From IMG/VR virus record IMGVR_UViG_3300014655_000241, positions 1-32,894 of that record: a stretch of DNA of 32,894 bases, one strand, 5' to 3'. Below the pieces are notes generated by a model. That model ran no database searches and had not been told where the DNA came from. It worked only from the letters and a program-made list of their open reading frames with translations. Positions 1 to 32,894 of this stretch are shown here, in pieces. The position numbers and the translations under genes were made by a program. Numbering within the stretch: position 1 is the stretch's first letter; every line of letters begins with the position of its first letter. The stretch comes from a virus (lineage: Duplodnaviria > Caudoviricetes).

Positions 1-537
1 TCAAGCCAACACCTCCAGCGGACATGGGAACGTGACGTTGGCCTTGCACCACAGAATGTCCGGCTCGTTCTCCTGGCCGATACAGCCGTCGGTGTGCGTG
101 CTTCCGTTGGCGTAGTGCGACCGGTAGCCGTAGTCCTCGATGGTCTCGCCGGTCAGAACTTTCTTCTGACCGCCCTCCCCGTCGTCGACCATCTCGAACG
201 CCTTCCCGTCGTAACTCCCGTCAGGCTTGAGCGCCCACACCTCAAGGGTCTGGTGCGCGTCGGTGACGAGCTTGAAGGGCTTGAGCCAATACTCCGAGGA
301 GGAGTCGTCGATGCCCGTGATGGTCCAGGAACCGATAGGGAACGGGCGCGGCATGACGGGTTTACCGCGAGACCCGTCGGCGTTCTCGCTGTACTCCACG
401 TCAGCAGGGTCCTTCATCGACCGGGTGCCGTTAAGCTCGTTGCGCACCCGGGAAAATGCCGGGATGGACCGGAGCAGATTCCCGTCTTCATCGACGAAGA
501 CGAGCAGCCCCGTGCTGTAGCTGAAAGTTGACTTCAT
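1..537 (-). CDS. L,D-transpeptidase-fold (YkuD/Tlde1-like) protein, candidate endolysin
   Basis: 178 aa; PRPFPIGSWTI resembles the P-x-P-x-G-x-Y/W-x-I strand, and HYANGSTHTDGCIG resembles the His...[S/T]xGC catalytic motif; last gene of the late operon; ATGA overlap with the upstream gene. Confidence 0.55.
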   Translation of the reverse strand: MKSTFSYSTGLLVFVDEDGNLLRSIPAFSRVRNELNGTRSMKDPADVEYSENADGSRGKPVMPRPFPIGSWTITGIDDSSSEYWLKPFKLVTDAHQTLEVWALKPDGSYDGKAFEMVDDGEGGQKKVLTGETIEDYGYRSHYANGSTHTDGCIGQENEPDILWCKANVTFPCPLEVLA

Positions 538-1328
538 GATCCTCCTCCTGCAATTGGATTCGCGGCCTGGAACGCGGCAAACGCCGCCTGGGCCGCCTGT
601 GCTGTCGCCGCCGCCCGGATGGCCGCGTTAGCCGCTCCGAGCGTCTGGCTCACGTTGTACTTGAGGTTTCGCACCGCTCCCACGTAGGCCATGAAGTCGG
701 CCTGACTCTGGAACGCCACCGGGTTTGAGTTGATGTCCGGCCACGGGTATGGCCAGGTCGGGGGCTGGCCCAGGGCAATCTCCGTGAGGATTCCCGTGGC
801 GTCAGACTGGAGGTCATCCGAGAACCCGAACTGGATCGCGGCGCCGCCGCTGGGGAGAGTGAGCGAGAACCCCGCCGACAGGAGCGGCATAAGACAGGCG
901 TTGACCTGGGCGACCAGGGAGGTTTGAAGCGCCGCCAGCTGCTGGGCCGCCGTCTGCCCGGTGAGCTGGACGACGGTGCCGGGAAGCGGGTCCCCGGTCG
1001 GCGTGAAGCTCTCGGGGGTGCTCCCCCTGTAGGGCGGCGTCTCCCAGATTGCGTAGTCGTTGGAGCAGTAGCTGTAGAAGACCGAGAGCGTCAGGATGCC
1101 CGTTCCCGGGTCTCTGGTGCCACCGAGGATCGGGCCGGACGGATCGACCGTGACGAGCGACGGGTCAGCCTGGTATGCTTCGACGACCGTCAGGAGCGAG
1201 AGGACGCCGGTACTCACGTTGTATTCAGGAATCTGCCGGGTGATCACGATGGTATTTTCGTCGATGACGTCGATGACGTCGGAGACTGAGATTTGCAGAT
1301 TGTTGCAGGGACGAAAGTTGATGATCAT
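534..1328 (-). CDS. Tail-fibre-associated protein with DUF4376-like C-terminal domain (264 aa, true start MIINF at 1328)
   Basis: ATG at 1328 overlaps the upstream TGA (ATGA); C-terminal helical domain with WPDINSNPVAF and an Ala-rich terminal helix is typical of DUF4376/tail assembly proteins. Confidence 0.6.
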   Translation of the reverse strand: MIINFRPCNNLQISVSDVIDVIDENTIVITRQIPEYNVSTGVLSLLTVVEAYQADPSLVTVDPSGPILGGTRDPGTGILTLSVFYSYCSNDYAIWETPPYRGSTPESFTPTGDPLPGTVVQLTGQTAAQQLAALQTSLVAQVNACLMPLLSAGFSLTLPSGGAAIQFGFSDDLQSDATGILTEIALGQPPTWPYPWPDINSNPVAFQSQADFMAYVGAVRNLKYNVSQTLGAANAAIRAAATAQAAQAAFAAFQAANPIAGGGS

Positions 1329-2803
1329 TTCCACCGTCCTAAAACCGCCATGGAGACGTTGTACGTACCGCCCCCGGTAATATCCAAAGTGAAGCCGGTA
1401 GCTGACAACGCATAAAATCCCACGGTTGGACTGCCGCTTGAATTGATGATCACAGGGGCTCCGGGCGACGGCGTTGCAGAAAAATTGACAGGCCATGCGT
1501 AGGCGGTATTGTGAACGAGCGTCTGATTGATAAAGACGATCATTGTCCCGTCCGAGAACTGCACCGCTTTGCCGCTGGCGTTGGTGGTGTAGACCGGCGT
1601 CGCCTGGGAGTTGTTGACGATGCTGGTGAGCTGGGCAAACATGGCCTGCATCTGGTCGGTCAGGTCGGGCACAGGCTTGTCGAAGGTGCTGGTCAGCGTG
1701 TACTCGAGGTGCTGGATGTTCTCGACCACGCTGATCAGCCGGCACGTCTGCGTGATGTTGAAATCCTGCACCGTCACCAGGTCGCCGACGTTGTAGTCGA
1801 CCGTGTAGACGTAGGGCGAATAGGCCAGCGGGTCAACCTGGAAAAAGTTCTTGAACTGGTTTTGCGCCAGGATCTGGTTTCCCCATGCCGTCATGTCGGC
1901 GACAAGGGTCGGGTCCGTCTGCGGGATGGCCGAGGCGTCAACGAAAAGCTCGTAGCGCTGTTCAGCCGCCGGGATTCCCGTAGAGGGAAGCGTCACCATC
2001 GCCTGGAGGCCTGAGGACCCGGAACCGCGCACGTAGGCGAAGTTCGCGTAGTTGTCCTCCATGATGTCCTGCGTGACCTTCTGGCTGTCGTCGTAGGAGC
2101 TGGAGAACACGCACACCGGGTTGCCAGCAGAGTTGCCTAGATGCCGGTCAACGCCCAGCTGCACGTCGACCACGATCTGTCCCGTGCTGAAGTTCGGGTA
2201 CGCAACGATGCCCATTTGGGAGGCCACCGCGCAGTTCGACAGCTCGTCGAGGAGGTTCGTGTTCTGCGCCTGCACGATGTAGCTAGGATACGCGCTCTGA
2301 TAGCGGTTCTGGTTGGTTGCGACCGACAGGAGCGCAAAGGTCCGGTTGGTGTCCCTGGTGCCCGACTGGTTGAACGCCGTCGCTCCGGCCTGGTCGCTGA
2401 TCATCTGCTTGATGCAGTATTCCGGGTTCCCGCTGATGTTGTAGAGCGAGGTTCCCGCGAAGGGCACCATGACGCGCTGGTTGAACATGTGCCAGCACTC
2501 GAACCCGCTCACCGTGACCGTCTGGCCGCCTTTCCCGGTCTCGTCGAGCGTGTTGGAGACGTGGGTGACCTTGGCGAAGCGGTTGGGATCGTTGTTCCAC
2601 ATCACGTACAGCGGGTTAGTCTGCGGGTCGAATCCCCAGAAGGTCTGCGCGTTGGGCTTGTTCCAGTTGATGGTGAGATTGAACGACCCCGGCTTGTACC
2701 AGGCGTGCTCGAAGCTCGCCGTTTCGTAGTCGTCAATGTAGGCGACCTGGGAGAGCGACGAGTTGAAGACGGTGACTGGAATGTTCTGCTGGAGGGTGGC
2801 CAC
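1325..2803 (-). CDS. Siphovirus Gp37-like minor tail/baseplate hub protein with C-terminal gp53-like fibre module
   Basis: Probable GTG at 2803 just after the upstream TAA; motifs WYKPGSFNL, NFAYVRGSG, RYELFVDA and YTVDYNVGDLVTV; C-terminal SGKAVQFSDGTMI...WPVNF...AVLGRWK. Confidence 0.8.
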   Translation of the reverse strand: MATLQQNIPVTVFNSSLSQVAYIDDYETASFEHAWYKPGSFNLTINWNKPNAQTFWGFDPQTNPLYVMWNNDPNRFAKVTHVSNTLDETGKGGQTVTVSGFECWHMFNQRVMVPFAGTSLYNISGNPEYCIKQMISDQAGATAFNQSGTRDTNRTFALLSVATNQNRYQSAYPSYIVQAQNTNLLDELSNCAVASQMGIVAYPNFSTGQIVVDVQLGVDRHLGNSAGNPVCVFSSSYDDSQKVTQDIMEDNYANFAYVRGSGSSGLQAMVTLPSTGIPAAEQRYELFVDASAIPQTDPTLVADMTAWGNQILAQNQFKNFFQVDPLAYSPYVYTVDYNVGDLVTVQDFNITQTCRLISVVENIQHLEYTLTSTFDKPVPDLTDQMQAMFAQLTSIVNNSQATPVYTTNASGKAVQFSDGTMIVFINQTLVHNTAYAWPVNFSATPSPGAPVIINSSGSPTVGFYALSATGFTLDITGGGTYNVSMAVLGRWK

Positions 2804-2805
2804 TG

Positions 2806-3735
2806 TTAATCGCCCATGTAGTAGCCAACCATTGTTATTCGGCACTGGTCATCAACAGGCGTAGCGGACGCCAAAATGTACATATAGAACTGCCCTAGAG
2901 AATTGAGCGGTATGTCAATTTCATTTGTGATGATCATCGCGGCGTTGGATTGATATCCAGCGGCTGTCACCTCAGGGTGTGCGGAAGTTTGACCTGGATT
3001 GTTCGAATTGTTGTCTGAGAAACACACCGAAGTGGAGCAGGGACCCGGCGTCCCTGTCGCATATGCTTGAAGCGTAACTTTGGCCCTCACCGCTTTCGCG
3101 CCCGACGGAACGCCATAGAGTCCAGTCACTTGCTGGGCCGCAGTCCAGGTTCCGACCGACGGAAGGAAGGAAAAGTTTATGAACCTATTAGTCGTATTCC
3201 CCAGCGGCAAATGCCAAAGTTTTCCGAGGTAGTAATCCCCGTTTGTGTCATGCTGAGGAGCAAGGGCAGATCCATACAGGAGCGTCCTCACGTCCGTCAC
3301 CGTGGTCAGATTGGAGTTCGTTCCGTCGATGAGGACTTGGGCAATCGAGATATCCGTAGCGAGCGGCGAAGGCGCGGTCTGGCCGCCCGTGTTGGACTGC
3401 GTGCCCGGAATGATTGTCAGGTTCGCCGAGAGGTTCGTCGTATCGTCGAAGCGGACCACGACCAGGTCGATCCGCTTGTATCCGCTTGTCGGCGCCGTGT
3501 GCGTGAGCGCCAGGCTCGTGGTGTTCTTGTAGATGCGCCCCGCGAGCGTCGCCACTCCGGTGTTGTAGGTCGAGTTCAGGGCTCCCGTGGTGGTCGGCGC
3601 CAGTGCGTTGTCGAGGCCGCTCAGGACCCCCGAGGGACGGCCCAGCGCCTGGTACATCCAGTCCGCAATCTGGTTCGTGTTGTAGTAGTTGACCCCGGTT
3701 CCGCTCGATTCGAAAAAGTAGCTGATTTCTGCCAT
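2806..3735 (-). CDS. Baseplate upper/receptor-binding tail protein (309 aa, start MAEISYFF)
   Basis: SD GGAGA before ATG 3735; N-terminal RIDLVVVRFD/IAQV motifs typical of BppU-like siphophage proteins; lies directly after Dit; AT-richer C-terminal beta domain. Confidence 0.7.
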   Translation of the reverse strand: MAEISYFFESSGTGVNYYNTNQIADWMYQALGRPSGVLSGLDNALAPTTTGALNSTYNTGVATLAGRIYKNTTSLALTHTAPTSGYKRIDLVVVRFDDTTNLSANLTIIPGTQSNTGGQTAPSPLATDISIAQVLIDGTNSNLTTVTDVRTLLYGSALAPQHDTNGDYYLGKLWHLPLGNTTNRFINFSFLPSVGTWTAAQQVTGLYGVPSGAKAVRAKVTLQAYATGTPGPCSTSVCFSDNNSNNPGQTSAHPEVTAAGYQSNAAMIITNEIDIPLNSLGQFYMYILASATPVDDQCRITMVGYYMGD

Positions 3736-3746
3736 GATGGTGTCTC

Positions 3747-4637
3747 CTAGATTCCTTGGTACCGGTTTGAGAACGTGAGGCTGAGCTGAGCCGTGGTCGA
3801 GTTCGACGTGTCCGAAAACTGGATGTAGTTCGAGCCGACAGGGAGGCTGAAGAACGTCGATCCGCTCACCAGGTAGCCCATGGCGTTCACTGGCGCCTGG
3901 TTGAACCGGGTTAGCGTCACGGTCTTCTTGCCGAAAGCCGTGTTGAAGGCCACTTGATCGCCCTGGTTGAGCGTGAGGTTGAGCGTGATGTACTGGCCCG
4001 TCGTGGTGTTCTTGACGGTCGGGATCACGCAAGGCCCGGAGATCACGCAGGAGATCGGAGTCGGAGCGGTCCCGACGTTGGTCAGAAGCTGGCTCCTGGA
4101 GCCCTGCACTCCGGCGAAGGCGGCGCCGGTTCCCTGCGGCCACGCCCACCCGACGCCTATCGGCATCGCAAAGAGCGTGGTGACCTGAAAGAACCGGTAA
4201 GTTGCCGACGTCAGGTCGTAGTAATACGGGTCATCACAGGTGAAACCCAACTGATAGGCCTGCCAGGGCTGGGCCCCGGATTTCCAGGCGAACTTCGGGC
4301 CGGGGTTCGGGATGGCGTTGAGGATCTTCGATCCGAGGTTGTTCGTGACTGTCAGGACGCCGGGGCCCAGGTCGGGGTTGACGACAGCCTGGAGCGAGGC
4401 CCGGGCGGCGTCGATCGCGGCCAGCTGCTGGGCGAGCAGGATCCAGCCCGTGACGGTCACCTGGCGCGGGTTGAAGCGCTTGTCGATCCAGGTGTCACCG
4501 TCCTGGAACGGCGCCTTCTGGGTCTGGAGATCAAGGTCGGGAGCGTCGAGGCCTTCGTGCTTGGTGATGCCGTAGCTCGTGCCGGTCCCGAGCAGGACGG
4601 AGCCGCCGTTGGGGTTGGTGTACTGAATCTGCATCAT
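3747..4637 (-). CDS. Distal tail protein (Dit, Sipho_tail family)
   Basis: 296 aa directly after the TMP; motifs APFQDG, FTCDDPYYY, NVGTAPTPI and FFSLPVGSN. Confidence 0.85.
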   Translation of the reverse strand: MMQIQYTNPNGGSVLLGTGTSYGITKHEGLDAPDLDLQTQKAPFQDGDTWIDKRFNPRQVTVTGWILLAQQLAAIDAARASLQAVVNPDLGPGVLTVTNNLGSKILNAIPNPGPKFAWKSGAQPWQAYQLGFTCDDPYYYDLTSATYRFFQVTTLFAMPIGVGWAWPQGTGAAFAGVQGSRSQLLTNVGTAPTPISCVISGPCVIPTVKNTTTGQYITLNLTLNQGDQVAFNTAFGKKTVTLTRFNQAPVNAMGYLVSGSTFFSLPVGSNYIQFSDTSNSTTAQLSLTFSNRYQGI

Positions 4638-6715
4638 CGTAGGATTCCTTTGAAGCGCAGATCCTGAGCGACCCGGCGGAGCATGGCGCCGTGCTGGCTG
4701 GGGTTGGCTACTGCGGGGCTGTGGAGGTGGATGTGCGTGTCGCCGCCGCCGAGCATCCCGGCAGTGTCACCGGCAGTGGAGACGCTGGAGCCCTGCGGGA
4801 GATTGACCAGCTCGGGGCCGCGCTCGCCGACCAGGGCCGCGCCGCCGCCAGCGTAGGAGGTGCCCACCGCGAACGCCGGGATTGCACCGGCAGCGACGAA
4901 GGCGGCGGCGGCGCCAGCCAGGTCAAGGCCAGCCTGGCCATAGTTCATGTCGCTGGCGTCCTTCACGGCGTCGGCCATGAGCATCTCACCGAGGGCGCGG
5001 ACAATGGCCGCCAGAGCATCCAGGCCGATTTTCTTGAGGTTCGACCAGCTCGCACCCTGGCCCTCGAGGGACTGGGCAACGTCCCCGCCGATCTCGGTGA
5101 ACGCGGACGAGAAGGAGCTCTTCATCCCGGTGAGAACCGAGGCCGCCACGGTGCCCATGTTCTCGTTGCCTGCGCTGATCTCCTCGAATACCCCCGTCCA
5201 GCCAGCCTTGATCCGCTGGTTTGTCTCGTCGTGCTGCTTGGCGATCATCGCGTCAAAGGACTTGTCAGCGGCGGCGTTTTCCTTGTCCTGGGCCTCCCTG
5301 GCCTTCGCAGCGTCCTCGTCCGCTTTCTTCGCGGCCTCGCTGTCCTTGATAAGCGCCTGATAGGTCGCATCATGGGCATACCGGTACTCGGTTTCCTTGT
5401 CGATCTGAGTCTGAACAGCGGCGTTGATCTTGGAGGCATAGGACGCCTGAATTTCGGCGATTGCCTCAGCCTTCGCGGCGGCCGAGATCTTGGCCTTGTT
5501 GACCTCGTCGATCCTGTCCTGCTCCTCGTCCTGAAGCCGTTTGACTTCGTCGGTTTCAAGCTCCTCGCCGAGCTTGTCCAGATAGTCCTTGCTCTCCAGG
5601 GCAAGCGACTTGGTGTTGTCGGAATCGGACTTTACCGCCGTCTTATGGGCCTCAAGGTAGGCTTTGCCCTTGGCGTCCATCTGTGCCCACGTGCTTTCCA
5701 GGGCCTCAGTGATTCCCTCCTGCTCCTTCTTGTAGTTGGAGCTGAAGTTGGTAAACGAGTTGAGGATGGTGGCCAGCGCCTGGTTCCATGTCTTCATCGG
5801 CCCCGAGATTCCCTCGGCGATCTTCGCGAAGTAGTCCTCGGTGGCTTTGTTGAGCTGGTCCTGGCTGCCCTTGAGGGTGTCCTCCTGCATCTGGGCCATC
5901 TGGTAGAACTTGCCCCCGGCGCCGGTCATGTCCTCGAAGGCCTTCTGGACCATCGCGAAGGTGACGGCGCCGGTGGCGACGTACTGCTTCAGGGCCTCGC
6001 CGGTCAGGCCGGTCTGAACGGACAGCTCCTGCCAGATGGGAATTCCTTCCCGGGCCATCTGGGTGATCTCCCGGGAAGACGCCACCCCGAGGTTTTCGAT
6101 CCGGGCGTAACTCTCGGCGAGGTTCTGGATGGGGATGCCAAGACCCGCCGCCACGTCGGTGAGCATTCCCATGGCGTCGGTCACGTCGCTGGTGGACATG
6201 CCCATGGCCAAGAGCGTGCGCTCGGCGGCGTACAGGTCGGGGAAGGCGAAGGGAGTTGACTTCTCCAGCGCCTCGATTCCCTCGAGCGCCTGCTGGGCAA
6301 GCTGGGTTGAGCCCGTGAAGGCCGTCATCGTAATGACCGCGTTTTCCAGCTGCATGGTCTTGGTGAGGCCATCGTTGAAGCCGTCTGCGATTGCCTCCAC
6401 AGCCTTCATGGCCACCGCAGCAATGGCGAACTGGCTGGCCATGTCCATCAACACGTCGTCGAAGGCCTTTCCAGCGTCGAAGAGCTCGCCAAGGCCGCCC
6501 TTGAGCTCGCCAACCTCGACGTTCGCGCCGGCAGTTGCGTCGCCGAAACTCGCGGCCCCGACCGACAGCTGCGCAAAGGCTTCGGTGCCCTCGCCGCTCA
6601 CCTGCTCAAGGTTGGCTCCCCATTGGTCCAGGCCATCGGTCACGGACTGGAGGGCTGAGAGCATCGGCGAGGCGTCGCCGGTGATTTTTGCGCTTACTTC
6701 GTAGGCATCGCTCAA
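4634..6715 (-). CDS. Tape measure protein (693 aa)
   Basis: TTG start with SD GAGGGAG; tape-measure domain TPFAFPDL...GIPIWQEL...GGKFYQM; helical and Ala-rich; C-terminal PAFAVG...LVGERGPEL. Confidence 0.92.
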   Translation of the reverse strand: MSDAYEVSAKITGDASPMLSALQSVTDGLDQWGANLEQVSGEGTEAFAQLSVGAASFGDATAGANVEVGELKGGLGELFDAGKAFDDVLMDMASQFAIAAVAMKAVEAIADGFNDGLTKTMQLENAVITMTAFTGSTQLAQQALEGIEALEKSTPFAFPDLYAAERTLLAMGMSTSDVTDAMGMLTDVAAGLGIPIQNLAESYARIENLGVASSREITQMAREGIPIWQELSVQTGLTGEALKQYVATGAVTFAMVQKAFEDMTGAGGKFYQMAQMQEDTLKGSQDQLNKATEDYFAKIAEGISGPMKTWNQALATILNSFTNFSSNYKKEQEGITEALESTWAQMDAKGKAYLEAHKTAVKSDSDNTKSLALESKDYLDKLGEELETDEVKRLQDEEQDRIDEVNKAKISAAAKAEAIAEIQASYASKINAAVQTQIDKETEYRYAHDATYQALIKDSEAAKKADEDAAKAREAQDKENAAADKSFDAMIAKQHDETNQRIKAGWTGVFEEISAGNENMGTVAASVLTGMKSSFSSAFTEIGGDVAQSLEGQGASWSNLKKIGLDALAAIVRALGEMLMADAVKDASDMNYGQAGLDLAGAAAAFVAAGAIPAFAVGTSYAGGGAALVGERGPELVNLPQGSSVSTAGDTAGMLGGGDTHIHLHSPAVANPSQHGAMLRRVAQDLRFKGILR

Positions 6716-6957
6716 AGCGTCACTCCCTCAAACGGGTCATAGTCCCAAGGCACGCCGGGCGGCGCATCACCCTCCAGGGAACCCCCTCGGATCAGGTGCG
6801 CGAGGACCTTCATCCGGTCCACCGTCTGGCGCTGATTGGCCGCGAGCATGAACGCCAGCTTGCGGAGGCTGGCCGTCCAGAACTCGCGGTCAGAAAGGCG
6901 AAGATCAACCCGAGCCGAGGTGTAGAGGGCTTCCCAGTCGTAGGGAACCCACTTCAC
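6712..6957 (-). CDS. Tail assembly chaperone T segment (gpGT C-terminal part)
   Basis: Fills the gap between G and the TMP; WEALY...LRLSDREFWTASLRKL is a typical T-segment motif; its open frame overlaps G in the -1 frame. Confidence 0.75.
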   Translation of the reverse strand: MKWVPYDWEALYTSARVDLRLSDREFWTASLRKLAFMLAANQRQTVDRMKVLAHLIRGGSLEGDAPPGVPWDYDPFEGVTL

Positions 6958-6965
6958 CGCGTCGC

Positions 6966-7328
6966 CTACTCGTGAGGGTCCTTCCTGGGCCCTCCTGCTT
7001 CGAAGGCCTTGGAGATCTTCCGGGAGACCTCGCCCAGCTCGCTGGGGTGCAGCGCCTTCATGACCTTGAACACGCTCCAGCCCGAGGTGTCGTTGCCCTC
7101 GTCGTCGGGACGGTAGAGGCCCGCATAGACGAACTCGGCCATAGCCTCGATGAAGTCGCCCGAAAGCCGTTCGAGTCCCGCCTTGCCGTTGCCCGAAGCG
7201 GTCTTCAGGAACTCGGGCAAGTCGGGGTGCTTCTTGGTCAGGAAGTGAAGGCTGGCCAGGGTGTATTCCAGCTCCAGCTCTTCGCCCGCCAGGGTGATCG
7301 TGACGGGCGGCTCCTTGATGATGTCCAT
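6966..7328 (-). CDS. Tail assembly chaperone G
   Basis: 120 aa after the major tail protein; SD AAGGAG; N-terminal ITLAGEELELEYTLASL typical of TACs. Confidence 0.8.
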   Translation of the reverse strand: MDIIKEPPVTITLAGEELELEYTLASLHFLTKKHPDLPEFLKTASGNGKAGLERLSGDFIEAMAEFVYAGLYRPDDEGNDTSGWSVFKVMKALHPSELGEVSRKISKAFEAGGPRKDPHE

Positions 7329-7341
7329 GAAAACTCCTTTT

Positions 7342-7370
7342 CAAGACCGGGGGCCGGTGAAGGCCCCCGG
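7342..7370 (-). terminator. GC-rich hairpin after the major tail gene (weak terminator or mRNA stabiliser)
   Basis: Perfect 9-bp inverted repeat CCGGGGGCC (7347-7355)/GGCCCCCGG (7362-7370), followed on the minus strand by only TCTTG. Confidence 0.6.
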
Positions 7371-7377
7371 GTTTGGG

Positions 7378-8343
7378 TTAAGCGTGGGTCGTGACCGAGC
7401 CCGAGTTGTAGGCCGACAGGGCGACGCCCGAGCCGTCCACGATCTGAGTCCCGGAAGGAACCACGACGACGACAGCGGTAGCGGCCACGGGCGTGGTGCA
7501 GGTGACGGTGATGGCCGAGTTCGAGAACCCTGTGCCGGCCGACAGCACCGCGTAGGTGCAAGCCTGGGCCGCGCCGCTGGAGAGAAGCAGGACCTGGCAC
7601 TGTGCCACCAGGGCGGCCAGGGTCGCCGCGGGCAGGGTGAACGGGATGGTGCCGCTGTTGGACGCCTTGCTGAAGGTGAACAGGAGCGTCTTGGTCGCGC
7701 CCGCGCCCGTGGTGACAGCCAGGGTGAAGGCCGAGAGGTCGGCGGTGTTGCTGAACACAGGCTGGTTGAACCAGTTGGTCAGGTTGGCCGAGGACACGTT
7801 GAGGTCGTCGGTGCGCGCCAGTGTCCTGTAGGCGGTCGTCGCCCACATCTTGGTGAACTCGCCCTTGAGGGTCAGGTGCTCGTATTTGAGCGTGTCCTTC
7901 TTGGTCTCGCCGCCTTCGTCGGGCTTGGCCAAGACGCCCTTGAGCAGCCACACGTACCGGTAGACCTTGTTCCCGTTGGCGTCCTCACCGGCCATCCACT
8001 GCTTGTAGCCCAGGGCCACGTAGGGGGCGGTGTCCACGCTGTTGTCCTGAAGGATGCCGTTGGCGTAGCTGGAGCCGGTCACCAGGGCCAGGCTCGAGGG
8101 AATGACGTCCTGAAGCTCAAGGTCCACCTGGATCTTGCCCGTGGTGGTCGCGCTGAACGCGGCGCCGTCGTCGGCGAAGTCGGTCGCCACGGTGCCGTTG
8201 GGCTTGAGCGTGAGCTTGGCCAGGGGCGCCAGCGGGACGGGCGTCTGCCAGGTCGGAGTCCCGCCGACGACGTCCGTCGAGATGTTCAGAAGCGCGACTA
8301 CCAGGCCTTCAATACCGATTGCCGGTCGAGTCGTAATTGCCAT
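7378..8343 (-). CDS. Major tail (tube) protein, phi13-like family, with C-terminal beta-rich extension
   Basis: SD GGAGGG; motifs FADDG, APYVALGY, YRYVWLLKG and ETKKDTL; about 110 aa Thr/Ala/Val-rich C-terminal extension. Confidence 0.9.
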   Translation of the reverse strand: MAITTRPAIGIEGLVVALLNISTDVVGGTPTWQTPVPLAPLAKLTLKPNGTVATDFADDGAAFSATTTGKIQVDLELQDVIPSSLALVTGSSYANGILQDNSVDTAPYVALGYKQWMAGEDANGNKVYRYVWLLKGVLAKPDEGGETKKDTLKYEHLTLKGEFTKMWATTAYRTLARTDDLNVSSANLTNWFNQPVFSNTADLSAFTLAVTTGAGATKTLLFTFSKASNSGTIPFTLPAATLAALVAQCQVLLLSSGAAQACTYAVLSAGTGFSNSAITVTCTTPVAATAVVVVVPSGTQIVDGSGVALSAYNSGSVTTHA

Positions 8344-8353
8344 ACAATCCCTC

Positions 8354-8743
8354 CTAAGAGATCAAGTCACTCGGCATCAAAGGCCGGTAGAACTCCATGT
8401 GCCGGTGCCTGACGTTGGGCGCCGGGTCCGGTATTTCCTGGTTCATCTTCATCGCCCAGTACTTCGCCTGGAAAACCGCCGCCACCGCCATGGCCAGCGG
8501 CGTGGGGCTCGCGCCGTTGTTCACGTACACGTCGACCACCACGACCGATTCGACGGCGGTCGGCAGCTCCTCGACGAACTCCGTGTCAACCTGGTTGTCC
8601 TCGCGGTAGAACACCGCCGGGAACGTGCTCACGACGCTGTCGGGGCGGCTGGTGAAGATCGACGCGGCGCCGTTTGGCAGGAGCGCCAGAAGCGCGGCGT
8701 TGGTCGAAAGCTTCGTGTAGACCCAGGTGTCGACGTCGATCAC
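8354..8743 (-). CDS. Tail completion/terminator protein (DUF3168/gp17-like)
   Basis: 129 aa; position before the tail tube gene; FPAVFY and VDVY motifs. Confidence 0.75.
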   Translation of the reverse strand: MIDVDTWVYTKLSTNAALLALLPNGAASIFTSRPDSVVSTFPAVFYREDNQVDTEFVEELPTAVESVVVVDVYVNNGASPTPLAMAVAAVFQAKYWAMKMNQEIPDPAPNVRHRHMEFYRPLMPSDLIS

Positions 8744-9219
8744 TCGGCACCCCCGTCTTCGGGAACCGAGGGCTGGCTGAGGACCGCGTTGAGGTCGGCC
8801 TGGAACTTCGACCGGTTGGCGTCGATGGACGGCCTCAGCCAGGGCCTGGCGGCCATGCGGGAGGTTCCGAACTCGAGGAACTTGCCGTAGATGACCTTCG
8901 TCCCCACGTAGCCCACATCGCCGTCAACGTCGTGGGTGACCGAGCGCACAAGCTGGCCCATGTCGATGGCGGGCGCCTGGCCGTCGGCTGAGGACATGTG
9001 GATCAGCTGGCCTTTCTTCCACCGCCCGAGCTTGCGGCCAGTCCTGGGGGAAACCGCGCCTTCCGGGTTGAGCTGGGTCTGCTGCATCATCTTCTTGCTG
9101 GTCGTCTCGATGCGAAGGCAGGCGTTCGTGATGGCCTGGGTCAGATTGGTCTCCACCGCTCTGCCCTTGGCCTCCAGGGCGGCCTTCAGGTTGTTGACGC
9201 TGTCCATGGTCTCGCCCAT
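8740..9219 (-). CDS. HK97 gp10-family tail/neck protein (159 aa, start MGETM at 9219)
   Basis: APAIDMGQLVRSV and YGKFLEFGTSRMAARPWLRPS; TGATG overlap with the upstream gene. Confidence 0.9.
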   Translation of the reverse strand: MGETMDSVNNLKAALEAKGRAVETNLTQAITNACLRIETTSKKMMQQTQLNPEGAVSPRTGRKLGRWKKGQLIHMSSADGQAPAIDMGQLVRSVTHDVDGDVGYVGTKVIYGKFLEFGTSRMAARPWLRPSIDANRSKFQADLNAVLSQPSVPEDGGAE

Positions 9220-9569
9220 CACGCACCGCCTTGGACGGGCGTCATGATGGCCTGGAGGCTTCGCCACCACTGGTTCGAGCCCCGGACGTCGTAGTACACA
9301 CCATTGCAGAGCACCCGGTTCCCGACGATGAGGTAGGGCCACACCGAGGCCTTGAGCGTGGCGTCCATGAACAGCTTCTTGGCGTCGGCGTGCTCGTCGG
9401 AGATTCCCCACTCTTCCTTCTCGTAAACGCTGAGGTTGGCGGGCTGGACGCCGCAGAGCACGGGCCCGGCGACGGGGGTCGTGTAGTTGTTCCAGGCTTT
9501 CGTCCGGTTGCCTTGGCCGTCCACAACCACGGTGGGAGCAAAGACGCTGATCGTGGCGTTCTTGATCAT
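9219..9569 (-). CDS. Head closure/head-tail adaptor protein (SPP1 gp16-like)
   Basis: 116 aa; position; DGQGN...W, VQP and GNRV...YDV pattern. Confidence 0.7.
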   Translation of the reverse strand: MIKNATISVFAPTVVVDGQGNRTKAWNNYTTPVAGPVLCGVQPANLSVYEKEEWGISDEHADAKKLFMDATLKASVWPYLIVGNRVLCNGVYYDVRGSNQWWRSLQAIMTPVQGGA

Positions 9570-9685
9570 GGACGCCTCCGGGCGGAAGAAGGGGCCCCGC
9601 CTTGGGCCTTCGCGGAAGGAGCCACCGGTCGGGCTTTGTCGGCGGGGCTTTTTTTGATCTGCTTGTCTCGGGCCTGCCTGATCAT
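9566..9685 (-). CDS. 39-aa basic micro-protein (MIRQARDKQIKKSPADKARPVAPSAKAQGGAPSSARRRP), not in the ORF track
   Basis: Exactly fills the gap between the connector and closure genes, with ATGA overlaps at both ends. Confidence 0.65.
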   Translation of the reverse strand: MIRQARDKQIKKSPADKARPVAPSAKAQGGAPSSARRRP

Positions 9686-10371
9686 GCGACGCTCCAGCGG
9701 CGCCAGTGGCTCAGCTTGCCCTTGACCGTGTCCGACAGGCCGCCGTCCACAATCGACGGCGTAGCCCCGGGCGCGGCCTTCTGTTCGAGAATGGCGGTCA
9801 TGCCGCCTTCCTTGTACTGAACGAAACCTTCGGCTCCGATCATGGACATGCGGAAGCGCTCGGTCACGGCCTGGAGGCAGGCGCCCATGATCGGATACGG
9901 CAGCGAGCCCGCGGCGCCTGGCGTGTAGCCCGCGTCACCGGGGCACAGCCATCCGGCGGTGTAGGTGATCTGGATGTCACGCGCGCCGCCTACGGGGTCG
10001 TAAGTCATGTCCCGCGTGAAGAAACGTCCGCACCACCCTGTTGCCAGGTAGATGCGTCCGGCCAGGGCGTCTTCGTCGGTCATCTGCCAGCCGGAGTCGT
10101 CGCCGTCGCCGGTGATTCCCCCCTGCAGAACTGCCGTGCCCTGAATGGAAACGGCGGCCACCGACTGGATGGCCGCTTTCCTGAGGTAAAGATACTGGTT
10201 GTTGTTGATCGCGTAGATCTCGCCGGTGTAGGTCGCCTGCTCGACTGGATAACCTAAGTAGTCCTGGATGGCGTAAGAGGCGTCCTGAATGAACAGGTTG
10301 AGCTTAGCATCCTGGGAGGTGTCCGTGATGTCGAGGACGGTATGTACATCGGCGAGAAGCGCGAGGGTCAT
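9682..10371 (-). CDS. Head-tail connector protein (gp6/gp15-like)
   Basis: N-terminal LADVHTVLDI...QDAKLNLFIQDASYAIQDYLG; ITYTAGW; LPYPIMGACL. Confidence 0.85.
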   Translation of the reverse strand: MTLALLADVHTVLDITDTSQDAKLNLFIQDASYAIQDYLGYPVEQATYTGEIYAINNNQYLYLRKAAIQSVAAVSIQGTAVLQGGITGDGDDSGWQMTDEDALAGRIYLATGWCGRFFTRDMTYDPVGGARDIQITYTAGWLCPGDAGYTPGAAGSLPYPIMGACLQAVTERFRMSMIGAEGFVQYKEGGMTAILEQKAAPGATPSIVDGGLSDTVKGKLSHWRRWSVA

Positions 10372-10377
10372 TGCAGG

Positions 10378-10842
10378 TCAGCTCCCGTACACAGTCGCCG
10401 CGGCGGCGCCCTGTCCAGGAACGGGTTCGGTGTAGGCGCTGCCGAGCACCATGTCGCCCGCGACCAGGTTGGCCGGCGAAGTGCCGCCGGTGTAGGTCGG
10501 GGTGATCACCAGGTACACGTAACCCAGCGCGGTCAGCAGGTTGGTGTGATACTCAACCGAACCTGCGGTCATGACGTTCAGCGCCGTGGCGAACTGGAAC
10601 AGAAGCGTGGCACCCGAGGTGCTGGCGCTGGTGTTGGTCCACAGGGCAACGTTGAGCGTGGCCGCAGTCGGAGCGCCGGTGACAGCCGCCCACTGAAGGC
10701 CGATGATCGCTTCCCGGTAGCCGAGGGTCTTGACGAAACCGCCGTTGATGGCGGTCGAGCCGGAAACCGACTGCGGAGGGAAGGGAGAAATCGAGCCGGT
10801 CGACTGGATGTGGGTCGCCTGCTGAAGCAGAAGCATTTTCAT
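10378..10842 (-). CDS. Probable capsid decoration/cement protein
   Basis: 154 aa beta-rich protein immediately after the capsid gene; SD GGAGGG. Confidence 0.55.
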   Translation of the reverse strand: MKMLLLQQATHIQSTGSISPFPPQSVSGSTAINGGFVKTLGYREAIIGLQWAAVTGAPTAATLNVALWTNTSASTSGATLLFQFATALNVMTAGSVEYHTNLLTALGYVYLVITPTYTGGTSPANLVAGDMVLGSAYTEPVPGQGAAAATVYGS

Positions 10843-10856
10843 AGTTTCATCCCTCC

Positions 10857-12110
10857 TTACAGGTACTCGCCCTGGAGAATCGAGACGGGGTGCTTGACGT
10901 TGAAGTCATGCTCGCAGACCAGCCGGATCAGGGTCTCGTCGCGCTGGAAAGCCGAGTAGGTCACGCCGCCGTTGACGTAGGAGCCCTCGCGGGAGATCTC
11001 CAGGGACAGGTCGTAGCCGACGCCCCAAAGCACTTCCGAGAAGTCGATCAGCCAGTAGTCGCGGGAAGCTCCCGAGCTGTAGGTCTGAACCGACGCCGAG
11101 GTGATGTAGGGAACACCGGTCAGGGACTGCCGGGTGGCCATCTCGTTGGCCCACGCGAAGGGGCCGGAGCTGAATGCCAGGTCGAGGATATTTCCCTCAC
11201 CGACAGGGTGCAGGATCCAGCGGGGGTTGATCATGGGAACGTTGGCGGCCCGCAGTTTCGCGCGCATGTCGTTGGGGGTTGTCAGTCCAAACGCGCCGGC
11301 GTAGTTGCCGACCGTCAGAATCCCGGGGACGTTGGCCAGGCCCAAAGGCTGGCCTCCGGTGCCGGTCCCGTACAGGAGCGCGACGTCGAGTCCGATCCGG
11401 GCTTTTTCCTGAAGGTCCTGGCTGATCCACGAATCGATTCCCACGGCGTTGTAACGAAGGAGCGAATTCGAAACCGGCACAATGGCGGTCATCTTCTTGG
11501 CCGACAGGCTGGCGTCTCCGAAGGTCGGCTGGGTGTTGTTGCCGGAAGGCAATTCATTGCCCCAGAAGACCGAGGACGAGACGTCCATGCGGGACATTCT
11601 CATGTTGCCGTTGGGCATCGGGATCTTGACCGCGCCGACCCTGTCCAGGATGGTCTGGTTGTACAGAACCCGGATGATGTCGGGACTCAGGACGGTGGGG
11701 ATGGTGAAGCCGCCCGCCGAAGGAATCCCGCTTTCAAGATCCTTCTGCAAAAGCCCGTGGAAGGTCTTGGCGCTCGGGTAAGCTTTCTTGGCGGTCTCGA
11801 GCACGGACTTGATGTCGCGGCCCGCTTCGGTCGACTTCTTTTCGTTGACGGTGATAGCGATGGCCGAAGCGTAAAGCCCAAGAAGATTCTTGGGGCTCTG
11901 GTCGTCGACGCCCTTGGACTGATTGCCCTGGTTGGCGGCAAACACGTCCATGAATTCCGAGCGCAGCTTGGTCCGCTGACCCTCTTCCGCAGCGATCGCC
12001 TTCTTTTCCCACTCGGCTTGAGCGGCGGCGACACGCTGGTCTGCAATCTTTCCGAACAGTTCTTCGATCTGAGCCTGGGTGTAGGTCCCGGCTTTGATAT
12101 CAGCAGCCAC
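10857..12110 (-). CDS. Major capsid protein, HK97 family
   Basis: N-terminal coiled-coil delta domain; SAGGFTIP, LSAKKMTAIVPVSNSLL, LYGTGTGGQPLGL and SAFQRDETLIR. Confidence 0.97.
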   Translation of the reverse strand: MAADIKAGTYTQAQIEELFGKIADQRVAAAQAEWEKKAIAAEEGQRTKLRSEFMDVFAANQGNQSKGVDDQSPKNLLGLYASAIAITVNEKKSTEAGRDIKSVLETAKKAYPSAKTFHGLLQKDLESGIPSAGGFTIPTVLSPDIIRVLYNQTILDRVGAVKIPMPNGNMRMSRMDVSSSVFWGNELPSGNNTQPTFGDASLSAKKMTAIVPVSNSLLRYNAVGIDSWISQDLQEKARIGLDVALLYGTGTGGQPLGLANVPGILTVGNYAGAFGLTTPNDMRAKLRAANVPMINPRWILHPVGEGNILDLAFSSGPFAWANEMATRQSLTGVPYITSASVQTYSSGASRDYWLIDFSEVLWGVGYDLSLEISREGSYVNGGVTYSAFQRDETLIRLVCEHDFNVKHPVSILQGEYL

Positions 12111-12160
12111 TATTTCACGGCGTATTCCTTTTCGTTCTTCGATCTGTTACGAACTGTTCT

Positions 12161-13318
12161 TCAGTTCGAGATAATCAACACCGACTTAGAATCGGCGTTA
12201 TCCGAATTGTCAAGGTCGTCCTGATCGTCGTCGCTATCGTCGTCAGGTTCGTCCTGACCGTCAAGCAAAGACTTCATTGCATCACCAATTGCCTGGTGAT
12301 ATTGCGCGGCCTTCGTCAAGGCCTTCTCCATCTTGGCATGATTCTCGGCAATCGCGTCAAGACTGGCCTGGTCCTTGGCGCTGTGCCGCTTTCCTGCTTT
12401 GGTGCTCACGTTACCCCCTTCGCTCTTGAGCTGCATTTCCCACGCGGCCTTGTCGCCGGGTACCTCGAGATCGAACTCGGCGTAGTGTTTGGCCAGGTGC
12501 GCTTTCACCGCTTCCTTGTCGCTGTCCGGAATGGACACGCCCCCGCGCGCACCGAGCACCGCGCCCATGGCAGCCATGACGCCGCGCTTGACGGTTTTGT
12601 AGCCGTCGGCAGTGTGGTGCGGGAGCTTGTAGCCCGACTTAACGTCCTCGTTTTCCGGATCCACCCACGCACACATTTTCTTGAGGTCGTCGACGCTCGC
12701 GGCGGCAACCTCGGCGGGGCCGTCCCACGAAGTGTCGGGATCAGCCAGCGGATACTTGTGGAACGGCAGTGCACCCTTTTCCATAACGTCCTCCCATTGC
12801 TTGGCCTGTTTCGCGGAAATCGCGCCGCTCTTGATGCCCTGGGCGAGCGCGTTGGGGTTGGCCGGAACAGGCACGGCTGAGAACTCGTAAAGCTCCCATT
12901 TCTTGATCAGCTTCCCATAGCCGGACTCGCTCTTCGGGTTGGGGCTCATCTCCACGGGCTGGAACCCGATCGAGACGGCCGAGAGCATTCCGGCCTTGTA
13001 CATGCAGTACGTGGTGTCCACCAGGCGGGCCTTCTCGCTGGCAAGCTCAGGGTCGGTCGACAGCTCCTGGACGGTAGGGAAGTACACGTCTGCCATGACC
13101 TTGTTGCCGTCGATCCACCAGCGCTTGGGGACGCCAAGGGGGAAGTCGTAGTAGTTGTGGAAGCCAAGAAACTGCGGGTTCTTGGCGAAGTTGGTGAAGT
13201 CGCATCCGCTGGCGAGCATGATATCCTCGTCCCGGTCCTGCGAGTCGTCGGAGATCACGAAGCGGATCATCCGGGCCCCGAGGTCGGTCGGGGCGGCCAT
13301 GGTGGTTTTCTTGTTCAT
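12161..13318 (-). CDS. Prohead (capsid maturation) protease, HK97 family, with long C-terminal extension
   Basis: DRDEDI, NPQFLGFH (His), LSAVSIGF (Ser) and ELYEFSAVPVPANPNA, followed by an extra domain and an acidic tail. Confidence 0.95.
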   Translation of the reverse strand: MNKKTTMAAPTDLGARMIRFVISDDSQDRDEDIMLASGCDFTNFAKNPQFLGFHNYYDFPLGVPKRWWIDGNKVMADVYFPTVQELSTDPELASEKARLVDTTYCMYKAGMLSAVSIGFQPVEMSPNPKSESGYGKLIKKWELYEFSAVPVPANPNALAQGIKSGAISAKQAKQWEDVMEKGALPFHKYPLADPDTSWDGPAEVAAASVDDLKKMCAWVDPENEDVKSGYKLPHHTADGYKTVKRGVMAAMGAVLGARGGVSIPDSDKEAVKAHLAKHYAEFDLEVPGDKAAWEMQLKSEGGNVSTKAGKRHSAKDQASLDAIAENHAKMEKALTKAAQYHQAIGDAMKSLLDGQDEPDDDSDDDQDDLDNSDNADSKSVLIISN

Positions 13319-13683
13319 GCTTTGGTCCTCGGCACACGGCTTGAGACGCGCCCTTTCCAGTACGACAGGTCTTCTCCAATGGCCGTCACCACGTCGAGCA
13401 CCTTGGCAATGCTCGCCTCCGTCTTGGCCTGGCTTGCGGCGATGTTCTCGAAGCGCACGGCGTCTTCACCCCTGGCCTGCTCGAGCGCGGATAACCTTGG
13501 CATGACTTCCTCCCGGATGGTGGCGTGGGCCGCGTCGACGTCCTTTCGCAGATCCTCTTCCCGCTGGCCCTTGGCGCCGGTCGCCTTCGCTGCCGACAGC
13601 GCCCTGGAGAGAATCCCGATCACGAAACCAAGCGCGGCGAGGACGAAGCCTCCCACGGTGCAGATGATTCCCAATTCGCTCAC
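13315..13683 (-). CDS. Small membrane protein (one N-terminal TM helix plus coiled coil), possible holin/XhlA-like lysis accessory
   Basis: LGIICTVGGFVLAALGFVIGIL hydrophobic stretch; SD GAGGGGG; ATGA overlap with the protease gene. Confidence 0.6.
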   Translation of the reverse strand: MSELGIICTVGGFVLAALGFVIGILSRALSAAKATGAKGQREEDLRKDVDAAHATIREEVMPRLSALEQARGEDAVRFENIAASQAKTEASIAKVLDVVTAIGEDLSYWKGRVSSRVPRTKA

Positions 13684-13693
13684 GTCGTCCCCC

Positions 13694-15943
13694 TCAGTCC
13701 AGAACCGGCAGCAGCGTGCACCGGCAGTTGACTATGTTTTCAGGTGACCCGTCAGGGTCGCCCGGATAGTCCATGTCCTCGCCGCCGACGTTGAAGCTGT
13801 CGTCCATCTTCACGACCTGGCCGTCCGCGTCCGCGTGGTCGTCGCGCGTTCGGTCATCCTGCACGGCCATCCACTCTTTCGACTCCACGCCCTCAGCCTT
13901 GTAGGTTTCCTGCTGGCCGTAGTTGACCGTGGATCCGGCCTCGGTTCGGGCAATCGCCTTCGCCCTGGTGGTGGTCATCTCGTCGTACACGCCGTCAGAA
14001 GCGGCCAGGATCTGTTTCACCAGGTCGGAGCTGTCGCCAGAGCTGACCGACTCGCTCACGGCCTTCTGGAGGGCTTTCTTGAGGGCTGTCAGGGTCGTGT
14101 CGTTCATGTCCTTGGACTTTGAAAGTCCGTTGGTGTCCACCCAAGTGTTGAAGCGGTCGTTGGTGACGTCGAAAGTTGAATCCAGGTCCGGGCGCTTGAC
14201 CATCTTCCCGGCGCCGCCCAGGACGGAAAGGGCGTGGTCGCGGCCTGCACCCATGGAGGCAATCCAGGCGGGAGCCAGCGCCGACTTCAGGGCCTTGTCA
14301 GCAGCGGGTCCGAACGCTGCGGCGGCGGCCTTGTCGGCAGCGGCCTCGGGGCTCATCTTCTGGCCTATGGCCGCTTGAAACTGGCTCTTGAACCGCTCGC
14401 GCTGGTTGTTGGCGTACTTCTTGACCGCCTTGCGGTAGACCGGCTCCGTGGCCGTTGCCGCCGCGTCGTAGGCCTTCCAGATTGCCGCACGCTTCGGGTC
14501 GGCCTTGGTCATCACGAGAACGACGCCCTTGCTGTCCTCGTCGTCGTCATCCGCCGCGTCAAGCGGATCGTCGTCGGTGTTGCCGCCGGTTCCGTCCGAT
14601 CCGGCTGAGTCGTCATCGTCCGTGATGGTGATCGTCGGTTCAGTCTGCGCCTCGCCGTCTGCCGTGTTGGGCGGGGGTTCGCCTCCGGCAGCTGGGGCAG
14701 GCTCTTCCTCTTCGGTCGGGTCTTGGTCGTAGGGGACGGCCTGGAGCATCACGGGCCTCAGGAAGACCTTGCCTGCGTTGTTGGGAAGTTCGGGGAGCTT
14801 GAGGAACGTCCGGGCCTCGTCGACCTGGACGACGCCGGCAGTCAGGCCCGCTTGAAGCCGGGTCCACACCGCGTCTTCGTCCTCGATTACCACGTTGTCG
14901 AAGCGCACGCACAGCTTCTTGTCGAAGTCGGGGGCGACCAGCTGCCGGTCAAGGGTCCGCTCAATCGAGTACAGCCGATACCTCAAGACGTTCTTGGCGA
15001 ACAGGTAGAAGCTGGCGTCGATGGTCGACCGGTTGGAGTTCTCGATGATGCCGAAGATCTCGGGCGGAATCTGGTAGTGCTGATTCGCCTCGTCCCGCCA
15101 GAACTTGCGGCTGTTGATCATGTCAACGTCTTTCTGCGATTCGCTCAGCTGCTGGATCGTGACGTCCTTGCCGTTGAGGACGGCGGGCTTGCGGGCGTTG
15201 ATCCAGCCGCCGACCTTGGCTATCCAGCTGTCCTTGAGCGCCTGAGCCTGAAGGTCGCTTGCCCCGGGAGCAAAGATGACGTAAGGCGGCGTAGCGTCGT
15301 TGAAGAAAAAGTTCTTCTGGAACTTGGCGGCCATCTCGTCGGCGGACACTTCGTCGGCAATCGCCTCCGAGAGCCCGCGCCCGCGGCTGTAAGGGTCGGT
15401 GGCGTCAACCCGCTTGAACCAGATCACGTCTTCGGGTGCCGCTGGGAACGCTTTGCCTGCTGTGACGCCGAACGGATAAATCAGAAAGTACGGCGTCGAA
15501 ACGCTCGGAGTGCCAGCGACCCACGCGGCCGGAACTGCCATGAGCGAGACGACCTGACTGCCCGGACCAGCGGCCCTTATTTTCAGCCAGAAGAACTCTC
15601 CGACCAGGTCGACAAGGATCGAAGTCAGGTACAAAAGCGCGACGCCGTCGATCTCCGGATACATCGGCATCGGGTTTTCAAGCAGCTCATAAAGCGGGTG
15701 GTCGTCGAGCGGATCGGCGGCGTGTCCTTTCGCGCGGACCTCAGCCTTTTTGTACACCTTCAGCGGCGTTGTGCTGACGGCCTGCCCGATGACGTGCACC
15801 GCGTCAAGGCGCGGATTCTTGTGGAATAAATCGGGGTATTCTGACTTGTCGCGTGTCGGCGCACGCGTCCAAAGCCGTTGCAAAACATTCGGGATATTTT
15901 TCGGGTTAATTGCGGCCTTTAGCTTGTCGAAAAAACTCGCCAT
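13694..15943 (-). CDS. Portal protein (HK97 type) fused to a MuF/SPP1 gp7-like minor head domain
   Basis: Portal motifs RGLS, FFFNDATP, YQIPPEIFG and VDEARTFLKL; acidic linker; MuF motifs RAKAIARTE, KEWMAVQDDRTRDDH and YPGDP...NCRC. Confidence 0.93.
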   Translation of the reverse strand: MASFFDKLKAAINPKNIPNVLQRLWTRAPTRDKSEYPDLFHKNPRLDAVHVIGQAVSTTPLKVYKKAEVRAKGHAADPLDDHPLYELLENPMPMYPEIDGVALLYLTSILVDLVGEFFWLKIRAAGPGSQVVSLMAVPAAWVAGTPSVSTPYFLIYPFGVTAGKAFPAAPEDVIWFKRVDATDPYSRGRGLSEAIADEVSADEMAAKFQKNFFFNDATPPYVIFAPGASDLQAQALKDSWIAKVGGWINARKPAVLNGKDVTIQQLSESQKDVDMINSRKFWRDEANQHYQIPPEIFGIIENSNRSTIDASFYLFAKNVLRYRLYSIERTLDRQLVAPDFDKKLCVRFDNVVIEDEDAVWTRLQAGLTAGVVQVDEARTFLKLPELPNNAGKVFLRPVMLQAVPYDQDPTEEEEPAPAAGGEPPPNTADGEAQTEPTITITDDDDSAGSDGTGGNTDDDPLDAADDDDEDSKGVVLVMTKADPKRAAIWKAYDAAATATEPVYRKAVKKYANNQRERFKSQFQAAIGQKMSPEAAADKAAAAAFGPAADKALKSALAPAWIASMGAGRDHALSVLGGAGKMVKRPDLDSTFDVTNDRFNTWVDTNGLSKSKDMNDTTLTALKKALQKAVSESVSSGDSSDLVKQILAASDGVYDEMTTTRAKAIARTEAGSTVNYGQQETYKAEGVESKEWMAVQDDRTRDDHADADGQVVKMDDSFNVGGEDMDYPGDPDGSPENIVNCRCTLLPVLD

Positions 15944-15999
15944 TGTTCCCCCACCCGTCTACAGTGGATCAAACGCGCCCGGGCTTTGCAAGCATGCCG

Positions 16000-17436
16000 C
16001 TAGAAAATCTCGAAACTTCCGCCCGAAAGGCTCTTTTCGACCACGCCGGACAGGAAATCCGGGGCGTCATCGTGGGCCGGGGGCTTGAGCCGGGTGCATG
16101 AGGTCACTGCGGCGTAGAACGCGGGCCAGCGGAATTGCCAGCCTTCCGGCATGATGATGCAGTTGGTGACGCTCGTCGCGTTGGTCAATATCCGCGCCCA
16201 TTTGTTCTCGCCCTGGTGAAACCAATCGACACTGCACCGCGAATAGCCGTTGCGGATAAGCAGCGCTCCAACGTTGCGCGCGAATCCTCGTCCGCCGTTG
16301 TTGCTCTCGATATAAGCGCGTTCGGTTTTTGTGTTCTCCAGCAGTCTAGCGGTGGCCGGTTCTGTGCGCTCCATCGGATCTTGCGTGTACAGCACATCGA
16401 GCATGTACGCGAATCCTTCGCTTACGCCGTAGCTTCCCGAACACAAATAGTCGTTGCCTTCGTCTGCCGTGTCGGTGTAGTTTTCGATGCGCTCAAAACT
16501 CTTCGGCAGGTCCTCGGCCTTGTAGATCTTGAACGTCGCATACAGCCGGTCGCCCGAGTCGAAGGGCTTTTGCTGGTAGTTGCCCGCGAAGATCACCGGG
16601 TCAAGCTTGGCCTGAAGGCTGTCGTAGCGCTTTCGGCTCAAAAGGTCTGGCGCCAGCATCTCGCCGGTTTCCTCGTTGAACGCCGGCATGACGATTTGGT
16701 ACCACTCGTCACCTTCGGCAGCGAACAGGCGTCCGCACAAGTCGCCCGTCGTCCAGCGGGTCATGATCACGATCTCCAGACAGCTCGCGGCCTCGATTCG
16801 GCTCTGATACGTGTCGTTGTACCAGTCCCAGCGCTCTTCCAGCACCCGGGCGTTGAAGGCTTCCTTGGCGCTCTTGATCATGTCGTCGATGATCGCCAGG
16901 CCGGTCGCGCCGACGCCGGTCAGCGTGGCGCCAGGGCTAGTCGCGAGGAAGCTGAAGTGCGAGCCTTCGAGGCTCCACATATGCTCCGAGCCGTCGCCCT
17001 TCTTGACCCGCACACCCGGGAAAACGTCGGCGAACACCGTCCTGGTGGCCACAGCCTTGATCTCCTGGATCGTGTTGCGCACGAACTTGGCGAACTTCGT
17101 GGAGAGCTTTTCGTTGTAGCTGACCACGATGTCGGATTGCGAGGGGTCGCGGCCCAGCGTCCAGCAGACGAGAAGCTCGACCGTTAAGGTCTTGCCCAGC
17201 CGAGGCGGCAAGTTGATGGCCAGCTTTCGCGCGACCTCGCCATTGGGGAGCAGGAGGCGCCGCTCTACGAAGGCCTGGAGGTCGTCGCAGAGCTTGCGGA
17301 GGTAGGCCCTGTGCGGCTTGTAGAACTTGGGGACGGCCTGCTGGCAGTACGTCCAGAAGCTCGTCCGGCAGCTCTCTAGGTACTCGGCCTCGAGGAGCTG
17401 CAGGAGTTCTAGCTCTTCGGCGTCAGTCAGCCGCAT
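16000..17436 (-). CDS. terL: Terminase large subunit
   Basis: Walker A-like INLPPRLGKT, Walker B IIDD, motif III IMTRW, YQQKP and nuclease DTA...HDDAPD. Confidence 0.96.
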   Translation of the reverse strand: MRLTDAEELELLQLLEAEYLESCRTSFWTYCQQAVPKFYKPHRAYLRKLCDDLQAFVERRLLLPNGEVARKLAINLPPRLGKTLTVELLVCWTLGRDPSQSDIVVSYNEKLSTKFAKFVRNTIQEIKAVATRTVFADVFPGVRVKKGDGSEHMWSLEGSHFSFLATSPGATLTGVGATGLAIIDDMIKSAKEAFNARVLEERWDWYNDTYQSRIEAASCLEIVIMTRWTTGDLCGRLFAAEGDEWYQIVMPAFNEETGEMLAPDLLSRKRYDSLQAKLDPVIFAGNYQQKPFDSGDRLYATFKIYKAEDLPKSFERIENYTDTADEGNDYLCSGSYGVSEGFAYMLDVLYTQDPMERTEPATARLLENTKTERAYIESNNGGRGFARNVGALLIRNGYSRCSVDWFHQGENKWARILTNATSVTNCIIMPEGWQFRWPAFYAAVTSCTRLKPPAHDDAPDFLSGVVEKSLSGGSFEIF

Positions 17437-17584
17437 AGCCCGGAAACTCCTCGTCGAGCTGCTTCATCGCCGTTTCCCGGTCAAGCTCCCACTGAGTCTT
17501 CTTGCGCCAGCTCCAGCTCTTGGCATCCCACGTATAGGTTTTTCTATCCGGGCATCGCGGCGGGGGCGGCGGGGGAATCCACAT
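17423..17584 (-). CDS. Hypothetical 53-aa Pro/Trp-rich protein (MWIPPPPPPRCP...)
   Basis: TGATG overlap with the upstream gene; its 3' end overlaps the terL start. Confidence 0.55.
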   Translation of the reverse strand: MWIPPPPPPRCPDRKTYTWDAKSWSWRKKTQWELDRETAMKQLDEEFPGYAAD

Positions 17585-17832
17585 CAGAGCACGCTCTTTT
17601 TCCGGTGAACCACCTTCCGCGCCGTGTCGTCCATCGCCTTGACTGCGATCTTCTCGGCCTTCGCGGCTTTTGCCCTGCACCAGGTCGTCAGCGGCTCTTT
17701 CCAGCCCCAGCGGTAGACCAGGTGTCTCCACCAGGGTGCACGGTTGAGGATGTCCTGACGGGCCTCCTCGATGGTCTGGTGGACAATGGGCCGGATCGCT
17801 CGCCGCGCCCGCTTGAAGCTTCGCCCGCTCAT
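17584..17832 (-). CDS. Hypothetical basic protein (82 aa)
   Basis: ATGA overlap with terS; SD GGAGG. Confidence 0.6.
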   Translation of the reverse strand: MSGRSFKRARRAIRPIVHQTIEEARQDILNRAPWWRHLVYRWGWKEPLTTWCRAKAAKAEKIAVKAMDDTARKVVHRKKSVL

Positions 17833-18371
17833 GCCTTTCCTCCCAGCTTGCTTTGCAGATACGCGATTCTCTCCCGCCTGGCTTCAGCATCCAGCGCCTC
17901 GGCTGGCGACTGCGGCGGCGGGTTGTCGGTTTGGGTGCCGAGGTACTTCCCGAGCATCGCCAGGGCGCTCGCCTTCGAGTGCAGCCGGATCTTCCGGTTG
18001 ACAATCACCTCGCCGGTCTTGGGCTTCGTGACAGTGCTCTCGACGGTCTCGATGGCCCGCGCCGCATCGTCGGTCAGCTCGCTGTCGGCCTTGAACGCAA
18101 CCCCGTGCTCGTCGAAGGTCGCGACCTGGCGGATGTCGCTGAAGGCCAGGCGGCAGACCTCGTCCAGCCACTTCACGCTCAGCCGGTCGATGTTGCGGAG
18201 CTTGGCGCGGACAGCCTTCTCGACGGCGGCAGCGATGTAGGGTTTGGTCAGGTTCTCGTGGGCTGTGCTCCTGGCGGTCTTAGCCGAGTATCCAGCCTTG
18301 ATTGCGGCCTGCTCGCCGTTGAATCCGTTCGCGATGTAGTGCTCTACGAAAAGCGTTTGCTTCGGTGTCAC
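17829..18371 (-). CDS. terS: Terminase small subunit (Terminase_2 type)
   Basis: TPKQTLFVEHY...NGEQAAIKAGYSAKTA...ENLTKPYI; LAFSDI; KASALAMLGKYLG; SD GGAGGGG. Confidence 0.95.
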   Translation of the reverse strand: MTPKQTLFVEHYIANGFNGEQAAIKAGYSAKTARSTAHENLTKPYIAAAVEKAVRAKLRNIDRLSVKWLDEVCRLAFSDIRQVATFDEHGVAFKADSELTDDAARAIETVESTVTKPKTGEVIVNRKIRLHSKASALAMLGKYLGTQTDNPPPQSPAEALDAEARRERIAYLQSKLGGKA

Positions 18372-18412
18372 GTTCCCCTCCTGGTGTTCAGATTAGAATC
18401 CTGTCATGTCCC

Positions 18413-19381
18413 CTAGCCCACTCCGGCGCGCTTCGCCGCCTGGGCCTCGCGGATGAAATCCTTGGCGCTGGCTTCGATGACCACGGTGCCGTCTGGCGCG
18501 CGGCCCGAGTTCAGCGGCCTGTAGGCTTCCGGGCGCTGGGTATGGCCCTCGGCCTTCGGAGTACCGGCGATCCAGGCATCGGCGCTTCCCGCTCGGTCCC
18601 AGAAGTATTTCATTCCCGCCCAGTCGTTTTTGAACCCGTAGCCTTTGGCCTGCTTCGCCAGTGCAAACCTGTCGAGGTGCGCTTGAGCCTGGCTGCCGGT
18701 TGCCTGGAATAGCTCGAGCAGATCCTTCCGGGTGAACCTCACGCCCTCCGGTACGTTGAGCGTCGGGATGGGGTCGAAGTCGTCGGCAGGCGATGAGACA
18801 GGCGCTTTCGGGGGTTCCAAGTTTTCCACAGGTTTTTCAGCGTCCGATTTTTCGGACGGTGCAAATTCTTCTAACTCAGCTTCAGGAGAAGAGCTTCTAC
18901 TCTTGTCTTCTCTTCTCTCCTCTTGTATGTGGTGTTTTGGCGCGCCGTTTTCACGATCCTCCGCGCCGTTTTCCAATTCCTCCGAGGAACTACCATGGAA
19001 GTCTGGAAAACTGTCCGTCACAGGCGCGCGGTCCTTCCTCTTGCGGTTGCGTTCAGCCATGACGCGGGCGTGATCTTCCTGTGTCTTTTCAGTGGTCACA
19101 ATTCCGTCAACGTAGTGGATCAGGCCGCACTCTTCAGGGTCGGCAAGGAAGGTCAGGAACTCGTCCAGCTGAGCGGTTGTGAGGCCTAGGTCGTTGGCCA
19201 GGGACGAGCGCTGGACCTTCGCCGAGAGGTCGAGGCGCACGTTGTTGCAGCGGGCAATGGCTTCGTTCAGAGCCCAGAAACGGCCGTACCCTTCCCACCC
19301 GTACTGAGCGCGGAGCGCCTTCATCCTGGCGTTGTTCACGGCGTTGTTTTCGTGGCTGAAAAAAGGAAGATCATCTTTCAC
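18413..19381 (-). CDS. Phage replication initiator, DUF4373 (Lin1244/Lin1753-like) N-terminal domain
   Basis: FFSHENNAVNNARMKALRAQYGWEGYGRFWALNEAI; central low-complexity linker with DNA repeats; SD GGAGAG before GTG. Confidence 0.8.
   Translation of the reverse strand: MKDDLPFFSHENNAVNNARMKALRAQYGWEGYGRFWALNEAIARCNNVRLDLSAKVQRSSLANDLGLTTAQLDEFLTFLADPEECGLIHYVDGIVTTEKTQEDHARVMAERNRKRKDRAPVTDSFPDFHGSSSEELENGAEDRENGAPKHHIQEERREDKSRSSSPEAELEEFAPSEKSDAEKPVENLEPPKAPVSSPADDFDPIPTLNVPEGVRFTRKDLLELFQATGSQAQAHLDRFALAKQAKGYGFKNDWAGMKYFWDRAGSADAWIAGTPKAEGHTQRPEAYRPLNSGRAPDGTVVIEASAKDFIREAQAAKRAGVG
18822..18973. repeat. Putative replication origin inside the initiator gene (iterons, hairpin, DnaA-box-like site)
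   Basis: CGCGCCGTTTTC at 18941-18952 and 18962-18973; CGTCCGA/TCGGACG hairpin at 18841-18858; TTTTCCACA at 18822-18830; polypyrimidine tract at about 18894-18924. Confidence 0.6.
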
Positions 19382-19403
19382 CGTGCTCTCCTGCTGCAGT
19401 CAA

Positions 19404-19500
19404 TGGAAGCGCCCGGCGTTGACCCGGCAGACGGACAAAGAAGGCTGCGCCTTGCCGTCGTTCACTCTAGTAGCCGCCTTGCCCTTGCGGCCTCGCTTCC
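19404..19500 (-). ncRNA. tRNA-like structured element (degenerate tRNA or tRNA mimic)
   Basis: 7-bp terminal stem GGAAGCG/CGCTTCC plus A; D-like arm GCCGC-AAGGGCAAG-GCGGC; T-like arm CCGG-GTCAACG-CCGG; no canonical anticodon arm. Confidence 0.45.
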
Positions 19501-19578
19501 CCGGTTCCTCATCACCGGCGTAGTTCCCATTGCGTCTCGGTCGACGCCCCGCGCTGGCCGTGGCCGCGCTCCCAGTTC

Positions 19579-19920
19579 TCAAGCGTTCGGAGGCGGCGGA
19601 ATTTCGCCCTGCTTGACGACCACGGGCTCCCACACATTCTTCATGCCGATGTTCCAGCCAGCTTCGTGCAGGTTCTCACCCGGGAAGATGCTCGCAACGA
19701 AGTTCCACAGCTCAAGCCGGGCCCGGTTGTTGGTCGCCGTCTGGCTGCCCTCGTTGGCCTTGTCCAGGAGCGTCCACAGCTTCTTGACGTGCTTCGGGGG
19801 AACCTTCAGCTCCTTCAAGACCGGCGGCTGTGCGGCCTGGAGCTGGGCTTGCAGCTCGGGCGGCAGTTTCAGACTCCTGGCGCGGTCGACCCTCGCGGCC
19901 ACACCCTCTTTCTCGTTCAA
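19579..19920 (-). CDS. Hypothetical protein (113 aa)
   Basis: TTG start with strong SD AAGGAAGGAGAG; phage-like codon usage. Confidence 0.7.
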   Translation of the reverse strand: MNEKEGVAARVDRARSLKLPPELQAQLQAAQPPVLKELKVPPKHVKKLWTLLDKANEGSQTATNNRARLELWNFVASIFPGENLHEAGWNIGMKNVWEPVVVKQGEIPPPPNA

Positions 19921-20073
19921 TCTCTCCTTCCTTTCCCCGGGAACCGCCCGGGGTCCATGCTTGCTTTTCAGGCCACAGAAACGAGCGTCAGACCCTTTTC
20001 AGCGGCAACCTTCCGGGGGGGGTAGCAGTCTCCAAGATCGTCTCCTTTTTGCCGGGATCGTTGCCCGGCACGT

Positions 20074-20298
20074 TTACCATCCTTGTCCGATCATCCGTTC
20101 ATCGATCACGAGGATCAGCGCGGGCCCGGTGCCCTTGAAAACGTCGCCAGCACCGTCGCGGATGGCATACCGCCCCCGCGTCGTGATCCTCACCTTGCGT
20201 ACGGCCAGCGAAGCAGAGACCCGGGAAATCAGGTCAGCGACCGATTCAGGGGCTTGTGCGGCCTTTCTCATGAAGCGTTCCTTTCCTCCCAGTTTCAC
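20074..20298 (-). CDS. Hypothetical protein (up to 74 aa; start may be the internal ATG)
   Basis: Follows the SbcDC stop; GGAGGAAAGG precedes the internal ATG. Confidence 0.55.
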   Translation of the reverse strand: MKLGGKERFMRKAAQAPESVADLISRVSASLAVRKVRITTRGRYAIRDGAGDVFKGTGPALILVIDERMIGQGW

Positions 20299-20310
20299 GT
20301 CTTCGGGGCC

Positions 20311-23300
20311 CTACGCCGCGGCTTCCTTGTCGGGCCGTCCCTTGAGCTTGGTCACCTCCACGCGGTTGGGAATCAGCTCCTGCAGGTCAGAGCTGTGCGT
20401 GATGATGATCGTGTGGGAGCGGCCCGACTGTTCGTGAGCGGCGACAAGCATCCGGTAGTACGTCAGGCGCGCTTCGGGGTCGAGCGCTCCGTCGGCCTCG
20501 TCCTGGAACGCGGTCAGGAACTGCAGCCCCGTCGAGCGGGCCCGAATGACTCCGAAGGCGTCGTAGAGCGCGCGCCGGATCCACACGGCCTCACCGCCCG
20601 ACAGCGTGCTGATCTCCTGGCGCTCGCCGGTCTCGGAGTCAAGCACGTAGATCAGGAAATCCTCGATCAGCTTCTGAGTCTTCCCGGTGCCCGACAGGCG
20701 CTGGGTATCGAACTCCAGCTGGTAGCGCGACCCGAAGGCCCCGCGAAGCAAGGCGTTGGCGATGGCTCCGATGGAGGGCGCGACGGCGTCGAGCTCAAGG
20801 GCCTGGATGCCCTTGTCGGAGCATGCGAGCTCCAGAGTCTTCCATTCGGCAACCTCGGCTTGGAGACCCGCTAGAGCCGTTTTGAGCGCGTCCACGGCCT
20901 GGCGGTCCTTGGACAGCTCTTCGAGGCGGCGCTGGGCCTGCTCAAGCGCGGCCGCGGCCCTGGCCTCACGTCCCTGGGCGTCGCGGTACGCTGTTCGGGT
21001 TGCTTCGAGAGAGCGCTGAGCTTCGGCCAGTTCGGCGTCGAGCTCGGGCCTCAGTTCCGCCCGGAGCTCCGCCTCGCGCTTGCGCTCGCGTTCCGCCGTG
21101 GCCTGGAGGTCGGCCAGCTGCTTGGTCAGCTCCTCGATTCTCACCTGCGCCTGATCGGCCGCGGTGATCGTCGCCCGGGCCCCGTCGACGTCGATGAAGT
21201 CGAGAGCCGACTGGAGAGCGGTGCGGCGGGAGACGTCGAAGGCGGGGACCTGGCTGGGCGGAGGGACGAAGGCGGCGAGCGTCGGGGCCTTCGGGGCCTG
21301 GGCCTCGAGGTCGTTCCTTGCGAGCGTCTTCAGTCTCGCAGCTTCCCCGCGTTTTTCTTGGGAATCCAGGACTCTGGACACGTCTTGCTTTGCCTCGGCC
21401 AGCTTGTCAACGAGTACCTTCCGCGCCTCCTGCACGTGAGACAAGGCTTCTTGCGGGAGCATTTGGCGGCAGGTCGGGCAGTGATCGGCCACAGGAACGG
21501 CAAGTTCAGACGTCAGCCGCTCAACTTCCTTTCGGCAGGCGAAAAGTTCGTGGATGCCGTTGGAAAGGGTGGCCTGGGCTTCGTTCTCAGCGTTCCGCGC
21601 CTCCCGCACCTTCGTCTCATGCTGGGCCCGTACCGTTTCGAAGTCGGCCAGGATCTTGCGGTTTCCCGCGTCGTGCGTCTCGCGCAGTCCATCGACAACC
21701 TTCCGCTCATCGGCGACGGCCTCGAGGTGCTTCCTGTAGGCCGCGTCCTCGGCCGCCAGGGCTTGGGTCTTCTCGGTGTGCTCCTGGATGGTCGCTTCGG
21801 CCTGGGCCTTGCGTCCGAGCGCTTCCTCGGCCCTGGTGATGCCTTCGCGGGCCAGCTGGATCCTCGCTCCGGCGTTGGCCGCCGCTACGTGCGCGTCCTC
21901 AGCCTGCTGGGCCTTCTGCCGGTTCGCAGTCGCCTGAGCTCCGAGGGCGTCGGCCTTCGCGGAGTGATGCTTTCCAACCTCGGCCAGCACCTGAAGGTCT
22001 TCCTTCGCCGTCGCCAACTCCCCGCTCGCGGCTCCGAGGGCCTGGCCGAGTTCGTACTCGTTCGGCAGCCTCGCCTCGAGGGTGGAGATCTCCGTCGCCT
22101 TGATCGCGGCCCGGGCGTCAACCTGGTCGCCGCGTTCCTTGGCCAGCTTCTTGTACACCTCGAAGTACTCCAGCCCGCAAAGGGCGGAAAACAGCACCTT
22201 GCGTTCCCGCGGCGTCGCGTCGGCGATGTCGGGAATCCCCTTCGGCTGGCGCTGGGTCACGAAGGCGCTCTTGAGGTACAGATCGAGACTCCCGAAGATC
22301 TTGTTGACGGCCTCGACGTAGCCCTCCTTCCGCCCTTCGATGCCCGGGAGGGGCTGGGGCCCGTTGCCCTTGTCGACGTACAGGAAGTACTCGGTGGTGC
22401 CCGAGGCAATGGCCGCGTTGACGGTGATCAAGGCGCGGTACTTCCATCCGGTGGACTCGTCGGTCCAGTAGAGGTCGCGGAAGCTGTCGCGCAGCCGGAA
22501 GTGATCCTTGAGGACGCCATCCCGGGTGAGCAGGCTCGGCCACGGGTGCATGTTTTCGAGGATCGTAGTTTTCCCCGCACCATTGTTGCCGATCAGCGCG
22601 ACGAGGCCCGGGTCGATGGTCTCGAGGTTGAGGTCGATCTCCTCGAGGCCGGACTTTTTCCAAAGGCCGATAGCACCGCGCAAGATGAGCCGGGTCAAAC
22701 GGATCTTGTCGCCGCGGCCCACGGCGCCGGAAGCGGCGGCTTCGGCTTCGACCTGGTCAGCCTTCTCGAGGACAGTCGCGGCTAGTTCCTTGCTGGAGTT
22801 CTCGGCCCACAGAGTCACCTTGTCGCGGAGCTTCGTCTTGCTGGCGATCTCACCGGCGCGGACGGTCTCGGTGGGGAGCACGTTAAGAGTCACGCGGGAG
22901 CCGGGGCCCACGCCGTCCATGAAAAGCTTGAGCACCATCTTTTCGACGTCGACCGAAGCCGACTCTTCCTTGGTGCAGGTAATCTCAAGCCAGGTGTTGG
23001 CGCCGGGGGTGATCTGGCTGGAGGCGTACAGGGACGGCCAGCGCGCCGAAATCTTGCGGTTGACCGGATGGCCGAAGGGGACGCGGGTGACGTAGTGGCA
23101 CCAGACCTTGTCCGGGTGCGGCATGGACAGCTCCACCAGGTTGCACCCGGCTTCGTGCGTCTCCCCGAAGTTGATGGGGTACGCGGAGCCGGGATAGTAC
23201 GCCGGGAGCTTCCCGACCTGCTGAGGCTCGTGAATGTCTCCCAGGGCGATGTAGTCGGCTCCTACGGCCGCGAGGTCGTCGATGCTGGGCCGGATACCCG

Positions 23301-23922
23301 CGCCGTTGTCCAGCAGCTCGCCGTTCTGAAGACGAGCGCCCCCGACCTGGCCGTGGTAGACCAGGATGCACGGCAGCGCCGGATACTGCTTGCGGATCGC
23401 GCCCAGCCCCATAAAGAGGCCCTGGAGCCCGGCCCGCACGGCCTGCTCGGTCTCGCTCTTCCCGTCGAAGTAGGGAGCCAAGAACTTCTTGGAAGGCTCG
23501 GGGACGCCGAAGAGGAGGGCCAGGGCGTCGGGCCTATGTTCTTCCCGGACGTCGTTGAAGGCGCTCCCTTCAGAGGCGTAGTGCTTCGTCAGGAAATACG
23601 CCTTCCCCGGCTCCAGGATCGTGATGCCGAAGCGGCTTTCCAGCGTCGGGAACACGTCGAGCGAGCCCGCGGCGTCGTGCGTCGGGGTACCGTAGATCAT
23701 CACCAGGGGGGCGATGTCGGCCAGGCGGCGCACCTTCTCGAGGTACTCGGGGAAGCGGCTGCCCTCGGTATTGCGGATGATGCAGTCGGTCAGGTCGCCC
23801 GCCAGGATGAACAGGTCAACCGACTCGCGGCGGCCAGTCTCGGCCATGACGTCGAGGGACTGGAAAGCCAGGTCCGCAGTCTCGGGCTTGAAGTGCAGGT
23901 CAGCGGAGTGGAGGAGTTTCAA
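20311..23922 (-). CDS. Single-chain SbcD-SbcC (Mre11-Rad50) nuclease/SMC-ATPase fusion, 1203 aa
   Basis: Phosphoesterase motifs SADLH, AGDL, GTPTHD, YHG and LGDIH; Walker A GNNGAGKTT, Q-loop FVTQ, coiled coils, zinc hook CPTC, signature LSGGE, Walker B/D-loop FQDEADGALD, H-switch IITHS. Confidence 0.93.
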   Translation of the reverse strand: MKLLHSADLHFKPETADLAFQSLDVMAETGRRESVDLFILAGDLTDCIIRNTEGSRFPEYLEKVRRLADIAPLVMIYGTPTHDAAGSLDVFPTLESRFGITILEPGKAYFLTKHYASEGSAFNDVREEHRPDALALLFGVPEPSKKFLAPYFDGKSETEQAVRAGLQGLFMGLGAIRKQYPALPCILVYHGQVGGARLQNGELLDNGAGIRPSIDDLAAVGADYIALGDIHEPQQVGKLPAYYPGSAYPINFGETHEAGCNLVELSMPHPDKVWCHYVTRVPFGHPVNRKISARWPSLYASSQITPGANTWLEITCTKEESASVDVEKMVLKLFMDGVGPGSRVTLNVLPTETVRAGEIASKTKLRDKVTLWAENSSKELAATVLEKADQVEAEAAASGAVGRGDKIRLTRLILRGAIGLWKKSGLEEIDLNLETIDPGLVALIGNNGAGKTTILENMHPWPSLLTRDGVLKDHFRLRDSFRDLYWTDESTGWKYRALITVNAAIASGTTEYFLYVDKGNGPQPLPGIEGRKEGYVEAVNKIFGSLDLYLKSAFVTQRQPKGIPDIADATPRERKVLFSALCGLEYFEVYKKLAKERGDQVDARAAIKATEISTLEARLPNEYELGQALGAASGELATAKEDLQVLAEVGKHHSAKADALGAQATANRQKAQQAEDAHVAAANAGARIQLAREGITRAEEALGRKAQAEATIQEHTEKTQALAAEDAAYRKHLEAVADERKVVDGLRETHDAGNRKILADFETVRAQHETKVREARNAENEAQATLSNGIHELFACRKEVERLTSELAVPVADHCPTCRQMLPQEALSHVQEARKVLVDKLAEAKQDVSRVLDSQEKRGEAARLKTLARNDLEAQAPKAPTLAAFVPPPSQVPAFDVSRRTALQSALDFIDVDGARATITAADQAQVRIEELTKQLADLQATAERERKREAELRAELRPELDAELAEAQRSLEATRTAYRDAQGREARAAAALEQAQRRLEELSKDRQAVDALKTALAGLQAEVAEWKTLELACSDKGIQALELDAVAPSIGAIANALLRGAFGSRYQLEFDTQRLSGTGKTQKLIEDFLIYVLDSETGERQEISTLSGGEAVWIRRALYDAFGVIRARSTGLQFLTAFQDEADGALDPEARLTYYRMLVAAHEQSGRSHTIIITHSSDLQELIPNRVEVTKLKGRPDKEAAA

Positions 23923-24851
23923 GATTCCACCCCCTGGAGAACCTTCAGGTTCACAAGCACGTCGCGAGCCTTCGCCAGCAAGGTCGTGATCTCGTCGAGG
24001 GTGAAGCTGTCGGGAGTCCGAACCATGTTCTGCATCTTCAGGACTGCCGGCGACGTGGGGCCCAGGTTCTTGGAGTACTTCTCAAGGTAGTCCTGCATGG
24101 TCGAAAGGTAGACGAGCTTCGGGTCGGGCTCGCTGTCGGTCGCGTTGCCCTGAGGTGCGAACTCGTCAGCGCCCTCAGGCGTCACGTCCCTTTCAGCCGG
24201 CGCGCCGATCTGCTGGGCGCCGGGCCTGGGCCCGTACAGGCGCTCAGTGATGCCCAGGGCGTTGGCCACGGCCATCTGGCGCCCTTCCGCAGTCTCGAGG
24301 ATGTAGTCGGTGTTCTGGACGATCCGGGCGAAGAGCATGGGCCTGTTGGCCTCCTCGGGCGTCAGAGCAGTGGGCATGCCGGTCAGCTGGCGCACCACGC
24401 GCACCCGGGCGCCGGTAGCGGCCCGCTGCCGGGCAACCTTCAGGTACGCGAGCACCTTCTTTTCATCGCCGCCCTCGGCCTTCGCGCGCAGCAGTGGGTC
24501 GAACTCGTACTCTTCCACGGTCGACGTGCGCCAGGATCCGTCCGAGATCCGGACTTTGCCCTGAGCGCGGCCGATGAACACCGTGCGCTTCCCGAACTGG
24601 TCGTCCCGGGCCTCGGCGGTCACGGTGCAGTTGCTGTCGATGTAGTTGATTCCGGCGGCGTCGCCGATCCGGTCTACAACGGCCTTCGCGGGCATGAGCT
24701 TGCCGCCGTCGATCTTGTGGAATTCATCGGGCCTGGCGGCGATCTCGGTCACTTCCGGCTTGAACAGCGGGGGTGTGTCGAGGTTGGGCGCGGTGTAGAT
24801 GGCCACGCCGCGGGTGCGGGCCTTGTCGATGATGGCCAGTGCGTTATTCAT
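23919..24851 (-). CDS. Hypothetical protein, candidate single-strand annealing protein (Rad52/Sak/ERF-like)
   Basis: Coupled to the SbcDC fusion (TTGA overlap); beta-meander then QRAATGARVRVVRQLTG helix, flexible linker and small helical C-terminal domain. Confidence 0.45.
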   Translation of the reverse strand: MNNALAIIDKARTRGVAIYTAPNLDTPPLFKPEVTEIAARPDEFHKIDGGKLMPAKAVVDRIGDAAGINYIDSNCTVTAEARDDQFGKRTVFIGRAQGKVRISDGSWRTSTVEEYEFDPLLRAKAEGGDEKKVLAYLKVARQRAATGARVRVVRQLTGMPTALTPEEANRPMLFARIVQNTDYILETAEGRQMAVANALGITERLYGPRPGAQQIGAPAERDVTPEGADEFAPQGNATDSEPDPKLVYLSTMQDYLEKYSKNLGPTSPAVLKMQNMVRTPDSFTLDEITTLLAKARDVLVNLKVLQGVES

Positions 24852-25122
24852 GCTTCGCTCCTTTGAAAATCCGAGTCACGTCCTCGGTGCTCATCCACGG
24901 CAGTTCGATCTTGTTCTTCAGGGCCCAGTCGGTGAGGTCCATGCCGTCCTCCGTCACGATGCCGAAACGCTCGGCGTGGCGGATCGCGGTCGGCTCCCCG
25001 TACTGGACGCGGCCCATGAACCGGAACGCGTCGAAGCCTGTCATGTGGATCACGCCGCGCGCGTCCCTTGACAGGTCGGGCAGAGCGTTGGTAGTCTCTT
25101 GGTTGACGATCAAAGCGGTCAT
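24844..25122 (-). CDS. Hypothetical protein (92 aa)
   Basis: ATGA overlap with the upstream gene; SD AAGGAG. Confidence 0.7.
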   Translation of the reverse strand: MTALIVNQETTNALPDLSRDARGVIHMTGFDAFRFMGRVQYGEPTAIRHAERFGIVTEDGMDLTDWALKNKIELPWMSTEDVTRIFKGAKHE

Positions 25123-25427
25123 GCTCTTTCGTCTCCTTCTTCAAACAAGCTCCCCGGCAAGGGAGCTTTTTTTGTGTCCGGCAACGCCGGGGTTTGCAGC
25201 AGTTCGGTTGCGATGACGGACAGGTCCCCGATGAGCTCCATGCTCTCGAGGTAGGCCATCCGCGATTCGAAGCCCGCGTTGTACGCGACCTTCTCCAGGT
25301 TCATGTCGTGAAGCTGATCCCACTTGTTCCACAACAGCTTCCAGACCCACGATTGAGCGATGCCCTTGAAAGCGGCGTAGGCGCTCACCTGTTCGCGGAT
25401 CTGATCGCTGAGGATGAGGGGAGGCAT
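25119..25427 (-). CDS. Hypothetical helical protein (102 aa), antirepressor-associated
   Basis: TAATG overlap with the antirepressor gene; globular composition. Confidence 0.65.
   Translation of the reverse strand: MPPLILSDQIREQVSAYAAFKGIAQSWVWKLLWNKWDQLHDMNLEKVAYNAGFESRMAYLESMELIGDLSVIATELLQTPALPDTKKAPLPGSLFEEGDERA
25147..25173. terminator. Probable bidirectional intrinsic terminator
   Basis: AAGCTCCC-CGGCAA-GGGAGCTT stem; T7 run (25167-25173) on the plus strand, TTGTTT on the minus strand. Confidence 0.65.
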
Positions 25428-26137
25428 TACGAGGCCTCGGTCAGCTTCGCGGCCAGCCAGACTTCGCCCTTGCCGGTCACCAGCGCCGTGGTGTGGTTGA
25501 CGATCTTCTCGCCGTGCGGAATGGCGGTGACGTGGGTGCGGAAGTAGCCGCTGTCCAGGAACTGCTGATAGGGAACCCAGTCCATGTTCGAGTTGCGGAA
25601 GATGATCCCGAGGCGGTGGAGCTTCCCGAAGATCCGCACCGGGCCCTCGCCCAGGCTCTTGGCAAAGTCCTTGATGGTCATGGCGTTGTCCGCGCTGGCG
25701 ATCTTGTCGGCGGCCGCCACCTTGGGCGCCTGCTCTTCGATCATGCGGGCCTGGGCCTCGATCTGCTCGGTGGCCGTCAACAGCGCGCGCAGGCTCTCGG
25801 TGTAGGTCTTCGGGATGCGGGCCGCGTAGACGCCGTAGCGCCGGATCGACGGAATGACTTCGTGAGTGACCCAGCGTTTGAACGCCTTGGCTTCCTTCTT
25901 GCGGGAGCCCAGCACCAGCGCATACAGGCCGGGCTCCGAGACGATGGTCACGCTCTGCCGACCGCCAGGGGTGTGGATTGAATCCACACCCTTTTCATCG
26001 TCGTCCAGACGCTCAAGCGACGTCCGATCGACGTCGAGAACGCGCAGTACATCTGCAGCGACAAACCAAGGCTCATTGTCCTTGACCGTCGTTCGCACCT
26101 TGAAAGCCTCGTTCTGGAAAATCTGAAGTCCGTTCAT
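25427..26137 (-). CDS. ant: Phage antirepressor, BRO-N plus ANT/KilA-C domains
   Basis: EPWFVAADV, IVSEPGLYALVLGSRKKEAKAFKRWVTHEVIPSIRRYG; IPKTYTESLR; PKVAAADKI...PYQQFLDSGYF...VTGKGEVWL. Confidence 0.93.
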   Translation of the reverse strand: MNGLQIFQNEAFKVRTTVKDNEPWFVAADVLRVLDVDRTSLERLDDDEKGVDSIHTPGGRQSVTIVSEPGLYALVLGSRKKEAKAFKRWVTHEVIPSIRRYGVYAARIPKTYTESLRALLTATEQIEAQARMIEEQAPKVAAADKIASADNAMTIKDFAKSLGEGPVRIFGKLHRLGIIFRNSNMDWVPYQQFLDSGYFRTHVTAIPHGEKIVNHTTALVTGKGEVWLAAKLTEAS

Positions 26138-26319
26138 ACCGTCACACCCTCCCCTTTCTCCACCTCAGCAATCGCCTTCTCCAGGAGAAGGCACGCCATG
26201 TCGGACCGGCTCCGGCGCTTCCTTTCAGCCAGAGCATCCAGCTGGCCAAGAAGACCGGGGGTGATCTTGGTCCCCAGGAAGGCGGTCTTCTTTTCGGGCT
26301 TCTTCGTGTTCTCGTCCAT
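26134..26319 (-). CDS. Ribbon-helix-helix (Arc/CopG-like) regulator
   Basis: FLGTKI strand plus LLGQLDALAERKRRSRSDMACLLLEKAI; SD AAGGAGG. Confidence 0.85.
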   Translation of the reverse strand: MDENTKKPEKKTAFLGTKITPGLLGQLDALAERKRRSRSDMACLLLEKAIAEVEKGEGVTV

Positions 26320-26410
26320 CCCGACCTCCTTTTAGTAGGTTAAACCTACCACAACCTATTCGTCAAGTCTTCGGTTCAACTTAAGTAAACTTTTCGACGA
26401 TAATTGAGGC
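26320..26410. promoter_or_regulatory. Divergent promoter/operator region between two RHH genes
   Basis: Palindrome GTAGGTT-A-AACCTAC (26335-26349) plus extra half-site AACCTAT (26353-26359); leftward TTGACG-N18-TAACCT; rightward GATAAT (26399-26404) 6 nt before the ATG. Confidence 0.7.
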
Positions 26411-26647
26411 ATGCCACCCCGAGCGCCCAGGCAGGAAAAGCGCGAGTACTTCGGAGCTAAGTTCCTCCCGACCACCATTGAGGCCTTGAACATCATGGCC
26501 GTCGGTGAGAACCGGTCCCTGTCGAACATGGCGGAAACGATCATCCTGGAGTGGTTCCGGGACCATCGTCCCGATATCCTGGCGAGCGCCGTGAAGGGTT
26601 TGGGTGCAACCGACCGCCCCGACCTGCTGCCCGAGCCGAAGGGGTGA
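26411..26647 (+). CDS. Ribbon-helix-helix regulator, divergent (Mnt-like position)
   Basis: YFGAKF strand plus TIEALNIMAVGENRSLSNMAETIILEWF. Confidence 0.8.
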   Translation: MPPRAPRQEKREYFGAKFLPTTIEALNIMAVGENRSLSNMAETIILEWFRDHRPDILASAVKGLGATDRPDLLPEPKG

Positions 26648-26648
26648 G

Positions 26649-26828
26649 TCACGGCTTGACCACCGGCCTGGTGAACTGCTCGCACCCGCCATGCTCCATT
26701 TCGTAGCTCTTCCGGGTCGAGCACTCGCCCCAATGGTTCGTGAGGCTCCTCGTCCAACTGGCGCATTCGTCGCAACGATTGGCCGCGGGCCTCGGGTCTT
26801 CGGTGATCAGCTCGAGTTGAGCGCTCAC
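26649..26828 (-). CDS. Small Cys-rich (zinc-binding) protein, 59 aa
   Basis: GTGA overlap; CDECASW...GEC...CEQF. Confidence 0.65.
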   Translation of the reverse strand: MSAQLELITEDPRPAANRCDECASWTRSLTNHWGECSTRKSYEMEHGGCEQFTRPVVKP

Positions 26829-27052
26829 GGTGCCCCGTCTCCCTTCGTCACTGCCCCGCCCAGCTCCCGGATCTTCGCCGCCTGCAGCTCGCGCACGGCC
26901 TCCAGGATCTGCACCTTGGTCTCCAGGTCCCGCAGGTAGGTCGAGAGCTTGAGCACGCATCCGGGGGCCAGCAGGCGCGTCGGGATGCCCTCACAGGCGG
27001 CAAGCGCGGCAGAGCGCCGGGCGAGCGCGGCAGAGAGGGGGCCCTTGCTCAC
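26825..27052 (-). CDS. Hypothetical protein (75 aa)
   Basis: GTGA overlaps at both ends. Confidence 0.6.
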   Translation of the reverse strand: MSKGPLSAALARRSAALAACEGIPTRLLAPGCVLKLSTYLRDLETKVQILEAVRELQAAKIRELGGAVTKGDGAP

Positions 27053-27201
27053 TTGCGGCCCCGGTTCTTGGCCTTCTGATAGCCCTTCAGCTTCGTGCGC
27101 TTCGGCTTGTAGGCGGGAAAGCCTTCGCCGCGGTCAAGACGAACGCCATGGTCTATGGAGCCTAGCCAAGCAAGCATGGCGGCCAACGTGCCCTTGCTCA
27201 C
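27049..27201 (-). CDS. Hypothetical 50-aa basic protein (MSKGTLAAMLAW...KLKGYQKAKNRGRK), not in the ORF track
   Basis: GTGA overlaps at both ends; SD GGAGG. Confidence 0.6.
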   Translation of the reverse strand: MSKGTLAAMLAWLGSIDHGVRLDRGEGFPAYKPKRTKLKGYQKAKNRGRK

Positions 27202-27362
27202 TTCGTCCACCCTCCGAGGTGCGCGAGCTCGCGGGCTTCGGCCAGCTGCTTCTCGCGGTCGCTCACCATGTCGGCAAGCGCGTTGATCGCTTCCATGTCG
27301 TGCGGGAGTTCGCGGTCAATGAAAATCTGCTCGACCTGGTCGAGGGCTTGGGCGCGGGTCAC
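27198..27362 (-). CDS. Hypothetical protein (54 aa, MTRAQALDQV...)
   Basis: GTGA overlaps at both ends. Confidence 0.6.
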   Translation of the reverse strand: MTRAQALDQVEQIFIDRELPHDMEAINALADMVSDREKQLAEARELAHLGGWTK

Positions 27363-27727
27363 TTGGCGTACCCCGACAGCCGAAGCCCGGTCACCATGTC
27401 CTCGACTGAGCGTGCGACCAGGGCGACCCCGCCGCGGTTGGCAATGTTGGCCAGAAACTCGCTCTGCTCCACCGTGACGTTGCCGTCTGCGCGCTTGGTT
27501 TCGATGGCCAGGAATCGTCCGCCCGGCAGGATGCCGAGAATGTCCGAAATCCCCGCCTTGCCGAACTTCACGAAGCGGTCCTTGCCGCTGTCGCCCTTGA
27601 ACTTCACGGCACCCGTGTTCTGGCGCCATGCGTAGATCCCATGAAGCTGAAGCCACTCCAGACACGGTTTCGTCACGTCGGTCGTCTCGGAGCCCCGAGG
27701 GAACTTGAAGGCCGGTGCGGTGCTCAT
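27359..27727 (-). CDS. VRR-NUC domain nuclease (Holliday junction resolvase-like), 122 aa
   Basis: WRQNTGA...GISDILG...GRFLAIETKR...EQSEFL...GGVALVARS, a PD-(D/E)xK pattern; ATGA overlap. Confidence 0.9.
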   Translation of the reverse strand: MSTAPAFKFPRGSETTDVTKPCLEWLQLHGIYAWRQNTGAVKFKGDSGKDRFVKFGKAGISDILGILPGGRFLAIETKRADGNVTVEQSEFLANIANRGGVALVARSVEDMVTGLRLSGYAK

Positions 27728-28275
27728 TCGCTGGCGGCCTTGTTGAACAGTTCGCCCTGCTCCGATTCGCCCTCGGCGTAGGCTTCGACCATCATCCGCA
27801 GCTGGGCGACGGCGGCGTTGTATTCGTTCTTCAGCGAGCCGTCGACGGGGACCGAAACCTTGTCGCTCCCAGTGCCACGCAATTCGTTCTCGCCGCTGGT
27901 ATCGACCTTCGGAAGCAACAGCTTCGTGTGAGCGCTCGACAGCGTCTTCTTGCTGGCGATCTGGCTCGTCAAAGCGATCTCGACGCGGCTCCCGGGGTTG
28001 TCGCCGTAGGTCCATGTGACCGCGGTGAACGCATAGCCGATCTTGCTCGGAGCCATGATCGAACCGGCTTGGTCAGTGATGAGCCGCAAGCCGTGAAGCT
28101 CGAGCGACAGCCGCGCGACCTGGACGGCCTTGAGGATGAGCGCGCGCTTCGGGTTGACACTGGTGCGGAGGGTCAGGCCCTCGCGGCTGTGCGTCTCGGG
28201 ATTCTCACGTTCGAACTCGACGATGTACGGGAAGTCGCGCCCCCCGACCTTGAACTTGCTGACGGCGTAGATCAT
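27724..28275 (-). CDS. Hypothetical protein (183 aa, start MIYAV at 28275)
   Basis: SD AAGGAG; ATGA overlap; C-terminal YAEGESEQGELF. Confidence 0.7.
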   Translation of the reverse strand: MIYAVSKFKVGGRDFPYIVEFERENPETHSREGLTLRTSVNPKRALILKAVQVARLSLELHGLRLITDQAGSIMAPSKIGYAFTAVTWTYGDNPGSRVEIALTSQIASKKTLSSAHTKLLLPKVDTSGENELRGTGSDKVSVPVDGSLKNEYNAAVAQLRMMVEAYAEGESEQGELFNKAASE

Positions 28276-28985
28276 GAGGGAACTCCTTGTACAGACTCCA
28301 GCGGCACCACGTGTGCCTGGTGCTTCTCGGCGATGTCCAGCGCGTCCGAGTACGAGAAGAACAGCGCCGCCTTCTCTACGCGGCCGACCCAGCGGTGAAC
28401 GGGGCACCAATAGAGCAGGGGCGCGGGGAAGGTGTCTACGACGATCCAGGGGGCGTGTGATTCGTGGGAGAGGTCGGGGGTGGATTCACTCTTGGGCGGC
28501 TCAGGGAGGGGTTGCCAGTGGGTGACCCATTCTAGGTAATGAGTTCCCTCATGCCAGCTCTGGTCCCACGACGAACAGAAACCGACCACGATCCGCTTGT
28601 CCCTATCGAAAACCAGAACATCTCGTTGGTTTTCCGGCAGTCTCTCGCTTACCGGAATCCAGTCCGCACGCCAGCCGTGGGTGAGGTCGGAATACTTGAC
28701 CCACATACCCTTGTCATCTGGGACAGGCTTGACCTGCTCTTCCTGCGCGAACCTGTTGTAACTCGTGACCATCTCGTACCGCTGGACACTCGGCACCACG
28801 GGCGCTTGGGCGGGGGAAGCGGCGCGGAGGGCGTCAACCATTTCCCCGGTCGCCTTCACGAAGTCGGCCACGGATTGGTGATGTTCCAAGCCTTCTTCCC
28901 TAGCAGCCTGGACGAGATTTTCCGCTTGGAGTTGAACGTTGACAATCAAGGCGTCCCGCAGTTCTTCGCTGATGACGACGCTCAT
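28272..28985 (-). CDS. Mosaic phage early protein with DUF551-like domain
   Basis: WIPVSERLPE...VLV...VTHWQPLPEPPK. Confidence 0.8.
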   Translation of the reverse strand: MSVVISEELRDALIVNVQLQAENLVQAAREEGLEHHQSVADFVKATGEMVDALRAASPAQAPVVPSVQRYEMVTSYNRFAQEEQVKPVPDDKGMWVKYSDLTHGWRADWIPVSERLPENQRDVLVFDRDKRIVVGFCSSWDQSWHEGTHYLEWVTHWQPLPEPPKSESTPDLSHESHAPWIVVDTFPAPLLYWCPVHRWVGRVEKAALFFSYSDALDIAEKHQAHVVPLESVQGVPS

Positions 28986-29326
28986 CCCCGAATCTCCCGA
29001 AGGCTCACCACTTTCCCGCCAACCCGCTGCGCCTCATCCCGCGCGCTGTCCCACGCTCCGAAGCGGTATGCCTCGCCGAGGTCGCCAGTCCATCCCTGCT
29101 CGAAATGCGGCGCCAGTTTCCAGGGCCGCGCGGTGTTGTAGTACGCGAGGTACGCGGGCGCCGAGTTGACGACTTTCTGCACGAAGTACGGCCCGCTCGC
29201 CAGGGTGTCGACGCGCTCGATACGCTGGGCCGCGTTCGGGTCGAAGATGACGACGGCGCCGAGAGTGACGGCGACCAGGCAGAGCGCAAGCGCGGTGATC
29301 ACGTAGCTCTTGAGGATGGTTTTCAC
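28982..29326 (-). CDS. Hypothetical membrane-anchored protein (114 aa, GTG start at 29326)
   Basis: SD GGAGG; GTGA overlap; N-terminal hydrophobic helix VITALALCLVAVTLGAVVIF. Confidence 0.65.
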   Translation of the reverse strand: MKTILKSYVITALALCLVAVTLGAVVIFDPNAAQRIERVDTLASGPYFVQKVVNSAPAYLAYYNTARPWKLAPHFEQGWTGDLGEAYRFGAWDSARDEAQRVGGKVVSLREIRG

Positions 29327-29553
29327 GGGCAAACCTCCGGGGAGTTGACGACGGTGACCCACTCCAGGAGCGGGCGAGAGGGCGGAGTGATACGGGTTGA
29401 TACGGGTTTGGAGCGGTCGACGGGCCGCTGGTTCGGGTCGAATGCGATGTGCAATGCCCGGGCGATCACCGAGGGAACCGACTCGTCAGGCTTGCGGTTG
29501 CGCCAGGCGAGGCCGTAAGCGTCGTCCGGGAGGGTGAGACGAGGGAGGATCAC
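29323..29553 (-). CDS. Hypothetical protein (76 aa)
   Basis: GTGA overlaps at both ends. Confidence 0.55.
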   Translation of the reverse strand: MILPRLTLPDDAYGLAWRNRKPDESVPSVIARALHIAFDPNQRPVDRSKPVSTRITPPSRPLLEWVTVVNSPEVCP

Positions 29554-29786
29554 CTCACACCCCGCCTATCCGCGACCGCCTCAAGCTCAGCCTGCGCGGC
29601 CTTGCGGTTACGGTCGAGGTACGCTTCGATGTCACGGAGCTTGACGACCGTGCGCCGCCTGACCTTGCACGAAGCCAGCTCGCCCGAAGCGATCAGCTCG
29701 CGGACGGTGCTTTCGCCGATGCCGCCGAGTTCGTGAGCGGCGCCAGCCAGATCGACCGCAAGGGGGCGGGAAGCTGTCTCAGGCAT
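29550..29786 (-). CDS. xis: Excisionase-like HTH_17 DNA-binding protein
   Basis: AAHELGGIGESTVRELIASGELASCKVRRRTVVKLRDIEAYL. Confidence 0.85.
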   Translation of the reverse strand: MPETASRPLAVDLAGAAHELGGIGESTVRELIASGELASCKVRRRTVVKLRDIEAYLDRNRKAAQAELEAVADRRGVR

Positions 29787-29958
29787 GGGGAGCCTCCCGC
29801 TTCGCCTCGTCGTCCATGGCCTTGAGGATCAGCGTCCGCACGAAGGGGCCAGCCTTGCGGCCCGTGGCCTTGAGGAAGGTCTTGAATTTCAGCTCCTCGG
29901 CCTCGCCCATGCCGGTGTCAATCTTCATCCGGCGCGGCTTCTCGGCGGTTTCAGGCAT
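29779..29958 (-). CDS. 59-aa ribbon-helix-helix-like protein (MPETAEKPRRMKIDTGMGEAEELKFKTFLKATGRKAGPFVRTLILKAMDDEAKREAPHA), not in the ORF track
   Basis: SD AAGGAG; strand-helix-G-helix pattern; 3' end overlaps the xis start. Confidence 0.7.
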   Translation of the reverse strand: MPETAEKPRRMKIDTGMGEAEELKFKTFLKATGRKAGPFVRTLILKAMDDEAKREAPHA

Positions 29959-30038
29959 GGGAAATCTCCTTGAGAAAAGCTCCTCCCCGACCTACTCTGG
30001 AAGTTGTCAGACGGCCGTTTCGGCCAGGGAGGATTTGA

Positions 30039-30227
30039 ATGGACAGAGATTGGCAAGTCAGGGCAGCGGCCCTGCAAGCGGCATGCGCTTTGCTCGGCGG
30101 AAAGAGCGAGAAGGTGACCGGCAAAGAAATGACCATACTTCTAGCGGAGGTCCACCGGCTGGCCGATGGGTTCGTTGAGTACGTGAACTTCAACCCAAGG
30201 ACCGGGCAAAGCTTCGACATCTTCTGA
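30039..30227 (+). CDS. Small hypothetical protein on the opposite strand within the early operon (62 aa)
   Basis: Strong SD GGAGGA before the ATG; fits between two minus-strand genes without overlap. Confidence 0.7.
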   Translation: MDRDWQVRAAALQAACALLGGKSEKVTGKEMTILLAEVHRLADGFVEYVNFNPRTGQSFDIF

Positions 30228-30252
30228 CCCGCCGCGAGATTCCTCCGAAGGT

Positions 30253-30417
30253 TCAAAGCGTTGTGCCTTCGAAGGGGTCTCCCGACTCGTCGGGGATTTC
30301 GACAAGGTCAAAGCGGACTTTGCCGTCCTTGATGGAGAAGCGGACAATCTGAAACCCCTTCTCCCGAAAGAAGTCAATGAACTCCTGGACCTTGATCGGC
30401 GTCGGTCTCTTCTTCAT
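30253..30417 (-). CDS. First early gene (cro position), 54-aa hypothetical protein
   Basis: SD GGAGGG before ATG 30417; downstream of the TTGACA promoter. Confidence 0.65.
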   Translation of the reverse strand: MKKRPTPIKVQEFIDFFREKGFQIVRFSIKDGKVRFDLVEIPDESGDPFEGTTL

Positions 30418-30439
30418 CCCACCCTCCGTTTCGTCGCAC

Positions 30440-30525
30440 AATGACGCATAACTGCGCTATTCATCTGCAATGATCGGCCATAGTTGCGTACTTGTCAAGT
30501 GAAAAGAGCGCATTTCTGCGTCATT
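30440..30525. promoter_or_regulatory. Immunity switch: three CGCA-N4-TGCG operators and the leftward early promoter
   Basis: Cores at 30445-30456, 30477-30488 (GCCA variant) and 30509-30520; minus-strand TTGACA (30498-30493)-N17-GATCAT. Confidence 0.8.
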
Positions 30526-30544
30526 TCTCTCCGATGATGAGGGT

Positions 30545-30895
30545 ATGGACTTTTGGGATCGGCTAAAGGTCGAGGTGAAAAGGAATAACACCACTCAGGA
30601 CTGGATAGCCGGAAAGATCGGAGTAAGTGGCCGCACCTTCCGCGGCTGGGTTTCCAGGAAGATCATGCCCAACGCCGATCAAGCCCATGCTCTTGCTCAG
30701 GCCTTGGGCGTCACCGTGGAATACCTGGTGACTGGCTCGGACTCAACAGACCCGTGGGTCAGGGAGCACAGAGACCTTGTCGAGAAGCTGAAGCGGATCG
30801 AAGCCGAGCCGACGGCCTTCGGAATGGTTGCGGACGTGATCGACTCTGCCGACCGGCGCCTGACTGGCTTGGGAAAAGCCTCCAGTGCTGGGTGA
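30545..30895 (+). CDS. Prophage repressor, XRE/HTH_3 family, lacking an S24 autocleavage domain
   Basis: TQDWIAGKIGVSGRTFRGWVSRKIMPNADQAHALAQALGVTVEYLVTG; divergent from the early operon; only 116 aa. Confidence 0.9.
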   Translation: MDFWDRLKVEVKRNNTTQDWIAGKIGVSGRTFRGWVSRKIMPNADQAHALAQALGVTVEYLVTGSDSTDPWVREHRDLVEKLKRIEAEPTAFGMVADVIDSADRRLTGLGKASSAG

Positions 30896-30985
30896 ACCGG
30901 ACCCCGTGGCTCATAGCACCCCATGAAACCCCGCATTTACAGCTATACACTCGTTCAAAATAGAGTCAATACGGTTGAGGCGGGA

Positions 30986-31014
30986 TTGACCGACCGTCTC
31001 GGCGGGCGTAGGGT
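30986..31014 (+). promoter_or_regulatory. Sigma70-like promoter for the exported protein gene
   Basis: TTGACC-N17-TAGGGT followed by SD AAGGAG. Confidence 0.55.
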
Positions 31015-31032
31015 TTCGGGAAGGAGTTCCTT

Positions 31033-31884
31033 ATGAAAAGACCGCTCATGCTCTTTGCTGGCGCGCTGCTCTTGGTTGGTACAGTGGTTTCCGAGGATGT
31101 TACTACCCATACCGGAAAGTGGACGGCGAACGTTTCCAGTGATCCCATCGACGACAGCAAGACGGTTGTCCTGATGATTACAGCGGATTCAGGGCGCAAT
31201 ATGATGGGGGTAAAACCCATTCTCTACATTCGCAATTCTAAGGACGGTGACGAGGTCTTTATTGCGTGGAGCGCATTTCTCGGACAGGAAGCAAGCGTCA
31301 CCTGGCGGGTTGATTCGGAAGATCCTCATACCGGAAGATGGCCACTTTCAAACACAGGCGCCGAGTCGTTCTATGAAACAGACCAAAGCGTCTCATCGCC
31401 GTCCGACGTGACTGACTTCATTCGATCCTTGATCGACGCCAAGAAGCTGGCGGTCAAGGTTACGCCCTACAACGGCAATCCGATTACCGCAGTTTTTGAC
31501 CTGAGTGGCCTCAGAAAAGCCGTCGCTCCGTTCAAGGCCTCTGTTCCATGGCTCCCACTTACACAGGCCCAGATCGTTGCCGAAGGAACCGAGGCTGCCG
31601 CTCAGATTAGCCCGACAGGCGACACTTTCGACTCTAGCTTCTTTGACGCCTTGTTCTCGCGGTCGCAGTTCAAGATTGCGTCAGAGAATGGGGACGACCC
31701 GGCGACAGTTAACCTGTTTATCCAAGCCGCCGGGGCGGTCGACCTGAAGGCGAAGAAAACGCTCATACTCGCCTGCCTGAAATCTGCAAAATCCCTCACG
31801 AGTGATTCGGCAAAACTCCCCGCAGTAGTGCTCAATGTCAATCAGGAAGACGGGACTCAAACGAAGGAAGTTCTCGCCCCCTAG
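31033..31884 (+). CDS. Exported protein with TagO/VasI-like domain; lysogenic conversion or superinfection exclusion candidate
   Basis: Signal peptide MKRPLMLFAGALLLVGTVVS; W...DPIDDSK...LYIR...TPYNGNPITAVFDLSGL pattern; lower GC; lies between repressor and integrase. Confidence 0.6.
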   Translation: MKRPLMLFAGALLLVGTVVSEDVTTHTGKWTANVSSDPIDDSKTVVLMITADSGRNMMGVKPILYIRNSKDGDEVFIAWSAFLGQEASVTWRVDSEDPHTGRWPLSNTGAESFYETDQSVSSPSDVTDFIRSLIDAKKLAVKVTPYNGNPITAVFDLSGLRKAVAPFKASVPWLPLTQAQIVAEGTEAAAQISPTGDTFDSSFFDALFSRSQFKIASENGDDPATVNLFIQAAGAVDLKAKKTLILACLKSAKSLTSDSAKLPAVVLNVNQEDGTQTKEVLAP

Positions 31885-32894
31885 AGCCGGTCCACCGCTG
31901 CACGCTTCTGCTTATCGCTCGCCTTGCCATACCGCGCGGTTGTTTTGATATCCCGATGCCCTGCCAGCCCCTGAGCGGTCGCCAGGTCGCTTCCCGAGTC
32001 GAGCAGGGACCTGATGAACGTGTGGCGGCTCTGATGGAAGTGCAGACCCGGGATGCCTGCGGCGTCGCCCCACGGGTGCGTGTAGTGCGTGGTGGTCTTC
32101 ACGGTATGGAGCATGGGGAACACGAGGGCGCCCGGCGTCGGCAGATGGTCGCCCGGGTCAATCAGGGCCCAGGCCGCGGCGTTCAGCGGCACATAGACGA
32201 CGTCCCGGGTCTTCTCCTGCGTCTTCTCAACCTGGCGGCCACGGATCTTCGACCAGGTCAAAGCCTTGCAGTCCGACCACCTCAGCCCCGTCTGGCAGGC
32301 GAACAGGAAGGCCCGCTTGATCTCGCCGCCGACGCCCTTGGCCCCGAGGATCGGCGTGCGGGCCAAGGTCTCCACCTCCTCGGGCAGCAGGCTGGCGGGC
32401 GGCTTCTCAGGCACCTTGATGAGCTTTACGCGGGCGGCAGGCGACTCGGTCAGGATGCCGTCGCGGATGGCGCGGAGAAACACACCCCGGAAGGCCTGAA
32501 AGTAGACCTTGACGGTGCTGGGCTCGAACAGGGATGCAAGGTAGTCCTGATACGTCTCGCACTGCTTCACGGTCACGGCGCCCAGCTGCACGGCGCCGAA
32601 GTGGTGCTCGATGCACTTCATGGAGTCGGCCAGGAGCTTGCCCTTGATGGTCTTGGCGTAGGCCGCCAGGCCCACGCGGCGGGTGTGCTCGGCAGGGATG
32701 TTGTGGATGGTGGACAGGAGCTCAAGCTCCCGGCGGGTGCGCAGGATCTCGGCCATGCGCATCTTCTCATCATCGCCGCGTCCGCCGTCGAGGATGATCT
32801 CAAGGTTCTCAGCCCTCCGGTCGCCCTTGTGATAGATGTCCAGGTAAAGAAGCCGCCCCTTCTTGAGGTTCCATGACCTGATTGTCACCTTCAT
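31881..32894 (-). CDS. int: Tyrosine integrase
   Basis: Catalytic set TGLRWSD (R), QEKT (K), HQSRH (HxxR), GHR (H) and ARY (Y); N-terminal LYLDIY arm-binding domain. Confidence 0.96.
   Translation of the reverse strand: MKVTIRSWNLKKGRLLYLDIYHKGDRRAENLEIILDGGRGDDEKMRMAEILRTRRELELLSTIHNIPAEHTRRVGLAAYAKTIKGKLLADSMKCIEHHFGAVQLGAVTVKQCETYQDYLASLFEPSTVKVYFQAFRGVFLRAIRDGILTESPAARVKLIKVPEKPPASLLPEEVETLARTPILGAKGVGGEIKRAFLFACQTGLRWSDCKALTWSKIRGRQVEKTQEKTRDVVYVPLNAAAWALIDPGDHLPTPGALVFPMLHTVKTTTHYTHPWGDAAGIPGLHFHQSRHTFIRSLLDSGSDLATAQGLAGHRDIKTTARYGKASDKQKRAAVDRL

Follow-up and report, generated by a model that had tools for sequence, protein, structure and literature searches.

Fusions of the Mre11 (SbcD) nuclease to the Rad50 (SbcC) ATPase are a published class of proteins. 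The available part of the report by Yoshida, Claverie and Ogata (2011; PMC3175470) lists, besides that of mimivirus, 12 more, including those of Bacillus phage 0305phi8-36 and a C. kluyveri plasmid, and a preprint (bioRxiv 10.64898/2026.07.21.739742) adds, in its accessible text, further viral fusions, phages included. Phage Mre11-Rad50 (MR) complexes also belong to the recombination/replication modules of T4 (gp46/gp47) and jumbo phages (SbcC/SbcD), where, according to the accessible part of PMC7824862, they are encoded by two genes in large lytic phages, in T4 together with UvsX/UvsY. As outlined in the available parts of PMC9512822 and PMC8093625, lambda Red (Exo-Beta) and RecET pair the gene for an end-processing nuclease, a YqaJ/RecE 5'-3' exonuclease of the PD-(D/E)XK type, with an adjacent annealase gene in an early operon, and their annealases consist of an N-terminal core and a three-helix C-domain. 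Within that part of PMC8093625, sak4 beside sbcC and recT near SMC genes receive a passing mention only.

The window analyzed here, i.e., the whole 32,894-nucleotide stretch of IMG/VR record IMGVR_UViG_3300014655_000241, encodes an SbcD-SbcC fusion whose start overlaps the end of an upstream gene (Table 1), and the two form a conserved two-gene phage module. Both sit in an early operon between an antirepressor and a replication initiator. By itself, the fusion adds one more protein to the published class; the new point is the 310-aa partner, which lies outside the coordinates of the initial annotation. That annotation described a self-contained enzyme and thus overlooked the gene with which the fusion travels. 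It also had the fusion taking 11% of the genome; the figure holds for the record (11.0%), a provirus estimated to be only 61% complete, so that the gene probably takes up closer to 7% of the complete prophage.

Table 1. Positions of the two-gene module, the domains of the fusion and the surrounding phage genes in the window
Feature	Position	Strand	Basis or remark
Phage replication initiator, same early operon, downstream of fusion	18413..19381	-	Lin1244_N, phrog_2562
Fused SbcD-SbcC (Mre11-Rad50) gene	20311..23922	-	ORF; PHROG and family-profile matches
ABC ATPase C-lobe: LSGGE 20604-20590, Walker B/D-loop 20508-20479, H-loop ITHS 20403-20392	20392..20810	-	Motif search
CPTC zinc hook, apex of antiparallel coiled coil	21469..21480	-	aa 815; invariant cysteines
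ABC ATPase N-lobe: Walker A 22590-22567, Q-loop Q557	22153..22704	-	Motif search
Fusion linker, ~aa 396-406	22705..22737	-	Break points of split relatives
SbcD half: capping domain plus helices presumed to bind Rad50, ~aa 269-395	22738..23118	-	Inferred from homology
Metallophosphoesterase (Mre11/SbcD) core, ~aa 1-268	23119..23922	-	Motifs, profile, alignment
Partner gene, 310 aa, predicted Rad52-superfamily annealase	23919..24851	-	Linkage, models, fold searches
Antirepressor	26137-25427		Context
CI-like repressor	30545-30895	+	Temperate-phage marker
Integrase	32894-31881	-	Temperate-phage marker

ORF calling confirmed one uninterrupted frame of 1203 aa with a TTG start and no internal stop, in which the metallophosphoesterase precedes the SMC-type ABC ATPase on the same chain, as in the fusions covered by the available text of Yoshida et al. 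(PMC3175470), which likewise fall outside canonical clades. None of the published phage fusions matched it by tblastn at 1e-5. It matches PHROG 77 (SbcC-like, E 1.6e-36) and PHROG 100 (SbcD-like, E 1e-5), and a profile of the family matches, in the PDB, Mre11 (3qg5_C, E 5.8e-22) as well as E. coli SbcC (6s6v_C, E 4.1e-11). All motifs lie where the initial annotation put them. The ABC set is intact throughout, i.e., Walker A (GNNGAGKT, aa 445; pattern found in 102/108 homologs), Q-loop, signature (LSGGE, aa 1107), Walker B and D-loop (FQDEAD, aa 1139) and H-loop (ITHS, aa 1174). The hook cysteines C815 and C818 are invariant (108/108). The coiled arms, given before as roughly symmetric and about 220 aa long, measure 232 and 220 aa (anchors G583-C815 and C818-G1038), within a range of 200-260 aa in the fused family, and the two lengths co-vary across 108 related sequences (Pearson r 0.95). 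The presumed capping segment is consistent with an E. coli SbcD profile match reaching profile position 324, with the length of the SbcD half and with an alignment of phage LE1 SbcD covering aa 1-378; TETVRAGEI is conserved there, and R355 and I359 are invariant. The two halves are joined as first stated, in a junction narrower than the proposed 22700-23050, judging from the break points of split relatives, which fall at profile positions 382-402. The distance spanning the linker (K368-G416) is 47-49 aa in 102/108 homologs.

The nuclease half retains motifs I (DxH; ADLH, aa 7), II (GD; AGDL, aa 41) and IV (H; YHG, aa 189) and the catalytic histidine of motif III, with ligand positions D8, H10, D43, H190, D229 and H231 and H82 as the catalytic residue. 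Motif III reads GTPTHD (aa 78; 23691-23674) instead of GNH[DE] with its Asn ligand, i.e., T/T for N plus a two-residue insertion, and motif V reads GDIH (aa 228; 23241-23230) instead of GHxH. Such changes could mean a weak or dead nuclease that only bridges or caps ends for an annealase, e.g., shielding them from host RecBCD/AddAB in a Gam-like manner. We regard this as improbable. D8, H10, G42-D43, H82-D83, H190 and H231 show no or almost no variation across 108 homologs of 29-73% identity, and an Asn persists within the inserted motif of related clades (GNNSHD, GTPNHD, GTGNHD). The GTP[ST]HD form itself occurs in 106 of 113 homologs (those of 1000-1320 aa among the matches listed), where T79 and T81 are two candidates for the Asn position. 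Nor is GDIH the defining oddity for which it was taken, because motif V is polymorphic in 56 fused loci (GHxH in 35, GDxH in 19, unread in 2) and mimivirus R555 carries the same change (His206 to Asp).

A search for the same architecture returned 133 homologs at E<=1e-3, carried by 35-65 kb phage contigs, mostly in spirochaete bins; 113 of the 120 matches listed are 1000-1320 aa long, the window's included. A conserved single-chain MR enzyme in small temperate phages, as first proposed, is thus supported. The existence of split relatives with separate SbcD and SbcC might suggest that assembly or a frameshift had artificially joined two genes. This is effectively ruled out by the steady linker length of more than 100 fused homologs, which come from different sources, and by contigs that cross the junction in two studies: one from run X1, which may be the source of the record, covers 22599-26500 with 0 differences, and an X2 contig from another study and a related strain (90 differences, 7 gaps) bridges 21902-23067. 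Contigs of RNA run X3 are scattered short pieces of the region and, as contigs, give no indication of expression. Four relatives (L020, L081, L125 and L126) have a secondary split at ~aa 265, the C-terminal end of the nuclease core. Each piece starts and stops on codons of its own and ordinary genes lie between the two, and we therefore read this as true re-splitting; an intron was rejected as the cause, with no intron family at the Rfam gathering score. L081 has one HNH gene between its pieces, and its split may be an unrecognized intron. L009 is a truncated contig, not a split locus. Re-splitting at a new point puts the capping domain on the ATPase chain, and another family variant has a C-x7-C hook; the family offers these as natural structure-function variants.

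In trees of the nuclease core, built by a quick method with SH-aLRT support only, the fusion falls outside the canonical cellular SbcD clade. These trees cover one third of the canonical outgroup and the loci that retain the N-terminus, with 2 identical copies removed; the second, which includes the Clostridium/gut clade, uses a hand-thinned sequence set. The window's clade (SH-aLRT 99) and the Clostridium/gut fusion clade (SH-aLRT 100) are separate branches, behind which the sequences may place one or two fusion events (backbone support 40). The hosts of fusion relatives have an additional sbcCD-like locus, which matches weakly.

The stop of the partner gene and the start of the fusion overlap by 4 nt (TTGA). 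Models of the protein (pLDDT 90 and 96) comprise an N-domain (aa 1-208) and a three-helix C-domain (aa 244-301), and three fold searches gave RAD52, Mgm101, ERF and RecT as best N-domain matches, with moderate scores. The partner is thus predicted to be a Rad52-fold annealase core plus a three-helix C-domain, a layout that the Red/RecET annealases share. Unlike these, it has no Pfam family. Its only PHROG match is the unannotated phrog_13782, a PDB sequence search gave coiled-coil noise only, tblastn found no cultured-phage match, and profile searches of the record for named annealase families (Rad52_Rad22, ERF, RecT, Sak4) were negative. The family nevertheless numbers about 1,600 clusters at 50% identity.

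The genes of the nuclease and the predicted annealase adjoin and are co-inherited. The partner lies upstream of the fusion in all 54 evaluable fused loci, and a reverse search from the partner found the nuclease downstream in 46/46; a viral scan from one single distant partner returned no locus. The same upstream gene accompanies the C. kluyveri plasmid fusion, a distant relative of the window's (profile E 3.9e-68). In Leptospira biflexa phage LE1 (NC_048892), the best cultured-phage match to the fusion by tblastn, gp76-gp75-gp74 correspond, in this order, to a homolog of the partner, SbcD and SbcC, arranged as in the fused loci and overlapping by 4 nt; LE1 differs in its unfused proteins and canonical GNHD motif, and its gp76, annotated as hypothetical, is distant from the window's partner (23% over 153 columns). 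Upstream genes of Burkholderiales plasmid sbcD/sbcC relatives are not partner homologs (2/2). RecT, ERF and YqaJ proteins were absent from 48 phage records, as were YqaJ, DUF3799 and PDDEXK_1 genes (PF09588, PF12684 and PF12705; 0/48), and no other recognizable annealase or Exo/RecE nuclease was found in the phage records searched. These absences and the coupling to a predicted annealase support replacement of a Red-type exonuclease, one of the options raised initially. We therefore favor, with a probability of roughly 0.62, a Red-like module for recombination, with Mre11-Rad50 in the place of Exo. With an ATP-driven MR machine and no YqaJ/RecE-type exonuclease, the module is Red-like at most and not a member of Red/RecET.

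Rad52-fold proteins can also serve as mediators. The fusion might then resemble T4 gp46/gp47, processing ends for recombination-dependent replication or degrading host DNA with host RecA, while the upstream gene acts as a UvsY/RecO-like mediator or ssDNA-binding helper rather than a stand-alone annealase. Both activities are ascribed to gp46/gp47 in the accessible literature, and clustered loci have initiator homologs downstream of the fusion in 46 cases, an SF2 helicase nearby in 34 and an SSB in 19. We nonetheless consider such a role unlikely, as a true Rad52/Sak annealase takes the partner's place in one lineage and the genomes are those of lambdoid-type temperate phages with an initiator; Pfam/PHROG annotation shows no UvsX or DNA polymerase in the window. 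The fusion also differs from gp46/gp47 in being one chain, with arms of 200-260 aa, in 35-65 kb temperate phages. Use as a weapon, i.e., a prophage SbcCD directed against competing phages or plasmids and cutting their DNA where it is hairpin-ended, linear or palindromic, would accord with the available description of host MR as a threat to hairpin-ended phage N15. It is very unlikely for a gene of the early lytic operon, outside the lysogeny cargo, and would leave the strict coupling to an annealase-like gene unexplained.

In the favored Red-like module, the fusion would, like Exo, locate DNA ends and resect them, and the partner would, like Beta, anneal the exposed strands. Judging from general MR biochemistry, two fusion chains would dimerize into an M2R2-equivalent head, which upon ATP binding would load onto a DNA end, free or blocked by protein; Mn-dependent cleavage by its endo/exonuclease would then expose ssDNA. 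The annealase could pair this ssDNA with homologous phage DNA independently of RecA, resulting in break repair, concatemer formation or genome reshuffling. Fusion would set the nuclease:ATPase ratio at 1:1 and let both travel as one gene; it can be dispensed with, as is evident from split ancestors and from descendants that split again.

The pair is likely to represent a previously undescribed version of the phage cut-and-anneal recombination kits on which genome engineering draws. The annealase partner is not mentioned in the available portions of the 2011 and 2026 accounts, and our literature search found no description of a fused-MR plus annealase-like module; Iyer, Koonin and Aravind (2002), on annealase neighborhoods, and the 2011 and 2026 supplements lay outside that search and may bear on novelty. 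At somewhat less than even odds, we tentatively extend this to a widespread undescribed class of phage two-component recombinases, in which a new Rad52-fold annealase family would be dedicated to ATP-driven Mre11-Rad50, fused or split, in place of Exo/RecE. Such a class would be a minimal prokaryotic counterpart of eukaryotic MRX-Rad52 single-strand annealing, able to act on protein-blocked breaks.

The module gives the MR fusions, whose function has been open since 2011, a concrete, testable job, and its study puts a name to a large family of unannotated phage proteins. Cultured carriers that are harmless are available in L. biflexa phage LE1 and the C. kluyveri plasmid. The module might also provide a pair of genes for recombineering in hosts in which Red performs poorly. 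If our reading is true, two genes reconstitute MR resection and Rad52-type annealing and would thus constitute a simple system for how MR makes annealable ends.

In the window, nuclease and ATPase are joined in a single unbroken, stop-free reading frame, as the initial annotation had proposed, and every motif lies where that annotation had placed it. The coiled arms, described there as roughly symmetric at about 220 aa, measure 232 and 220 aa. The gene was also said to take 11% of the genome, which holds for the record (11.0%), and its share of the whole prophage is probably lower, as the record is a provirus with an estimated completeness of 61%. The fusion matches SbcC-like (E 1.6e-36) and SbcD-like (E 1e-5) PHROG families, its Pfam matches all fall below cut-offs, and a 108-homolog profile matches Mre11 (E 5.8e-22) and E. 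coli SbcD and SbcC. A proline-rich stretch interrupts the descending arm at fusion aa 877-898, with P877 and P888 kept in at least 90% of 120 sequences. The record also encodes portal, capsid, tail, terminase, a CI-like repressor, antirepressor, and integrase. A single 749-aa ORF joins the portal to a Mu F-like head morphogenesis domain; because it matches phrog_2662 along its length, this is a known form. A spirochaete is the likeliest guess for the host.

An assembly artefact was ruled out by fused homologs, constant junction spacing, co-varying arms, and bridging contigs. The homolog search returned 133 matches; among the 120 listed, 113 (counting the window) measure 1000-1320 aa. The junction-spanning distance is 47-49 aa in 102/108 homologs, and arm lengths co-vary (r 0.95, among sequences related to one another), as required for an antiparallel coil. 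Contigs from two studies cross the junction; one may itself be the source. A viral scan yielded 55 loci, mostly on 35-65 kb contigs or fragments. Among the matches listed from a species-genome scan, spirochaete bins hold 10 of 13 full-length fused loci, and Clostridia, Planctomycetia, and Ca. Aegiribacteria bins hold the rest.

Clustering of neighbours revealed a single family immediately upstream of the fusion, whose start the partner gene usually overlaps by 4 nt. The partner occurs in all 54 fused loci having sufficient upstream DNA and, by profile search, in 62/67 family loci. The loci include duplicates, and 32 of the same partners had gone into the profile; plain BLAST clustering without that profile placed it in 60/67. 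Of 47 low-scoring loci, most of which are ordinary sbcD, 45 lack it, and the other two are truncated lineage members. Conversely, a divergent partner subclade used as bait returned 89 loci. The nuclease lies within 778 bp in all 46 with at least 1.2 kb downstream (37 of them new, forming 20 clusters at 70% identity), and among the 43 shorter loci it is visible in 20 and not in 23. The partner is linked to the fusion, and in one lineage a Rad52/Sak annealase replaces it within the module. The partner itself, predicted to adopt an annealase fold, matched no named Pfam family and belongs to a family of 1,636 clusters at E<=1e-10 (2,478 at 1e-3). Since it occurs in only 4/401 Spirochaetota genomes, two of these matches being weak, the module is accessory. 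A conserved protein of ~65 aa usually lies immediately ahead of the partner gene (26 loci); it had no Pfam or PHROG match and is absent from the window's cluster set.

Features of the window and of loci of relatives (L-numbers; coordinates within each locus)
Feature	Position	Strand	Remarks
SbcD-SbcC fusion ORF	23922-20311	minus	1203 aa, stop-free
Partner gene	24851-23919	minus	310 aa; family immediately upstream in neighbour clustering
Proline-rich interruption	21229-21294		within fusion
Portal/Mu F-like ORF	13694-15943		749 aa
Re-split locus	L020:5937-12496		split ~aa 265
Re-split locus	L125:9825-14632		split ~aa 265
Re-split locus	L126:9346-14632		split ~aa 265
Re-split locus	L081:2001-5964		split ~aa 265
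ATPase piece with intein	L125:10814-14632		LAGLIDADG
HEARO RNA match	L125:20716-20926		above Rfam gathering score
Pre-partner protein	L078:8711-8890		~65 aa; example
SF2 helicase	L024:11197-12774		between sbcD and sbcC
Similar-sized gene	L023:11146-12691		between sbcD and sbcC
Gut-clade fusion	L217:7529-11377		example

In a quick nuclease tree with SH-aLRT support, the 56 fused rows group with relatives split at ~aa 265-290 in a single clade (SH-aLRT 99). Relatives divided at the ordinary junction (Bacteroidota, Ignavibacteria, others) fall outside it and mostly have the partner; therefore, the partner link predates fusion. The fusion was later re-split at a new site, after the nuclease core, in at least two independent events, leaving the capping domain at the start of the ATPase chain, with 1-7 other genes between the pieces. 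The module seems to attract homing endonucleases: HNH endonuclease genes (L080, L081, L082, L006, L128) lie between partner and fusion, within the fusion, or immediately upstream.

The reverse search also yielded a gut-metagenome fusion clade (L210-L237), with C-x7-C replacing CxxC at the coil apex (15/15) and DEPPFLD as Walker B. Its best plasmid match is a C. kluyveri fusion (36.5% over the full length), in which neither cysteine motif was seen; 432 bp upstream of it lies a homolog of the partner (E 1.5e-30). Together they form a clade separate from the window's (SH-aLRT 100), and one or two fusion events may underlie the two clades. The best cultured-phage match, Leptospira biflexa phage LE1, carries an unfused trio (gp76-gp75-gp74), in contrast to the window's fused chain. 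Large Burkholderiales plasmids, many with split non-canonical sbcD/sbcC relatives, were also observed (86 plasmid records matched in all); in the two examined (L147, L148), the upstream gene differs (460-480 aa).

The fusion itself is of a known kind: Yoshida 2011 (PMC3175470) includes Mre11/Rad50 fusions, the C. kluyveri one among them, and a 2026 preprint (bioRxiv 10.64898/2026.07.21.739742) reports more. PMC8093625 remarks in passing on sak4 adjoining sbcC and recT near SMC genes. In the literature searched, we found neither the partner annealase family nor the two-gene module described.

We favor, with a probability of roughly 60%, a Red-like module combining MR resection with RecA-free annealing. 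By analogy with known MR biochemistry, the fusion would resect DNA ends, and the annealase would pair the exposed strands without RecA. Polarity is the weak step of this model: MR exonucleases proceed 3'-5', so the model has to assume either an endonucleolytic nick or that 5' tails anneal. A T4-like role in replication or host DNA degradation is unlikely, and a weapon directed at hairpin or linear DNA is very unlikely. An SF2 helicase (ResIII/Helicase_C) is a frequent neighbour (34 loci) that may aid resection; none was found near the fusion gene of the window.

Among fusion homologs, the ATPase keeps its ABC motifs and both cysteines of the hook, and nuclease residues D8, H10, D43, H82, D83, H190, and H231 vary little or not at all. 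Such conservation argues for a probably active nuclease, and a tether with a dead nuclease is improbable. Motif V varies among the 56 fused loci (GHxH 35, GDxH 19, unread 2), and mimivirus R555 has the identical His-to-Asp change, according to Yoshida 2011 (PMC3175470). Motif III variants, judged from sequence, make up a series: canonical GNHD in LE1, either GNNSHD or GNFAHD in split relatives, either GTPNHD or GTGNHD in the gut and C. kluyveri fusions (GTPNHD in the gut clade), and GTP[ST]HD in the window's clade (106/113). The two-residue insertion is old, and T79 or T81 may take the place of the Asn ligand. If the Red-like model is true, the module would, as a consequence, repair breaks made by CRISPR or restriction systems.
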